From NCBI GenBank assembly GCA_025359905.1, contig JANYDF010000114.1, positions 46,077 to 110,076 on the forward strand: a stretch of 64,000 nt of DNA. The letters run 5' to 3'. Positions within the stretch are counted from its first letter, which is position 1. Each line of letters starts with the position of its first letter. The DNA is from Rhodospirillales bacterium (GTDB taxonomy: Bacteria; Pseudomonadota; Alphaproteobacteria; Acetobacterales; Acetobacteraceae). Shown in pieces: positions 1-64,000 of this stretch. Position numbers and translations under genes: made by a program. The notes under the pieces were generated by a model. The model did not search any database. It worked only from the letters and a program-made list of their open reading frames with translations, and had not been told where the DNA came from.

Positions 1-3000
1 CCAGCACCAGGGTGCCGCCGGCCGAGTAAGGCAGGCTGGCGGTGCGGCCGTTCCAGGCGACCGTCAGCGTGTTGCCGCGCGCATACAGATTGGGCGACGC
101 GCCCGGCTGGTAGTAATCCACCCCGGCATACACCGTGGCTGAGGCTTGCGTGGTTGGATAAAGCTGCGCTGCCGTAAAGGTCAGGCTGCCAGGCGTGACA
201 AAGCTGCTGGTGTTGAAGCGGATATCGCCGCTGCTGTTCAAGCCGATGGCGGCGAAACCGTCGTAGCCGACCACGATCTTCGGCGACTTGGCCCCGCCGT
301 CCAGCGTGCCCTGCACGCCGAAGCGGATGTCGTTGCTGATATCGATCAGATCGGCGGCGATGCTGAGTGTGGCCGTGCTATCGGCGCTGGACGGTTGCCA
401 CGCGCTGCCATTGACGGAAATGCCGGTCACCGCGTTGTCGGCGGCGTGCGCGGTGAAGCCACTGAACAGCACGTACGGGGCGGACACCGAGACGCTGGCC
501 GTGGGTTGCGTGTCGGAGATGACACCCTGGAAGAATTTCACGCTGCCCGCCACCGCGAGCGCCACGCTGCCATCGAACGCGATCACGTCGCGGGCAAACA
601 GCGACACGTTGGCGAAGCCGCCGCTGGCGATCTGTGCGGCGCTGATGCGCGCTTGGTCGCGCACTGCATTGGGCGTCAGTCCGCCGGGTTGCAGCGTGGC
701 GGTGCCGAGATCGGAGGTGGTGTCCTGCGAAACCAGGATCACGCGCGGCTGCCGCGATGCGAAAGCCGGTTGGGTGGCGGCATTGGCGGCGAACAGCGGC
801 GCTTCCAGCGTCAGCGCCAACGTGCCGCCGAGTGCACCGGCACCGCCCGCATTGGCGCGCAGTATGCCATCGAGGTAGATGCCGTTATACGACGACAACG
901 AAACGGTGCCGCCGTCGCTGGCCACCTGGGCCGCGACGCCGCCGCCGATCACCAGCGAGCCGAGGGCGGGAATGGTGCCCGCCGCCGGATCGATGCTGGC
1001 GCTGGCGCCCGACACGTCGATCACCGCGCCGGGACGCACGATGATCTGCGCGTCGGTGGACACGAAGCTGCCAGCACCGTCGGTCTGCGAGCCGCCATAC
1101 GAGCCAAGAATCACGGTGCCGCCGGATCGCACCACGCCGAAGCCGCGGCCCTGCAGATCGGTGCCGGTGGCCGCCTGCGCCGAAGCATCGAGCACGCTCT
1201 GCGCGCCGAGCCAGATCGACAAGCCATTGATATATTGCGACGGCAGGCCGAGCGTGTAGTTCTCCTGCCGCATATTCACCACGGCAATACTGCCGCCCGG
1301 CGCGCTGAGCGTGCCGGTCACGGTGATCTGGTTCAGCGCCTCCAGCTTGACCGACTGGCCGGGATCGACCGCAAGCAGCGCGCCGTCGCCAATGGTCAGC
1401 GTGCCGCCGATGGCGGAACTCGTCCCGGCATTGGCATCGGCGCGCAGGAATAGGCTGACGCCTTGGCGCTGGATCAGCGTGGCGTGCAGCCGATCTTCGA
1501 TATACAGCGGCGGCTGCCAAAGCTGCATCGCCGCCGATGGGTCGCTGCCAGTCGGCACGTTGCTGCTGGCGGCGGTGAGTTGGAATACCGGCGCCACCGG
1601 TTCCACCGAGGTGCCCGCCGCGACCGCGACACCGGCGAGGCCGGTGACGTCGTAGGTGGCAAATCCGGCAGTGAAGAAATCCGGCGTCAGCCAAATCTGG
1701 CCAGAGGCGGCTGCGGGTTGGGTATTCGATATAACGACAGACTGGCCAACCAGCTTGAAGGTGCCGCCGCCGCTCACGCCGTTGGAGCGCAGCGTGCCAA
1801 GTATGGACACAACGCCGGGCGTCTTGCCGCTGGCCAACGACGGGTCGTTGCCGGTCAGCAACACGCTGCCACCGCTGCCGCCGAGCAATTTGCCGCTGGC
1901 GAGCAGCGCCGCACCGGCCGATGCGTCAATCAGGCTGCCGGCGGCCAACGCCAGCCGCCCGGTGCTGTCGAACGTCACGCTGCCGCCGTTGACGTAGGCC
2001 TGCCCGGCCAGCAGCGTCGAATCGAGCCGCGCATTGGTCCATACGCCGCGCGTGTCGATGCTGGCGCCAGCCTCCAGCGTGACCAGCGCGGTGGACAGTG
2101 TGCCCAGCCCTTTGCGGGTGACGCCGCCAAGTTGAGTCACCAGAACGTTGCCCGCCGACACCGTGCCGCCCCGCGCCGTGACCGAGGCCGCGAGGTCCAC
2201 CGTGGGCGCCACCAGCGACACGCTGCCGCCGGGTGCCAGGCCGATCGGATCGGCGACCCGGATGGCATTGGAGGTTACAATGGAAAGCCCGCCAAGCCCC
2301 GCATCGCTGAGCGCCGCTGCGGACAGCCATGCCGTGCTGACGCGGGCGGCGGGGATAGCGGTGGCGAGCGATAGCGAATCGGCCAGCGCCGGAACCGCGT
2401 TCTCCAACACCACGCTGGTGGAAAACGCCCCGGCCAGCCCGCCAGCCGCATATTGGCCGAGCGCGAGCGTGCCCGTCTGCGCCACCATGTTCTGCGCCGC
2501 CGCATAGCCATCCGTAATCGACGCGGGGCGCGCGGTATTCTGGTACGGCCCACTCACCGCGCCGGCCGATAGCGTGCCCTCGAAAATCACCGTCGGCGCG
2601 CTGATGGTCAGGCTGCCCGCGTCACGGCCGGCCACGTAGCCCGCCTGATAGGTTTGCGTAGCCCCGAACATTGGGTTGGCAAATTTCTCGGTTACGTTCC
2701 AGCGGCTGTGATCGATCACGTCGCCAGTATAAATGCCGGTGTACTGCACTGTCGCCGGGGCGGTATTGGCGTTGTAGATCTGGCCGTCTGCCCCCTTCAG
2801 GTACGTCGTTTGCAGCGTTCCAGCTTGATAACTGAGCGAACCGCCGGCGATATTGAAGGTCGAATTGCTCTGCGCCACCACTTCCTTGGCGGCAAAGGCG
2901 ATGCTGCCGCCGAGCGCGGTCCATTCCCCGATGGTGTGCCCGGTGGTGTTCAGATAGCCGCTGACTTCGAGCAGGCCGCCGCCTGAGTAATAGCGGTCCG

Positions 3001-4786
3001 TGCTATACTGCGAGCTCGCTGGCACCAGCACCAGATCGCGCAAGTCGAGCGTAATCGTTGTGCTGTTCAGGCTGCCCGCGAGGCGATTGACCGGCGCATC
3101 GCGCTGCTCGAACGACTGCACACTGATCGCCAGTTCATTGGCGGCCATCGGCAGCACGACATTGAGCTGTCCGGACACGTCCAGTGCCGCCGCCGTATCG
3201 GTTTGAATCCGGCCGCCCGCCTGCACAGCCAGTTGGCCACCCTGCGCCATGGTCAGCGAACCGGATGCGAATTCGACCGCGCCGCCCGTGGTGATCTCGA
3301 TACGCGACAGGTCGAGCCGGTCGCCCAGCGTGCCGGCGTTGTTGACCTGCGGGTTGGAGGCGCTGGCCCCGGCGGAGCGCTGCGCGTTTAACGTCGCCGA
3401 TTGGGAAATCAGCGCGGTGCGCTGCGAATTCAGCGCGGTGGTCTGGCTGTCGTCCGGCAGTACCGTGGTGATGCTGCCTGGGGCCAGCGTGATCGTGGCG
3501 GTGGTATCGGCTGTGTCGCTCAGCAGATGCACCGAACCGCGCACATTCACCGAAGTGGTGGCGAGCGCTACGCCCGATTGCAGCACGCGATGTCCGATCA
3601 GCGACACATCGCCGTCGGTGGCGGTTATGATGCCGCTGTTTTCGGTGCTGCCCGCGAGCCCGGCGGTGGCGACCTGCGAGCCGCGCGTGGTGGCGGTTTG
3701 GTTGCCTTGCGTACTGTAGCCTTGGCGCAGAATGAAGTTCTGGCCGGACGCCAGCACGGTTTGACCATCCGGCGTGCTGATCGATCCGGCATTGCGCGCG
3801 GTGCCGCCGAGCAGCATGACGTATCCGCCGCCCGAGGTGGCGGCCGCGGGCAATGCGGTGGCGATCTGCGCGCCCGGTTCCACGTCGATGGTGCTGGCAA
3901 CCGGGGCGTTGAGGAAACTGGCGGCAAACGTTGCCCCAGACTGCGCGCCGTAGAGCGAGAACGCCACCGAGGACGCGCCGCCGTTGAGGCCCGGGGTGAT
4001 GCTGGCAGGCAGATCGGCGGCGGCGGCGATCAGCGAATTGACGTTTACCTGCGACCCGGCGCCGAACAGGATGCCGCTCTGATTGATCAGGTAAACCTTA
4101 CCTGCCGCAGTGATCTTGCCGAGGATCTGGCTTGGCGCGATGCTGGCAGGGATTTTGTTCAGCGCCACCCAGTTGGCCGCACTGCTGCCACCATTGGTGG
4201 TCTGGTCGAATGCCAGTGTGGTGTTGGCGCCGACGTTCAAGCTCTGCCAGGTCAGCAGCGCTTGCGGCTGGGTTTGGGTGACAGTGACGGTGGTATGGCC
4301 TGCACTGGCGGTTTGCGCAGGCAAGCTGGCGCCGATCCATAATGTGTTGCCAGCCGCCAGCGCGCCGCCCGAGATTGCGGCCGGTGCCACGGCCAAGCCA
4401 CCCGCCACCAAACCATCGGGCACAATCGGGGTCACTGGCCTGCTGGCCGCCGCAGTGGCTTGGAATGCCTGAGCGGCCTTGAGCGCCGCCGCCATTTTGG
4501 TCAGATCGGCAATGGACTGGCGCGCCTGCTGCTGCGTCAGCACGGCACTGCTTCCCGCAGCGCCGGAGGCGGCAGCGGCAGCCGACGCCCCTTGCGAGCG
4601 GGCGGCGAACCATTGCGCGCTGAACATTGGCGGCTGGCCAGCGCGCGCCGGGTGCGGCAGCACGCTGGCGGCGGCCAGGGCGGTCAAGCTGACTCCTGCC
4701 AGCAAGCGCGCACGCGCCAACCGCACGCTGGACGCGCGCATGGCGGGGCGATGCACCGGCTTGGCCGGCCGGGCAAACTTGGTCAT
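1..4786 (-). CDS. Giant filamentous-haemagglutinin-family (TpsA-like, two-partner secretion) exoprotein; N-terminal ~1595 codons, C-terminus beyond the left window edge
   Basis: Not in the ORF track because it reaches no stop inside the window. The minus frame whose codons end at positions = 1 mod 3 is the only frame with no listed ORF between 1 and 4786. My translation from ATG at complement(4784..4786): MTKFARPAKPVHRPAMRASSVRLARARLLAGVSLTALAAASVLPHPARAGQ (signal-like), an Ala-rich spacer, then a TPS-domain signature ALLTWQSLNVGANTTLAFDQ...NWVALNKIPASIAPSQILGKITAAGKVYLINQSGILFGAGSQVNVNSLIAAA. More than 1200 codons of G/A/S/T/L-rich beta-helix-type repeats follow. Alternative ATG at complement(4739..4741). 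Confidence 0.8.
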   Translation of the reverse strand, partial: MTKFARPAKPVHRPAMRASSVRLARARLLAGVSLTALAAASVLPHPARAGQPPMFSAQWFAARSQGASAAAAASGAAGSSAVLTQQQARQSIADLTKMAAALKAAQAFQATAAASRPVTPIVPDGLVAGGLAVAPAAISGGALAAGNTLWIGASLPAQTASAGHTTVTVTQTQPQALLTWQSLNVGANTTLAFDQTTNGGSSAANWVALNKIPASIAPSQILGKITAAGKVYLINQSGILFGAGSQVNVNSLIAAAADLPASITPGLNGGASSVAFSLYGAQSGATFAASFLNAPVASTIDVEPGAQIATALPAAATSGGGYVMLLGGTARNAGSISTPDGQTVLASGQNFILRQGYSTQGNQTATTRGSQVATAGLAGSTENSGIITATDGDVSLIGHRVLQSGVALATTSVNVRGSVHLLSDTADTTATITLAPGSITTVLPDDSQTTALNSQRTALISQSATLNAQRSAGASASNPQVNNAGTLGDRLDLSRIEITTGGAVEFASGSLTMAQGGQLAVQAGGRIQTDTAAALDVSGQLNVVLPMAANELAISVQSFEQRDAPVNRLAGSLNSTTITLDLRDLVLVPASSQYSTDRYYSGGGLLEVSGYLNTTGHTIGEWTALGGSIAFAAKEVVAQSNSTFNIAGGSLSYQAGTLQTTYLKGADGQIYNANTAPATVQYTGIYTGDVIDHSRWNVTEKFANPMFGATQTYQAGYVAGRDAGSLTISAPTVIFEGTLSAGAVSGPYQNTARPASITDGYAAAQNMVAQTGTLALGQYAAGGLAGAFSTSVVLENAVPALADSLSLATAIPAARVSTAWLSAAALSDAGLGGLSIVTSNAIRVADPIGLAPGGSVSLVAPTVDLAASVTARGGTVSAGNVLVTQLGGVTRKGLGTLSTALVTLEAGASIDTRGVWTNARLDSTLLAGQAYVNGGSVTFDSTGRLALAAGSLIDASAGAALLASGKLLGGSGGSVLLTGNDPSLASGKTPGVVSILGTLRSNGVSGGGTFKLVGQSVVISNTQPAAASGQIWLTPDFFTAGFATYDVTGLAGVAVAAGTSVEPVAPVFQLTAASSNVPTGSDPSAAMQLWQPPLYIEDRLHATLIQRQGVSLFLRADANAGTSSAIGGTLTIGDGALLAVDPGQSVKLEALNQITVTGTLSAPGGSIAVVNMRQENYTLGLPSQYINGLSIWLGAQSVLDASAQAATGTDLQGRGFGVVRSGGTVILGSYGGSQTDGAGSFVSTDAQIIVRPGAVIDVSGASASIDPAAGTIPALGSLVIGGGVAAQVASDGGTVSLSSYNGIYLDGILRANAGGAGALGGTLALTLEAPLFAANAATQPAFASRQPRVILVSQDTTSDLGTATLQPGGLTPNAVRDQARISAAQIASGGFANVSLFARDVIAFDGSVALAVAGSVKFFQGVISDTQPTASVSVSAPYVLFSGFTAHAADNAVTGISVNGSAWQPSSADSTATLSIAADLIDISNDIRFGVQGTLDGGAKSPKIVVGYDGFAAIGLNSSGDIRFNTSSFVTPGSLTFTAAQLYPTTQASATVYAGVDYYQPGASPNLYARGNTLTVAWNGRTASLPYSAGGTLVL

Positions 4787-4965
4787 CGCGGGGCTACTCT
4801 CTGAAATTTTGCGTCTGTGCAGCTCTGCGCCTTCTACACAGCGCAGGCGGTCCACAACCGCGCGTCCGGCGAACTTCATCGTACCGTCATCGATGGCCAG
4901 CGCAGATTGACCGGCTCGGGGATTGGTCATACCGCTTTACCAACAGCAAAACCCGGGGGGAGCAC

Positions 4966-6015
4966 ATGACGGCCACAGCGCGCATCGGCATCATCGGCGC
5001 AGGCTGGTGGGCCGCATTCAACCACATTCCGGTGGTGCAAGCGCATCCGCAGGCGGAACTCGCCGCCGTTAGCCGGTTGGGTGCGGCCGAACTGCGCACG
5101 CTGCTGGACCGCTTCGCCATCGGCTACGGCAGCGAGGATGCGGCGCAAATGCTGCGCGACGTGAAGCTCGACGGCGTGATCGTCGCCTCGCCGCACACCC
5201 AGCACGCGGCGCACGCGCTGCTGGCGCTGCAAGCCGGGTGCCACGTGATGGTGGAAAAGCCCGCCGCCACCACGGCCAGCGACGCGCGGCGGCTGCAGCA
5301 GGAAGCCGCTCGGCGCAATCTGGGGCTGATGGTGCCGCATGCCTGGAACCACAAGGCGTACGTGGCCACCGCGCGCGCCTGGGTGGCGGATGGGCGGATC
5401 GGCGAAATCCGCCACGTGATCTGCCAAATGGCCTCGCCGCTGGTCGATCTGTTCGCCGGCGAGCCAATGCTGGAAACCGCCGAGCATCTGTTCCGCCCGC
5501 CGCCATCGACCTGGGCGACGCCGGGGGCGGCTGGCGGTTACGGCTGGGGGCAACTGACGCACGGGCTCGGCTTGCTCGCGTTCATCACCAGCGAACTGGC
5601 CGCCGCCGAAGTGACCGCGCTGGCCGGAATGTCGCCCGCCCAAGTGGACTACTACGACGCCGCCAGCGTGCGCTTCGGCAATGGTGCGACCGGGGTTATC
5701 TCCGGGTCCGCCACCGTGCCGAAGGGCAGCCCGTTCCAGTTGGACATTCGCCTGTTCGGCAGCCAGGGCATGTTGCTGCTGGACACCGAGCGCGAACGGC
5801 TCGAATTGCGCCGCCACGACGGCGGCGGCGACTCGCTGGCGATAGCACCGGGCGACGGCACGCCGGACGGCGTGGCCCCGGTGCATCGCTTCATCGAATT
5901 GTGCCTCGGCCAGCGCACGCCCGCCGAGATGCGCCCGTGGGGGTCGGTGACCGATATCGAAATCCTGGATGCGATGTACCGTTCGATGGCGAGCGGGCAA
6001 TCCGAGACCGTGTGA
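4966..6015 (+). CDS. Gfo/Idh/MocA family NAD(P)-dependent oxidoreductase
   Basis: Track ORF of 349 aa. N-terminal Rossmann motif RIGIIGAGWWA and the family EKP motif (HVMVEKPAA). Confidence 0.85.
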   Translation: MTATARIGIIGAGWWAAFNHIPVVQAHPQAELAAVSRLGAAELRTLLDRFAIGYGSEDAAQMLRDVKLDGVIVASPHTQHAAHALLALQAGCHVMVEKPAATTASDARRLQQEAARRNLGLMVPHAWNHKAYVATARAWVADGRIGEIRHVICQMASPLVDLFAGEPMLETAEHLFRPPPSTWATPGAAGGYGWGQLTHGLGLLAFITSELAAAEVTALAGMSPAQVDYYDAASVRFGNGATGVISGSATVPKGSPFQLDIRLFGSQGMLLLDTERERLELRRHDGGGDSLAIAPGDGTPDGVAPVHRFIELCLGQRTPAEMRPWGSVTDIEILDAMYRSMASGQSETV

Positions 6016-6026
6016 GGGAGGCCACC

Positions 6027-6839
6027 ATGCAACTCTGTCTGACATCCTGGTCGCTGCGCGCCTGTTCGACCGCCGAAGCAGTCGGCTTGACGAAGGTGCT
6101 GGGCTTCGGCGGGCTGGATTTGGGCTATTTCTATGGCCCGGCGCTGTCCAAAGACGCGGTGCTGGCCGACCCGGAGGGTACCGCCCGGCAGGTGCGCGGC
6201 CTCGGTGTGACGGTGCCGAATTTCTATCATCTGTTCGGCGACTCGCTGTCCGGCCGCAATCTGGCGGACCCTGCCGCGTTGGAGCGCAACGTGGCCGATT
6301 TCCGGCAAGTGGCGCGGTTCTGTGCGGCGGCGAACATTGCCAGCGTGTTCGTGCTGCCCGGCGTGTGCAACCCCGGCCAGGGCCGCGCCGAGGCATTGGC
6401 CCAGTCGGCGGTTGCACTCAACGCGCTGCTGCCGGTGGCCCAGGCCGAGGGTGTCACGCTGACCATCGAGCCGCATGTGCATTCGTTTCTGGAAAGCCCG
6501 GCGCTCACGCTGCAACTGTTGCAGCTTGTGCCGGGGCTGAAACTGACGCTGGACTATGCGCACTTCACCTGTCTGGGCTTCACGCAGGAGCAAATCGACG
6601 TGCTGGCCCCGCACGCGGCACACGTGCATGTGCGCCAAGCCAAACCGGGCGCGCTGCAAACCAAGCTGTCGCAAGGCACCATCAATATGCAGGCCATGCT
6701 GGGCACGCTGCGCGATGCTGGCTACGCGGGCTGGCTGGCGGTGGAATGGGTGCATCAGGATTATATGGACACGCTGTACGATGACGTGCTGACCGAGACG
6801 ATTGCTTGCCGGGATGTACTGCGGGCGTGGTTGGGATAG
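6027..6839 (+). CDS. Sugar phosphate isomerase/epimerase (xylose-isomerase-like TIM barrel)
   Basis: In-frame ATG at 6027 inside track ORF 5238..6839, preceded by GAGGGAGG. Translation MQLCLTSWSLRACS...TIEPHVHSFLE...LAVEWVHQ fits the AP_endonuc_2/xylose-isomerase-like fold. The upstream 263 codons of the track ORF overlap the previous gene out of frame and look spurious. Confidence 0.75.
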   Translation: MQLCLTSWSLRACSTAEAVGLTKVLGFGGLDLGYFYGPALSKDAVLADPEGTARQVRGLGVTVPNFYHLFGDSLSGRNLADPAALERNVADFRQVARFCAAANIASVFVLPGVCNPGQGRAEALAQSAVALNALLPVAQAEGVTLTIEPHVHSFLESPALTLQLLQLVPGLKLTLDYAHFTCLGFTQEQIDVLAPHAAHVHVRQAKPGALQTKLSQGTINMQAMLGTLRDAGYAGWLAVEWVHQDYMDTLYDDVLTETIACRDVLRAWLG

Positions 6840-6851
6840 TGGCGTCACACC

Positions 6852-6882
6852 TTGACGTGCCTCGTCTTACGATCTACATAAT
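6852..6882 (+). promoter_or_regulatory. Sigma70-like promoter for higBA (TTGACG, 17 nt, TACATA/CATAAT); may give a leaderless or near-leaderless transcript
   Basis: TTGACG at 6852-6857 and TACATA at 6875-6880 (CATAAT at 6877-6882). The higB ATG at 6886 lies only 4-6 nt after the -10 element and has no Shine-Dalgarno. Confidence 0.3.
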
Positions 6883-6885
6883 GCG

Positions 6886-7167
6886 ATGATCCGGGGCTTC
6901 CGCGACAAGGCAGCGGCATTGGTGTTTCGGGGCGGCGTGCCGCGCAGCATGGCGCGCGATGTTGCCGTTGCCGCCCGGCGGAAACTGCTGGCCTTGGATG
7001 CTGCGGAGCAATTGGAGGATTTGCGCCTACCGCCGGGCAATCGGCTGGCAGCGCTTCGGGGCGTTCGATCTGGGCAGCATTCCATCCCGGTCAACGGACA
7101 ATGGCGCATCGTGTTCGTCTGGTCGGATGGCGGGGCGGACGACGTAGAAATTGTTGACTATCACTAG
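6886..7167 (+). CDS. higB: HigB-type toxin (plasmid maintenance system killer, RelE/ParE superfamily)
   Basis: 93 aa. MIRGFRDKAAALVF...LEDLRLPPGNRLAALRGVRSGQHSIPVNGQWRIVFVWSDGGADDVEIVDYH follows the HigB pattern (GxRxHxLxG...W.I.F....D.DY.DYH). The toxin gene precedes the antitoxin, as is usual for higBA. Confidence 0.85.
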   Translation: MIRGFRDKAAALVFRGGVPRSMARDVAVAARRKLLALDAAEQLEDLRLPPGNRLAALRGVRSGQHSIPVNGQWRIVFVWSDGGADDVEIVDYH

Positions 7168-7185
7168 ACGGAGATCCGCACGTTC

Positions 7186-7545
7186 ATGTCTAAGTCAATT
7201 TCCCGAACGGATGTGGACGCGGGACGCATCGATTTTTCGGACATCGACAGCGGCGAGACGCTGCCGTCGGTGCATCCTGGCGAAACTTTGCGGCACGAGT
7301 TTCTCGACCCGCTGGGAGTTACGGCACATGCGCTGGCTCTGGCGTTGCGCGTGCCGCCCAATCGCATCACCGCCATCTTGGCGGGCCAGCGCGGGGTGAC
7401 GGCTGAAACCGCGTTACGGCTGGCACGGCATTTCGGCACCAGTGCTGGCTTCTGGCTCAATCTGCAAAAGACCTATGACCTGGAAGTGGCGGAACGCGCT
7501 GACGGCGCGCGCATTCGCGCCGAGGTAATGCCGCGCGCTGCCTGA
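7186..7545 (+). CDS. higA: HigA-type antitoxin (XRE/HTH addiction-module antidote)
   Basis: 119 aa. [71 protein letters not shown] is the classic HigA helix-turn-helix core. Lies 18 nt downstream of higB. Confidence 0.85.
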
Positions 7546-7629
7546 CGGCCCGGATCGCCAGCCGCCAGCGTTGCGCCGCACCGCAACCTGCGGCACCGTC
7601 CCGCCAACAGCGGTGACGGGGACTTGGGT

Positions 7630-8586
7630 ATGGCGCGCAAACTGATCCTGGATGTCGATACCGGCACCGATGACGCGGTCGCCGTGATGCTGGCGGCGCT
7701 GCACCCGGCGTTGGAGTTGATTGGCTGCACCACGGTGAACGGCAACATCCCGGTGACGTCCTGCACCGACAATACATTGCGCGTGCTGGAGCATATCGGG
7801 CGCGGCGATATCCCGGTCTACGAGGGTCTGGCGCGCCCGATCGTGCGGCGGGATTTTCCCATTCCGCGCACAGTGAACGACGCCGCCGGCAAATATCATC
7901 CGGACGCACTGCCGGTGCCCGCCACCACGCTGCGCAAGCAAAGCGCCAGTGCGATTGAATTCCTGATCGAGACCTACCGCGCCGCGACCGATCCCATCGT
8001 GCTGGTGCCGGTGGCGCCGCTCAGCAACATCGCCGCCTGCATCGCGCTCGATCCGAAATTCGTCAGCCGCGTGCCGGAAATCGTCATCATGGGCGGCGGG
8101 CATGCGCTGGGCAACGTGACACCGTCCGCCGAGTTCAACATCTGGGGCGATCCGGAAGCGGCGGCGAGCGTGTTCGCCGCCGGGTTCGAGAAGATCACGC
8201 TGGTGCCGCTGGACGCCACGCACCGCGCGTTGATCACGGCGGCGCATTGCCGCGCGCTGCACGCGCTCGGCACGCCGGCCGGGCAAGCCGCCTCGGCGTT
8301 CATCGGCCATCGCATTGCCGTGCACGACGCGCATCAGAAGCAGGACATCGCGCACAGCACGCCAGTGCACGATGCGCTGGCGGTGGGTTTCTTGATCGAT
8401 CCGGCGCTGATCACCACGCGGCGGCTGCATGTGGCGGTGGAAACCCACGGCGCGCTGACCGTGGGGCGCACGGTCATCGACACGCATTTTCGGGGCGGCC
8501 AAGCCCCGAACTGCGACGTGGCGTTCGACGCCGACGCCGAAGGCTTCGCGCAGTTGTTGCTGCGGACATTCGCCGGCCAAGCCTGA
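7630..8586 (+). CDS. Nucleoside hydrolase (inosine/uridine-preferring family)
   Basis: [18 protein letters not shown] carries the N-terminal Asp cluster DxDxxxDD of IU-nucleoside hydrolases. ATG at 7630; the track start at 7624 is a TTG. Confidence 0.85.
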
Positions 8587-8590
8587 CGGC

Positions 8591-8948
8591 TCAACCGGCG
8601 GCGCGCGCCGCCGCCACCAGATCGGCCGGGCTGGCGAACGACGCCGTTTCCAGCAGCGTGGTGCGCGCCAGCGCCAGAGCGGCGCGACGCGGCTGTAGTA
8701 AGCGTGCTCGAAGAACGCCCGGTCGAGCGGCAATTGCCAGGACGGTCCAGCGGCGCGGACATAAGGCAGCGATTGCTTGACGCACACGGCGCCCTGCGGC
8801 CCGTGCACCAGAAACACCAGATTGAGATTGCCGTCGCCCACTTCGCGGATGCGCCACGCGGCGGGCGGGCCGCCATGCCGGGAATGGCGGCGAGGAAGCC
8901 AGGCAGGCTGGCGTCGTTCAACGAGGCGTAGGTGTGCGTATCGTTCAC
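8591..8948 (-). pseudogene. mtnK: Remnant of the 5-methylthioribose kinase gene (mtnK): about 90 N-terminal and 30 C-terminal codons, two frameshifts and a large internal deletion
   Basis: Three minus-strand frames together read [28 protein letters not shown] / [60 protein letters not shown] / [30 protein letters not shown]-stop. GDGNLNxVF...KQxxPYxR..G.SW.L..DR is the MtnK N-terminal signature. The whole span is only about 119 codons, against roughly 400 for an intact MtnK. Confidence 0.6.
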
Positions 8949-9056
8949 GGGCGATCCCTCGGCGGCGGGCCTTCGAAGCGGGCGCGTCACATTCCCTGTT
9001 GCCTGCCGATGCCGCAACTTGTCAGATGGCGTCAAGAACGCCAACGGGAGCGCCCA

Positions 9057-9905
9057 ATGAAGATCGGCTTCAACCTGCTGCTGTGGACCGGCCATGTCGA
9101 TGAAACCCTGCTGCCGCAAATGGCGGCGCTGAAAGCGGCAGGCTACGACGGCGTGGAGATCCCGATGTTTGGCGGCGATACCGCGCACTACCAGAAACTC
9201 GGCCGGCAAATCCGCGATTTGGGCCTTGAATGCACGGCGATCACGATTATTCCGGACGCTAGTTATAATCCGCTGAGCGACGATCCGGCGCACCGGAAGG
9301 CGGCGGTGGAGTGGCTCAGCACTGCCACCGAATGGGCGGCGGCGCTGAATTCGCCGATCCTGTGCGGACCGATCCATCAGCCGCTCGGGTTGTTTACCGG
9401 CGCCGGGCCGACCGATCTGGAAAAGGGCCGCCTCGCCGACGTGCATCGCAAGGTCGCGGAGAACGGGGTGCAATACGGCATCCCCATCGTGGTGGAATAT
9501 CTGAACCGGTTCGAGGCCTATATCTTGACCACGATGGCCGACTCACTGGCGCACGCGGCGCGGGTGGACCATCCGAATTTCGGCGTGATGCACGACACCT
9601 TCCACGCCAATATCGAGGAAAAGGACCCGGTCGGCATCGTCTATCAGGCCGCCCCGAAACTGCGGCACGTGCATATTTCCGAAAACGATCGCGGCACGCC
9701 TGGGCGCGGTCACATCGCCTTCGGGCCGCATTTCAAGGCGCTGCGGGCGATCGGCTACGACGGCTGGTGCGTCATCGAAGCGTTCGGCCGCGCGCTGCCG
9801 GCGCTGGCGGCGGCGACGCGGGTGTGGCGCGACTTCTCGCCGCCGGATCAGGTGTATCTGGAGGGGATCAATATCATCCGCGATGGCTGGAAGGCGGCGA
9901 AGTAA
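9057..9905 (+). CDS. Sugar epimerase/isomerase TIM barrel (D-tagatose/D-psicose 3-epimerase-like)
   Basis: ATG at 9057 after an AACGGGAG SD. MKIGFNLLLW..., with metal-site blocks VVEYLNRFE, MHDTFHANIEE and HVHISENDRGTPGRGHI typical of ketose 3-epimerases. Confidence 0.75.
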   Translation: MKIGFNLLLWTGHVDETLLPQMAALKAAGYDGVEIPMFGGDTAHYQKLGRQIRDLGLECTAITIIPDASYNPLSDDPAHRKAAVEWLSTATEWAAALNSPILCGPIHQPLGLFTGAGPTDLEKGRLADVHRKVAENGVQYGIPIVVEYLNRFEAYILTTMADSLAHAARVDHPNFGVMHDTFHANIEEKDPVGIVYQAAPKLRHVHISENDRGTPGRGHIAFGPHFKALRAIGYDGWCVIEAFGRALPALAAATRVWRDFSPPDQVYLEGINIIRDGWKAAK

Positions 9906-9947
9906 GCGGCGTATGGCTATCGCCGGTTACAAATTGAGGAGGCGGCG

Positions 9948-10250
9948 ATGCCAGAAGGGCTATTTCGAGACAGCGGACAGCTTGCGGCCTTGTGCCGCAA
10001 GCACAGCATTGCCCGGGTTTCGCTTTTCGGCTCGGTGATGAAGGGAACCGCTCGTCCGGACAGTGACATCGATCTGTTGCTGGAATTCGTGCCCGGCGCC
10101 GAACCTGGATTGCTGGGCTTGGCCGGAATAGAAGCGGACTTCGCCGCTCTGCTCGGCGGGCGGCGCGTGGATCTGCGAACGCCAGCCGATCTCAGCCGCC
10201 ATTTCCGTGACGATGTGATTCGAACGGCTGCAGTTCAATATGCCGCCTGA
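9948..10250 (+). CDS. mntA: MntA-type nucleotidyltransferase antitoxin (type VII TA)
   Basis: 100 aa. SLFGSVMKGTARPDSDIDLLLEF is the minimal nucleotidyltransferase GSx...DxD motif. GAGGAGG SD upstream. Overlaps the downstream HEPN gene by 11 nt. Confidence 0.8.
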   Translation: MPEGLFRDSGQLAALCRKHSIARVSLFGSVMKGTARPDSDIDLLLEFVPGAEPGLLGLAGIEADFAALLGGRRVDLRTPADLSRHFRDDVIRTAAVQYAA

Positions 10251-10578
10251 GGATCGTATCCGCGTTCGCCACATGATCGAGGCGGCGGAAATAGTTGCAA
10301 CGTTCGTCGCTGGGCGCGACCGCGCTGCGCTGGATCAGGATCGCATGCTGCTGTTCGCCCTGGTCCGCGCCATCGAAATCCTCGGCGAAGCCGCCACGAA
10401 GGTCTCGGCGCAGACCCGCGAGGCATTCCCCGCAGTGCCCTGGAGCCAGATCAAAGCGATGCGCAATCGGCTGATTCATGCGTATTTCGATATCGATCAC
10501 GACATTCTTTGGAAGACCGCCGTCGAGGAAATGCCGCCGCTCTTGAAGCTGTTGAACGAAGTGACTGACGACCGTTAA
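10240..10578 (+). CDS. hepT: HepT-type HEPN (DUF86) RNase toxin (type VII TA)
   Basis: 112 aa with the HEPN Rx4H motif (RNRLIHAY) and a DUF86-like layout (IRVRHMIEAAE...WSQIKAMRNRLIHAYFDIDHDILW). Confidence 0.8.
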   Translation: MPPEDRIRVRHMIEAAEIVATFVAGRDRAALDQDRMLLFALVRAIEILGEAATKVSAQTREAFPAVPWSQIKAMRNRLIHAYFDIDHDILWKTAVEEMPPLLKLLNEVTDDR

Positions 10579-10668
10579 CCACGGCTCAATTCGACGGCTT
10601 GCTGGCGTGGCAATCGCCGAAAGCCGATTGGCGCGCAAGTTCGGCTAGCAGCCGATGCTGCGACGCAA

Positions 10669-11487
10669 TTACCCCAAACCGCGCGGTTGCTGCCCGGCGG
10701 CGATGCGGCGTTCGATCTCGCCCAACGCATCCGGCAGCGCGGCAATGCTGTCGATGGTGATATCCGCCCCGGCGGCGGCCATTTCCGCCGTGGCGCGGGC
10801 GCGGATTTCGGCGATCTCGGCCTCGGGGACCGTGGCGAATTCCGCTTGCGAGTAGCCGCAGATATTGCCGGTCAGCGCGAGACCCACGGTCCAGGTGCCG
10901 GCCGCCACCCCCTCGCCCACGCCCACCGGCGTATCGTCCACTTTCACCACCCGGTTGGCGGGCCACACGCCCATGCGGGCCAGCGCGTACCACATCATCA
11001 GCGGGCTCGGCCGCCCGGCGGGCAGGTCGCCCGCGCACACGATCACCTCCGGCGCATAGCCGCCCGCCGCCGCCACCGGGGCCAGCCGGTCCATGATCGG
11101 GCGGGTGTAGCCGGTGGTGGAGCCCACCTTGATATTCCGCGACTTCAGCACCGCCAGCGTATCTAGCGCGCCGGGGATGAAGCCCGCGTGCTCGACCACC
11201 GAGGCCACGTTCATCGGCTCAAACACGGCAAAAATCGCGTCCACGTCGGCGTTGTTGAAATCGCGGCCATGCTTGGCGCGCCATGCGGCGGCCACGCGCG
11301 GGGCGTGGCCGACCGCGTTGATATGGTCCCACTTCGCCATGCCCATCGGGCCGCGCGCGTCGGCGACCTCAATATCCACGCCGAATTGGGCGAAGGCGCG
11401 CACGAAGGCGCCCATCGGCGCACGGCTGCCGAAATCCACCACGGTCCCGGCCCAATCCAGAATCACGGCCTTAATTGTATTGGTCAT
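10669..11487 (-). CDS. phnX: Phosphonoacetaldehyde hydrolase (phosphonatase)
   Basis: Internal ATG of track ORF 10669..11664. MTNTIKAVILDWAGTVVDFGSRAPMGAF...ARGPMGMAKWDHI shows HAD motif I (DWAGT) and the Schiff-base Lys context typical of PhnX. The start shares 1 nt with the stop of the upstream gene (TGATG). Confidence 0.85.
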   Translation of the reverse strand: MTNTIKAVILDWAGTVVDFGSRAPMGAFVRAFAQFGVDIEVADARGPMGMAKWDHINAVGHAPRVAAAWRAKHGRDFNNADVDAIFAVFEPMNVASVVEHAGFIPGALDTLAVLKSRNIKVGSTTGYTRPIMDRLAPVAAAGGYAPEVIVCAGDLPAGRPSPLMMWYALARMGVWPANRVVKVDDTPVGVGEGVAAGTWTVGLALTGNICGYSQAEFATVPEAEIAEIRARATAEMAAAGADITIDSIAALPDALGEIERRIAAGQQPRGLG

Positions 11488-12623
11488 CAAACGTCTCCAA
11501 CATGCGGCGGTGCCGGGCGGCCAAGCAGATCGGCGAGGGTTTCCTCGGCGATGGCGAAGGCGGTCGATGCGCCGGTGCCGCTGGTGACATTGACCAGCCG
11601 CACGCCCTGCCCCACCGCCTCGATGAACGCATCGTCCGGACCCGACGGATACACGCCGACCCAACGCTCAATCACGTCCGGGGCCGGGATGTCCAGCACG
11701 GCGGACAGTTCGGCCAGCATCCGGTCATCGACGGCGCGCGGCTGAAACGGGTCGGGGCTATCGGCGTAGTGATGGCTGTCGCCAACCACCAGCGACCCGT
11801 CGGCACTTTGCACCACGATCAGATGAATGCCATCGGCCAGTTCGGCGGCCTGCTCGGCGTGCAGCACCGCACGCAGCGCAGGCAGCGACGCGGCAACGGC
11901 GTAGCCGCTGTAGCGCAGCAATCCCAGATCGCTCATCACCGCCGCCGGCAGCCGCCAGCCCGGATCGGCCAGCCGGAGCATGTGCAACTTAGACAGCGTG
12001 ATGCCGCGCCGCGCGTGCACCTCGGGGAACAGCGAGACCAGATCGGGACCGGGGCAAACCACGATGTAGTGCGCCCGCACTGGGCCCGCATGAGTGAGCA
12101 CCTGCCCAGCCTCCACCCCCAACACAGCGGCGCGCGGCAGGAAACGCACGCCATGCGCCTCGGCCAGCAACGCGGCCAGGCGCGGGATAGCGTCGCGGCT
12201 TTCCACGCGCAATTCGTGCGGACTGTGCAGCGCCCCGGCATGGCCAGGGCGGATCGGCGGCGGCAAATCGGGCCCACGCAGCACGCGGCAGCCGGCACCC
12301 ATCGGGCTGGCGGCGAAGTCCTCGATCACGTCCAGCGCCTCTGGCCGCCGCGCCACCATCAGCAAACCGCGATGCTGCACCGCGATGCCCGCCTGCCCGG
12401 CCACTTCGGCCCAGACATCGCGCGCCCGCCAGGCCCGCCGCCACGTCAGGCCGCTTTGCTGACCGGTGACCGTGACAAAACCGAAATTGCGGATCGACGC
12501 GCCAATCGCCCGCGTCTCGCGGTCCAGCACCGCCACGCGCAGCCCGGCGCGCGCCCCGGCCAGCGCATGCGCCAAGCCGGCAATGCCGCGCCCCACCACC
12601 AGCAGATCGAACGATTCGCTCAT
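11487..12623 (-). CDS. FAD-dependent oxidoreductase of the phosphonatase-associated clade (TIGR03364/HpnW-proposed, Pbf-like amine oxidase)
   Basis: 378 aa. DLLVVGRGIAGLAHALAGARAGLRVAVLDR is a GxGxxG FAD fold of DAO-family type. Translationally coupled to phnX. Confidence 0.7.
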   Translation of the reverse strand: MSESFDLLVVGRGIAGLAHALAGARAGLRVAVLDRETRAIGASIRNFGFVTVTGQQSGLTWRRAWRARDVWAEVAGQAGIAVQHRGLLMVARRPEALDVIEDFAASPMGAGCRVLRGPDLPPPIRPGHAGALHSPHELRVESRDAIPRLAALLAEAHGVRFLPRAAVLGVEAGQVLTHAGPVRAHYIVVCPGPDLVSLFPEVHARRGITLSKLHMLRLADPGWRLPAAVMSDLGLLRYSGYAVAASLPALRAVLHAEQAAELADGIHLIVVQSADGSLVVGDSHHYADSPDPFQPRAVDDRMLAELSAVLDIPAPDVIERWVGVYPSGPDDAFIEAVGQGVRLVNVTSGTGASTAFAIAEETLADLLGRPAPPHVGDV

Positions 12624-12735
12624 GGCGCGGCCCTTAGCAGGATGCGCGCTGCCGCTCTATCGCGATTGCACGCACGCGGCGGATTGGCGATGTTCACCGC
12701 TGGCGGGTCGGCGCCACCAATTTGGAGCATTCAGG

Positions 12736-13602
12736 ATGCGGACTCTCGCCATCGCCGTAACGCAAATGGCCTGCACCTGGGACCGCGCGGCAAACATCCG
12801 CCGCGCCGGCGAGATGGTGGAGCGGGCGGCGGCGCAGGGCGCGCAAATCGTGCTGCTGCAAGAACTGTTCGAAACGCCGTATTTCTGCATCGGCAAAGAC
12901 CGCGCCTTCATGCCGCAGGCCACCACGCTGGCCGCCAATCCTGCCGTGCTGGCCATGCAGAAGCTGGCGGCGCGGCTGAATATGGTGATCCCGGTGTCGT
13001 TCTTCGAACGTGACGGCGAGCGGTATTTCAACACGCTGGCGATGATCGACGCGGGCGGTGAGGTGCTGGGAGCCTATCGCAAAAGCCACATCCCGGATTT
13101 CCCCGATTACGAGGAAGCGTTCTATTTTGCGCCGGGCGATACCGGCTTCATGGTGTTCGACACCAAGTTCGCCCGCGTCGGCGCGGCCGTGTGCTGGGAC
13201 CAATGGTTCCCCGAAACCGCGCGCTGCCTGGCGCTCAAGGGAGCCGAAGTGCTGCTGTATCCAACGGCCATTGGCCGCCCCATCGAACCCAGCACCAGCC
13301 CGTTCAAGAATTCTAAGCCGCACTGGCAAACAGTGATGCAAGGCCACGCGGCGGCCAATGTCATGGTGGTCGCCGCCTCCAACCGGGTGGGCGACGAGCA
13401 CGGCCCGGACAGTCAAACGCAATTCTACGGCGGCTCGTTCATCACCGACCACACCGGCCAGAAGGCAGTGGAGGCCGGGGAGACCGATGGCGAGGTGCTG
13501 GTGCACAGCATCGATCTCGACCACATCGCCGATCACCGGCGTGATTGGGGCATTTTCCGCACGCGGCGGCCCGATCTGTATGGGGCACTCACTGCTGGCT
13601 GA
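12736..13602 (+). CDS. aguB: N-carbamoylputrescine amidase (carbon-nitrogen hydrolase family)
   Basis: ATG at 12736 within track ORF 12466..13602. IAVTQMACTWDRAANI...LLQELFETPYFC...YRKSHIPDFPDYEEAFYFAPGDTGF...AVCWDQWFPE carries the E-K-C nitrilase triad in AguB-like contexts. Confidence 0.7.
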   Translation: MRTLAIAVTQMACTWDRAANIRRAGEMVERAAAQGAQIVLLQELFETPYFCIGKDRAFMPQATTLAANPAVLAMQKLAARLNMVIPVSFFERDGERYFNTLAMIDAGGEVLGAYRKSHIPDFPDYEEAFYFAPGDTGFMVFDTKFARVGAAVCWDQWFPETARCLALKGAEVLLYPTAIGRPIEPSTSPFKNSKPHWQTVMQGHAAANVMVVAASNRVGDEHGPDSQTQFYGGSFITDHTGQKAVEAGETDGEVLVHSIDLDHIADHRRDWGIFRTRRPDLYGALTAG

Positions 13603-13608
13603 ACTGGC

Positions 13609-15126
13609 ATGACGGAGACGCTCGCAGGCTACGCCGGGCTGAGCACCGTCACCGGCTGGCGCGACACCGCGCGGCTGGAGGATTTCGGCGCACTGGCCGA
13701 GCCGCACCGGTTGCAGCTTGGCGCGCCGCTGTTCAGCCCGCTCCCGGCTCCACTGTTCAATGACGCGGCGCTGCCCGAGCGCGTGGTGCGGGAGCACGCC
13801 AATCGCATTGCCGTCCCTGGGGCCGAGTTGCTGGGCGTGACCGGGCACGAACTCGGCAGTTTCGGGCTGCTGCAACAGAACGGCCGGGTGTTCGTCGATC
13901 CGCGGATCATGCCGGACGCCCAGTTCAAGCCTGACCGGATGCCGCCGCATTGGGTGATGGGACTATTGCGGGCGGATGCCGAGATTGTCAGCAGCGGCGA
14001 TCCGCTCGGCGTGGTGCTGAACCCGCATTTCGTCTGGGGGCATTTCCTGCTGGAAATGCTGGCGCGGCTGCATTTGCTGGCCGAACTGCGCACGCTGGGC
14101 CGCAATATTCGCGTGGCCGCGCCGCGCGACGCGCCCGGCTGGGTGCGCGGGTTCATCGAGCTGTACAACGCGCCCAGCGACATCCTGTGGTACACCGCCG
14201 CCAGCCAGCGCGTGCAGGCGCCCTGCTTCGTGCTGCCCAGCATGCTGATGAAAAACTACCATCTGCACCCGATGCTGAACGTGGTGATCGAGGCGCTGCT
14301 GGCCCGCTTGGTGCCGCCCGGTCCGCCCGCCGCCGACGCCCCGCGCCGTCTATATCTGTCGCGCAGCCACCACACCGGCTGGCACGCGGTGGCCAACGAG
14401 GCGGAGGTGGAAGCCACCATGCGCGACCTCGGGTTCACCATTTTTCACCCGCAGGACCACAGCTTGCAGGCGCAACTGGCGATCTACGCGCATGCCGAAT
14501 GCATCGTCGCGCCGTACAGTTCGGCAGTGCACAACGCGCTGTTCGCGCCGCGCGGCACGCCGGTGTTCTGCTTCGGCTGGATGAACCATTGCCAGTCCGC
14601 CATCGCCAATCTGCGCGGTCAGCCGGTGGCCTACCTGCCGCCGGAGAGCGGCGAGCTGATTTTTCCGCCCGACAACCGTCCGCCGGGGGTATTTCAGTTG
14701 CGCGTCGATTGCCGGGCGCTGGCGCGCGACCTGCCCGCCTTTCTGCGCTTTGCGGCACAAACCGGTCAGCGCACGGAACCTGCCAGCGCCGCGCCGCTGC
14801 CGCCTGCCAATCCCTCACAAATTCCGGCCAGCATCACCGAGGCGATGCTCACGGCGGCCGCTTGGCGCTATGGCCGCGACGGCGGCGTGCCGTCCACCGG
14901 CCGGTTCCAGTTCCTGCCCAATGGGCAGATCGGCGGCTACAGCCATCCCAACGAGCAACGCTGGACGCTGGATGGCGGGGTGCTAGCCCTGCTGAACGGG
15001 CAGGGCCAAATAACCGCAGCCTTCGCAACGGTCGAACAGGCGGGCGGCAACATCGTGTTGCGTGGCCGCTTCCAGCGCAATCTTGCCGCCGGGATCGTGC
15101 TGCGGCTGGAACGGCCGCGAGGCTAG
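13609..15126 (+). CDS. Glycosyltransferase family 61 / DUF563-like protein with an extra ~110-aa C-terminal domain
   Basis: 505 aa. WGHFLLEMLARLHLL and RLYLSRSHHTGWHAVANEAEVEATMRDLGFTIFHPQDHSLQAQLAIYAHAECIVAPYSSAVHNALFA match the DUF563 core, but the usual HG is replaced by YS. Starts 6 nt after aguB. Confidence 0.55.
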   Translation: MTETLAGYAGLSTVTGWRDTARLEDFGALAEPHRLQLGAPLFSPLPAPLFNDAALPERVVREHANRIAVPGAELLGVTGHELGSFGLLQQNGRVFVDPRIMPDAQFKPDRMPPHWVMGLLRADAEIVSSGDPLGVVLNPHFVWGHFLLEMLARLHLLAELRTLGRNIRVAAPRDAPGWVRGFIELYNAPSDILWYTAASQRVQAPCFVLPSMLMKNYHLHPMLNVVIEALLARLVPPGPPAADAPRRLYLSRSHHTGWHAVANEAEVEATMRDLGFTIFHPQDHSLQAQLAIYAHAECIVAPYSSAVHNALFAPRGTPVFCFGWMNHCQSAIANLRGQPVAYLPPESGELIFPPDNRPPGVFQLRVDCRALARDLPAFLRFAAQTGQRTEPASAAPLPPANPSQIPASITEAMLTAAAWRYGRDGGVPSTGRFQFLPNGQIGGYSHPNEQRWTLDGGVLALLNGQGQITAAFATVEQAGGNIVLRGRFQRNLAAGIVLRLERPRG

Positions 15127-15129
15127 CAT

Positions 15130-15933
15130 TCAGGCAAGCGCGACCAGCACCGGCACATGATCGGACGGCTGTTCCTCGCCGCGCGCAGCCTTGTCTGGCA
15201 TGGCCGCGATCAGCCGCTCCGCCACCGAAGGCGACAGCAGCGCGTGATCGATGCGCAGCCCGGCGTCGCGCTGCCAGCATCCGGCCTGATAATCCCAGAA
15301 CGTCCACAGCCGCGCCGCCGGATGCAGCGCCCGGATCGCGTCGGTCAGACCGAGCCAGACCAGCGAGCGGTACGCGGCGCGGGTTTGCGGGCGCAGCAGC
15401 GCGTCGCCCGGCGACAGCGCGCCAGGGGCGAAATCCGCGTCAGTCGGGCAGACATTGAAATCGCCGAGGATGGCGAACGGCGTCTCCGCCTCCAGCAACG
15501 CCGCCGCGCGGTCCCGCAGGGCTGCCATCCAAGCGAGTTTGTAGGCGTAACCCGCTTCGCCGCCGCTGTTGCCGTTGGGCAGATAAATGCCGATCAACGT
15601 CAGGCCGCCGGCCACGATCTCGATATACCGCGCCTGCGCGTCGCCCTCCGGCAGCCCCGGCAACGCGGTGTGCTTCACCTCGAACGGAATGCGCGCTAGC
15701 ACCGCGACACCGTTATAGGATTTCTGCCCGACCACGTGGGCGGTGTAGCCCAGATCGGCGAACCCGGCGGGAAACTGCGGCGCTTCGCACTTGATCTCTT
15801 GCAGGAACAGCACGTCGGGCTGCACGCGCTCCAGCCAGCGGCGCACATGCGGCTCACGCTGGCGGATCGAGTTGACGTTCCAGGTGGCGAGCTTCACGGG
15901 CGGTGCAGTGGCGTGGCGATGGGTTTCACCCAT
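15130..15933 (-). CDS. xthA: Exodeoxyribonuclease III
   Basis: 267 aa. KLATWNVNSIRQR...LFLQEIK...GDFNVCP...RIDHALLSP...PSDHVPV. Confidence 0.9.
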   Translation of the reverse strand: MGETHRHATAPPVKLATWNVNSIRQREPHVRRWLERVQPDVLFLQEIKCEAPQFPAGFADLGYTAHVVGQKSYNGVAVLARIPFEVKHTALPGLPEGDAQARYIEIVAGGLTLIGIYLPNGNSGGEAGYAYKLAWMAALRDRAAALLEAETPFAILGDFNVCPTDADFAPGALSPGDALLRPQTRAAYRSLVWLGLTDAIRALHPAARLWTFWDYQAGCWQRDAGLRIDHALLSPSVAERLIAAMPDKAARGEEQPSDHVPVLVALA

Positions 15934-15934
15934 C

Positions 15935-16279
15935 CTACCCCAGCGAGAAGCTGGTGCCGCAGCCGCAAGAACTGGCGGCGTTCGGGTTGCGCACCGCGAA
16001 GTGACTGCCCATCAGCTCGTCGGTGTAGTCCAGTTCCGAGCCTGCCAGCAGATCGAGACTCGCCGGGTCGATCAGCACCCGCGCGCCTGCTTGCTCGATC
16101 ACCGCGTCTTCGGCGGCGGGCTGCTGGTCGAGTTCGAACTTGTACTGAAAGCCGCTACAGCCGCCCGCCAGCACGGCCACGCGCAGCGCAGCGCCCGCTT
16201 GGCTGGCGGAGATTTCCGCGATGCGCTCGGCGGCGCGGTCGGTCAGTCGGAACGGCGCGGTGATTGTACCCATGAACAC
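15935..16279 (-). CDS. erpA: Iron-sulfur cluster insertion protein (HesB/IscA/ErpA family)
   Basis: 114 aa. LRVAVLAGGCSGFQYKF...SSCGCGTSFS carries the three conserved Cys. Separated from xthA by 1 nt. Confidence 0.85.
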   Translation of the reverse strand: MFMGTITAPFRLTDRAAERIAEISASQAGAALRVAVLAGGCSGFQYKFELDQQPAAEDAVIEQAGARVLIDPASLDLLAGSELDYTDELMGSHFAVRNPNAASSCGCGTSFSLG

Positions 16280-16338
16280 AACATAGGGGATCGCGCGCCC
16301 ACATTGAAGGGGGCAGCGTGAGCGTGTAGCAACCTGCC

Positions 16339-17514
16339 GTGCCAGCTTCTGCCCCCCCGTTCACCGACTCCCTCGCCCCGTGGGCCGTGCGGCCGAACAC
16401 GTCACGCGGGCGGCTGCATCACGAACCGGAAAGCCCGACGCGCAGCCCGTGGCAGCGCGACCGCGACCGCATCGTGCACGCCACCGCGTTCCGGCGGTTG
16501 CAGTACAAGACGCAGGTGTTCGTCAATCACGAGGGCGATTTCTACCGCACCCGGCTGACCCACAGCTTGGAAGTGGCGCAGATCGCCCGCTCGCTGGCCC
16601 GCGAATTGCTGCTGAACGAGGATTTGGCCGAAGCCCTGGCGCTGGCGCACGACCTGGGCCATCCGCCGTTCGGCCATGCCGGCGAGGATGCGCTGCACCA
16701 AGCCATGAAGCCGTTCGGCGGCTTCGACCATAACGCGCAAAGCTTGCGCGTGGTGACGCTGCTGGAAGGCCGCTATGCGGCGTTCGACGGGTTGAACCTG
16801 ACCTGGGAGACGCTGGAAGGTTTGGCCAAGCACAACGGCCCGCTGCGCAAGCCGCCACCTTATTTGGCCGAATACTGCCAGCGCCACGACCTCGAACTGA
16901 ACACCTATGCCTCGGTCGAGGCCCAGGTGGCGGCGCTGGCCGACGACATCGCCTATCACAGCCACGATCTGGACGATGGCTGGCGGGCGCAATTGTTCAC
17001 GCAGGCCGATCTGGCGCATCTGCCGGTGGTCGGCGAGGCGCTGGCCGAGGCCAAGCGCGCCAGCCTGGACGTGCCGCCGCAACGCCTGCGCCACGAGACC
17101 ATCCGCAGGGTGATCAACGCGCTGATCACCGACGTGGTGGCCGAAACCCGCGCCCGGCTGGCCGACCTTGCCCCCGCCAACGCCGACGCGGTGCGCCATG
17201 CCAAGCGGACCATCGTGGCATTCAGCCCAAAGCTGGCCGAGGCCAACCGGGCGATCAAGGATTTCCTGTTCGCCCGCATGTACCGTCATTGGCGGGTCAA
17301 CCGCATGACCGCCAAGGCGCGCCGCCTGACCGGCGCGCTATTCAGTATCCTGCATACCGACACCAGCCTGCTGCCCGACGAATGGCGCGGCCGGGCGGGC
17401 GAACCCGGCACCCAGCGGGCGGCTGCGGCGGTCGCCGACTATGTGGCCGGGATGACCGACCGCTTCGCCCGCGATGAACACCAGCGCCTGACCGACATTT
17501 CGGTTCCTGGCTGA
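16339..17514 (+). CDS. dgt: Deoxyguanosinetriphosphate triphosphohydrolase-like protein (HD domain)
   Basis: 391 aa. QRDRDRIVHATAFRRLQYKTQVF...RTRLTHSLEVAQIARS...AHDLGHPPFGHAGE. Confidence 0.85.
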   Translation: MPASAPPFTDSLAPWAVRPNTSRGRLHHEPESPTRSPWQRDRDRIVHATAFRRLQYKTQVFVNHEGDFYRTRLTHSLEVAQIARSLARELLLNEDLAEALALAHDLGHPPFGHAGEDALHQAMKPFGGFDHNAQSLRVVTLLEGRYAAFDGLNLTWETLEGLAKHNGPLRKPPPYLAEYCQRHDLELNTYASVEAQVAALADDIAYHSHDLDDGWRAQLFTQADLAHLPVVGEALAEAKRASLDVPPQRLRHETIRRVINALITDVVAETRARLADLAPANADAVRHAKRTIVAFSPKLAEANRAIKDFLFARMYRHWRVNRMTAKARRLTGALFSILHTDTSLLPDEWRGRAGEPGTQRAAAAVADYVAGMTDRFARDEHQRLTDISVPG

Positions 17515-17531
17515 TATAACGGATCATAGTT

Positions 17532-19310
17532 ATGACGAATAATATCTTTGCCGACCTGCGCGAGCGCGTGCTGGACGCCCTGCGCGCCGCCGTGCCCGGA
17601 TTGCCGGACGAGGTCGCCGCCCGCGTGGAAGTGACCCCGGTGAAAGATCCGGCGCATGGCGACATGGCGACCAACGCCGCGATGGTCAGCGCCAAGGCCG
17701 CCGGGCGCAAACCAGCCGACATTGCCAGCGCGCTGCTGGCCACGCTGCGCGACGACGCGATGGTGGCGAGCGCCGAGACCGCCGGTCCCGGTTTCGTCAA
17801 TCTGCGGCTGCACCCTTCAGCGTTGCGGGCCCAGATCCCAGCGATCTTGCTGGCGGGCGAGGCGTACGGCAACGGTACCGTGGGCGGCGGGCTGCCGACC
17901 AATGTGGAATACGTCTCGGCCAACCCGACCGGGCCGATGCATGTCGGGCATTGCCGGGGTGCGGTGGTGGGCGACGCGCTGGCCAATCTGCTGGCCAAGG
18001 CAGGGTTTGCCGTCACCAAGGAATATCTGATCAACGACGCCGGCAATCAGGTGGTCGCCCTCGCTTGGGCGGCGTACTGGCGTTACCTGCAAGCGCTCGG
18101 CACCACGTTGACCGAGGAACAATTCACCGCCGAGGTGCCGGGCGGCCTGCAATATCGCGGCGACTACCTGGTGCCGGTGGGCGAGAACCTGCGCGCCGCG
18201 TATGGCGCGTCGCTGGCCGGGCCGGATGCCACCATCGCCGCCCCGGATATCTGGATCGACCCGGTGCGCGATTTTACCGTGGACGCCATGATGCAGGGCA
18301 TCCGCGAGGATCTGGCGCTGCTCGGCGTGGTGCAGGACGTGTTCAGCAGCGAGCGCAAACTGGCCGCGACCGGTGCCACCGACGCAGTGATCGAGACGTT
18401 GCGCGCCAAGCACCTGATTTACGAGGGCACGCTGGAGCCGCCGAAGGGCAAGCTGCCGGACGACTGGGAACCGCGCGAGCAGACGCTGTTCCGCGCCACC
18501 CAGTTCGGCGACGACGTCGACCGGCCACTGCGCAAGTCCGATGGCAGCAACACGTATTTCGCCAACGATATTTCGTATCATAACGACAAGCTGCAACGCG
18601 GCGCGAAATGGATGATCGACGTGTGGGGCGCCGACCACGGCGGCTACGTCTCGCGCATGCAGTCGGCGACCAAGGCTTTGGGCGGCAAGCTGGATATCGT
18701 GCTGTGCCAGATCGTGCATGTGCTGAAGGACGGCGAGCCGGTGCGGATGTCCAAACGCGCCGGAACCTACATCACTTTGCGCGATCTGCTGGAAGAAGTC
18801 GGCCGCGACGCGGTGCGCTTTACCATGCTGACGCGCAAATCCGACGCGCAGATGGAATTCGATATTGCCGCCGCCGTGGCGCAGACGCGTGAGAACCCGG
18901 TGTTCTACGTGCAGTACGCCCATGCCCGCTGCCGCAGCGTGCTGCGCGCCGCCACTGAGCAATTCGGCGCGGAGACTGTTGCCGAATCCGCACTGGCCAA
19001 CGTGGCGCTGGACAGTCTGGACAACGAGGCGGAGTTGACCCTGATCCGCCGCCTGATGTCGTGGCCGCGCACCGTCGAAGCAGCGGCTTTGGCGCGCGAA
19101 CCGCACAGGATAGCGTTTTTTCTCTATGATTTAGCGGGCGACTTTCATATGCTGTGGAACCGGGGCAGAGACGATGCTGCGCTGCGGTTTCTGCAGGCTG
19201 ACCGTCCGGCGGAGACGCTGGCGCGGCTGGCTTTGGTGGCCGCGACGGCGTGCGTCATCCGATCTGGCTTGGCAGTGATGGGGGTCAGCCCCGTCGAGGA
19301 AATGCGCTGA
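17532..19310 (+). CDS. argS: Arginine--tRNA ligase
   Basis: 592 aa. SANPTGPMHVGHCRGAVVGD (HIGH-type) and a MSKR-type motif (VRMSKRAG). Confidence 0.95.
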   Translation: MTNNIFADLRERVLDALRAAVPGLPDEVAARVEVTPVKDPAHGDMATNAAMVSAKAAGRKPADIASALLATLRDDAMVASAETAGPGFVNLRLHPSALRAQIPAILLAGEAYGNGTVGGGLPTNVEYVSANPTGPMHVGHCRGAVVGDALANLLAKAGFAVTKEYLINDAGNQVVALAWAAYWRYLQALGTTLTEEQFTAEVPGGLQYRGDYLVPVGENLRAAYGASLAGPDATIAAPDIWIDPVRDFTVDAMMQGIREDLALLGVVQDVFSSERKLAATGATDAVIETLRAKHLIYEGTLEPPKGKLPDDWEPREQTLFRATQFGDDVDRPLRKSDGSNTYFANDISYHNDKLQRGAKWMIDVWGADHGGYVSRMQSATKALGGKLDIVLCQIVHVLKDGEPVRMSKRAGTYITLRDLLEEVGRDAVRFTMLTRKSDAQMEFDIAAAVAQTRENPVFYVQYAHARCRSVLRAATEQFGAETVAESALANVALDSLDNEAELTLIRRLMSWPRTVEAAALAREPHRIAFFLYDLAGDFHMLWNRGRDDAALRFLQADRPAETLARLALVAATACVIRSGLAVMGVSPVEEMR

Positions 19311-19343
19311 TCTGCCGCTCCACCACGGCGCGGTGAGAGCCGC

Positions 19344-20336
19344 GTGTGGAAGCGAAGGAGCAGCACCTTGGCCGCGCGAGACGAACTCGACATACCGATG
19401 CCCTCGATGGCGCCGAGCTATCGTGTGCAGCCCCGCAAACGGGAAGATATGGACCCGGCAACCAAACGGTTGCTGGTGTTCGCGGGCGTGATCGGCGCCG
19501 CACTGTTCGTGCTGGTCGGCGTCTGGTCGTTCACCGGCCGGCATCATGCCACAGTGCCGGTGATCGAGGCCGATAGCCGCCCAATGCGCGAGAAGCCGGC
19601 CAATCCGGGTGGATTGCAGGTCGATGGCGCGACCGATCCGCTGTCGAACGGCGATGTCAACGCCAAAACCACGGTGGCACCGCTGCCGGAAACCCCCGCC
19701 CCGCAGGCGCTGCAAGCCCAGGAACAGGCGTCGGCAGCCGCTGCCGCCGCGCCGCAAGCCGCCCCTGCGGCGGGCGCTGCCGCGACAACCGCGCAAACCA
19801 CGGTGCGCCCCGAATTGCAGCCGCTGCCAGCCTTGCGCCCGCACATCACCGTGACAACTCCCAAACCAGCGGCTTCGGCACAGGCTCCGGTGGCTACTCA
19901 GGCTGCCGCTAAGCCGATGGCCATGGCGCAGGCCGCCGCGCCGCAAGCGGCAGTTCCGGCCGCCCGCTCACCGGCGCCGCAACCTTTGGCGGCACCGCAA
20001 GCCCGCGTGGCGCCGGCGCCAGCTTCCGCCCCCGCAGCCGTGCCGCCCGCCAAATCGCTGCTTGCCGCGTCGAAAGCGGCCCCGGCCGCTGGCAGTGCGC
20101 TGGTGCAGTTGGCCGCGCTGAAAACCGAAGCCGACGCCAATGCCGAGTGGGCGCGGCTGACGCATAAATATCCCGACCTGCTCGGCGGCCGCCGCGCGGT
20201 GATCAGCAAGACCGAGCATGGCGGCAACACCTATTGGCGGCTGCGCACCGCAGGCTTCGCCGATGCGTCGCAAGCCACGGCGTTTTGCGACCAGATCAAG
20301 GGCAAGGGGGCGGGCTGCACGGTGGCGCATTTCTGA
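19344..20336 (+). CDS. SPOR domain-containing membrane-anchored protein
   Basis: TM segment LLVFAGVIGAALFVLVGVW, an Ala/Pro/Gln-rich linker, and a C-terminal SPOR domain (ALVQLAALKTEADANAEWARL...GNTYWRLRTAGFADASQATAFC). Start uncertain: GTG 19344, or the in-frame Met of MPSMAPS (aa 19 of the track ORF, 19398). Confidence 0.75.
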   Translation: MWKRRSSTLAARDELDIPMPSMAPSYRVQPRKREDMDPATKRLLVFAGVIGAALFVLVGVWSFTGRHHATVPVIEADSRPMREKPANPGGLQVDGATDPLSNGDVNAKTTVAPLPETPAPQALQAQEQASAAAAAAPQAAPAAGAAATTAQTTVRPELQPLPALRPHITVTTPKPAASAQAPVATQAAAKPMAMAQAAAPQAAVPAARSPAPQPLAAPQARVAPAPASAPAAVPPAKSLLAASKAAPAAGSALVQLAALKTEADANAEWARLTHKYPDLLGGRRAVISKTEHGGNTYWRLRTAGFADASQATAFCDQIKGKGAGCTVAHF

Positions 20337-20346
20337 TCGCACTGCC

Positions 20347-21351
20347 GTGGCCAGCATTGCCAAGGCTGCCATCGTTGGAATATCCGGCCTCGTCCTGACC
20401 CAGGACGAGGCCGCGTTGTTTGCGGCCCACCCTCCGGCGGGGGCCATCCTGTTCCGCCGCAACGTCGACACCCCGGCGCAACTGCGCGCGCTGACCGCAG
20501 CGTTGCGGGCGGTGCTGCCGCCCGACGCGCCGATCCTGATCGACCAGGAAGGCGGCCGCGTCGCCCGGCTGCGCCCGCCGCACTGGCGCGCGCATCCGCC
20601 TGCTGGCGCGATCGGCGCGCTGTATGCCAACGATCCCCCAGCGGGGCTGCGGGCGGCGTGGCTGAGCGGAGCACTGATCGGGCTGGATTGCGCCGAGGCG
20701 GGCATCAGCGTCGTCTGCGCGCCGGTGCTGGATTTGCGGCTGCCCGGCGTGACAGAAGCCATCGGCGACCGCGCCTATTCGCCCAATCCGCAAGCAGTCG
20801 CGGCGCTTGGCCGGGCGATGGCCGAGGGCTTGCTGGCCGCTGGCGTGCAGCCCGTGGGCAAACATGCGCCGGGCCACGGTGCGGCCACGGTGGACAGCCA
20901 TTTGCTGCTGCCGGTGGTCGATGACGGTGATTTCGACGCTGGGCTTGTGCCGTTCGCCTTGAACGCCGACTTTGGGTGGATGCTCACCTCACATATTCTG
21001 TATCCGGCGCTCGACCCGGTCCGCCCGGCTACGCTGTCGCCCACGATCATCGCGTCGGTCATTCGCGGCCGCATTGGCTTCGGCGGCGTGCTGGCATCCG
21101 ACGATCTCGCCATGCACGCGCTGTCCGGCACCCCGGCGGAGCGCGCCGCCGCTTGCCTCGACGCCGGATGCGACGTGGCGCTGTATTGCCCCGGGGATGC
21201 CGAGGGCAACGCCGCCGTGCTGACCGCTTGCCCGGCGCTGACCGAGGCGGCGCAGCAACGGTTGAACCGCGCCGGCGCACATGCTGCCGCCTGCCGCCAG
21301 TTGCTGGACGCGGCGGCGTTGTCCGCCGAACGGCAGGAGTTGCTGGCATGA
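20347..21351 (+). CDS. nagZ: Beta-N-acetylhexosaminidase (GH3)
   Basis: GTG at 20347 within track ORF 20218..21351. ILIDQEGGRVARL...GKHAPGHGAATVDSH...GVLASDDLAM. Confidence 0.85.
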   Translation: MASIAKAAIVGISGLVLTQDEAALFAAHPPAGAILFRRNVDTPAQLRALTAALRAVLPPDAPILIDQEGGRVARLRPPHWRAHPPAGAIGALYANDPPAGLRAAWLSGALIGLDCAEAGISVVCAPVLDLRLPGVTEAIGDRAYSPNPQAVAALGRAMAEGLLAAGVQPVGKHAPGHGAATVDSHLLLPVVDDGDFDAGLVPFALNADFGWMLTSHILYPALDPVRPATLSPTIIASVIRGRIGFGGVLASDDLAMHALSGTPAERAAACLDAGCDVALYCPGDAEGNAAVLTACPALTEAAQQRLNRAGAHAAACRQLLDAAALSAERQELLA

Positions 21352-22097
21352 ACCTTTCAGCCATGATCGTGCCGTTTCTGCTGGCGGCCGTACCGACCAT
21401 CATCGCCATCACCTTGCATGAAGCGGCGCATGGCTATGCCGCGTGGGCGCTCGGCGATCCCACCGCCAAGCGCATGGGCCGCCTGTCGCTGAACCCGCTG
21501 GCGCATGTCGATCGCTTCGGCACTATTCTGCTGCCCGGCTTTCTACTTATCTCGCAGTTGGTCACGCTGGGCCGGGTGGTGTTCATGTTCGGCTGGGCCA
21601 AGCCGGTGCCGGTCGATGCCACGCGGTTCCGCGACCCGAGGCGCGGCATGATGCTGGTGGCCGCCGCCGGCCCGGCGATGAACTACTTCCTGGCCTGGGT
21701 GGCGGCGATGGCGCTGTATCTGTTGCCCTCGCTGGCCGGATCGCCGCACGCTGCGGCCAATGTGCTGCAATTCCTCTCGTATTTCATGCTGGTCAACATC
21801 GTGCTGGGCACCTTCAACCTGCTGCCGATCCCGCCGCTCGATGGCGGGCGCATCGTGGTGGGGCTGTTGCCGCTGCCGCTGGCGCGCGCCTGGGCGCGGC
21901 TGGAACGCGCCGGAATTGTGCTGGTGCTGCTGGTGGTGTTCCTGCTGCCGACCTTGCTGAGCGAATTCGGCATCCATTTCGACCCGGTGCGCGACCTGCT
22001 CGGCGCAACGATGGAACCGATCCTCAAGTTGATCCTGCGCCTCGCGGGCAACCCGGAGCTTGGCGGGGCGATGCTGGGCGATGACAGCGATATCTGA
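21348..22097 (+). CDS. Site-2 protease family (M50) membrane metalloprotease
   Basis: ATGA overlap with the nagZ stop. MNLSAMIVPFLLAA...TLHEAAHGYAA (HExxH), polytopic, NLLPIPPLDGG motif. Confidence 0.8.
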   Translation: MNLSAMIVPFLLAAVPTIIAITLHEAAHGYAAWALGDPTAKRMGRLSLNPLAHVDRFGTILLPGFLLISQLVTLGRVVFMFGWAKPVPVDATRFRDPRRGMMLVAAAGPAMNYFLAWVAAMALYLLPSLAGSPHAAANVLQFLSYFMLVNIVLGTFNLLPIPPLDGGRIVVGLLPLPLARAWARLERAGIVLVLLVVFLLPTLLSEFGIHFDPVRDLLGATMEPILKLILRLAGNPELGGAMLGDDSDI

Positions 22098-22854
22098 CAG
22101 CGGCGGCGCCGACTCGCTGCTGCTGCGGCTGGATGGATTCGAAGGTCCGCTCGATCTGCTGCTGGAACTGGCGCGCGGCCAGAAACTCGACCTCGCGCGC
22201 ATTTCCATCCTCGCCTTGGTCGAGCAATACCTCGCGGTGATCGAGGGGGCCGCACGGGTGCGGCTGGAACTGGCAGCCGACTGGCTGGTGATGGCGGCGT
22301 GGCTGGCATGGCTGAAAAGCCGTCTGCTGCTGCCCAAGGACAGCGCCGAGGCCGACGAAGCCGAGGAAGCCGCCGAAGTGTTGGCCGCAAGGCTGACCGC
22401 GCTGCAACGGATGCGCGCGGCGGCGCTGTGGCTGGGCGGGCGGCCGGTGCTAGGGCACGACGTGTTCGCGCGCGGACTGCCGGAAGATTTTTCCGTCACC
22501 GATCGCTCGCGCCTCGCGCTCGATATGTCCGGGCTGATGCGCGCCTATCTGGCAGCCGTGAAGCGCGGCGCGGGCGGCAAGCCGTACCGCCCGGCCCGCC
22601 CGGCGCTGTGGAGCGTGCAGGAGGCACTTGCCCGCCTGGCGCGGCTGGTGGGCAGCCTGCCGGATTGGAATACGCTGGAGCGGTTTCTGCCCGAGCATCT
22701 CGCCTCGCCGCTCGAACGCCGCGCGGCGGTGGCGGCCACATTGCTGGCCGGGCTGGAAATGGCGCGCGGCGGCACGCTGCGGCTGCGCCAGGACACTGCG
22801 TTCGGCCCGATCATGTTGCGCCCAGTCATGCCAGGAGACGGCGATGACGGTTGA
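22081..22854 (+). CDS. scpA: Segregation and condensation protein A
   Basis: LRLDGFEGPLDLLLELARGQKLDLARISILALVEQYL. Start ambiguous (22060 or 22081). Confidence 0.85.
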   Translation: MTAISDSGGADSLLLRLDGFEGPLDLLLELARGQKLDLARISILALVEQYLAVIEGAARVRLELAADWLVMAAWLAWLKSRLLLPKDSAEADEAEEAAEVLAARLTALQRMRAAALWLGGRPVLGHDVFARGLPEDFSVTDRSRLALDMSGLMRAYLAAVKRGAGGKPYRPARPALWSVQEALARLARLVGSLPDWNTLERFLPEHLASPLERRAAVAATLLAGLEMARGGTLRLRQDTAFGPIMLRPVMPGDGDDG

Positions 22855-23398
22855 CGAGGACAGTTTGCGGCTGGCCGAGGCAATGGTGTTCGCCGCCGCC
22901 GCCCCGGTGACGGCGCGCCAACTGGCGCAGGTGCTGCCGGAGTCGGCGGACGCGCAGGCCGTGCTGAGCGCGCTGGCCGCGCGCTATGCCGGGCGCGGGG
23001 TGGAATTGGCCGAAGTGGCGGGCGGCGTGCAGTTCCGCACCGCGCCCGATCTGGCATTCCGGCTGCGCAAAGTGGTGCAAGTGCCGCGCCGCCTGCCGCG
23101 CGTGGCGATGGAGACGCTGGCGATCATTGCCTATCATCAGCCGGTGACGCGTGGCGAAATCGAGGAAATCCGCGGCGCATCGCTGTCGCAAAGCACGATG
23201 GACACCTTGCTGGAATTGGGTTTGATCGGCCCCAAGGGCCGCAAGGATGCGCCGGGGCGGCCGACGCTGTGGGCCACCACGGCGGCGTTTATGACTCAAT
23301 TCGCGCTGCGCGACTTGCGCGATCTGCCGCGCCGCGAGGATTTGCTGGTGGAACCGCCCGATGCGGCGGCGCAGGACGGCAACCAATCCTCCACATAG
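22844..23398 (+). CDS. scpB: Segregation and condensation protein B
   Basis: ATG at 22844 within track ORF 22628..23398. LAEAMVFAAAAPVT...ETLAIIAYHQPVTRGEIEEIRG...GRPTLWATT. Confidence 0.85.
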   Translation: MTVDEDSLRLAEAMVFAAAAPVTARQLAQVLPESADAQAVLSALAARYAGRGVELAEVAGGVQFRTAPDLAFRLRKVVQVPRRLPRVAMETLAIIAYHQPVTRGEIEEIRGASLSQSTMDTLLELGLIGPKGRKDAPGRPTLWATTAAFMTQFALRDLRDLPRREDLLVEPPDAAAQDGNQSST

Positions 23399-23485
23399 GC
23401 AAGGTTGCACCTTGCCCCCGGCCCGGCAGTTTCCCATCCTGTCGGTTTCCTGCTAGCACATCTCGCCGATGGAGTGCTGCCACCG

Positions 23486-24052
23486 ATGTTCGACTTCGCC
23501 TGGTCTGAAATAGCCCTGATCGGCGTCGTGGCTCTCGTGCTGATTGGCCCGAAGGACATGCCTGTCGCCATCAAGGCGGTGTCCGACATGGTTCGCAAAG
23601 CCCGCAAGATGGCTGGCGAGTTCCAAAGCCAGGTCGATGAAATGACCAAGGACACCGGCATCGCCGAAGTGCGCCAGCAACTCAATGAATTGCGCAGCAT
23701 GGATATCGGCGGCGAGATCGCCAAGGCGGTCGACGCGGACGGCTCGATCCGCTCGGCGTTCAACGACGATCCGTTCCGCAACACGACGAGCGCGACGGAC
23801 AGCTATACCCCGCCGCTGGACGCGCTGCCGGAAACCTCGGTTGATCCACTGACCGAGCACAGCATCGCCACTCCGGCCGAACCAGCGCCGGTGCTTGCCG
23901 CCCCGGCGTTTATTCCGCCCAGCGCGGTCCCGGCCCCTCCGCCGCCGCCCGCCGCGCCCGCTTTTGTTCCGCCCGCTTTCGTTCCGCCCGCCATAGCTTC
24001 ATCAAGTGCGGCGCATGCCAGCGCCGCGCACCCGGACGCCGCCGGCGTCTGA
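23486..24052 (+). CDS. tatB: Sec-independent protein translocase TatB
   Basis: ATG at 23486. MFDFAWSEIALIGVVALVLIGPKDMPVAIKAVSDMVRKARKMAGEFQ, then a Pro/Ala-rich tail; 188 aa, a TatB-like length. Confidence 0.8.
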   Translation: MFDFAWSEIALIGVVALVLIGPKDMPVAIKAVSDMVRKARKMAGEFQSQVDEMTKDTGIAEVRQQLNELRSMDIGGEIAKAVDADGSIRSAFNDDPFRNTTSATDSYTPPLDALPETSVDPLTEHSIATPAEPAPVLAAPAFIPPSAVPAPPPPPAAPAFVPPAFVPPAIASSSAAHASAAHPDAAGV

Positions 24053-24071
24053 TCCAGCCGACAGGTTTTCC

Positions 24072-24857
24072 GTGGCCACCACAACCGATAAAGATCATAT
24101 CGACGATAAACCCATGCCGCTGCTCGATCACCTGATCGAGTTGCGCAGGCGGCTCATGTGGTCGATGGGCACACTGATCGTGGCCTTCGGCATGTGCTAC
24201 TTCTTCTCGCACGAGATCTTCAACTTCCTCACCCGCCCGCTGGAAAGCGTGCTGGCGGAGAAGCCGGGCGTGAATCACTCGATGATTTACACCCAGCTAT
24301 ACGAGGCGTTTTTCACCTACATCCGGGTGGCGTTCTTCGGCGCGGCGTTCCTGTCGTTCCCGATCATCGCCAGCCAGTTGTGGCTATTCATCGCGCCAGG
24401 GCTGTACCGCAGCGAAAAACGCGCCATTCTGCCGTTCCTGCTGGCAACCCCCGTCCTGTTCGTGATGGGTGCCGCCCTCGCCTACTATTTCGTGTTCCCG
24501 TTCGCGTGGCGCTTCTTCGCCAGCTTCGAGGACACCGGCACCGACGGCAGCACGCCCATTCAGTTGATGCCCAAGGTCGGCGAATACCTCGACCTTGTCA
24601 TGAAGATGATCTTCGCCTTCGGCATCGCCTTTCAGTTGCCAGTGGCGCTGTCGTTGATGGCCAAGGTCGGCATCATCTCGTCGAAGGGACTGAAGCGGTA
24701 CCGCCGCTATGCCTATGTCGGCATGTTCGTGGTCGCTGCCGTGCTGGCCCCGCCCGACGTGATCACCCAATGCGGCTTGGCCATTCCGCTGATCGCGCTT
24801 TACGAGCTATCGATCATCGCCGCCAAGATTGTCGAGCCGAAGCGAGACGAGGACTAA
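24072..24857 (+). CDS. tatC: Sec-independent protein translocase TatC
   Basis: [14 protein letters not shown]... with six TM segments. GTG start at 24072 is an estimate; the first in-frame Met (aa 36 of track ORF 24006..24857) is at 24111. Confidence 0.9.
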
Positions 24858-24864
24858 GACTCCG

Positions 24865-26139
24865 ATGCACGATATTCGTACTATCCGCGCCGACGGCGCC
24901 GGGTTCGACGCCGCCATGGCGCGGCGCGGCCTGCTGCCGGTGTCGGCCGACTTGCTGGAACGCGACGCGGCCCGCCGGCTGGCGCAGACCGCGTTGCAGG
25001 AAAAGCAGGCGCGGCGCAACGCGCTGGCCAAACTGGTTGGCGAAGGCCGCCGCAAAGGCGCCGACACCAGCGCCTTGGAAGCCGAATCGACCACGCTGCG
25101 CGACGATATGGCGGCGCTTGAGCAGAACGCGGCGGCGCTGGACGGCGAAATCCGCGCCACGCTGGAACGGCTGCCCAACATCCTCGACCCGGATGTGCCG
25201 GACGGGCGCGACGAAACCGCCAATGCCGTGGTCAAGCAAACCGGCACGCCGCGCGACCTGGGCTTCGAGCCGAAACAGCATTTCGAGCTTGGCGAGGCGC
25301 TGGGGCTAATGCTGTTCGAACCGGCCGCCAAGCTGGCCGGGGCGCGATTCACCGTGGTGCGCGGCGCGCTGGCCCGGTTGGAGCGGGCGCTGGGTCAGTT
25401 CATGCTCGACCTGCACACCACCGAGCACGGCTACCAGGAAGTGCAGGTGCCACTGCTGGTCAACGACGCGACGATGTATGGCACTGGGCAACTGCCGAAA
25501 TTCGCCGAGGATTTGTTCCGCACCACCGATGGCCGCTGGCTGATCCCAACCGCCGAGGTGCCGCTGACCAATCTGGCGGCGGGCGACATCGTCACCGAGA
25601 AATCGCTGCCGCAGCGCGTGACCGCATTGTCCGAGTGTTTCCGCAGCGAGGCCGGGTCGGCCGGGCGCGACACGCGCGGCATGTTGCGCCAGCACCAGTT
25701 CCGCAAGGTGGAACTGGTCAGCGTGACCAAGCCCGAGGACAGCGAGGCCGAGCACGAGCGCATGACGCGCGCGGCTGAGCGGGTGCTGGAACTGCTCGGG
25801 CTGCCGTATCGCCGGATGCTGCTGTGCGCGGGCGATACCGGGTTCAGTTCGGTGAAGACCTACGATCTGGAAGTCTGGCTGCCCGGCCAGGGCATGTGGC
25901 GCGAGATCAGCAGTTGCTCGAACTGCCGTGACTTCCAGGCGCGGCGGATGAACGCGCGCTACCGCAGCACCGACGGCAAGACGGTCATGCCGGTGCACAC
26001 GCTGAACGGCTCGGGCGTTGCGGTGGGCCGGGCGTTGATCGCGGTGATGGAGAACCACCAGCAGGCGGATGGCTCCATCCTGGTCCCGGAAGCGCTGTGG
26101 CCATGGACCGGCGGGATGGAGCGGATTGCCAGCCGGTAA
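24865..26139 (+). CDS. serS: Serine--tRNA ligase
   Basis: ATG at 24865. [22 protein letters not shown]..., class II motifs ([21 protein letters not shown]; [16 protein letters not shown]). Confidence 0.95.
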
Positions 26140-26147
26140 GACGCCGG

Positions 26148-27041
26148 TTAGATCATGTACTCTGGCGGCGCGATCATCTGATCCATGGTGAACGCGGGCA
26201 GATCGACCAGCTTCGGGCCGACTGGCTTCGCGGGCACGCCGACCACCGTGGTGTGCGGCGCGACATCGTCCAGCACGATGGACCCGGCGCCGATCTTGGC
26301 CCCTTCGCCCACTTCGATATTACCCAGCAGCTTGGCCCCGGCGCCGATCAGCACGCCGCGCCGCACCTTCGGGTGCCGGTCGCCGCACTGCTTGCCGGTG
26401 CCGCCGAGGGTCACGCCGTGCAGGATCGACACGTCGTCCTCGACCACCGCCGTCTCGCCGATCACCAGTCCGGTGCCGTGATCGATCATGATGCCGCAGC
26501 CGACGCGCGCGGCCGGATGGATATCGACGCCGAATTGCTCGGACAGACGGCTTTGGATGTGATGCGCCAGATGCTGCCGGTCGCGCTTCCACAGCCAATG
26601 GCTGATGCGGAAACCTTGCAGCGACAGGTAGCCTTTAAAGAACATAAACGGGGTGATCAGATCGGGGCACGCCGGGTCACGGTCCCGCACGGCGGCCAAG
26701 TCGTTCGCCGCAGCGCGGACGATCGAGGGGTCATCGTTCAGCGCTTCGCTAAACAGCGCGCTCAGTGCGCCAACGCCAAGGTCCGCATCGGCCAGCTTAC
26801 GGGCCAGACGGGTGGACAGGCCATCGGCGAACGTGGCGTGGCGCAGCAAAGCGTTGGACAGTGGTCCGGCGATCAGGCCGTCGCGTTCCACCGCTTCGAT
26901 GCATTCGCGGCGGATTGTGGCCCAGACATCGCCCGCCGGGTCGGCCGCAACCGCATCGCGCTCGCACAGTGCCGGGGTACGGCGAACCGCGGAGCGGTTA
27001 ATGTCGGCGTGGGGGATGGCAGCATGGGTCAACCGTATCAT
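26148..27041 (-). CDS. cysE: Serine O-acetyltransferase
   Basis: Hexapeptide-repeat C-terminus (DIHPAARVGCGIMIDHGTGLVIGETAVVEDDVSILHGVTLGGTG...) and a SATase N-terminal helical domain. Start estimated at the MIRLTHAA Met. Confidence 0.85.
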   Translation of the reverse strand: MIRLTHAAIPHADINRSAVRRTPALCERDAVAADPAGDVWATIRRECIEAVERDGLIAGPLSNALLRHATFADGLSTRLARKLADADLGVGALSALFSEALNDDPSIVRAAANDLAAVRDRDPACPDLITPFMFFKGYLSLQGFRISHWLWKRDRQHLAHHIQSRLSEQFGVDIHPAARVGCGIMIDHGTGLVIGETAVVEDDVSILHGVTLGGTGKQCGDRHPKVRRGVLIGAGAKLLGNIEVGEGAKIGAGSIVLDDVAPHTTVVGVPAKPVGPKLVDLPAFTMDQMIAPPEYMI

Positions 27042-27138
27042 GCGCAGTCTCCAGCGTCGCACTCAGCACGCAAGCGCTAAATAGGTCGCCTCTGCCGCGT
27101 TCGCCACCCCCCAATATAACGCCGGGTTCGCTGACCGC

Positions 27139-27447
27139 TCAGCGCCAGTGCGCAGGCACCCACACGAAACCGCCAGCGCGCGGGGCCCAATGCCCGGGAA
27201 CGAACTCATGCCAAGCAGCTTGGCGAATCAGATAGTGGCCGCGGATCCAGACATACGCCATGCCATTCCAATGCCAGTGGCCGGGCTGCCACACGTAGCG
27301 CGGACCGGGCGGCGGCGGCGGCGGTCCTTCGGCCTCATTCGGCGGAATATCCCGCATCACTTCGGCAGCAGCGGGCAGCGCGAGACTGCCAAGCAAACCT
27401 GCGCCCAAAGCGAGACGGGCGGCGGACAATAGAAACACACGGCGCAT
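27139..27447 (-). CDS. Small secreted WXXGXW/YXWGXW-repeat protein
   Basis: Internal start with an AGGAG SD at 6-nt spacing. Signal peptide MRRVFLLSAARLALGAGLLGSLALPAAA, a poly-Pro run, then repeats YVWQPGHWHWNGMAYVWIRGHY / FVPGHWAPRAGGFVWVPAHW. Confidence 0.6.
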   Translation of the reverse strand: MRRVFLLSAARLALGAGLLGSLALPAAAEVMRDIPPNEAEGPPPPPPGPRYVWQPGHWHWNGMAYVWIRGHYLIRQAAWHEFVPGHWAPRAGGFVWVPAHWR

Positions 27448-27548
27448 GGCCATCTCCTGATCTCGAGTCGAGTGCAATAGTTTGTAACACAGGATGTGGC
27501 GCCGCCAATGCGGGCGGATGACGTTTCCGTCAGCCGCCCGCCAAGCGT

Positions 27549-29273
27549 TTATAGGTCGGCGTAGCAATGCGTCTCGGCCGCACCGCCCGGATGCGTCACA
27601 GCGCCCAGATAGGCCGGGCCGACGGTCTGGCCGAAACGCCAGATCGCGCCGCTGTTGTAGTCGGTCTTGCGCGGCTTCCAGGCCGCGCGGCGCTCGGCCC
27701 ATTCGGCGTCGGTCAGCAGCGCATCCATGGTGCCCGCGACGGCGTCGATGACGATGCGGTCGCCGTTTTGCAACATGGCGAGCGGCCCGCCCAGAGCGGC
27801 TTCGGGGCCGACATGGCCCACGCAGAACCCGCGCGTGGCACCCGAAAAGCGGCCATCGGTGATCAATGCCACATGCTCGCCCATGCCTTGGCCATAGATC
27901 GCGCTGGTGGTGGACAGCATTTCACGCATGCCGGGGCCGCCCTTGGGGCCTTCGTAGCGGATGATGATCACATCGCCCGCCTTGTAGGCGCGCGCCTGCA
28001 CGGCGGCGAAGGCGTCTTCCTCGCTGTCGAAGCACAACGCAGTGCCTTCGAAGCGCTGGTTCTTCATGCCGGCCACCTTCACCACCGCACCTTCGGGGCA
28101 CAGATTGCCCTTCAGGCCGACCACGCCGCCGGTCGGCGTAATGGCGCGGCTGACCGGGTAGATCACGTCCTGATCGAGCGGGAACACCACGTCCTTGTGG
28201 TTCTCGGCCAGCGTCTTGCCGGTCACGGTTATGCAGTCGCCATCGAGCAAACCGGCGTCGAGCAGCGCCTTGATGATCACCGGAATGCCGCCGACGTTAT
28301 GCACGTCGAGCGCCACATACTTTCCGCCCGGCTTGAGATCGGCGATGTATGGCGTCTGGCGCATGATGTCGCAGACGTCCTGCAACGTGAACCGGATGCC
28401 CGCCTCGTTGGCCAGCGCCGGCAGATGCAGCGCGGCGTTGGTCGAGCCGCCGGTCGCACCCACCACCACGGCGGCGTTGCGCAGGCTGCGTAGCGTGACG
28501 ATGTCGCGCGGCCGGATCTGCTTCTCGACCAGATGCATCACCGCGCGGCCGGATGCCACCGCCCAGAGGTCGCGCTCCTCATACGGTGCGGGCGACCCCG
28601 CCGAACCGGGCAGCGCGAGGCCAATGGCTTCCGACACGGTCGCCATGGTGTTGGCGGTGAACTGGCCGCCGCAGGCGCCGGCCGACGGGCAGGCCACGCA
28701 TTCCAGTTCGTGCAGATCGGCGTCGGACATGTTGCCCGCCGCGTGCTGGCCCACCGCCTCGAACACGTCTACCACGGTGACGTCGCGGCCCTTGAAGCGG
28801 CCCGGCAGAATCGAGCCGCCATACATGAACACGCTCGGCACGTTCAGCCGCACCATGGCCATCATCATGCCCGGCAGCGACTTGTCGCAGCCCGCGAGGC
28901 CAACCAGCGCGTCGTAGCCATGGCCGCGCACGGTCAGTTCCACCGAGTCGGCGATGCACTCGCGCGACACCAGCGAGGACTTCATGCCCTGATGGCCCAT
29001 CGCAATGCCGTCGGTGACGGTGATGGTGGTGAACTCGCGCGCGGTGCCGTGCGCCTCGGCCACGCCCTTCTTCACCGACTGCGCCTGACGCGACAGCGCG
29101 ATGTTACAGGGGGCGGCTTCGTTCCAGCAGGTGGCGACGCCGACGAACGGCTGGTCGATTTCTTCCTGCGTCATGCCCATCGCGTAATAGTACGACCGGT
29201 GCGGCGCGCGCTCCGGCCCCTGGGTGGTGTGGCGCGACGGAAGATGGGTTTTGTCCCAAATTTTGGCGGGCAT
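27549..29273 (-). CDS. ilvD: Dihydroxy-acid dehydratase
   Basis: ATG at 29273 within track ORF 27549..29366. MPAKIWDKTHLPSRHTT...CDKSLPGMMMAM...CPSAGACGGQFTANTM. Confidence 0.95.
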   Translation of the reverse strand: MPAKIWDKTHLPSRHTTQGPERAPHRSYYYAMGMTQEEIDQPFVGVATCWNEAAPCNIALSRQAQSVKKGVAEAHGTAREFTTITVTDGIAMGHQGMKSSLVSRECIADSVELTVRGHGYDALVGLAGCDKSLPGMMMAMVRLNVPSVFMYGGSILPGRFKGRDVTVVDVFEAVGQHAAGNMSDADLHELECVACPSAGACGGQFTANTMATVSEAIGLALPGSAGSPAPYEERDLWAVASGRAVMHLVEKQIRPRDIVTLRSLRNAAVVVGATGGSTNAALHLPALANEAGIRFTLQDVCDIMRQTPYIADLKPGGKYVALDVHNVGGIPVIIKALLDAGLLDGDCITVTGKTLAENHKDVVFPLDQDVIYPVSRAITPTGGVVGLKGNLCPEGAVVKVAGMKNQRFEGTALCFDSEEDAFAAVQARAYKAGDVIIIRYEGPKGGPGMREMLSTTSAIYGQGMGEHVALITDGRFSGATRGFCVGHVGPEAALGGPLAMLQNGDRIVIDAVAGTMDALLTDAEWAERRAAWKPRKTDYNSGAIWRFGQTVGPAYLGAVTHPGGAAETHCYADL

Positions 29274-29450
29274 GGCGGGCGTCCTGAGCGTTGAGCGGGG
29301 CGGGAGACTAGGCGTGCCCGATGTATCGGACAAGGCGCGGCAAGCCGGCGCACACGTTGCCGTCAACGCATTGCGTGGGCTAAAATCAGGGCAGAGATTG
29401 AACCGGCCTCGGCCAGCGTCACGCGCAGCGGCCCCAGACAGGACGTGCCA

Positions 29451-31925
29451 ATGAGCGGGACAATATTCTCCGGCAGTTACCTGACCGGCGTTACGCTGAC
29501 CAACACGGCATCGAATCCGGTGACCGTCGCCAGCAGCGCCACCATCGGCAACACCGGGGCGCCAGCCATCGCCGGGCCAGCCACGGTGACCGGGACAGCC
29601 ACGGTGAACTGGACGATCACCAACGACGGAAAAATCAGCGCCACCGGTTCTACGATCAGCAGCGCAGGCATTTCACTCGGCGGCGGCGGGACCATCACCA
29701 ACGAGGCGCAAGGTTCGATCAGCGGCTACAGTTATGGCGTGAAGCTTGGGGCGGCGGGGTCGGTCTCCAACAGCGGCTCGATCGGCGGCGCCGGCAAGAA
29801 CAGCATCGGGGTGCTGGTGCCGGGCGGCCAGATTATCAACAATGCGGGTGGAACCATCACGGCCGGCTACATCGGCGCGTTCATGACCAAATTCGGCTCG
29901 GCGGACAATGCCGGGTTCATTCATTCCACCGGCGGCTATGCGCTGGGCGGCATTGGCGCAGCCAGCGTCACCAACGAGGCGACCGGCACCATCACCAGCG
30001 CCAACGTCGGCATCGCGCTGACCGGGGCTGGCACGGTCACCAATTCGGGCAGTGTCGGCAGCACCTCGGGCTATGTGCAGAACGGCGGCGACAAGGCCGG
30101 TATCGACCTGCGGGCGGGCGGCAGCGTCACCAACCTGTCAGGCGGACGGGTCACCGCCGAGTGGAAAGGCGTGTCGTTCGGCGCGCGCGGCACGTCGCTG
30201 GCCACGGCCTCGACCATCTCCAGCACGCTGACCAATTCCGGCTACGTGTTTGCGGGCAACGGGTCCAACGCTGGGGCGGCGGTGTGGATGCACACCAACG
30301 GCGTGATCCTCAACGAGAGCGGCGGCACCATCACCGGCGGGCCGTACGGCATCGTGGCGTATTACAACACCACAGTCGTCAATCAGGGCGTGATCGGGTC
30401 GGGCGGGCCGCCGGGCTACAGCACGTTCGCGGTGTTCGAGGCCAATGCGGCCTCCACTGTCCGCGTCGAAATGGCGCCGGGTGCGCGTTTTACCGGCACC
30501 GTCGAGGGCGGCGCGTCGGGCACCGGTGCGGCAATGGGCACGCTGGAACTGCTGGCCGGGGCCAACGCCGGCAGCCTGACCGGGTTCGGCACGCAGTTTG
30601 TCAACTTCGCCGCCGTGCAGATCGACGCCGGGGCCAACTGGTCGCTGGCGGGAACTGTTGCCGCCAGCCAGACCGTGGCGTTCGCGGGCAGCGGCCAATT
30701 GTCGCTGACCAACCCCACCGCCATGCAGGGCACCGTCGTTGCATTCGACAAGGGCGACTCGCTGGTGCTGGCGGGCATCACCGGCGTTACCTCGGCGGTG
30801 GTCAACGGCAGCGACCAACTGGTGATCACCGCCGGGACCAGCGTCGCTGCGACGCTGCAGCTCGACCCGTCGCGGCACGATCCGGCGGGCACCGCATTCC
30901 GGTTCGTTCAAACCGGCGGCGGCACCGAGATCGTCGCCTGCTTCGCCGCAGGCACCCGCATCGCCACAGACACCGGCGAGGTGCCGGTGGAGGCGCTGAC
31001 GCCGGGGATGCGGGTGCGCTCGCCGTTCGGCGGCACGCAGCCGGTGGTGTGGACCGGGCATCGCCGCACCGATTGCCGCCGCCACCAGCGCCCGCACGAC
31101 GTGCAGCCGGTGCGCGTGCAGGCGGGCGCGTTCGGCCCCGGCCAGCCCGTGCGCGATTTGTGGCTCAGCCCGGACCACGCGGTGTTCGTCTCGGGCGTGC
31201 TGATCCCGGTGCGTTATTTGGTGAACGGGCGCAGCATCGTGCAACTGGATGTGGATGCGGTGACGTATTGGCACGTCGAGCTCCAGCGCCACGACGTGCT
31301 GCTGGCCGAGGGGCTGGCGTGCGAGAGCTATCTGGACACCGGCAACCGCAGCGCCTTCGCCAATGGCGGCGGCGCCACCATGCTACACCCCGATTTCGCG
31401 TTGCAGGTTTGGCAGGCGCAGGCCTGCGCCGCGCTGGTGCGCGAGGGCCAGCGGTTGGTGGTGGCGCGGCAGGGCTTATTGATCCGCGCCGTCGAACTTG
31501 GCCACACGCTGACCAGCGAGCCGGACGTAACGCTGACCGCCGGCCCGCGCCTGCTGACAATTGCCCGCACCGGCGGCCGTTACCGCGCCGCACCGGCAGG
31601 CGGACAGGTGCGGCTCGCCTGCCGCGCGTGGGTGCCGGCCCACACCCGGCCCAACGAGTCCGACACGCGCACGCTCGGCGTGGCGATCAAGGACATTGTG
31701 TTCAACGGCGCACCGATCGCGCTGGACGATCCGCGCCTGACCACCGGCTGGCACGCGCCGGAAGCCGCATGGCGCTGGACCGATGGCGATGCCATGCTGG
31801 AACTGGAAGGCTGCGGCACGCTGGCGTTCACCGTGGCGCTGGCCGGAACCTACTGGACGGACGAGGCCGCCGTCACACCCCAGTGGCGGTCGTTGCCCCA
31901 TCCATCGTCACGTTCACCCCGCTGA
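29451..31925 (+). CDS. Hint (Hedgehog/intein, bacterial intein-like) domain protein with an N-terminal beta-helical repeat region
   Basis: About 496 aa of degenerate G-T-I-T-N-x-G-x-I repeats (GGTITNEAQGSISG, AGTVTNSGSVGS, GGSVTNLSGGRVTA ...) and no obvious signal peptide. Then CFAAGTRIATDTGEVPVEALTPGMRV...LWLSPDHAVFV...HDVLLAEGLACESYLDTGN (Hint_2-type module), then about 190 further aa. Confidence 0.8.
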   Translation: MSGTIFSGSYLTGVTLTNTASNPVTVASSATIGNTGAPAIAGPATVTGTATVNWTITNDGKISATGSTISSAGISLGGGGTITNEAQGSISGYSYGVKLGAAGSVSNSGSIGGAGKNSIGVLVPGGQIINNAGGTITAGYIGAFMTKFGSADNAGFIHSTGGYALGGIGAASVTNEATGTITSANVGIALTGAGTVTNSGSVGSTSGYVQNGGDKAGIDLRAGGSVTNLSGGRVTAEWKGVSFGARGTSLATASTISSTLTNSGYVFAGNGSNAGAAVWMHTNGVILNESGGTITGGPYGIVAYYNTTVVNQGVIGSGGPPGYSTFAVFEANAASTVRVEMAPGARFTGTVEGGASGTGAAMGTLELLAGANAGSLTGFGTQFVNFAAVQIDAGANWSLAGTVAASQTVAFAGSGQLSLTNPTAMQGTVVAFDKGDSLVLAGITGVTSAVVNGSDQLVITAGTSVAATLQLDPSRHDPAGTAFRFVQTGGGTEIVACFAAGTRIATDTGEVPVEALTPGMRVRSPFGGTQPVVWTGHRRTDCRRHQRPHDVQPVRVQAGAFGPGQPVRDLWLSPDHAVFVSGVLIPVRYLVNGRSIVQLDVDAVTYWHVELQRHDVLLAEGLACESYLDTGNRSAFANGGGATMLHPDFALQVWQAQACAALVREGQRLVVARQGLLIRAVELGHTLTSEPDVTLTAGPRLLTIARTGGRYRAAPAGGQVRLACRAWVPAHTRPNESDTRTLGVAIKDIVFNGAPIALDDPRLTTGWHAPEAAWRWTDGDAMLELEGCGTLAFTVALAGTYWTDEAAVTPQWRSLPHPSSRSPR
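30939..31349 (+). other. Hint_2 / B-type BIL autoprocessing module inside the 29451..31925 CDS
   Basis: Starts at the conserved Cys (TGC 30939-30941, residue 499 of the track ORF) in CFAAGT.I. Ends at ...AEGLACESYLDTGNR. Confidence 0.65.
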
Positions 31926-32649
31926 TGTAGCTGGCGCGGTCCGAGGCCAGAAACGCGACGAAATTGGCAATATCCTCGCCGCTGGCCATCCGCCCGAGCG
32001 GGATTTTCGCCACCGCGCGGGCGCGGGCGTCCTCGACCGTGATCCCGGCCAGCGCCGCGTCGGCCTTCATGCCTTCCGCAACCCGGCTGGTGTCGGTCAA
32101 TCCCGGATTGAGCCCCACCACCCGCACGCCGCGCGGCGCATAGGCGGTGGCAAGCCCGGCGGTAGCCAGCATCAGCGCCGCGTTTGCCGCCCCGCCCGCC
32201 AGATGCGTGGCGGAGGCGACCTTGCCGCCCTGCCCGATCACATTGACGATTACGCCAGCGCCGCGCGCCGCCATGCGCTTGATGACCGGGTCGATCACGT
32301 TGATATAACTGAAATATTTGGCATCCATTGCCGCCCGCCAGAATTCCGGGGTCAGTTCGTCCGGCGGTGTGCGCCGTGCGGCGCCCGCACTGTTGACCAG
32401 CACATCGACCGGCCCCAGCGCCGCCTCGACCGCCGCCGCCAGGGCTGCGGCCTGTGCCGCGTCGGTCAGGTCGGCGGCAAAGCCGAACGCGCCGCGCAAT
32501 TCGCCGCACGCTGCGTCGATGTTGGCCTGCGAGCGTGACGCAATGGCCACACGCGCGCCTTCGGCACGGAACAGCTTGGCGCAGGCCAGCCCGATCCCCT
32601 TCGATCCGCCGGTCACCAGCACCACCTTGCCTGTCAGTCCGAGATCCAT
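31873..32649 (-). CDS. SDR family oxidoreductase
   Basis: MDLGLTGKVVLVTGGSKGIGLA (TGxxxGIG), with NSAG and an SDR-type C-terminus. Its 3' end overlaps the convergent Hint gene by 53 nt. Confidence 0.85.
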   Translation of the reverse strand: MDLGLTGKVVLVTGGSKGIGLACAKLFRAEGARVAIASRSQANIDAACGELRGAFGFAADLTDAAQAAALAAAVEAALGPVDVLVNSAGAARRTPPDELTPEFWRAAMDAKYFSYINVIDPVIKRMAARGAGVIVNVIGQGGKVASATHLAGGAANAALMLATAGLATAYAPRGVRVVGLNPGLTDTSRVAEGMKADAALAGITVEDARARAVAKIPLGRMASGEDIANFVAFLASDRASYISGVNVTMDGATTATGV

Positions 32650-32725
32650 CGCGCGTCCCCCTGCCGGCTGGACTATTCCATGTCCGGCGTTAGCCTTGCA
32701 GCCATCGTATGCCACGGAACCAGCC

Positions 32726-33496
32726 ATGATCGACCCGTATCCGTCCAGCCACCGCCCCGCCGGGATCGCCCCGGACGAATGGGATCTGCGCGTCCGCCTC
32801 GCCGCCGCCTATCGGGTGGTGGAGATGCTGGGCTGGAGCGAGGTGATCATGAACCATCTGTCGGTGCGCATTCCCGGCCCCGAACATCATTTCCTGATTA
32901 ACCCGTACGGGCTGCTGTACGACGAAGTCACCGCCTCGAATCTGCTGAAAATCGACGTGAAGGGCAACAAAATCGCGCCGAGCGACTACCCGTTCAATCC
33001 GGCGGGCTTCGTTATTCATTCGGCGATCCATCAGGCGCGCGCCGATGCCGTCGCGGTGATGCACACGCATTCCACCGCAGGCACCGCGATCGCCACCAAG
33101 GCGCACGGTCTGCGGCATGACAGTTTCTATGCCGCACAGTTGTGTGGCCGGGTTGCCTATCACGACTATGAGGGCCTCAGCATCCGCCTCGGCGAACAGG
33201 ACCGCATCGTCGCCTCGCTCGGCGACAAGCCGTGCATGATCATGCGCAACCACGGCCTGCTGACCGTGGGGCCGAGCATTGCCAGCGCGTTCTGGCAGTT
33301 GTGGCGCTTGCAGCGCGCCTGCGAGGCGCAGGTGCTGACCGATGCGATGGACGGCCCGAACGTGCATCTGCCGCACGCGCTGGCGTTGCAAGCGGTGAAA
33401 GACGCCGATAGTTACAGCAAGCACGCGGTCGAGGACAAAATGCTGGACGCGCTGGCCCGCCGCGCGTTCCGCCGCGATCCGTCATACGCGACGTAG
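32726..33496 (+). CDS. Class II aldolase/adducin family protein
   Basis: ATG at 32726 within track ORF 32318..33496. NHLSVRIP...FVIHSAIHQARADAVAVMHTHS...MRNHGLLTVG. Confidence 0.85.
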   Translation: MIDPYPSSHRPAGIAPDEWDLRVRLAAAYRVVEMLGWSEVIMNHLSVRIPGPEHHFLINPYGLLYDEVTASNLLKIDVKGNKIAPSDYPFNPAGFVIHSAIHQARADAVAVMHTHSTAGTAIATKAHGLRHDSFYAAQLCGRVAYHDYEGLSIRLGEQDRIVASLGDKPCMIMRNHGLLTVGPSIASAFWQLWRLQRACEAQVLTDAMDGPNVHLPHALALQAVKDADSYSKHAVEDKMLDALARRAFRRDPSYAT

Positions 33497-33607
33497 ACGG
33501 CGGCAGCCTGCATCGTCATCAGGACAAATAGATTTTCGTAACATTTGTTGACAGAATGAGATTTTGATGAAACGGTCACGCAGGGGACAAACCCTGAGGG
33601 CCTCAGA

Positions 33608-35311
33608 ATGCCTTACCCAGTAAGTATTCACTTGAAGAACTTCGCTTGCCTTATTCGCGGCCTCACCATCATCGCAGTGACCGCCGCAGGCGGATTTTGT
33701 ACCAACGCCGCTTGGGCGGCCGCGTGCCCGGCCGCCCCGGCCAGCGTGCCCGACTCACCGGCACCGCCGGTTCCGCCATTCGGGACGCCATTGCCTGCGG
33801 GCACCACGCCATCTGGCTGGCCGCCCGCTCCGGGCCTGCCGCTGCGCTGCCCGGCGGTGCCGCTGGCCGGTTCGCACGCAACCTATAACGTCGGCCCCGG
33901 CAAGCACTACACGTCGCTAAATGACGTGCCGTGGCTCAACCTGGTCGCTGGCGACGTGGTGAATATCTATTATTCGCCAACGCCTTATGCTACAAAAATC
34001 GCCCTGCGCGCCGGGGGCACGGCAAGTGCCCCGGTGGTAATCAATGGCGTTGCCAACGCCAGCGGCAAGTTACCCCTCATCACCGGCAAGAACGCGACAA
34101 CGGCGACCGATGCGATCCAGCAGGGTTTCTTCACCACATCCGGCGGTTCGATAATCGAGGAATTCGGCGTGTTTACGCTCTACCGGGGCCTGCACGATGC
34201 GTATGGCTATAAGCCGTCCTTCGTCACCATTCAGAACCTGCGGATCACCGGGGCAGCGCCGGGCAACACATTCACCGATCACACCGGCGCATTGCACAAA
34301 TACCCCACATTCACCGGCGGCATCTATGTCGTGGCAAGCCAGCATTTAACGGTGCAAAACGACGAGCTGTTTGGCAACGGCATTGGCGTTTTTGTCAATG
34401 ACCAGAACGACACGGCGGGTAGCAGCTTCTATACGACACTGCGCGGCAACTACATTCATGACAACGGCGTTGTCGGCAACTGGAGCGTTCACAACCTGTA
34501 TGTGCAAGGCACCCGCAGTCTGTACGAGGGCAACTATATTGGCCAACTGATTCCAGGTGCGCTGGGCTCCGCGCTGAAGGATCGCAGCAGCGGGACCGTG
34601 ATCCGCTATAACCACATCGATGCTGCGGCACGCGCAATTGATCTGGTGGATGCCGAAGGCGGCAGCCCCTATACTGGAAGCGACAAGCTGTACAATACTG
34701 CCTGGGTTTACGGCAACGCAATCGTCGATGACTTCAGTCTGCCCGGCAGCAGTTCCGGCGACATGATCCATTGGGGTGGCGACAGCACGGTCTATAAAAA
34801 TTACCATAACGGCTCGCTGTATTTCTACGACAACACCGTGATGATCAATGCATCGAAGTCGCAGACCTATTCTCTGGCGATCTTCGACATGCCAACGAAT
34901 AAGCAGACCATCGTTGCCGCCAACAACGTGATCACCCATACGGGCAATTCGGACATCATCCTATGCACGAATTCCCTGCCGGATGGCACGACGGGCACAC
35001 TGCGGTTCACGCAGGCGAACTGGCTGACGCCGTATACCAACGCCGGTGCCTGCACGCTCGACACCTCGGCGGCCAATATGCTGCCGGGCACGCCGGTGGT
35101 TGGAACAAATGGCCACTTGCTTGCCGGATCGCCGGCCATCGGCGCCGGAACGGCGTATCCACCTGCAACGCTGAAATTGCCAGCCCCAGCCAGTCTGGCG
35201 CGTCTGCAAGTCACCAGCCAGTTCGCACTGCTGCCCGGCACTGTGACTGTCCGGCCAACATATAAGCCGCGCGCCACGGTGACCGACCTCGGCGCGTTCC
35301 CCAGCCCCTGA
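33608..35311 (+). CDS. Secreted right-handed parallel beta-helix (pectate-lyase-fold) protein; possible polysaccharide lyase/depolymerase
   Basis: Signal peptide (...IIAVTAAGGFCTNAAWAAA), a Pro-rich linker, then PbH1-like turns (LTVQNDELFGNGIGVFVND; LRGNYIHDNGVVGNWSVHNLYVQG; YEGNYIG; VYGNAIVDD; FYDNTVM). Visibly AT-richer than its neighbours. Confidence 0.6.
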   Translation: MPYPVSIHLKNFACLIRGLTIIAVTAAGGFCTNAAWAAACPAAPASVPDSPAPPVPPFGTPLPAGTTPSGWPPAPGLPLRCPAVPLAGSHATYNVGPGKHYTSLNDVPWLNLVAGDVVNIYYSPTPYATKIALRAGGTASAPVVINGVANASGKLPLITGKNATTATDAIQQGFFTTSGGSIIEEFGVFTLYRGLHDAYGYKPSFVTIQNLRITGAAPGNTFTDHTGALHKYPTFTGGIYVVASQHLTVQNDELFGNGIGVFVNDQNDTAGSSFYTTLRGNYIHDNGVVGNWSVHNLYVQGTRSLYEGNYIGQLIPGALGSALKDRSSGTVIRYNHIDAAARAIDLVDAEGGSPYTGSDKLYNTAWVYGNAIVDDFSLPGSSSGDMIHWGGDSTVYKNYHNGSLYFYDNTVMINASKSQTYSLAIFDMPTNKQTIVAANNVITHTGNSDIILCTNSLPDGTTGTLRFTQANWLTPYTNAGACTLDTSAANMLPGTPVVGTNGHLLAGSPAIGAGTAYPPATLKLPAPASLARLQVTSQFALLPGTVTVRPTYKPRATVTDLGAFPSP

Positions 35312-35424
35312 TCCGGGCGGGCGTGACGCAACGCCCGCCACAACGGTGCGCTGTGAGGTGGCGCGCCGTTGCGGCTGGGCCGCAGCGCCATACATCGCCA
35401 TGCATAGATCGGAGCACGCGTCCC

Positions 35425-36465
35425 ATGCGCTACAACCAACTCGGCCGCAGCGGCCTGTTCGTCTCCGAGCTTTGTCTCGGCACCATGACCTTCGGCGGCA
35501 CCGGCGAGATCTGGAGCAAGATCGGCGATCTGCAACAGGACGCGGTCGATGGCATCGTGCGCGGCGCGCTGGAGGCCGGGATCAACTTCATCGACACGGC
35601 CGACGTGTATTCGTTCGGGCTGTCGGAAAAGCTGCTCGGCCAGTCGCTGCGTAACCTCGGCGTGAAGCGCAGCAGCGTGGTGCTGGCCACCAAAGTGTTC
35701 GGCGCGATGAGCGAAAGCCCGAACGATCGCGGCGCGTCGCGCGGCCACATCATGGACAGCGTGCAGGCCAGTCTGGAACGGCTGCAAACCGATCATATCG
35801 ACCTGTACCAAATCCACGGCACCGACACGATCACCCCGATCGAGGAAACCCTGCGCGCGCTGGACGATCTGACCCGGCAGGGTTTGGTGCGGTATGTTGG
35901 CGTGTCGAACTGGCAGGCGTGGCGCATCATGAAGGCGCTGGGGGTTGCCGACCGGCTGGGGCTGGAACGGCTCAGCAGCCTGCAAGCCTATTACACCATC
36001 GCCGGACGCGATCTGGAGCGCGAGATTGCACCGCTGCTGACTGAGGAGAAGGTTGGCCTGATGGTTTGGAGCCCGCTGGCGGGCGGTTTGCTGTCGGGCA
36101 AATTCGGGCCGGGCAGCAATGGGCCGGAGGGGGCGCGGCGGGCCAGCTTCGATTTCCCGCCGGTCAACAAGGACCGCGCCTGGGCCTGTGTCGCCGCGAT
36201 GCGTGAGATTGCCGAGGCGCACGGCGTGTCGGTGGCGCAAATCGCGCTGGCGTGGCTGCTGGCCAAGCCGTGGGTGAGCAGCGTGATCATCGGCGCGAAA
36301 ACCACCGCGCAACTGGCCGACAACGTCGCGGCGACCACGGTGCAACTGACCGCCGAGGAATTGGCCGAGTTGGACAAGGTCAGCGCGCTGCCGCCGGAAT
36401 ACCCTGGCTGGATGCTGGCGCGGCAGGGCGAAATGCGGCGGCCGAAGCCGTTTGTGAAGGGTTAG
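35425..36465 (+). CDS. Aldo/keto reductase
   Basis: MRYNQLGRSGLFVSELCLGTMTFG...INFIDTADVYS...HIDLYQIHG...VGVSNW.... Confidence 0.9.
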   Translation: MRYNQLGRSGLFVSELCLGTMTFGGTGEIWSKIGDLQQDAVDGIVRGALEAGINFIDTADVYSFGLSEKLLGQSLRNLGVKRSSVVLATKVFGAMSESPNDRGASRGHIMDSVQASLERLQTDHIDLYQIHGTDTITPIEETLRALDDLTRQGLVRYVGVSNWQAWRIMKALGVADRLGLERLSSLQAYYTIAGRDLEREIAPLLTEEKVGLMVWSPLAGGLLSGKFGPGSNGPEGARRASFDFPPVNKDRAWACVAAMREIAEAHGVSVAQIALAWLLAKPWVSSVIIGAKTTAQLADNVAATTVQLTAEELAELDKVSALPPEYPGWMLARQGEMRRPKPFVKG

Positions 36466-37421
36466 CGCGCCAAGGCGATGAATTGCTGGAGCCGCGCTGT
36501 GTAAGTGTGCTGCGCCAGCACCCGCTGGCGTCCGCGCGCGGCGACGCCCGCCGCCAGCGCCGGGTCGTGCAGCAGGCGAGCGTAAAGCGCGTTCAATTCG
36601 TCCGCATCGCGCCACACCAGCACTTCGGCGCCGGGGTCGAAGCACTGTTCCAAATCCGGCTGCGCGTCGCTAACCACGGCGGCGCCGCACAGGTACGGAT
36701 CGAACGAGCGTTGATTGAGTCCGGTCAATACGTTGTGTTCATTGCGAATATTCAGCACGCTGGCGTGGCGTTGGTAGACCGCGCCGACCTGCTCGATGCC
36801 GATGCGCTGGGCGTGGATTTCGTGAAGACCGGCGGGCGCCTGGCCCCAGCCGCCGCCGTACAGCACCATCGGCTGCGCCACCGCCGCCACCGTCTGGCGG
36901 CGCAGCGGCGTCGGCGTGGCGACGAACACCAAGCGGAGGTCGCGCGGCACGCTGCTGCCGGGCGCGGTGAAACCGGCGTTGGCGGCGTGCGGCAGAAACA
37001 GCGCGGCACTTGCCAGCCCACGCGCCCGGTGCAGCGCCAGCAAGCCTGAATCGGTGTAGCCGATGGCGGCGAAATAGCTGGCGCGCAGCACTGCCGCGTC
37101 GCCGAACAGATCGCCCACCCAGCCGAACAGCGGCGGCAGGCCGGGACTGCGCCGCAGTTCATCGAGCAGGCTGAGCGGCACGTCGTAGGTGCCGATGGCG
37201 ACGATCATATCAGGCGCGAACCGCCGGATTTGCCGCGCAATCGCTTTGGCGCGCGGCGCCCCGAGCAGCGGCGCGAACAACAGCCGCTCGGCCGCCGGGT
37301 GCAGGCGCGGGTCGCGGATGACCGCGTGCAGCACCTCATGCCCCGCCGCGCGCCACGCGGCGGCAGCACTTTCGGCCCAGTTGATGATGCTGCCGCGCTT
37401 GCCGAGTACGCAAATCTTCAT
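36462..37421 (-). CDS. CgeB-like glycosyltransferase family protein (Glyco_trans_1_2-type C-terminus)
   Basis: ATG at 37421 (MKICVLGKRGSII...). C-terminal ...VLNIRNEHNVLTGLNQRSFDPYLCGAAVVSDAQPDLEQCF...VLVWRDADEL...AARGRQRVLAQHTYTARL. Confidence 0.55.
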   Translation of the reverse strand: MKICVLGKRGSIINWAESAAAAWRAAGHEVLHAVIRDPRLHPAAERLLFAPLLGAPRAKAIARQIRRFAPDMIVAIGTYDVPLSLLDELRRSPGLPPLFGWVGDLFGDAAVLRASYFAAIGYTDSGLLALHRARGLASAALFLPHAANAGFTAPGSSVPRDLRLVFVATPTPLRRQTVAAVAQPMVLYGGGWGQAPAGLHEIHAQRIGIEQVGAVYQRHASVLNIRNEHNVLTGLNQRSFDPYLCGAAVVSDAQPDLEQCFDPGAEVLVWRDADELNALYARLLHDPALAAGVAARGRQRVLAQHTYTARLQQFIALAR

Positions 37422-37545
37422 CCGCAGTTCCTCGGTTTTGACCCAGCAGCGAAGCCCAGCCCCGCGCGGCGGACAACCCTTGCGGCGTGGCGAACCAATT
37501 CCGCTGGGTGATACGCTGACGAACGTGGTGAGGAAACCAATAGTC

Positions 37546-38775
37546 GTGACAGCAACATCGGCGCGCGAGTCCGAGGTGGACGGCACCTACGCCTGGGTGC
37601 GGCTCGCCGCCTCGGTTTTGCTGTGCACCATTGGCGGAGTTGCAATGTGGTCGGTGGTGGTCACGCTGCCAGTGATCCAGGCCGAGTTTGGCGTGGCGCG
37701 CGGCAGTGCCGCCCTGCCCTACACGCTGACCATGATCTGCACCGCGCTGGGCAACGTCGTCATGGGCCGCGTGGTCGACCGCATCGGCATCATTCGCCCG
37801 GTGCTGATGGCCAGCGTGATGCTGTTCCTCGGCTATGCGGCAGCCAGTCAGTCGCAGAACATCCTGCAATTCGCCCTCGCCTCTGGTTTGCTGATGGCGC
37901 TGTTCGGCGCTTCGGTGACATTCGGGCCGCTGATGGCCGATGTGTCGCACTGGTTCATCCGGCGGCGCGGCATCGCGGTGTCCATCTGCGCCTCGGGCAG
38001 CTATCTGGCCGGGACCATTTGGCCGCCGGTGGTGCAGCATTTCACGGCGGCGTATGGCTGGCGGCACACGCATCTCGGCATCGGGCTGTTCTGTTTGGCC
38101 ACCATGCTGCCGCTGTCCCTGCTGCTGCGCCGCAGTCCGGTGGCGCGCCATGCGCCTTCGATGGCTGCGGTGCGCACCGGCCAGCCGATGCCCGGCCTAT
38201 CGCCGCGCACGCTGCAAATTTTGCTGATCGTGGCGGGCGTCGCCTGCTGCACCGCGATGGCAATGCCGCAAGTGCATATCGTGGCCTATTGCGGCGACCT
38301 TGGGTACGGCCCGGCGCGCGGGGCGCAGATGCTGTCGGTGATGCTGGCGTTCGGCATCGTCAGCCGCGTCGGCTCGGGCTTTGTCGCCGACCGCATCGGC
38401 GGGCTGCGCACGCTGCTGCTGGGGTCGGCAGCACAGGCGGTGGCGCTGGCGCTGTATCTTGGGTTCAACGGGCTGACCTCGCTGTACGTGGTCTCCGCGC
38501 TGTTCGGTCTGTTCCAGGGCGGCATCGTGCCGAGCTACGCGCTGATTGTCCGCGAGTATTTCCCAGCCAAGGAAGCCGGTGCGCGCATCGGCATGGTGCT
38601 CACAGCGACCATGCTGGGCATGGCGCTGGGCGGCTGGATGTCCGGCGTGATCTTCGACGCCACCGGGTCGTATCGTGCGGCCTTCGGCAACGGATTGGTT
38701 TGGAACATGCTGAATTTGGGCATCGCCGCCCTGCTGCTGGTCCGCAGCTTCGGGCGGCGCGCGGCACTCGCCTGA
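37546..38775 (+). CDS. MFS transporter
   Basis: Twelve-TM-like hydrophobic pattern with a GRVVDRIG motif between TM2 and TM3. Start uncertain: GTG candidates at 37525, 37528 and 37546, the last with GAGGAAA upstream. Confidence 0.8.
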   Translation: MTATSARESEVDGTYAWVRLAASVLLCTIGGVAMWSVVVTLPVIQAEFGVARGSAALPYTLTMICTALGNVVMGRVVDRIGIIRPVLMASVMLFLGYAAASQSQNILQFALASGLLMALFGASVTFGPLMADVSHWFIRRRGIAVSICASGSYLAGTIWPPVVQHFTAAYGWRHTHLGIGLFCLATMLPLSLLLRRSPVARHAPSMAAVRTGQPMPGLSPRTLQILLIVAGVACCTAMAMPQVHIVAYCGDLGYGPARGAQMLSVMLAFGIVSRVGSGFVADRIGGLRTLLLGSAAQAVALALYLGFNGLTSLYVVSALFGLFQGGIVPSYALIVREYFPAKEAGARIGMVLTATMLGMALGGWMSGVIFDATGSYRAAFGNGLVWNMLNLGIAALLLVRSFGRRAALA

Positions 38776-38778
38776 ACG

Positions 38779-39858
38779 CTACCCGGCTTTGCCGATCAGC
38801 ATGAAGCAGTGCACGTAGTCCATCGCGTGCCCGTCCGGCGCTGCCGCCACGTCGGCCTGATAGGCGGTGTAAAACTGATCGACCAGCGCGTGGCGCTCAG
38901 CCGCCGGGCGCGCTGGGTCGAGTGCGCCGAAGAACATGTTCTCGCTCCAAGAGCGTAACGTCGGCACGTAGGCGGCGGCAAAGGCGGCGGCGTCGCGTTC
39001 CACCGCGAAGCCGGCGGCGTATGGGCAGGGCGTGATGCGGGTCTCGCAATGCAACAGCGCCAGCCCGGCGCGGCGCACGGGGCTGTCGGGGTCGTCGAAC
39101 GGGGCGCGAAATTCGGCGACCGATTTGTAGTATTGCTGGAAATTGGTGGCGGTGAATTCCGCCACTGTGATCTCGCCTGCATCGCGCAACTCGCCCCAGT
39201 GCTTGGCGAAGTTGGCGTGCATATTGCGCTGGCCAGTGTAGCCCAAATAATACCCAGCCTCGTCCTGGCAAAAATTCGCCAGCACCAGCCGCCCGCCCGG
39301 CGCGAGCTCAGCGGCGCGATGCAGCAGGATGGTCTGCCAATCCGCCGCCGCCTGGGCAGCGAACGGCGCTCGCTCGGCATCCGTGCCCAGCACCGGATGC
39401 ACGGCGTTGGCCAATTTGCCCGGCAGGCGGCTCAGCCAGTGCATCGCGGTGCCGGAAAAGCCGAGTTGCAGCGACAGGCTGGGGAAAATCCGGCTGTAGA
39501 AGCTGGTGCCGCTGGCGAACGCAAACACGCCGGGCACATCGCCCAAGCCGCCCTGCACCTGGCGGAACAGGGTAGAGAAATCGTTGTGCGGCAAGTCGGT
39601 GTAGGTGATCGCCACCTGCCGGCCGGCGTCGCGCGCCCGCACCGCTGCGACCAGCGCGCGGTGCAGCCCAAGCGAGGTGCCACCGTCCGCCGCGCCATAG
39701 TCGGCCACCGTGAAAGCGCCCGCAGGCAGGGCAATTTCGCAGACCGCGCGCTCGACCAGCGGGATCGCCGAGTCGATCACATGGCGGGCGCCGATGGTGT
39801 TGGCGCTGTAGTAACCCGCGTCGCGCATGCGGATGATCGGGGTGGTCTGGCCGGTCAT
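38779..39858 (-). CDS. SABATH-family (Methyltransf_7, plant-type carboxyl/N-) SAM-dependent methyltransferase
   Basis: ATG at 39858. Blocks match SABATH signatures: MRDAGYYSANT (cf. MxGGxGxxSYAxNS), VADYGAADGGTS (cf. ADLGCSSGPNT), TDLPHNDFSTLF (cf. DLPxNDFNxLF), FAFASGTSFYSRIFPSLSLQLGFSGTAMHWLSRLP (cf. GSFYxRLFPxxSxHxxxSSxxLHWLSxVP), DWQTILLHRAAELAPGGRLVL. Confidence 0.75.
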   Translation of the reverse strand: MTGQTTPIIRMRDAGYYSANTIGARHVIDSAIPLVERAVCEIALPAGAFTVADYGAADGGTSLGLHRALVAAVRARDAGRQVAITYTDLPHNDFSTLFRQVQGGLGDVPGVFAFASGTSFYSRIFPSLSLQLGFSGTAMHWLSRLPGKLANAVHPVLGTDAERAPFAAQAAADWQTILLHRAAELAPGGRLVLANFCQDEAGYYLGYTGQRNMHANFAKHWGELRDAGEITVAEFTATNFQQYYKSVAEFRAPFDDPDSPVRRAGLALLHCETRITPCPYAAGFAVERDAAAFAAAYVPTLRSWSENMFFGALDPARPAAERHALVDQFYTAYQADVAAAPDGHAMDYVHCFMLIGKAG

Positions 39859-39871
39859 GGGGGTTCCTTGG

Positions 39872-40459
39872 TCAGTCGTCGTCGCGCGTGGCGCTGCCAG
39901 CGCCGCGCGCGCGCGATTGCTCGGAGGCGGGCACATAAGTGTGCGCCGCATAGGCTTGCAGCCGCGTCATCAGGTCCAGCGGCAAATCCGGCCGCCCGGC
40001 GGCGCGGGCAAGCGCGAACGGCAGGCCCGCCACCGCGCCGCCAAAACTCACGCGGATTGGCGCTGTTTCGAGCGCAAAAATTTCAGACCACGGCACAGAT
40101 GCGGTGGCCAGCGGCCATGCCATTTCCATTGCACCAAATTGCAGCGCCACCGCCACGCCGCGCTGCGCCGCCGCCAGCACCAGCGGCGGCAGCAGCCATG
40201 CCGGGGCCACCACATGCGGCAGCGCAATCGCGCCCGATGCCGCCAAGCTGTCGGCCAGATAGCAGCCCAGCCGCAGCGGATTGGCATCCGGCGGCGGCGG
40301 CCGGTCCAGCAGCGCCAGCAATCCACGCGCCCAGCCGGCACCGTGCGCCGCCAGCCAGCGCGCCGAGCGTCCCGCGTCGTCGGCCAGCCCCCAGGCCAAG
40401 CCGCCGCCGCGCGCGGCCTTCTGCGCCAGTGCCTCGACCTCGTTCAGCGACAATTCCAA
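39872..40459 (-). CDS. DUF3726 domain-containing protein
   Basis: TTG start at 40459, 4 nt after the upstream stop. LELSLNEVEALAQKAARGGGLAWGLADDAGRSARWLAAHG... and the C-terminal ...YVPASEQSRARGAG fit my recollection of DUF3726. The N-terminal 93 codons of track ORF 39872..40738 overlap the upstream gene and are Cys/Arg-rich junk. Confidence 0.55.
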   Translation of the reverse strand: MELSLNEVEALAQKAARGGGLAWGLADDAGRSARWLAAHGAGWARGLLALLDRPPPPDANPLRLGCYLADSLAASGAIALPHVVAPAWLLPPLVLAAAQRGVAVALQFGAMEMAWPLATASVPWSEIFALETAPIRVSFGGAVAGLPFALARAAGRPDLPLDLMTRLQAYAAHTYVPASEQSRARGAGSATRDDD

Positions 40460-40463
40460 CGGA

Positions 40464-42116
40464 TCAGGCCGCCCGGCCCAACGCGGGGTCAGCGGCGCAG
40501 GCCGCCAATTCCTCGGGAAACGGCGTGCCCTGGAACAGCGAAATACGCAGCCAGCGGTCCGAACGCGGGTCGAACCGCCCGGCGCCGAAGCAGGCCAGCT
40601 TGCAGCGCAGCAGATCGATGGGCCGCACATCGGCACCGAGCAGATTGTCGCGGACCTCGGCATACGGATATGCCGCCAGCGTTTGCACCCGGCGCACCGG
40701 GGCGCGCAAATCCGGCTGATCGAGCAACAGCCTGGCAACCGGGGTTGCCCCCGGTGCCGCCGAGAGCGCCGCGCGCAGCATTCCCAGGTCGCGGGCGAAG
40801 GTCAGCGGCGACTCCAACGCAGCCCCCGCCTCATCGGCCCGCTCGCCCATACGCGGCTCCAGCTTTTCCGCCGAGACGTACCAAAACCGCGCCTGCGCCG
40901 CCGGATTGGCGAAGTCGATGGCTTGGGCCCAGCCGCCATGTTCAACCACCAAACTGGCCAGTTCGGCGCAGGTCATCGACCCGTCGATTGGCACCGCCGT
41001 GTCTTCGTCGGCGCTCATGCTGTCGCCCAGATCGTCGACCAGCGCGCCGTGCGGCTCCAGCAGCAAGGCGACGGCATATTCCTGGCCTTCCGGGCTCAAT
41101 TCGATTTCGGCCCAGCGGTACAGCGCATCCCAGGGGAGCGGGCCATCGGGCAGCCCATGACGTTGCAACTGCGCCAAATCCTCGGCCAGCGCCGCGATGC
41201 GCGCCGTTTGCACCTCATCGACCGTCTGCCAATGCGCCACATTGCGCCGTGCTTCGGCAACGGCCTCGGCGAACGCCGCGCGCGCCGCCGCAGTGGCGGT
41301 GGGCAGCGAACGCACCCGCGCCAGCGCCGTTTCACGCGCCAGCATCCAGCGATGCAGCAACAGCGGATGCCTGGACAAATACGGCGCCATGCCAAGCCCG
41401 GTGGCGTTGCCAACACCGAAGCGGCGGCGCAGCGCCGGGCTGAGTTCCACCGCCGTGCGCGGCGACCGGGCGCGGGCGCAATGTTCCACCAGATCCACGG
41501 TGAAGGCGCGGGTCAGCCACACCGACAGCATTTCCGCCTGGAACGGCCCAGCAAACGCCGGATGCCCGGCGAGGCGTTCGCGATCGGCGATGCCGAACTT
41601 GCCGTTGCCGTACACGGCAGTGGTGCGCATCAGGTAGCCAACGTCCTCGACCTGCGCTGCATCCGGCTGCTGGCCGCTCGCCAAGGTGCGCGCCACGCTG
41701 TCGAACAGGCGCACGCTTTTGTTGGCGCGCGATAGGATTAGATCCCGCTCACTGAACCGCCCGGCCTCCTGGCGCGGCGCGTTGGCAGCCAGCCGGGCGA
41801 TTTCGGCCGCATCCGGCACGCCATCGTACAGCACGAATGAGGCATCCCAAGCCATGGCGATCACCCGGTCGGTGCGCTGATCGGCGGGCAGGTCGTTGGA
41901 AAATGCCACCAAGCTGACGCTGCGGCCCGGCATCCGCACCGTGTAGACCGCGTGGCCGAAGCCGCCCGCGTCCATCTCCCAGACCCGGCGCGAAAAGTGC
42001 CAGCGCTCGGCGGCGGCGCGGCGCAGCAGCACGCGCAGGAAACTCAACCGTGTCGGATGCATCGCACCCAAACGGGCGAGACGCATCACGGTGTCGGGAG
42101 AACGCAACGCAATCAT
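40464..42116 (-). CDS. Hypothetical protein, 550 aa, no domain recognised
   Basis: ATG at 42116 (MIALRSPDTVMRLARLGAMHPTRLSFL...), 4 nt after the Ldh_2 stop. The amino-acid composition looks like real coding sequence (balanced D/E/K/F/Y/W content, unlike the antisense frames). I recognise no catalytic motif. Confidence 0.6.
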   Translation of the reverse strand: MIALRSPDTVMRLARLGAMHPTRLSFLRVLLRRAAAERWHFSRRVWEMDAGGFGHAVYTVRMPGRSVSLVAFSNDLPADQRTDRVIAMAWDASFVLYDGVPDAAEIARLAANAPRQEAGRFSERDLILSRANKSVRLFDSVARTLASGQQPDAAQVEDVGYLMRTTAVYGNGKFGIADRERLAGHPAFAGPFQAEMLSVWLTRAFTVDLVEHCARARSPRTAVELSPALRRRFGVGNATGLGMAPYLSRHPLLLHRWMLARETALARVRSLPTATAAARAAFAEAVAEARRNVAHWQTVDEVQTARIAALAEDLAQLQRHGLPDGPLPWDALYRWAEIELSPEGQEYAVALLLEPHGALVDDLGDSMSADEDTAVPIDGSMTCAELASLVVEHGGWAQAIDFANPAAQARFWYVSAEKLEPRMGERADEAGAALESPLTFARDLGMLRAALSAAPGATPVARLLLDQPDLRAPVRRVQTLAAYPYAEVRDNLLGADVRPIDLLRCKLACFGAGRFDPRSDRWLRISLFQGTPFPEELAACAADPALGRAA

Positions 42117-42120
42117 CGGA

Positions 42121-43113
42121 TCATTCCGCCAAAGCCCGCACCCGCGCGAGCAGGTCATCGTGCAACGCCACGCCGTCCCGCGCCGATTTTGTCCGCGCCG
42201 CCAGACGCTTGCGGCCCGGCAGCCGGGCCCCGGCATCGGCGAACGCCCCGGCCACCAGCGCCATCCGCGCCGCGAATGCGCCGCCAGACGCAGCGTCTGG
42301 GGCAATGGCGATGAAAAACTGTCCGGTGCGCGGCGGCCCGCCCTGGTCGCCAGAAAACGGGCTGGCGATCACGCCGGGGGTCGCCCCGGTCAGGCAAGCG
42401 GCCATCACCTCGGTGAGCAACGCCAGCCCGACGCCTTTGTAGCCGCCCGCCGGGGCCATGGTGCCCGCAAGCCCGGCTTTCGCATCGGTCGTCGGATTAC
42501 CATCGGCGTCCAGCGCCCAGCCGGGTTCCAGCGCGCGGCCCTCGCGTTCCCGTTTCATCACTTCGCTTTTGGCGATCACGCTGGCGCTTTGGTCGATGAC
42601 GAACCCAGCCTCGCCCGGCACCGCCAGCGAGAACGGATTGGTGCCCAGCACTTTCTTGGTGCCGCCCCATGGTGCGATCGAGGCGGGCGCATTGGTGAAA
42701 CCCAGTGCTACCAGCCCGCGCCCGGCAATCCGCTCGGTATGGTAGCCCAGCACGCCGCAATTATAAGAGTTGTTGACCGAAAGCGCCGCGATGCCCTGCG
42801 ACTGCGCCGCCGCGATCAGCTTCTCGAACCCGGCGTCGATGGCCGGATGGGCGAACCCGGCCTTGGCGTCGGCCAGTACCAGCCCCGGTTTCGGTTGCGT
42901 CACCACCGGCACCGCGTCAGCCGCGACCTTGCCCACCTTCAGATGCAGGCAATAGATCGCCAGATAGGCCAAGCCATGCGAGGCCAGCCCGTCGCCCTCG
43001 GCTGCGGCAATGGCGCGGGCCAATGAAGCCGCCGCTTCCGGCTGCGCGCCATGCGCCACAAGCGCGCGGCTGGCGAGGGTTTCGATCTCGCCCAGCGATA
43101 CCGTCGTGGTCAT
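42121..43113 (-). CDS. Ldh_2 family (malate/L-lactate/sulfolactate dehydrogenase type 2) oxidoreductase
   Basis: 330 aa. VSLGEIETLASRALVAHGA...GLASHGLAYL...GTNPFSLAVP...VIAKSEVM...APAGGYKGVGLALLTEVMAA. Confidence 0.85.
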   Translation of the reverse strand: MTTTVSLGEIETLASRALVAHGAQPEAAASLARAIAAAEGDGLASHGLAYLAIYCLHLKVGKVAADAVPVVTQPKPGLVLADAKAGFAHPAIDAGFEKLIAAAQSQGIAALSVNNSYNCGVLGYHTERIAGRGLVALGFTNAPASIAPWGGTKKVLGTNPFSLAVPGEAGFVIDQSASVIAKSEVMKREREGRALEPGWALDADGNPTTDAKAGLAGTMAPAGGYKGVGLALLTEVMAACLTGATPGVIASPFSGDQGGPPRTGQFFIAIAPDAASGGAFAARMALVAGAFADAGARLPGRKRLAARTKSARDGVALHDDLLARVRALAE

Positions 43114-44096
43114 GCGCTGCCCTCCGGCGCGAACGATGCGGCCATGAACCGCCGCCAGTTGCCGCCTAGAATCCCAGCGGTCTCAGCCTCGGAGAACCCA
43201 GCCGCGCGCAGACCGGCGGCAAGGCCCGGAAAGTCCAAATTGCTGCGAAACCACACCGGCTGTGGCTGAAACGCCGGGACCGGAGCGGCCGGCGCGGGGC
43301 GGGTCCAGCGCCCGGCGCGCATCCATTGCAGCACGCTGTCGGGCTGATCCTGGCACAAATCCGAGCCGATCCCCAGGTTCGCCGCGCCGACAATCTCCGC
43401 CGTGCGCGCCGCCATGGCGCAGAACGACTCCAGCGTGGTGGCCGGGCCATCGGCCAGATGCACCGGGTAGCAGGACAGGCCGAGGAACCCGCCCGACTCG
43501 GCCAGCGCCCGAAGCACCGTGTCCGACTTGTTGCGCAGCGTGGCTTTCCAGGTGGCCGCGTTGGCGTGGCTGACCGTCACCGGGCGGCGCGAGGCAGCGA
43601 TGGCTTCCAGCGTGGTGCGCTCGCCGGAATGCGACAGGTCGACGACCATGCCGAGCCGGTTCATCTCGCGGATGACGCCGCGTCCCATCGCGGTGACGCC
43701 GCTATCCACCGGCTCCATCCAGCCGCAGCCGAGCAGCGATTGCATATTATAGGTGAGTTGCATGAACCGGATGCCGAGCCGGTACAGCACACCAACCAGC
43801 CCCAGATCGTCTTCGATCGGCAGCGGGTTTTGCAGCCCGAATACGATGGCGGTGCGCCCGCTGGCCTCCGCCGCCGCCAGATCGGCCGCCGATTCGCCGG
43901 GAGCGATCAGGTCGGCGTGCTCGCGCAGCCGCCATTGCCAGTCCACGATGCGGTCCACCGTGGGGCGGAAGCCTCCGTGATAAGCGACGGTGACATGCAC
44001 CGCCGTCATCCCGGCCGCATGCATCTGCTCGAACACAGCGCGCGACCAGTTACAGAATTGCAGGCCGTCGATCAGGGGGGGATGTTTGGCGTTCAT
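43110..44096 (-). CDS. Peptidase M19 (renal/membrane dipeptidase) family homologue with a degenerate metal site
   Basis: 328 aa. M19 blocks present: MQLTYN, REMNRLGMVVDLSHSG, VTVSHANA, RNKSD. The canonical DGHNDLPW reads IDGLQFCNW and the canonical G(I/V)EGG reads FGLQNP. Stop overlaps the Ldh_2 start by 4 nt. Confidence 0.8.
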   Translation of the reverse strand: MNAKHPPLIDGLQFCNWSRAVFEQMHAAGMTAVHVTVAYHGGFRPTVDRIVDWQWRLREHADLIAPGESAADLAAAEASGRTAIVFGLQNPLPIEDDLGLVGVLYRLGIRFMQLTYNMQSLLGCGWMEPVDSGVTAMGRGVIREMNRLGMVVDLSHSGERTTLEAIAASRRPVTVSHANAATWKATLRNKSDTVLRALAESGGFLGLSCYPVHLADGPATTLESFCAMAARTAEIVGAANLGIGSDLCQDQPDSVLQWMRAGRWTRPAPAAPVPAFQPQPVWFRSNLDFPGLAAGLRAAGFSEAETAGILGGNWRRFMAASFAPEGSA

Positions 44097-44186
44097 TATG
44101 CGGCAGCGTCAAACGGCGGCGGCGGTCCGTCAAGGCGGCTTGTGGCGCTGGCGAACGGCGGGCGACGTGACTAGGGTGCGCGCCAA

Positions 44187-45152
44187 TTGGGTAAGGGTCT
44201 GATCCGCGTGACCACACCGCTGCGGCATTTGCTGGCCATCGAGGGCATGTATCCGCCGCAAATCGCGGGGCTGCTCGATCTCGCGGAAAGCTACGTGCTG
44301 CTCAGCCGCACCGGCACCACGCCGCGCGACCGGCTGCGCGGGCGCACGCTGATCAATCTGTTTTTCGAGGACAGCACCCGCACCCGCACCAGCTTCGAAC
44401 TGGCAGGCAAGCGGCTGGGGGCCGACGTTATCAACATGTCGGTCGCCACCTCCAGCGTGAACAAGGGCGAGACGCTGCTCGACACGGCGGCGACGCTGAA
44501 CGCGATGAACTGCGACCTGCTGGTGGTGCGCCACGCCGCCTCCGGCGCGCCGGTCCTGCTGGCGCGCAAGGTCGATGCGGCGGTTATCAACGCGGGCGAC
44601 GGCACCCACGAACACCCCACCCAGGCGCTGCTCGACGCACTGACCATCCGGCGGCGGCTGGGCGGCTTGCAGGGGCTGGTGGTGGCAATCTGCGGCGACA
44701 TCCTGCATTCGCGGGTGGCGCGCTCCAACATCCACCTGCTGTCGGCGATGGGCAGCCGGGTGCGGGTGGTCGGCCCGCCGACGCTGATCCCGCCCGAAGC
44801 CCACCGGCTTGGCGTCGAGGTGTTCCACGACATGAAGGCCGGATTGGCCGGGGCCGACGTGGTGATGGCGCTGCGGCTGCAACAGGAACGCATGACCGGC
44901 GGCCTGGTGCCCAGTTCGCGCGAGTATTTCCGCTTCTTCGGGCTGGATGCCGACAAGTTGTCCTACGCCAAGCCGAACGCGCTGGTGATGCACCCCGGCC
45001 CGATGAACCGCGGTGTCGAGATCGCCAGCAGCGTGGCCGACGACCCAGTGCGCAGCGTGATCCGCGAGCAGGTGGAAATGGGTGTGGCGGTGCGCATGGC
45101 GGTGCTCGACGTGCTGGCCCATGCCGGGATCAAAGGCGGGCCGCGCCAATGA
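44187..45152 (+). CDS. pyrB: Aspartate carbamoyltransferase catalytic subunit
   Basis: [21 protein letters not shown]..., [21 protein letters not shown]. Start is TTG 44187 or GTG 44208. Confidence 0.9.
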
Positions 45153-46426
45153 GCGATGTTCTGTTCATCAATGCGCGGCTGATCGACCCGGCATCGGGGC
45201 TGGATCAACAGGGGGCGCTGCTGGTGCGTGACGGCCGGATCGCCGATCTGGGCCAGAACCTCGGCCGCCCGGACGGGGTCGCGGTGGTTGATGGCGAAGG
45301 GGCGGTGCTGTGCCCCGGTCTGGTCGATATGCGCGTCGAAGTCGGCGAGCCGGGCGGCGAGTATCGGGAGAACATTCCCTCCGCAGCACTGGCCGCCGCG
45401 TTCGGCGGCATCACGACGGTTGCCGCCCTGCCCGACAGCAAGCCCGCCATCGATGACCCCGCCCTGGTTCGCCTGTTGCGCACGCGCGGCGAGGAGACCG
45501 GCAGCCTGACGGTGCACCCATATGGCGCACTCACCCGTGGTTGCCGGGGCGAGGAACTGGCCGAACTCGGGCTGTTGCGCGAAGCAGGCGCTGTTGCATT
45601 TACCGACGGCGCGCGGGCCATCGGCCCGGCCAAACTGATGCGCTTGGCGCTGACCTACGCCCGCATGTTCTCTGCCCGCATCGTGCAGCACCCGGAAGAA
45701 CCGACGCTGGCGGCCGGCGGCGCCGCCACCGAGGGCGAACTGGCAACCCGGCTCGGATTGCCCGGTATTCCGGCCGCCGCCGAGGCGTTGATGGTGGCGC
45801 GCGACATCGCGCTGGCCCGCTTGACCGGTGGGGCGGTGCATTTCGCCCATGTTTCGACCGCCGCCGCGCTGGAACTGATCCGCCGCGCCAAGGACGAAGG
45901 CCTCGCCATCACCTGCGACACCGCGCCGCCGTATTTCGATCTGAACGAAACCGCCATCGGCAACTGGCGCAGCTACGCCAAGCTGTCGCCGCCGTTGCGC
46001 GCGGACGCCGACCGGCAGGCGGTGGCGGCGGCGCTCGCGGACGGCACCATCGACGCGGTGGCCAGCGACCACCAGCCGCGCGACCCGGACGATAAGCGCC
46101 TGCCGTTTGCCCAGGCCCAGCCGGGCGGCGCTGGACTGGCGACACTGCTCGGCATCACGCTGGCGCAGGTGCATGGCAGCGGCCTGCCGCTCGGCCGCGC
46201 GCTGGAATTGCTGACCGTCGCCCCTGCCCGCATCCTCGGCGTGCCGGCCGGAACGCTGGCCAGGGGGGCTGCAGCGGATCTGGCGCTGTTCGATCCCGAC
46301 CGCAGTTGGCGCGTTACTGCGGGTGCGTTGCCCGGCCGGGCGCAGAACACGCCGTTCGACGGGCGCGCTTTGGAGGGCCGAGTGCTCGGCACCTGGAAGG
46401 CCGGACGGCGGGTATTTGGCGGCTGA
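45149..46426 (+). CDS. pyrC: Dihydroorotase-like protein, probably non-catalytic (PyrC'-type ATCase partner)
   Basis: 425 aa with a 4-nt overlap with pyrB. Amidohydrolase fold blocks [30 protein letters not shown] and ASDHQPRD are present. The N-terminal metal motif DxHVHxREPG reads [10 protein letters not shown], so both His are absent. Confidence 0.8.
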
Positions 46427-46472
46427 TAGTTGCGATAATTAACTGATTAACAATCCGTTGTCGTAATATGGG
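46427..46472 (+). promoter_or_regulatory. AT-rich intergenic patch upstream of plsY; probable promoter region of the plsY-dprA-topA-rnr cluster
   Basis: TAGTTGCGATAATTAACTGATTAACAATCCGTTGTCGTAATATGG stands out in otherwise GC-rich DNA. Candidate elements are TTAACT, 19 nt, TAATAT; no clean consensus spacing. Confidence 0.25.
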
Positions 46473-46535
46473 GCTTGAGCGAACAGGGTCAGTCACGGCA
46501 CAGTGCGCCGGTTGCAAGGGTGGGCTTCGACAACC

Positions 46536-47141
46536 ATGACTGCGCCGGATTCAATAGCGACGCTGATCGCACTGACTGTGATCGGCTACATGTTAGGTGC
46601 CGTACCGTTCGGGTTGCTGCTGACACGCGCGGCAGGACTTGGAGACATTCGTAACATCGGTTCCGGTAATATCGGAGCTACCAATGTATTGCGAACGGGA
46701 AACAAAAAACTGGCAGCAGCGACTTTGCTGCTCGACGCGTTGAAGGGTGCCGTCGCGGTGCTGACCGGATGGTACTTGGCCGACGGCTACGGCAGTTTCG
46801 CCGGCGGGCTGGCTGCGGTGCTGGGCCACTTGTTCCCAATTTGGCTCAAATTTCGCGGCGGCAAGGGCGTCGCCACCGGGTTCGGGGTGCTGCTCGCCGC
46901 CAGCCCATACGCCGGTTTGGCGGCCTGCGCGGTGTGGCTCGCCACGGCGCGGCTGACGCGCATCTCATCGGCCGGCGCGCTGCTGTCGATTGCCGCAGCG
47001 CCGGTGTTCGCATGGTTTGCCTCGGGGCCTCTGACAGCGGCGCTGGCGCTGTGCATTGCCCTTCTGGTGTTTGCACGCCACCACGAAAACATCCGCCGGC
47101 TGCTGGCGGGCACGGAGCCGCGCATTGGGGCCGGGCGATGA
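46536..47141 (+). CDS. plsY: Glycerol-3-phosphate acyltransferase PlsY
   Basis: GYMLGAVPFGLLL...DIRNIGSGNIGATNVLRTG...GGKGVATGFG. Confidence 0.9.
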   Translation: MTAPDSIATLIALTVIGYMLGAVPFGLLLTRAAGLGDIRNIGSGNIGATNVLRTGNKKLAAATLLLDALKGAVAVLTGWYLADGYGSFAGGLAAVLGHLFPIWLKFRGGKGVATGFGVLLAASPYAGLAACAVWLATARLTRISSAGALLSIAAAPVFAWFASGPLTAALALCIALLVFARHHENIRRLLAGTEPRIGAGR

Positions 47142-48301
47142 AGACGCTGCTGGATCATCTGCAGCTAGCCCGTACCGACGGCGTCGGCCCGATCACCTAC
47201 CGCCGGCTGCTGCGGCGCTATGGCAGCGCTGCGGCGGCGTTGGATGCGCTGCCGTCGCTGGCGCGCGCCGGGGGGCGTGGACAGCCGCTGCAATTGCCGC
47301 CGCTCGCTGGACTGCAGCGCGAGGTTGAGCGGCTGGCCAAACTCGGCGGACGATTGCTCTTCCTCGACGGCCCCGGCTACCCGCCCCTGTTGGGCCTGCT
47401 GGAGGATGCGCCGCCGGTGCTGGCGGTGATGGGCGACCCTGCGGTGCTGAACGAGCGTGCCGTGGCGCTGGTCGGCAGCCGCAACGCTTCGACCAATGGC
47501 CAGCAATTTGCCGATGGGCTGGCGCAGGAGCTCACCGAAGCCGGCATCGTTGTGGTGTCGGGCTTGGCGCGCGGCATCGATGCCGCGGCCCATCTTGGCG
47601 CGCTGCGCACCGGCCGCACCATCGCCTGCGTGGCCGGCGGATTGGACATGCCCTATCCGCCGGAACACGTCGATTTGCAAAATCGCATCGCTCGGGTTGG
47701 CGCCGTGGTTGCCGAAGCGCCGCTCGGTACCGCACCGCAGTCCCGCCACTTCCCGCGCCGCAACCGCATCATCGCCGGGCTGTCGCTTGGCGTGGTGGTC
47801 GTGGAGGCAGCGTTGCGCTCGGGCAGCCTGATCACGGCGCGCATGGCGCAAGAATCTGGCCGCGAGATATTCGCCGTGCCCGGCTCGCCGCTCGACCCGC
47901 GCTGCCGGGGCACCAACGATCTACTCCGCCAAGGCGCCTATCTCACCGAGTCGGCAGCGGACGTGCTGGCCAATTTGCCGGACCATCCGGGCCGTGAAGG
48001 CATCGCCCGTGCGCCGCTGTTCGCACGCGGGCCAGCCCCCACCCGGATGCCACCGGCCGGATTCCCTGAGCAACCGATCATGTGGCCCGAAAGTGATGCG
48101 CCGCCACAGGAACGGGCCCAGGCGCACCGGATTGTGGTCGAACTGCTCAGTCCGTCGCCCACTTCGGTTGACGTTCTGCTCCGCCGCTGCCAGTTGTCTG
48201 CGTCCGCCGTCATGTCGGCCTTGCTCGATCTTGAGCTGGCCGGGCGCGTGGAAACGCTGCCCGGCAATCGGGTGGCGTTATTGAGCGAACCGGGGCCATA
48301 G
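47138..48301 (+). CDS. dprA: DNA-processing protein DprA
   Basis: ATGA overlap with plsY. VALVGSRNAS...VVSGLARGIDAAAH...AEAPLGTAPQSRHFPRRNRIIAGLS...VVEAALRSGSLITAR. Confidence 0.9.
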   Translation: MKTLLDHLQLARTDGVGPITYRRLLRRYGSAAAALDALPSLARAGGRGQPLQLPPLAGLQREVERLAKLGGRLLFLDGPGYPPLLGLLEDAPPVLAVMGDPAVLNERAVALVGSRNASTNGQQFADGLAQELTEAGIVVVSGLARGIDAAAHLGALRTGRTIACVAGGLDMPYPPEHVDLQNRIARVGAVVAEAPLGTAPQSRHFPRRNRIIAGLSLGVVVVEAALRSGSLITARMAQESGREIFAVPGSPLDPRCRGTNDLLRQGAYLTESAADVLANLPDHPGREGIARAPLFARGPAPTRMPPAGFPEQPIMWPESDAPPQERAQAHRIVVELLSPSPTSVDVLLRRCQLSASAVMSALLDLELAGRVETLPGNRVALLSEPGP

Positions 48302-48323
48302 GGTTTCCCACGAACAGGACGCC

Positions 48324-51059
48324 ATGCCTGACGTTGTCGTTGTCGAATCGCCCGCCAAGGCCAAGACGATCAACAAGTACCTTGGCGACCAGTTTACGGT
48401 CCTTGCCAGTTTCGGACATGTGCGCGATCTGCCGCCGAAAGACGGCAGCGTGCGGCCGGATGAGGATTTCGCCATGGACTGGGCGGCCGACGAGCGCGGC
48501 GCCCGCCAACTGGCGGCCATTGCCAAGGCGCTGAAGGGCGCCAAGCGGCTGTACCTCGCCACCGATCCGGATCGCGAGGGCGAGGCGATCAGTTGGCACG
48601 TCCGCGCGATGCTCGACGAAAAGCATCTGCTGCGCGGCGTGAAGGTGGAGCGGATCACCTTCAACGAGATCACCCGCAACGCCATCCGCAGCGCGATGGC
48701 GCACCCGCGCGACCTGGATATGCCGCTGATCGAGGCGTATCTGGCGCGCCGTGCGCTGGACTACTTGGTGGGCTTTACCCTATCGCCGGTGCTGTGGCGC
48801 AAGCTGCCCGGCAGCCGCAGCGCCGGGCGGGTGCAATCGGTCGCCCTGCGGCTGATCTGCGAGCGCGAAGCCGAAATCGAGGTGTTCCGCGCGCGGGAAT
48901 ACTGGTCGGTGGAAGCGCACCTCACCACACCGGCCGGTGCCCCGTTCACGGCGCGGCTGACGCATCTGGACGGCAAGAAGCTCGACCAGTTCGACCTGAA
49001 CACCGAGGCGCTGGCGACACGCGCCAAGCAACAGGTGCAAGCCACTGATTTTACGGTAACATCGGTCGAGCGCAAGCGCGTCAAGCGCAACCCGCCGCCG
49101 CCGTTCACCACCTCTACGCTGCAACAGGAAGCCAGCCGCAAGCTGGGTTTCGGCGCCCAGCAGATCATGCGGCTGGCGCAGCAGCTTTACGAAGGCATCG
49201 ACATTCAGGGCGATACCGTCGGCCTGATCACCTATATGCGCACCGATGGCGTGCAGATGGCGCGCGAGGCGATGTTCGCCATTCGCGACCATGTGAAGGC
49301 GGAATACGGCGACAAATACGTGCCGTCCGCGCCGCGCGAGTACACCGCCAAGGCGAAGAACGCCCAGGAAGCCCACGAAGCGATCCGCGCCACCGATGTC
49401 GGCCGCACGCCTGAGGGCGTCGCCCGCTACCTGAACCCGGATCAGCGCCGCCTGTACGACCTGATCTGGAAACGCGCGGTCGCTAGCCAGATGCAATCGG
49501 CCGAGTTGGATCAGGTCACGGTGGACGCCACCGACCCGTCCCGCAAGTCCAGCCCGGTGCTGCGCGCCAACGGCTCGATCCTGGCGTTCGACGGCTTCCT
49601 CAAGTTGTACCGTGAGGACCAGGACGACGAGGCCCAGAGCCGGGACGACGAAAACAAAATGCTGCCGCCGATGGGCGAGCGCGATCCGCTGCGGCGCGGC
49701 GAAGTAGCTGCCGAACAGCACTTCACCCAGCCGCCGCCGCGCTACTCGGAAGCCAGCCTGGTGAAGAAGATGGAGGAGCTCGGCATCGGCCGGCCGTCCA
49801 CCTACGCCTCGATCCTGACCGTCTTGCAGGAGCGCAACTACGTCAAACTCGACAAGCGGCGCTTCATCCCGGAGGACCGGGGCCGCTTGGTCACCGCGTT
49901 CCTGACCAGCTTCTTCGAACGCTACGTCGATACCGGCTTCACCGCCTCGCTCGAAGAACAGCTCGACGATATTTCCGGCGGGCGGGCCGAGTGGCGCGCG
50001 GTGATGCACGCATTTTGGAAGGAATTCTCCAAGGCGGTCGAGCAGACCCGTGACCTTAAAATCGGCGACGTGATCGATGCGCTCGACCAGGACCTTGGCG
50101 CGCATTTCTTCCCGGCGCGCGAGGACGGCAGCGATCCGCGCGTGTGCGCGGCCTGCGGCAATGGGCGGCTGGGGCTGAAGCTCGGGCGGCACGGTGCGTT
50201 CATCGGCTGCTCGAACTACCCGGCCTGCCAATACACGAGGCGGCTGGCCATCGAGAGCGGCGACGGCAGCGACGATACCCTGAAGGAAGGGATGCGCGCG
50301 CTCGGGCATCACCCGGACACCGGCGAGGAGATCACCGTGCGGCGCGGGCCGTACGGGCTGTATGTGCAGCAGGGCGAGCAGGAAAAGGACGCCAAGCGCA
50401 AGCCGCGCCGCACCTCGCTGCCGCGCGGCGTGGAAGGCGATGCGGTAACGCTGGAGCAGGCTATCGGGCTGCTCAGCCTGCCGCGCATCGTTGGCATCCA
50501 TCCGGAGACCAAGGAACCGATCGAGGCCGGGCTCGGCCGCTTCGGGCCTTACGTGAAGATGGGCGGCGTGTTCGCCTCGCTGGACAAGGACGACGACCTG
50601 CTGGTGGTCGGCCTGAATCGGGCCGTGGATGTGCTGGCGCAGAAACTGGCCTCGGTGCGCGCACTCGGGCCGCATCCGGCGGATAAGGAGCCGGTGATCG
50701 TGCGCAAGGGCCGCTTTGGGCCGTATGTGCAGCACGGCAACATGGTGGCCAACCTGCCGCGTGAACTGACCATGGACGATATGACCATGGACTTGGCGGT
50801 GCCGCTGCTGGCCACCAAGGGCAAGGCGTTGAAGGCCAAACCGGGCCGTGGCAAGGCGGGCAAGAAGCCGGCCCCCAAGGCTGCGGCTGCAAAGGCTGCG
50901 GCCCCCAAAGCGGCGGCTGCCAAGACCGCTGCGCCCAAAGTGGCGGAACCGCCGGCTGCCAAGGCCAAGCAACCCGCCGCCAAGGCCAAGAAGCCCGCAG
51001 CGAAGAAGCCAGCGGCAAAAAAACCTGCCGCCAAGCCGCGCGCCAAGGCTGCCGGCTAA
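48324..51059 (+). CDS. topA: DNA topoisomerase I, with a Lys/Ala/Pro-rich C-terminal tail
   Basis: 911 aa. Toprim (VVVESPAKAKTINKYLG), active-site region (GLITYMRTDG), Zn-ribbon-like CAACGNG...CSNYPAC. Confidence 0.95.
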   Translation: MPDVVVVESPAKAKTINKYLGDQFTVLASFGHVRDLPPKDGSVRPDEDFAMDWAADERGARQLAAIAKALKGAKRLYLATDPDREGEAISWHVRAMLDEKHLLRGVKVERITFNEITRNAIRSAMAHPRDLDMPLIEAYLARRALDYLVGFTLSPVLWRKLPGSRSAGRVQSVALRLICEREAEIEVFRAREYWSVEAHLTTPAGAPFTARLTHLDGKKLDQFDLNTEALATRAKQQVQATDFTVTSVERKRVKRNPPPPFTTSTLQQEASRKLGFGAQQIMRLAQQLYEGIDIQGDTVGLITYMRTDGVQMAREAMFAIRDHVKAEYGDKYVPSAPREYTAKAKNAQEAHEAIRATDVGRTPEGVARYLNPDQRRLYDLIWKRAVASQMQSAELDQVTVDATDPSRKSSPVLRANGSILAFDGFLKLYREDQDDEAQSRDDENKMLPPMGERDPLRRGEVAAEQHFTQPPPRYSEASLVKKMEELGIGRPSTYASILTVLQERNYVKLDKRRFIPEDRGRLVTAFLTSFFERYVDTGFTASLEEQLDDISGGRAEWRAVMHAFWKEFSKAVEQTRDLKIGDVIDALDQDLGAHFFPAREDGSDPRVCAACGNGRLGLKLGRHGAFIGCSNYPACQYTRRLAIESGDGSDDTLKEGMRALGHHPDTGEEITVRRGPYGLYVQQGEQEKDAKRKPRRTSLPRGVEGDAVTLEQAIGLLSLPRIVGIHPETKEPIEAGLGRFGPYVKMGGVFASLDKDDDLLVVGLNRAVDVLAQKLASVRALGPHPADKEPVIVRKGRFGPYVQHGNMVANLPRELTMDDMTMDLAVPLLATKGKALKAKPGRGKAGKKPAPKAAAAKAAAPKAAAAKTAAPKVAEPPAAKAKQPAAKAKKPAAKKPAAKKPAAKPRAKAAG
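50817..51056 (+). repeat. Coding low-complexity tandem repeats (AAKxP/KKPAA units) forming the last 80 codons of topA
   Basis: KGKALKAKPGRGKAGKKPAPKAAAAKAAAPKAAAAKTAAPKVAEPPAAKAKQPAAKAKKPAAKKPAAKKPAAKPRAKAAG. The DNA shows imperfect 12-15-nt periodicity (AAGAAGCCNGCNGCN). Confidence 0.6.
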
Positions 51060-53288
51060 GTGGCGCGCAAGCGTCCGCCCGGAACGCCGCCCCCCGGCCT
51101 GCCCAGCCGCGACGAGATCAAGCGCTTCGTGCGCGAGCAGCCGGGCCGCGTCGGCAAGCGCGAGGTGGCGCGCGAGTTCGGCTTGGGGCCGGAACATCGC
51201 GCCGATCTGCGCGATCTGCTGAAGGCGCTGTCGGCTGAGGGCAACCTCGCCCCCGCCGGGCATCGCCGTTTCCGCGCACCGGGCAAGCTGCCCGAATCGA
51301 TGGTGGTGCAGGTCACCGGCACCGACCCGGACGGCGACGCGCTGGCCCGCCCGGTTGGCTGGGAGGGCGACGGCCCGCCGCCGCTGGTGCTGATGGCCCC
51401 CGAGCCGAAGGGCAAACCGGCGCTCGCCCCCGGCGAGCGGGTGCTGGCGCGGCTGAAACCGATTGGCCCCGGCAAATACGAAGGCCGCACGCTAAAGCGC
51501 CTGACCGACGCGCCGGGCCGCGTGCTCGGCGTCTACCGCCCCAACCCGGTGGGCGGCGGCGGGCGGATCGTGCCGACCGACCGGCGCGCCAAGGCGGAAT
51601 GGACGGTGCCGCCCGGTGAGGATAACGGCGCAGTCAACGGCGAGATCGTGCTGGCAGCCCCGCTACCCGGCGGCGGCTACGGCTTGAAGCCGGCCAAAGT
51701 GGTCGAGCGCCTGGGCAGCATGGGCGACGCCCGCTCGGTCAGCCTCGTGGTGATCCACACCCACGACATTCCCACCGAATTTCCCGCCGCAGCCGTGGCC
51801 GAGGCGGGGCGCGCGCGCGGCGTCGAACTCGGTGACCGCACCGACCTGCGTGACATTCCGTTGGTCACCATCGACGGCGAGGACGCCCGCGACTTCGACG
51901 ATGCGGTGTACGCCGAGCCAGACGGCAATGGCTTCGCGCTGATCGTGGCGATCGCCGACGTGGCGCATTACGTGCAGCCCGGCTCACCGCTGGACAACGA
52001 GGCGTGGAAGCGCGGCAATTCCTGCTACTTCCCCGACCGCGTGGTGCCGATGCTGCCGGAGGCGCTGTCGAACGGCTGGTGCAGCCTGCGGCCGAACGAG
52101 GATCGGGGCTGCCTGTTCGTGCGGATGCGGATCGACGCGGGCGGGCGGAAAATCGCGCACCAGTTCGGCCGTGGCATCATGCGCAGCGCCGCCCGGCTGA
52201 CCTACGAGCAGGTGCAGGAAGCCCACGACGCCAGGACCGAGACGCATCTACCGCTGGCGCCGCTGTATGCGGCGTTTCGCGTGCTGCTGACGGCGCGCGA
52301 GGCGCGCGGCACCCTCGATCTGGACCTGCCGGAACGCAAGGTGGTGCTGGACGATCAGGGCAAGGTTGCCTCGGTGCAGCCGCGCCCGCGTCTGGACAGC
52401 CACCGGCTGATCGAAGAATTCATGGTGCTGGCCAACGTGGCCGCAGCTGAGGAACTGGAGCGGCTGCATCAGCCGTGCATATACCGCGTCCACGCACCGC
52501 CGTCGGAAGAAAAGCTGGATAATCTGCGGCAGTTCCTGCGCGGCTTCGACATTTCGCTGCCGCCGGGCAACCAAATTCATCCGCGCGACCTGGACCGGGT
52601 GCTGAAGCAGGTGGCCGGCACGGACGAGGCGATGCTGGTCAACGAAGTGATGCTGCGCAGCCAGTCGCAAGCGGCCTATAGCCCTGACAATATGGGGCAT
52701 TTCGGCCTCTCGCTGGCCCGCTATGCGCATTTCACCAGCCCGATCCGGCGCTACGCCGATCTGTTAGTGCATCGTGCGCTGATTCTGGGTCTGCGGCTCG
52801 GCGAAGGCGGCTTGAAGCCCGATGAGGCGGCGCGCTTTTCAGACACCGCCGAACATATCACCGCCACCGAGCGGCGGGCGGCGCTGGCCGAACGGGATGC
52901 GGTTGACCGCTATCTGGCGGCGCATATGGCCGATAAAGTGGGCGCGATCTTTGCCGCACGGATTTCTGGCGTGACCCGATTCGGCCTGTTTGTGACAGTT
53001 GCGGGCAGCGGTGCCAGCGGTCTGGTGCCGGTGGCATCGTTGCCGGACGATTTCTGGATGCACGACGAAGCCACCCAGACGCTGAACGGACGCAACACCC
53101 GCATCGTGTTCCGGCTGGCGCAGGAGGTCGAGGCGCGGCTGGCTGAAGCCAGCCCGGTCACCGGCGGACTGGTGTTCCACATCATGCAAGGCGTGCCAAA
53201 CGGCGGGCGCAGCGGGCGTGGCGCGCCGCCCGTGCGGCCGCAGGCGGGTGGGAAAGCTGGGACCGGAGGGCGCAAGCGGCCCCGGTGA
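51060..53288 (+). CDS. rnr: Ribonuclease R
   Basis: 742 aa. The GTG start directly abuts the topA stop. RNB domain (DGEDARDFDDAV..., HFGL...YAHFTSPIRRYADLLVHR), C-terminal S1 domain and a basic tail. Confidence 0.9.
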   Translation: MARKRPPGTPPPGLPSRDEIKRFVREQPGRVGKREVAREFGLGPEHRADLRDLLKALSAEGNLAPAGHRRFRAPGKLPESMVVQVTGTDPDGDALARPVGWEGDGPPPLVLMAPEPKGKPALAPGERVLARLKPIGPGKYEGRTLKRLTDAPGRVLGVYRPNPVGGGGRIVPTDRRAKAEWTVPPGEDNGAVNGEIVLAAPLPGGGYGLKPAKVVERLGSMGDARSVSLVVIHTHDIPTEFPAAAVAEAGRARGVELGDRTDLRDIPLVTIDGEDARDFDDAVYAEPDGNGFALIVAIADVAHYVQPGSPLDNEAWKRGNSCYFPDRVVPMLPEALSNGWCSLRPNEDRGCLFVRMRIDAGGRKIAHQFGRGIMRSAARLTYEQVQEAHDARTETHLPLAPLYAAFRVLLTAREARGTLDLDLPERKVVLDDQGKVASVQPRPRLDSHRLIEEFMVLANVAAAEELERLHQPCIYRVHAPPSEEKLDNLRQFLRGFDISLPPGNQIHPRDLDRVLKQVAGTDEAMLVNEVMLRSQSQAAYSPDNMGHFGLSLARYAHFTSPIRRYADLLVHRALILGLRLGEGGLKPDEAARFSDTAEHITATERRAALAERDAVDRYLAAHMADKVGAIFAARISGVTRFGLFVTVAGSGASGLVPVASLPDDFWMHDEATQTLNGRNTRIVFRLAQEVEARLAEASPVTGGLVFHIMQGVPNGGRSGRGAPPVRPQAGGKAGTGGRKRPR

Positions 53289-54877
53289 AGCATTCGCTGC
53301 TCCTGCTGCTGATTATGCTCTGCCCGGCCCTGCTGCCGGGGGCCGCGCATGCCGAGCCGTTTGCCGCCGGGCGGACGTTCGATCAGCGCATGGTCGCCGA
53401 TGTGATGAGCGTGGCGCTGACCTTCATCGCGCCGCGCACGCTGGAAGCCGTGCCGATCCCGGATCTGACGATGTGGGCGCTGCGCGGCCTGACCACGCTG
53501 GACGCGCGGCTGCAGCCCGAACTGAAAGCCGGCACCCTGCGCCTGCTCGCCCCTGGCCGGGTGCTGCTGGCCCGCGCCCCGCCGGCAGACGACGACGCGC
53601 ATGGCTGGGCCGTGGCTGCGGGCCAGATGGCGCGGGCCGGGTGGGACTCGTCAGAGTCCGTCCGTCACGCCGGGACCGGCGGGATCATCCGCACGCTGTT
53701 CGACGAGATGTTCAACCATCTCGATCCGTATTCCCGCTACGCCCCGCCGGAGGAAGCCCGCGAGGCGCGCAATCGCCGAGCCGGTCAGGGCGGGGTAGGC
53801 GTTCAGGTGGGCCAGTCCGGCGGCGGCTTCGTGGTACAGAGCATCGTCGAGGACGGACCCGCCTGGCAGGCTGGCCTGCGCCCTGGCGGGCGCTTGCTGG
53901 CGGTGGATGGCGAGAGCGTGCAAGGCGCCGATCTGGCGGCGGTGACTGCGCTGATTGCCGGGCCGGTGGGAGCGCCCGTGTCGCTGACGGTGCGCGAGCG
54001 CGACGGCAAGGCGCGGACGGTGGAACTGGCGCGCGCGTTGGTGCCGCCGCAGACCGTGGCATCCGAGCGGGCCGCTGACCTGCTGGTGCTGCATGTGTCC
54101 AGCTTCTCCAGCGACACCGGGGCGCGGCTGGCGCAGGCGCTGGTGGCGGGCACCGCCGGGCCGCATCCGCCGCGCGGCGTGGTGCTGGATTTGCGCGGCA
54201 ACCGCGGCGGCCTGCTGCTGCAAGCCGTGGCGGCTGCCGAAGTCTTGCTGCCGCAAGGCGTAGTGGCAGCCACGGCGGGACGCGACCCGGCGGCGGCGCA
54301 TCTGTTTGTGGCCAATGGCCAAGACCTGTCAGGCGGCCTGCCGATTGTGGTGCTGGTCGACGGCCGGTCGGCCAGCGCGGCGGAAATCCTGGCCGCTGCC
54401 CTGGCCGATCAACACCGCGCGGTCGTGGCGGGCAGCGCCACGCTGGGCAAGGGGCTGGTGCAAACCATCACGCCGCTGCCGGATGGCGGCGAGTTGCTGG
54501 TGACTTGGAGCCGGGTGCTGGCGCCGCTGGGCTGGCCGGTGCAGGGCCTCGGCGTGCTGCCGCAAGTCTGCACCAGTCTCGGCGAGGAGCAGCTACGGCG
54601 GCAGCTTGCGGGGCTGGCACGCGGTGACCAAGCGATGGCCCGGGCGCTGGCGCGGGCTCGGACGGCGCGCCCGCCGATTCCCCCGGCCGAAACGCTCGAA
54701 ATCCGCAACGCTTGCCCAGCCGCCGAGGGCCGCGACCTCGACCTTCTGGCGGCTAACCGCTTGATTCATGACCCTAATGCGTACTCGGCCGCCCTACTTG
54801 GACCGCCAGCGTCGCCCACCGCACTGCCGCCCCCCGCGCCACGGGACTTGACGGCAGCACCTGCTTTGCGCAATTAG
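53285..54877 (+). CDS. S41 family C-terminal processing peptidase (PDZ domain, signal peptide)
   Basis: GTGA overlap with rnr. MKHSLLLLLIMLCPALLPGAAHA; PDZ (VVQSIVEDGPAWQAGLRPGGRLLAVDG); VVLDLRGNRGG; catalytic GRSASAAEILAAAL and TLGKGLVQ. Confidence 0.8.
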   Translation: MKHSLLLLLIMLCPALLPGAAHAEPFAAGRTFDQRMVADVMSVALTFIAPRTLEAVPIPDLTMWALRGLTTLDARLQPELKAGTLRLLAPGRVLLARAPPADDDAHGWAVAAGQMARAGWDSSESVRHAGTGGIIRTLFDEMFNHLDPYSRYAPPEEAREARNRRAGQGGVGVQVGQSGGGFVVQSIVEDGPAWQAGLRPGGRLLAVDGESVQGADLAAVTALIAGPVGAPVSLTVRERDGKARTVELARALVPPQTVASERAADLLVLHVSSFSSDTGARLAQALVAGTAGPHPPRGVVLDLRGNRGGLLLQAVAAAEVLLPQGVVAATAGRDPAAAHLFVANGQDLSGGLPIVVLVDGRSASAAEILAAALADQHRAVVAGSATLGKGLVQTITPLPDGGELLVTWSRVLAPLGWPVQGLGVLPQVCTSLGEEQLRRQLAGLARGDQAMARALARARTARPPIPPAETLEIRNACPAAEGRDLDLLAANRLIHDPNAYSAALLGPPASPTALPPPAPRDLTAAPALRN

Positions 54878-54901
54878 CCGCCCCTCTCTGAGGACCATGC
54901 C

Positions 54902-55069
54902 ATGGCCAAGTCGAACACTGTCCAGATCAAACTCGTGTCCACTGCCGACACCGGATTCTTCTATGTCACCAAGAAGAATGCCCGCGCCCAGACCGGCAAG
55001 ATGGAATTCAAGAAATACGATCCCGTCGCGCGCAAGCACGTCGTGTTCAAGGAAGCCAAGATTAAGTGA
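54902..55069 (+). CDS. rpmG: 50S ribosomal protein L33
   Basis: Too short for the ORF track (55 codons). My translation: [55 protein letters not shown]. The track ORF 54897..55100 is an overlapping wrong frame. Confidence 0.9.
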
Positions 55070-55074
55070 TGGCG

Positions 55075-55093
55075 GCCGGGCGGCACGCCCGGC
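55075..55093. terminator. GC-rich hairpin between convergent rpmG and pleD (possible bidirectional terminator)
   Basis: GCCGGGCG-GCA-CGCCCGGC gives a perfect 8-bp stem with a 3-nt loop, followed by TTCCT. The U-tract is weak. Confidence 0.4.
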
Positions 55094-55121
55094 TTCCTGA
55101 ACGCTTGAGTGAGCGCCGCCG

Positions 55122-56495
55122 TTAGGCGGGCTCGGCTGCCTCGGGCAATTCCACCCGGTTTCTGCCCCCGCGCTTGGCGCGGTACAGCGCAGCGTCGGCT
55201 ATATGCAGCACCTGCTCCGGCGTCATGTGCGGCCGGTTGCTGAAACCAATGCCGATGCTGATGGTTAGCTGGTGCTGCACCCCAGGCAGCGGGAAAAACA
55301 CCATCTCGGCCACTGCCGCGCGAAGCCGTTCGGCGGCGATAAGTGCGTCTTGCGTCGCCGCACCCGGCATCACCACGGTGAATTCCTCGCCGCCGTAACG
55401 GGCGATGCTGTCGAACACCCTGGTACGGCCGCGCAGCACGTCGGCAATCGACTTCAGGGCCTTGTCGCCAGCGGCGTGGCCGAAGCGGTCGTTGACCTGC
55501 TTGAAGTGGTCCACATCCAGCATCAGCACACTGACGGTGTTGGCCTGCCCGGAGGCCATCAGCCCGCGCAAATGCCGCATCAGGTAGCGCTGATTGTAGA
55601 AGCCGGTCAGCGGGTCGATCAGCGCCATTTCCAGCGCCTGCCCGAGATCGGAGCGTAGCCGGTCCTGATAGAATTTGCGGCGGATCTGGTTGCGCGCCCG
55701 CACCCGCAACTCGTTCTCATCGACCGGGCGGACAATCCAATCATTGGCGCCCAGATCGAAGCCGCGCAGAATACGGTCGCGCTGCTCCGGTTCGGCAATC
55801 AACAGCAGGGGAATATCGTGCGTGGCATTGTCCGCGCGCAGCCGCGAGGCGAGGCGCAGCGGGTCGTCGTGCGCCATGCTCAAACTGAGCACGATCAGAT
55901 CGAACGGCACCGCCGCCGTCAGTGCCATGGCTTCCGCCTCGGACGCCGCCCGGCCGGGCAGCACGCCTTCCCGCGCCAAAGCGTCCTGAGCGGCCTGCGC
56001 GCCCAAATCCCAGTCATCGACCACCAGCGCGCGAGCGCCATGCACCGATGGCACACCAGGCATCTCGGTCGACAGACCCAGGGCGCGCGCGGTCTCACCG
56101 CGCACGCGCCACTCGTCCAGCATGCGTTTCAACCGCACCAAGGAACGCACCCGGGCCAGCAACGTATCGTATTCGACCGGCTTGGTGAGAAAGTCGTCAG
56201 CGCCCGATTCAAGGCCGCGCAGCCGCTCGCTGGGTTCGCCGAGAGCCGTGATCATGACAACAGGAATATGATGCGTGGCCGGATCGGCCTTCAAGCGGCG
56301 GCAGGTCTCGTAACCATCGAGCTCCGGCATCATGACATCGAGCAGAATCAGATCTGGTTGCCAACTATGCGCCAAACTAAGCGCCTGAAACCCATCATAT
56401 GCGGTGTTGATCTGATAATATTCTGCGCTCAACTTGGCTTCCAGCAGCCGAGTATTGGCGGGAACGTCATCGACGATCAGAATTCGTGCGGACAT
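55122..56495 (-). CDS. pleD: PleD-type response regulator diguanylate cyclase (REC-REC-GGDEF)
   Basis: ATG at 56495. MSARILIVDDVPAN...LILLDVMMPELDG (phospho-acceptor Asp), a second degenerate receiver, an active-site GGEEF (RYGGEEFTVV), and an RxxD I-site (RVFD) five residues upstream. Confidence 0.85.
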   Translation of the reverse strand: MSARILIVDDVPANTRLLEAKLSAEYYQINTAYDGFQALSLAHSWQPDLILLDVMMPELDGYETCRRLKADPATHHIPVVMITALGEPSERLRGLESGADDFLTKPVEYDTLLARVRSLVRLKRMLDEWRVRGETARALGLSTEMPGVPSVHGARALVVDDWDLGAQAAQDALAREGVLPGRAASEAEAMALTAAVPFDLIVLSLSMAHDDPLRLASRLRADNATHDIPLLLIAEPEQRDRILRGFDLGANDWIVRPVDENELRVRARNQIRRKFYQDRLRSDLGQALEMALIDPLTGFYNQRYLMRHLRGLMASGQANTVSVLMLDVDHFKQVNDRFGHAAGDKALKSIADVLRGRTRVFDSIARYGGEEFTVVMPGAATQDALIAAERLRAAVAEMVFFPLPGVQHQLTISIGIGFSNRPHMTPEQVLHIADAALYRAKRGGRNRVELPEAAEPA

Positions 56496-56712
56496 CGGCG
56501 GGCGTTCGGCCTCGGTTCGGGCGGCAGGAAGGCTGTTCAACTATCCCGGCAGTGTGCCGGTCCGTCGCCAAACAAGATAGCCCTTGCCGCGCCGCAGCGA
56601 AAGCGTCACCGAACGAGAGCGCCACTGCGTCGATGCTCCCTTTCCCGCGAGGGCCGATTGCGCTAGCACCGCAGCAGTCAAACAGTCGACTTTGAGCGAG
56701 AGTGACACCTGA

Positions 56713-57333
56713 ATGACACACGTGGTGAAGTCGGGCATCCAGCGCACGGAATACGCATCGCCGGTTCCCGCCGCTCCCGTCTCCAACCCGTGGATGTTCT
56801 TTCGCCGATGGCTGGCGAACCCGTTGCAAATGGGATCGTTGATCCCTTCGTCGCGAGCGCTGTGCCGCCGGGTGGTGCAGCAGGCCCGGCGCGCGGCGGA
56901 CGAAATCGTCATCGAGCTCGGCGCTGGAACCGGGGTGATTTCCCGCGCACTGCTCGACTCCGGAATTCCGCCCGAGCGGCTGTACGTGGTTGAAATCGTG
57001 CCCGACATGGCCGCCCATCTGCGCCGGGTGCTGCCCGGCGTGAATGTTATCGAGGGCGATGCGCTTTGCCTGAAGGACCTCATCCCGGCGCAATTCCATG
57101 GCCGCGTCGGCACGGTCATTTGCGGCGTGCCAATGGTGCTGTTGCCATTGAGTGTGCAGCAGCAATTTGTCGATGTGATCGAATCGGTCGCCCCTGGCCG
57201 GGGCTTTCTGCATTTTAGCTACTGCGCCACCTCGCCGCTGCCGTCGTCCAAGCTCGGCATGCGCGGCAAGCGCGAGGCCTGGACCCCGCTGAACTTCCCG
57301 CCCGCCTCCGTCTGGCGCTACACGCCGCGCTGA
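56713..57333 (+). CDS. Class I SAM-dependent methyltransferase (phospholipid N-methyltransferase/RrnaAD-like, COG3963-type)
   Basis: 206 aa. MGSLIPSSRALCRRVV...IVIELGAGTGVISRALL (motif I)...VVEIVPDM.... Confidence 0.65.
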   Translation: MTHVVKSGIQRTEYASPVPAAPVSNPWMFFRRWLANPLQMGSLIPSSRALCRRVVQQARRAADEIVIELGAGTGVISRALLDSGIPPERLYVVEIVPDMAAHLRRVLPGVNVIEGDALCLKDLIPAQFHGRVGTVICGVPMVLLPLSVQQQFVDVIESVAPGRGFLHFSYCATSPLPSSKLGMRGKREAWTPLNFPPASVWRYTPR

Positions 57334-57379
57334 AAGGCAGCCCCCCTGCCCCGTTGCGCGGGACAGGGGGGCCACGTGG

Positions 57380-58078
57380 CTAGCGTGCGGCGGCAAACTG
57401 TGTCTTGCCGAATAGCACTTCGCGCTCGGCATCCGTCATGGTGCCCTGGCGCTGGTTGCTCGACAGCACCTCGATGCCGCGCTGCACCGCTGGGCGGGCG
57501 CCAATGGCGTCGTACCAGCGCTGCACCGCCGGATAATCCGCATAGTCGATACCGCGCCGCTCCGGGAAACGCAGCCACGGCCAGGTGGCGATATCGGCGA
57601 TGGAGTAGTCGTTGCCCGCCAGATATTCCGTCTGCGCCAGCCGCTTGTTCAGCACGCCGAGCAGGCGGCGGATTTCGTTGGCGTAGCGGTCCATCGCATA
57701 CGGGATTTTTTCCGGCGCGTAGTGATGGAAATGGCCGTGCTGGCCGAACATCGGGCCGACGCCGCCCATCTGGAACATCAGCCATTGCAGGCAAACATAG
57801 CGCACTGCTGGATCGGCAGGCACCAATCTGCCTGTCTTTTCCGCCAGATAGATCAGGATCGCGCCCGACTCGAACAGCGCAAGCGGCTGGCCGCCGGGCC
57901 CATCGGGATCGACGATGGCGGGGATGCGGTGGTTCGGCGTGATCGCCAGGAATTCCGGCTTGAATTGGTCGCCCTTGCCGATATCGACCGGGATCACCTT
58001 GTACGGCAGTCCCATTTCTTCCAGCGCGATGTGCACCTTGTGGCCGTTCGGTGTCGGCCACGTCCAGACTTCGATCAT
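57380..58078 (-). CDS. Nu-class glutathione S-transferase (YfcG/YghU-like)
   Basis: MIEVWTWPTPNGHKVHIALEEMGLPYKVIPVDIGKGDQFKPEFLAITPNHRIPAIVD...LFESGAILIYLAEKTG closely follows the E. coli YfcG pattern. Confidence 0.85.
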   Translation of the reverse strand: MIEVWTWPTPNGHKVHIALEEMGLPYKVIPVDIGKGDQFKPEFLAITPNHRIPAIVDPDGPGGQPLALFESGAILIYLAEKTGRLVPADPAVRYVCLQWLMFQMGGVGPMFGQHGHFHHYAPEKIPYAMDRYANEIRRLLGVLNKRLAQTEYLAGNDYSIADIATWPWLRFPERRGIDYADYPAVQRWYDAIGARPAVQRGIEVLSSNQRQGTMTDAEREVLFGKTQFAAAR

Positions 58079-58170
58079 CCCGCATCCCCCTGTTGCGATG
58101 CGGCGGATATGGGCAGCCAAGCTGCCAGAACCAGGGCGCGCGGCCTTCGGTTTCGCGCTAGCGTAGCAGT

Positions 58171-61020
58171 ATGCGCGACACCAACAGCATCGACCGCCTT
58201 GCCCTCGCCGGACGCCTGAAGCGGGAAACCACGGCGGAGGTGCTGTTCAGCCGGGCCGATTGCGGCCGCTACGCCACCGATGCGTCGATCTATCAAATGC
58301 TGCCGGTGGGCGTGGCGGTGCCGCGCACGGCGCAGGATGTCGCCGCCACACTGGCAATCGCCCGCGAGGCCGGGGTTCCGGTTTTGGCGCGCGGCGGCGG
58401 TACCAGCCAGTGCGGCCAGACGGTGAACCGGGCGCTGGTGCTGGATTTCTCCAAATATCTGCGCCGTGTGCTGGATATCGACGCCGCCGCCCGTACCGCC
58501 ACCGTCGAGCCCGGCTTGGTGCTCGGCCATCTGAACGCGGCGCTGCGCCCGCATGGCCAGTTCTTTGCGGTCGATCCGTCCACCCACGCGCGCTGCACGC
58601 TGGGCGGCATGGCGGGCAACAACAGTTGCGGCTCGAAATCCATTCGTTACGGGCTGATGGCCGACAACGTGCTGGCCATCGACGCGTTGCTGGCCGACGG
58701 CACGCCGCATCGCTTCGACGCCAGCGCGGCGGCGGGTGCGCCGCGCGTGGCGGTGCTGTTGCAACGGCTCCGCGACTTGGGCGAGGCGGAGGCTGCGGAA
58801 ATTGTCGCGCGCTTTCCCAAGCTGCTGCGCCGGGTCGGCGGCTACAATATCGACGCGCTGTTGCCCGGCCCGCACCCAGCCAATCTCGCGCGGCTACTGG
58901 TTGGCTCGGAAGGCACGCTGGCGATTTCCACCGCGCTGACGCTGAAGCTGCATCCGATCAAACCGCGCAAGATACTCGGCATCTGCCAGTTCCCCAGCTT
59001 TCAGGCCGCCATGCGCGCCACCCGGCATCTGGTGGCGCTGGACCCGGAGGCGGTGGAATTGGTCGATCGCACCATGATCGACCTGGGCCGGGCCATCCCG
59101 ATCTACCGCGCCACCATCGACGCCATGTTGATCGGCCAGCCGGGCAGCCTGCTGATCGTCGAGTTCCACGGCGATGCCGACGCGCCGCTGCTGGCCAAGC
59201 TGGCGGAGTTGGAAACGGCGATGGCCGATCTGGGTTATCCGGGTGCAGTGGTGCGCGCCACCGATCCGGCGTTCCAGGCCCGCATCGCCGAGGTGCGCGA
59301 GGCTGGGCTGAACATCATGATGTCGATGAAAAACGACGCCAAGCCGGTGTCGTTCATCGAGGATTGCGCGGTCCCGCTCGACGATCTGGCTGACTACACC
59401 GCGCGGCTGGAGCAGGTGTTCGCCCGCCACAACGTGAAGGGCACCTGGTACGCGCACGCCTCGGTCGGCTGTCTGCATGTCCGCCCGGTGCTGAACCTGA
59501 AGGATGGCGCGCAAGTGGCCACCATGCGCGCGGTGGCCGAGGAATGCTTTGCGCTGGTGCGCGAGTACAAAGGCTCGCATAGCGGCGAGCACGGCGACGG
59601 CATCGTGCGCAGCGAGTTTCACGCAGCCATGTTCGGCCCGCGCATCGTGCGCGCGTTCGAGGCGGTGAAAGCGGCGTTCGACCCTGCGGGGTTGCTCAAC
59701 CCGAACCGCATCGTGCATCCACCGCGCATGGACGACCGCAGCCTGCTGCGCACGGCGCCGGGTTACGCAGCACTTCCCAGCGTCAATCCGGTTCTGGACT
59801 GGTCCGAACACCCCGCCGGACTGCTGGGGGCAACGGAGATGTGCAACAACAATGGCACCTGCCGCAGCTTCGATGCCGGCAGCATGTGCCCCAGTTACCG
59901 GGTGACCCGCGACGAACGCGATGTGACGCGCGGGCGGGCCAACGTGCTGCGCCTCGCCCTGAGCGGTCAATTGGGGACGGACGGCTTGGCCAGCGGCGAC
60001 GTGGCGGACGCGCTGCAACTCTGCGTGTCGTGCAAAGCCTGCAAGCGCGAGTGCCCGACCGGCGTGGATATGGCGCGGATGAAACTGGAAGCCGCCGCCG
60101 CCCGCGCCGCACGGTTCGGCGTGCCCGCACGCGACCGGTTGATAGCACTCCTGCCCCGGCTGGCCCCATTTGCGTCGCGGCTGCCCGGCATCGCCAACGC
60201 GCTGCCTCGGCGGTTTGCCCGCCGCCTAGGACTGGCCGAGGGCCGCGCGTTGCCGCAATGGCGCGGCGATCCGTTCCGCGACCGTGAGGCGGACGGGCCG
60301 GATGCCGGACGCCCCGTGCTGCTGTTCGCCGACACGTTCAATCGCTGGTTCGAGCCGGAGAATCTGCGCGCGGCGGTTAAGGTGCTGCGCGCCGGTGGAC
60401 TGCGGCCGATTGTGGCAGGCGCGGGCGGCAAGCCGTTGTGCTGCGGACGCACTTATCTGGCGGCAGGCATGGTGGACCAAGCCCGCGCCGAAGCGCGGCG
60501 CGCTTTGGCCGCGCTGGCAGGCGGCTTGCCGGTGCTGGGGCTGGAGCCGTCCTGCCTGTTCACCTTGCGCGACGAGTTTCCAGCCCTGCTGCCCGGCCCG
60601 GAGGCCACGGCGCTGGCCGAGAGGGCGATGCTGCTGAGCGAGTTTTTGCAGCGCGAACGCATCGCTTTGCCATTGCGCCCCTCTGCCAACACAGCGCATG
60701 TGCACGGCCATTGCCACCAGAAAAGCTTCGGCGCGTTCCCGGCCGCACTCGACACGCTGCGGCAGGTGCCCGGCCTGACCGTCTTGCCGATCACCTCATC
60801 CTGCTGCGGCATGGCGGGCGCATTCGGCTATCAGGCGGACACGCAGGCCGTCTCGCGCGCCATGGCTGAGGCTGCCCTATTGCCCGCCGTGCGCGCGGCG
60901 GCGGCGGGCGATGCGATCGTGGCGGACGGCACCTCGTGCCGCGCGCAAATCCATGGTCTGGGCGGACGGACGGCGGTGCATTCGGTGCGGTTGCTGGCGG
61001 ACGCGCTCACCACTTCATAA
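58171..61020 (+). CDS. Fused FAD-linked oxidase / 4Fe-4S / CCG-domain protein (YdiJ-like 2-hydroxyacid dehydrogenase family)
   Basis: 949 aa. FAD_binding_4 N-terminus (ARGGGTSQCGQ), ferredoxin-type Cys clusters (CNNNGTCRSF...CP; CVSCKACKRECP) and C-terminal Cys-rich CCG repeats (LCCGR; SSCCGMAG). Confidence 0.85.
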   Translation: MRDTNSIDRLALAGRLKRETTAEVLFSRADCGRYATDASIYQMLPVGVAVPRTAQDVAATLAIAREAGVPVLARGGGTSQCGQTVNRALVLDFSKYLRRVLDIDAAARTATVEPGLVLGHLNAALRPHGQFFAVDPSTHARCTLGGMAGNNSCGSKSIRYGLMADNVLAIDALLADGTPHRFDASAAAGAPRVAVLLQRLRDLGEAEAAEIVARFPKLLRRVGGYNIDALLPGPHPANLARLLVGSEGTLAISTALTLKLHPIKPRKILGICQFPSFQAAMRATRHLVALDPEAVELVDRTMIDLGRAIPIYRATIDAMLIGQPGSLLIVEFHGDADAPLLAKLAELETAMADLGYPGAVVRATDPAFQARIAEVREAGLNIMMSMKNDAKPVSFIEDCAVPLDDLADYTARLEQVFARHNVKGTWYAHASVGCLHVRPVLNLKDGAQVATMRAVAEECFALVREYKGSHSGEHGDGIVRSEFHAAMFGPRIVRAFEAVKAAFDPAGLLNPNRIVHPPRMDDRSLLRTAPGYAALPSVNPVLDWSEHPAGLLGATEMCNNNGTCRSFDAGSMCPSYRVTRDERDVTRGRANVLRLALSGQLGTDGLASGDVADALQLCVSCKACKRECPTGVDMARMKLEAAAARAARFGVPARDRLIALLPRLAPFASRLPGIANALPRRFARRLGLAEGRALPQWRGDPFRDREADGPDAGRPVLLFADTFNRWFEPENLRAAVKVLRAGGLRPIVAGAGGKPLCCGRTYLAAGMVDQARAEARRALAALAGGLPVLGLEPSCLFTLRDEFPALLPGPEATALAERAMLLSEFLQRERIALPLRPSANTAHVHGHCHQKSFGAFPAALDTLRQVPGLTVLPITSSCCGMAGAFGYQADTQAVSRAMAEAALLPAVRAAAAGDAIVADGTSCRAQIHGLGGRTAVHSVRLLADALTTS

Positions 61021-62008
61021 TCGCTTCCGGCTTCGGCGCGCGGCGGCCGTGGCGGGCGCTGGCCGGGGTGTCCCATTCCTGCACCGGCATGAAGCGCGGC
61101 GCCAGGAAGTGATAAGTGCGCCCGACGCGCAGCCATGCCGCGTCGTCCAGCACCGGCGGTGCGGCCGCCCAATCGGCCAGGATCGGCTCCCAGGCCCGCC
61201 GCGTGCGATACAGCCAATCGCGGTTGGAGCGGATGAAGGCGCGCTGGCTGTCGGCATTGCGCAGCATGACCATCACCTCGCCGGTTTGCGCGTCCACGTC
61301 GATAAAGCGGGCGGCGATTTGGTGCAGCGCCAGTTGGGTAAGCTTGCGGACCCGCGCCAGCATGGTCTGCCGCTCGACATTCACCGTGCCGCCCGCGCTG
61401 AGCGTGCCGAGCCGAATCCCCATCGCCTGCGCGCGCGCGAGCAATTCCTCACGCAGCGATTCGATGAACGACAATTCCTCGGCAATATCCTCCACCACCT
61501 GCATCACCGCAGGCGGGCCGGGCAGGTCGAGCGCCTTTGCCGCCTGCTCGAACGCGCGCTGCACGCGGGCGCGCATGGCGGCGTCGGTTTCCAACCGCTC
61601 AAGTGCTGCCGCATCGGCGCGCGGGTCGGCGGATGGATCGACCCAGGCCATCAATTGCAGGCGTAACTTGCCCGCCGCAATGCGCCGGTACTTGGCGTCC
61701 GGCTGCCAACTGGCCCGCCCGCTAAGCACCTCGTCCGGTAATTTGTCGCCGATGCTCAGGCCGGTTACATAGTCCAACGCCTCGGCGATCAGCCCGAGCA
61801 TGCGGCCGTCGGCGCTATCGTCCTCGATCCCGAACTCGCGCTGCAAGGCGCGCAACGGCACGGCCGCATGGCGTTCCCCGAGCGGGATCACCATCACCGG
61901 CATACCGTCCGCCTCCGCCCGGCGGAAGCTGACGGTGCCGAGCGAGGTGAACAGCCGGTTCTGCAATTGGCAGATCGTAGGCGGGTCGAGCGATTCCATT
62001 TCCGGCAA
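61007..62008 (-). CDS. Hypothetical protein, 333 aa
   Basis: Protein-like composition and the only credible frame in this span. No motif recognised. The 3' end overlaps the convergent ydiJ-like gene by 14 nt. Confidence 0.5.
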   Translation of the reverse strand: MPEMESLDPPTICQLQNRLFTSLGTVSFRRAEADGMPVMVIPLGERHAAVPLRALQREFGIEDDSADGRMLGLIAEALDYVTGLSIGDKLPDEVLSGRASWQPDAKYRRIAAGKLRLQLMAWVDPSADPRADAAALERLETDAAMRARVQRAFEQAAKALDLPGPPAVMQVVEDIAEELSFIESLREELLARAQAMGIRLGTLSAGGTVNVERQTMLARVRKLTQLALHQIAARFIDVDAQTGEVMVMLRNADSQRAFIRSNRDWLYRTRRAWEPILADWAAAPPVLDDAAWLRVGRTYHFLAPRFMPVQEWDTPASARHGRRAPKPEAIMKW

Positions 62009-62038
62009 CCACTAGCCCGCAGCCGGGTAAATGGACGG

Positions 62039-62587
62039 TTAAACGGGCGCCGCCAGTGCCTGCGCCACGGCGGCGCGCAGTTTCACCCCGTCCGGCGCGC
62101 TCCAGGAACTGAACAACCCGGCGATGCGGCCGTCCCGCCCGATCAACACCTTGTTGAAGTTCCAGGCCGGTTCCCAATCCTGGGAATCCTTGACCCAGCG
62201 GTAGAACGGATGCGCCTGCGGCCCCTTCACATGCGTCAGCCCCGCCAGCGGGAACTGCACGCCGTAAATGCCCTCGCAGAACTGCTTCACCTTGGCGTTG
62301 CTGTCGGATTCCTGGTCGAAATCCTGGCTCGGCACGCCCACCACGGTCAGCCCCTTGGGCTGCATTTCGGTGTGCAGCGCCTCCAGCCCCTTGTACTGAT
62401 AGGTGAAGCCGCAGAAACTGGCGGTGTTGGTCACCAGCAGCACCCGGCCTTTGAATTGCGCCAGCGGCAACGTGCCGTCCTCGATGGACGTGAACGTAAA
62501 ATCCCACGCCGCCGGCGGCGCTGCCGCCGCACCAGCCGCCAGCGCCCCCGCCCCGAGTAAAACCGCGCGCCGCGTTGCGTCAGCCAT
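62039..62587 (-). CDS. Glutathione peroxidase with a twin-arginine-like signal peptide
   Basis: Start at MADATRRAVLLGAGALAAGAAAAPPAA (TRRxVLL). Gpx core LLVTNTASFCGFT...GLTVVGVPSQDF...WNFNKVLIGRDG, with Cys rather than Sec. Confidence 0.85.
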   Translation of the reverse strand: MADATRRAVLLGAGALAAGAAAAPPAAWDFTFTSIEDGTLPLAQFKGRVLLVTNTASFCGFTYQYKGLEALHTEMQPKGLTVVGVPSQDFDQESDSNAKVKQFCEGIYGVQFPLAGLTHVKGPQAHPFYRWVKDSQDWEPAWNFNKVLIGRDGRIAGLFSSWSAPDGVKLRAAVAQALAAPV

Positions 62588-63257
62588 AGCGTTCCTCCAG
62601 CCAAGGGTCGGCGTTGTTGTGATAGCCACGGGTTTCCCAGAAGCCCGGCCGGTCGGTGGCGCGCAACTCGATGCGGCGCACCCATTTGGCCGACTTCCAC
62701 AGGAACAGACGCGGGATCAGCACCCGCACCGGCCCGCCATGCTCGCGGCTGATCGGCTGACCTTCCCAGCGATACACCAGCAACACGTCCGGCTGGTCGA
62801 ACTGATCGAGCCGCACGTTGGTGGTGTAGCCGTCGTGCGCATGGAAGATCACGTGGTTCGCGGTCGGCTTGGGCCGCGCCAGGTCCAGCAGCGTGCGCGC
62901 CGAAACCCCCTCCCACCGATTGTCGTAGCGCGACCAGGCAGTGACGCAGTGCATGTCCGACACGCTCGCGGTGGGCGGCAGCGCCATGAATTGATCGAGG
63001 TTCAGGCTTTGCGGATTTTCCACCGCACCATCGACATCGAGGCGGAATTTCTGCACCGTCACGTCCGGTTGAATGCCGAGGTCGAGCACCGGCCAGTCGC
63101 GTACCAGCCGCTGACCGGGCGGCAGGCGTTGCTCATACGCGGCGTCGGCGTGGCCGGTCAGCAAGCGGCCATCGCGCGCCCAGGCCTGCTTGCTGGCGAT
63201 CAGCTTCTCGCGCGGGGCTGGGGTGTCGGAGGCGTCCATCGCGTTGTCCTTTCTCAT
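62580..63257 (-). CDS. Sulfite-oxidase-family molybdopterin-binding oxidoreductase (small YuiH/MsrP-like catalytic domain)
   Basis: PPGQRLVRDWPVLDLG...DMHCVTAWSRYDNRWEGV...REHGGPVRVLIPRLFLWKSAKWVRRIEL...GFWETRGYH. No signal peptide visible. Start at 63257 or 63239. The 3' end overlaps the gpx start by 8 nt. Confidence 0.8.
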   Translation of the reverse strand: MRKDNAMDASDTPAPREKLIASKQAWARDGRLLTGHADAAYEQRLPPGQRLVRDWPVLDLGIQPDVTVQKFRLDVDGAVENPQSLNLDQFMALPPTASVSDMHCVTAWSRYDNRWEGVSARTLLDLARPKPTANHVIFHAHDGYTTNVRLDQFDQPDVLLVYRWEGQPISREHGGPVRVLIPRLFLWKSAKWVRRIELRATDRPGFWETRGYHNNADPWLEERYG

Positions 63258-63380
63258 GCTCGCAAGTGGGGATGGGACCGGCGACGGCAAGCGGCGTTAC
63301 AGTGCTGTGCATGCGCGCTTGACGGCACCCGCGCGGACCGCCTCACTTAGCCGGGCCGTGCCCACGGGAGGGAATAAAAA

Positions 63381-64000
63381 ATGCGCAAGAACAGCGTCAG
63401 CGCTGCGGTCATGACCGCGCCGGGCAAATTCGAAGTCCGCCAATACCCCTACCCTGCGGTCAGCGACGACGCCCTGGTCATCGAGCTTGAGATGTGCGGC
63501 ATCTGCGGCACTGACAAGCACACGTTTCGCGGCGAAACCACCCAGTTCGCGGGCACGCCGGCCGAATCGCACACCCCGTTCCCGATCATCCCCGGCCACG
63601 AGATCGTCGGCAAAGTCGCCGAAGTTGGCAAGAACGCCGCAGGGACGCTGGAATACAGCGGCAAACGGCTGGCGGTGGGCGACCGGGTGGTGATGTGCCC
63701 GGACATCCTGTGCGGCAAATGCTATTACTGCCGCAACACGTTCGGCTTCCCGCTATGCGAAAACATCAAGGGCTACGGCAACGCCTTTTGCTGCGACGAT
63801 GGGCAGCATTTGATGGGCGGCTGGGCCGATTACATCTACGTCCGCCCCGACGCCTTCGTGTTCAAGGTGCCGGACGACATGGAAACGCACATCGCGGTGA
63901 TGGCCGAGTTGATGAGCGTGACCTACAACCTCGATAAAGCCAAAGAACTCTACACCATAGGCGGCGAGGGCTTCGGCTCCGGCGCCACCGTGCTGATCCA
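63381..64000 (+). CDS. Zinc-dependent alcohol dehydrogenase (MDR family), N-terminal 206 codons; continues beyond the right window edge
   Basis: Not in the track because it is open at the edge. GGGAGG SD, then ATG at 63381. My translation: MRKNSVSAAVMTAPGKFEVRQYPYP...LEMCGICGTDKHTF...PIIPGHEIVGKV...GDRVVMCPDILCGKCYYCR (catalytic and structural Zn Cys motifs). Confidence 0.8.
   Translation, partial: MRKNSVSAAVMTAPGKFEVRQYPYPAVSDDALVIELEMCGICGTDKHTFRGETTQFAGTPAESHTPFPIIPGHEIVGKVAEVGKNAAGTLEYSGKRLAVGDRVVMCPDILCGKCYYCRNTFGFPLCENIKGYGNAFCCDDGQHLMGGWADYIYVRPDAFVFKVPDDMETHIAVMAELMSVTYNLDKAKELYTIGGEGFGSGATVLI

Follow-up and report, generated by a model that had tools for sequence, protein, structure and literature searches.

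A B-type bacterial intein-like domain opens a constant three-part C-terminal cassette behind variable passengers in Acetobacteraceae

Knowledge of B-type bacterial intein-like (BIL) domains goes back to 2003; alphaproteobacterial proteins that carry them were reportedly described by Amitai et al. in 2003 and Dassa et al. in 2004. They share the N-terminal motifs of inteins but lack block G, and cleave their flanks without splicing (PMC4031507, PMC7765530), the missing similarity to block G being a feature of the type as defined in PMC4031507. A comparable layout is found in Hog proteins, in which a variable N-terminal domain is followed by a Hint domain starting with Cys-Phe and by a conserved post-Hint region (PMC2362128).

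We analysed a 64,000-nucleotide stretch of DNA from a Rhodospirillales bacterium of the Acetobacteraceae (hereafter the window), in which a sequence-only reading had described an 824-aa repeat protein with an embedded BIL-like Hint module. Translation of the open reading frame confirmed 824 aa plus a stop codon for this protein, P0001, whose closest relatives are 58% and 56% identical across 97-98% of its length. Note that we prefer the ATG at 29451 as start codon because the Shine-Dalgarno-like AGGA is spaced from it by 7 nt; the spacer between AGGA and the alternative GTG at 29445 is almost nil. The features of the gene are the following.

29440..29443, + strand: Shine-Dalgarno-like AGGA, 7 nt 5' of the ATG at 29451 (sequence read)
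29451..31925, + strand: whole gene of P0001, the 824-aa passenger-Hint-linker-CTD protein (translation)
29451..30512, + strand: variable N-terminal passenger, aa 1-354, with Gly/Ala/Thr/Ser-rich degenerate beta-helix-type repeats (motif enrichment over shuffles)
30513..30938, + strand: pre-Hint 'stalk', aa 355-496, alignment consensus ...GF..(G)D.L.L.G....F....GGGT..(A/P), leading to the presumed cleavage site
30939..31346, + strand: Hint_2 / B-type BIL domain, aa 497-632 (Pfam, AF2 model, Foldseek)
30939..30941, + strand: codon TGC of Cys497, the Hint nucleophile (column invariant in 63/63 aligned sequences)
31167..31178, + strand: block-B motif Ser573-Pro-Asp-His576, equivalent of the intein TxxH (alignment A1)
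31323..31349, + strand: near-invariant E-S-Y-L-D-T-G-N-R, aa 625-633, at the Hint/linker junction (alignment conservation)
31347..31505, + strand: linker, aa 633-685, a loop and two helices packed on the Hint domain (model, profile matches)
31506..31880, + strand: CTD, a beta-sandwich, aa 686-810 (alignment A3; pLDDT ~97)
31881..31925, + strand: short Arg-rich tail, aa 811-824, and stop codon, overlapping the convergent SDR gene (translation)

The BIL domain seldom stands alone in Acetobacteraceae and Rhodospirillales; as a rule it begins a cassette of three parts, Hint, linker and CTD, whose order and spacing are fixed and which always occupies the extreme C-terminus. Within the genome of P0001, 13 of 16 paralogues carry this cassette, attached to passengers as unrelated as S8 proteases, calpain-like proteases and beta-helices; their Hint domains are 42-74% and their CTDs 35-49% identical to those of P0001, N-terminal similarity is nil, and the passenger of P0001 recurs in none of the own-genome paralogues. 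The CTD family comprises ~5,060 clusters (50% identity, profile E<=1e-3), and among 61 representatives sampled from these, 59 contain Hint_2 and 55 show the exact order Hint-linker-CTD-end. Passengers across the family include AIDA stalk, Beta_helix, Peptidase_S8, trypsin, RTX, pectate-lyase-like, GDSL lipase and calpain-like modules. Because the same tail caps thousands of different proteins in acetic-acid bacteria and related organisms, among them proteases, lipases and adhesins that are otherwise unrelated, it is a processing module that these proteins share rather than a cargo of the toxin type. The sequence-only reading had entertained a separable C-terminal cargo or toxin and proposed looking for paralogues with variable C-termini; what we found is the opposite, as the N-termini vary while the C-termini are constant, and the C-terminal region, conserved together with the Hint domain, co-folds with it in the model. 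Hint relatives with a linker and no CTD are also common. Our literature searches retrieved no paper linking Hint-domain proteins to acetic-acid bacteria, to secretomes or to a conserved C-terminal partner, and none with biochemistry of P0001 or any CTD-bearing member.

The identity of the Hint domain, called a B-type Hint_2 module from the letters alone, was confirmed by profile and by structure. Pfam Hint_2 (PF13403) matches aa 497-630 with E 1.5e-46 and 158.9 bits, far above the cut-off of 28.4, over profile positions 2-146 of 147. The AF2 model of the domain (pLDDT 93-98) is matched by Foldseek with probability 1.0 to BIL2 (6y75), the Mtu RecA intein and the C. thermocellum BIL (2lwy), and likewise to Vint (8r2c) and Hedgehog (1at0), the latter ranking 25th. 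The strings CFAAGTRIATDTGEVPVEAL, SPDHAVFV and HDVLLAEGLACESYLDTGN, by which the module had been delimited, are all located in the translation, and the codon given for its leading Cys is indeed TGC; at the far end, HDVLLAEGLACESYLDTGN is present as claimed but the modelled final beta-strand stops earlier, at LACE(S), aa 622-626. Alignment A1 shows no variation at Ser573, Pro574 and His576, and Asp575 is kept in at least 90% of its sequences. The presumed scissile bond is Ala496/Cys497. Among 121 family members, the -1 residue is Ala in 58, Pro in 54 (~45%), Ser in 5 and Gly in 1, and the Cys is followed by Phe or Tyr; the Gly-Cys-Phe site of Hedgehog is thus matched in its Cys-Phe/Tyr half, with Gly at -1 in a single protein out of the 121.

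At the other end of the domain, an invariant YLDTGNR lies just past the last Hint strand, in a loop modelled with lower confidence (pLDDT 66-83). The residue at the position of Asn632 is Asn in 120 of 121 CTD-bearing proteins and Gly or Asp in genuine linker-only relatives, and the whole ESYLDTGNR motif is missing from the three own-genome paralogues that have no CTD. From this conservation pattern, Asn632/Arg633 is a possible second cleavage site. Intein block G (His-Asn followed by Cys, Ser or Thr at +1) is absent, the nearby Asn occurring only in Gly631-Asn632/Arg633. We rejected a true intein, as the earlier reading had done for want of a recognisable split host protein; such a protein is indeed absent, and so are the His-Asn pair and a nucleophile at +1. 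Across the family, the same Hint module stands behind unrelated N-termini while its C-flank is constant, always linker plus CTD.

The region of ~190 aa noted after the Hint domain amounts to 192 residues past Asn632 and consists of a two-helix linker, a beta-sandwich of ~120 aa and the tail. In the model, the linker helices span aa 647-657 and 667-682, and the linker reaches pLDDT 91-98 when modelled with the Hint domain versus 57-79 without it; the joint model of Hint and C-terminal region is a single unit (pLDDT 90.7, pTM 0.88). A linker of ~57 aa is conserved in the family ahead of the CTD, its profile matching directly after Hint in 56 of the 61 representatives. The CTD displays the invariant motifs D..R.LG, GW...E and RWT.G (alignment A3); D738, R740, W767, E771, R775 and W776 are among its invariant residues. 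For this last domain of the cassette, the libraries searched offered neither a family model nor a significant structural neighbour: neither Pfam nor NCBIfam contains a model for it, scanning 31 CTD sequences against Pfam at E<=1 returned only scattered chance matches, a weak DUF7532 match on P0156 was under the cut-off, a CTD profile search against PDB sequences gave no match at E<=10, and Foldseek of the modelled domain found nothing significant in PDB (best E 0.07) or BFVD (best E 0.026). The tails that follow it have a median length of 9 aa across the family and contain 16.6% Arg, against 5.7% overall.

The CTD is also present, without Hint, on two glycosyltransferase-like carriers, whose Pfam matches are below the curated cut-offs. 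A GT1-like ORF in the genome of P0001 bears it, and a PMT_2-like multi-pass membrane protein has six copies in tandem. As the GT1-like carrier is a cytoplasmic-type protein, the CTD need not act extracellularly. We take it to serve in binding or anchoring, with an envelope glycan as the probable target, an idea suggested by this domain association and by the conserved aromatic and charged residues.

Upstream of the Hint domain, the degenerate beta-helix-type repeats described from the sequence are real: aa 1-496 contain 5 copies of the motif [IVL]xNx[GA]x[IVL], versus 0.36 expected (2,000 shuffles, maximum 3), and this motif alternates with a second one of the ITNEAQGSI type. Neither the passenger (aa 1-354, Pfam and NCBIfam) nor the stalk (aa 355-496) matches a family model, and no known trafficking domain was found at the N-terminus; stalk-like segments precede the Cys in several paralogues too. 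By a crude hydropathy screen, P0001 lacks a hydrophobic stretch at its N-terminus (KD12 peaks at 1.17), which supports the earlier statement that a signal peptide is lacking. Among 102 full-length members, none reaches 2.2 and three reach 2.0 in the same screen, which is poorly calibrated since a control ORF of the window with an apparent signal peptide scored just 2.15.

Downstream, the next gene is an SDR ORF on the minus strand (31873-32727; adh_short E 1e-40), convergent with P0001 and overlapping it by the 53 nt noted before. No immunity-like gene lies 3' of P0001, and that observation of the sequence-only reading holds beyond this locus: clustering of the ORFs flanking the 16 own-genome paralogues and 80 related loci gave no recurrent partner gene, be it an immunity gene, a secretion gene or a small co-oriented family. 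SDR and IlvD genes recur next to family members only as orthologous synteny.

We favour, with moderate confidence, a reading of P0001 as a modular and probably exported protein, composed of an adhesin-like passenger and a self-cleaving Hint-linker-CTD cassette in which the CTD serves for binding or anchoring. The layout is most likely Hedgehog-like, with a passenger, a self-cleaving Hint domain and a recognition or anchor domain. By analogy with the B-type BILs of Rhodobacter, Cys497, aided by the block-B His576, would turn the Ala496-Cys497 bond into a thioester by an N-to-S acyl shift, and resolution of this thioester, most simply by hydrolysis, would shed the passenger from Hint-linker-CTD. 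The CTD would then not be a cargo but would hold or position the precursor until cleavage, probably bound to an envelope glycan, and a second, atypical cut at the CTD-linked Asn632/Arg633 may free it. This reading is supported by passengers that are typical extracellular modules, by the 13 paralogues sharing a constant cassette and by the lack of a recurring neighbour gene. Counting against it is the frequency of Pro at -1 in the family, although P0001 itself has Ala; in inteins, Pro at this position hinders the N-S acyl shift. Export, which we infer for P0001, has against it the absence of a Sec-like N-terminus and of RTX repeats in the protein, together with the position of the only T1SS pair of the genome, an ABC/MFP pair that is not linked to P0001 and lies on another contig (C99:6752-10606).

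These same observations on export can be read differently. Hint-linker-CTD and the Arg-rich tail could together form the recognition element of a signal-peptide-independent export, by type I or another route, with the Hint domain cutting the cassette off after transport, so that a mature passenger is left. Such a self-removing export cassette overlaps with the favoured reading, from which it differs in the role of the CTD, and we consider it rather unlikely. It would account for the absence of Sec-like N-termini among the 102 full-length members (in the crude screen), for enzymes that begin straight at their mature N-termini (e.g. the GDSL lipase P0098), for the RTX repeats in 1 of 61 representatives and for a cassette that always lies at the extreme C-terminus with a short, Arg-enriched tail. 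An HlyD-type T1SS membrane-fusion protein (MFP) is found above the curated cut-off in 58 of the 61 family genomes, the smallest cassette-bearing ones included; however, nearly all genomes of the family have the MFP, with or without the cassette, so this co-occurrence is uninformative and was dropped as evidence. In the genome of P0001, the T1SS pair adjoins Sel1 and glycosyltransferase genes and no Hint gene. T1SS signals are usually short and unstructured, unlike a folded unit of 330 aa, and the CTD occurs on the GT1-like protein and, tandemly, on a membrane protein. If instead the linker and CTD offered a nucleophile (such as an envelope sugar, a lipid or a peptidoglycan amine) that resolved the thioester at Cys497, the passenger would end up covalently bound to the surface or to a small adduct. 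The cassette would then be a bacterial counterpart of Hedgehog, in which the beta-sandwich and the YLDTGNR loop present an envelope glycan or lipid nucleophile, and many unrelated enzymes and adhesins would be covalently surface-attached or adduct-tagged without sortase or helper enzyme. The Hog-like order of a variable N-terminal domain, a Cys-Phe Hint and a conserved post-Hint region is in line with this proposal, as are the exit of the invariant loop from the last Hint strand, where the splice junctions of Hint folds meet, the conserved aromatic and charged CTD motifs shared with domains on glycosyltransferase-like proteins, and the rigid unit formed by Hint and CTD in the model. We nevertheless hold it to be improbable: nothing direct speaks for an adduct, Ala or Pro stands at -1 where Hedgehog has Gly, the Hint structure is nearer to BILs and inteins, linker-only relatives are common, and the B-type BIL reactions in the literature are simple cleavages (PMC4031507, PMC7765530).

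Two further readings bear on whether the cassette cleaves and what it would release. A purely structural Hint domain that never cleaves, the cassette being a folded C-terminal cap or anchor, would agree with the Pro found at -1 in nearly half of the members, which would disfavour the acyl shift, and with the tight Hint-CTD packing of the model, suggestive of a stable unit. It is hardly probable, given that all of 63 sequences from very different proteins retain Cys1 and the block-B Ser, Pro and His, an invariance hard to explain without catalysis, and that related B-type BILs cleave in vitro (PMC4031507, PMC7765530). Release of a C-terminal toxin domain, the lead offered by the sequence-only reading, takes its appeal from polymorphic toxin systems, where Hint acts as a releasing peptidase 5' of toxin domains (e.g. 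in the MafB context), and from the multiple copies of the gene family per genome. We rejected it because the C-terminus is conserved rather than polymorphic and an immunity gene is absent, at P0001 and as a recurring neighbour alike; in addition, the CTD, a beta-sandwich, can be assigned to no recognisable catalytic family, it occurs on glycosyltransferase-like proteins, and the N-terminus of P0001 has no known trafficking domain. This reading is already largely refuted, and its probability is now very small.

The purpose of the BIL domain is thereby reframed, the questions being whether the cassette sheds, exports or covalently anchors its passenger, and what the beta-sandwich binds. If the cassette is a signal-peptide-free, self-removing tag for export or anchoring, it would represent a new principle by which Gram-negative bacteria mature their surface proteins, and could serve as a self-cleaving fusion tag in industrial acetic-acid bacteria.

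Compared with described systems, P0001 is closest to the B-type BILs, with which it has in common the Hint family, the N-terminal Cys, the TxxH-like block B and the lack of block G and of a +1 nucleophile, as well as the occurrence in variable secreted-type proteins, numerous per genome, in alphaproteobacteria. It differs in that its BIL opens a fixed cassette, placed at the extreme C-terminus, in which a two-helix linker and a beta-sandwich of 120 aa come after Hint, and in the Asn that is conserved in its family only when the beta-sandwich is present; the sources cited here on B-type BILs mention no conserved post-BIL partner. As in Hedgehog and Hog proteins, the N-terminal domain would be the product and the C-terminal part the processing machine, but the family has Ala or Pro instead of Gly at -1, P0001 lacks a signal peptide, a far larger region, with a beta-sandwich at its end, follows Hint, the structure of Hint itself resembles BILs and inteins more closely, and no adduct is known. 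The Hint domains of polymorphic toxins (Neisseria MafB type) likewise reside in large, probably exported, multi-copy proteins; there, Hint precedes a variable toxin and then an immunity gene, whereas the P0001 family has a constant C-terminus, a variable N-terminus and no immunity gene. With AIDA-I autotransporters, P0001 shares an adhesin-like beta-helix passenger (some of its relatives match the AIDA stalk model) and the predicted parting of a C-terminal module from the passenger by autoproteolysis, and a heptosyltransferase of the Aah/TibC type (TIGR04414, E 2e-192) adjoins 3 of the 80 related loci, only these, and is absent from the genome of P0001. P0001 has neither signal peptide nor beta-barrel translocator, its C-terminal module being Hint-linker-CTD. 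The CTDs of the T9SS are small C-terminal beta-sandwiches common to unrelated secreted enzymes and adhesins and removed at maturation, in cargo with Sec signal peptides, by a separate sortase-like processing enzyme, in Bacteroidota. Here the resemblance is one of analogy only: the P0001 family also places a beta-sandwich at the extreme C-terminus of many unrelated enzymes and adhesins, but in alphaproteobacteria, and with a processing enzyme that would be built in.

P0001, the protein under study, is encoded by an open frame of 824 codons. An AGGA stands 7 nt before its ATG start (29451), whereas a start at the GTG of 29445 would leave almost no spacer. Its sole Pfam match is Hint_2 (PF13403; aa 497-630, E 1.5e-46, 158.9 bits for a cut-off of 28.4 bits), and an NCBIfam search of P0001 gave no match. 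The sequence-only reading, which saw here an 824-aa protein with a bacterial intein-like (BIL) domain opening on a nucleophile Cys, was right about the frame, the Hint_2 match, the Cys codon and the B-type BIL/Hint_2 identity of the domain, and all the strings it quoted were found. The N-terminal 496 residues are rich in Gly, Ala, Thr and Ser and contain five occurrences of [IVL]xNx[GA]x[IVL], versus 0.36 expected from shuffles. The gene overlaps a convergent SDR gene by 53 nt, and its further neighbours, IlvD and a class II aldolase, are housekeeping genes. The features of the window are:

29451-31925, plus strand: P0001 gene
30513-30938: segment preceding Hint, matched by no family model
30936-30938: codon of Ala496, the residue at position -1
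30939-30941: codon of the nucleophile Cys497
31881-31922: tail after the C-terminal domain
31873-32727, minus strand: SDR gene
33608-35311, plus strand: 567-aa ORF with an apparent signal-peptide N-terminus and beta-helix-like sequence, without a Pfam match at E ≤ 0.1

Searching 5.8 billion proteins with P0001 returned two classes of relatives, full-length ones (40-58% identity) and ones matching only about the last 38% of the protein (58-61% identity), the latter carrying different N-terminal domains, e.g. a GDSL lipase or an S8 peptidase. On reading, these sequences share a block from CFAAGT... to ...GWHAPEP.WRWTDGDA...TG.YW. Hint_2 gave 19 matches in the genome of origin (4.63 Mb, 66% G+C), where 16 Hint ORFs are full-length; 13 of these bear the same tail (182-201 aa) directly after Hint, at the extreme C-terminus; the paralogues are 42-74% identical to P0001 over Hint and 35-49% over the C-terminal beta-sandwich domain (CTD; P0001 aa 686-810). 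No paralogue of the P0001 N-terminus was detectable in this genome, and among the paralogues' own N-terminal passengers are an S8 subtilase, a calpain-like protease, a region containing HExxH and long stretches of repeats. As the passengers differ while 13 of 16 tails agree, the N-terminus is the variable part and the C-terminus the constant one. The C-terminal region had been proposed as a possible released cargo or toxin, with a search for paralogues of variable C-terminus as a check; run on this genome, it found the reverse, so that the cargo proposal is not supported and the layout is the opposite of a polymorphic toxin's. Family-wide, the passengers (AIDA stalk, beta-helix, S8, trypsin, RTX, pectate-lyase-like, GDSL lipase) are typical extracellular modules.

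Several Hint-CTD paralogues, on contigs C22, C25, C33, C71 and C114, sit at the end of a contig or next to one another in tandem (C114:555-9051, C25:17525-23759, C22:29374-41424). The assembly is probably broken by the conserved cassette, and there may thus be more copies than were counted. A decayed paralogue is also found outside the window (C114, ~37.4-38.1 kb, minus strand), in which Hint ends after ~50 residues (...VVWLGHRTVDCRR) and linker and CTD run on in another frame as a 224-aa ORF; it looks as if an internal deletion or frameshift took out the Hint core.

A CTD profile of 123 positions matched 5,060 clusters (50% identity) at E ≤ 1e-3 and 3,392 at E ≤ 1e-10, almost always within ~10 residues of the C-terminus. 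Hint_2 is present in 59 of 61 sampled cluster representatives, and 55 display the exact order Hint (136 aa), linker (57 aa), CTD (120 aa), protein end; the others depart from it as Hint-CTD-CTD, as Hint-linker-CTD-CTD or, in one protein, by having no Hint. The CTD occurs in 41 of 61 sampled genera of the window's taxonomic family, with 1-30 copies per genome, and at no fewer than 585 loci (at least) in GTDB representative genomes. MAGs of Acetobacteraceae and Rhodospirillales make up most of the named relatives, with Limobrevibacterium, Asaia-labelled and Acidisphaera genomes in addition. The CTD matched no Pfam family and no PDB sequence, and its structure had no significant neighbour in the PDB or BFVD.

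A joint AlphaFold2 model of aa 485-824 (63-sequence alignment) reached pLDDT 90.7 and pTM 0.88, with the Hint beta-fold related at Foldseek probability 1.0 to BIL2, inteins, the C. thermocellum BIL, Vint and Hedgehog, a linker of two helices, and a beta-sandwich CTD (pLDDT ~97). When modelled without Hint, the sandwich is still confident and the linker pLDDT falls to 57-79, suggesting that the linker is packed against Hint. The junction loop after Hint (pLDDT 66-83) holds a nearly invariant E-x-Y-L-D-T-G-N-R-x-x-F. Invariant or nearly so are Cys497, Ser573-Pro-Asp-His576, Glu625, Leu628, Arg633 and Phe636; the CTD motifs D..R.LG, GW...E and RWT.G are invariant. The Asn of the TGN motif (Asn632) is found in 120 of 121 CTD-bearing proteins, its position is Gly or Asp in genuine Hint-linker-only relatives, and the motif is missing from the three own-genome paralogues without CTD; this co-variation, which ignores phylogeny, hints that Asn632 is tied to the CTD as a second cleavage site or a contact residue.

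Observed or computed were the domain identities, the complete catalytic set of the N-terminal junction, the fixed cassette with variable passengers, the co-folding in the model and the lack of partner genes. We infer that Cys497 would form a thioester with Ala496, whose resolution would separate the passenger from Hint, linker and CTD; instead of being cargo, the CTD would serve for binding or anchoring. Pro at position -1, in ~45% of the members, speaks against this mechanism (Ala in 58 and Pro in 54 of 121 family-wide). In inteins, proline at this position usually disfavours N-terminal cleavage, and either the family tolerates it or half of the members process differently. Before Hint, a segment ...GF..(G)D.[IL].[IL].G ... 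F....DG.GGT.[IL]..(A/P)|C recurs in many members, not all, the lipase-type ones being without it. The tails after the CTD (median 9 aa) contain few acidic residues and 16.6% Arg versus 5.7% overall, about three-fold more; they might serve recognition through their charge, or be no more than a read-through effect of high G+C.

The CTD was seen without Hint in two settings. A 694-aa GT1-like ORF of the same genome (C146:2322-4403, plus strand; Glycos_transf_1 match weak) has at its end, without Hint or linker, a CTD closely resembling the Hint-linked ones (profile E 1.4e-39); the ORF lies beside anthranilate synthase and aldose epimerase rather than in a polysaccharide locus. The metagenomic protein P0156 (1531 aa) has a multi-pass membrane region like PMT_2/ArnT (match weak, below cut-off) followed by six tandem partial CTD-like copies; the CTD therefore predates the alphaproteobacterial Hint cassette and reaches beyond it. 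P0156 is low in G+C and Lys-rich, with the repeat pattern ...STD.RTLGV...GFYGQE...VRWTNGAAKL.... The conserved CTD residues are aromatic and charged, and the pairing of the CTD with glycan enzymes hints at a module that binds glycans or the envelope.

Around the 16 own-genome paralogues and 80 related loci, no gene family recurs except SDR and IlvD, whose recurrence is orthologous synteny; the cassette thus comes with no immunity gene, no chaperone and no transporter of its own. A crude hydropathy screen of 102 full-length members gave no clear Sec-like N-terminus. The only T1SS-type pair of the genome (ABC and HlyD-family MFP, the MFP above cut-off; C99:6752-10606) is linked to no Hint gene and adjoins Sel1 and glycosyltransferase genes. 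After the pair come a Sel1 protein with eight repeats and a GT2+GT4 fusion of 995 aa (whole stretch C99:6752-15464), atypical surroundings for a protein exporter. Of 61 genomes of the taxonomic family, 58 have this MFP, cassette or no cassette, so type I export is a possible route. An Aah/TibC-type autotransporter O-heptosyltransferase (TIGR04414, E 2e-192), not found in the own genome, adjoins only three of the 80 related Hint-CTD loci:

L022:2669-3850: Aah/TibC-type heptosyltransferase
L041:5229-6593: Aah/TibC-type heptosyltransferase
L063:2-601: Aah/TibC-type heptosyltransferase

The Hint domain of P0001 is a member of the known B-type BIL/Hint_2 family; B-type BILs have the intein motifs minus block G, and their flanks are cleaved, with no splicing (PMC4031507, PMC7765530). 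Hedgehog/Hog proteins combine a variable N-domain, Hint and a post-Hint recognition region (PMC2362128), a layout that the P0001 family matches with its variable N-domain, Hint and conserved post-Hint region. It falls outside Hedgehog/Hog all the same, having neither the -1 Gly nor a signal peptide and a Hint domain structurally nearer to BILs and inteins. We found no mention of the linker and beta-sandwich partner in the literature searched, which did not include the original BIL papers, where a mention is possible; this conserved partner, and the three-part C-terminal cassette that results, appear to be undescribed.
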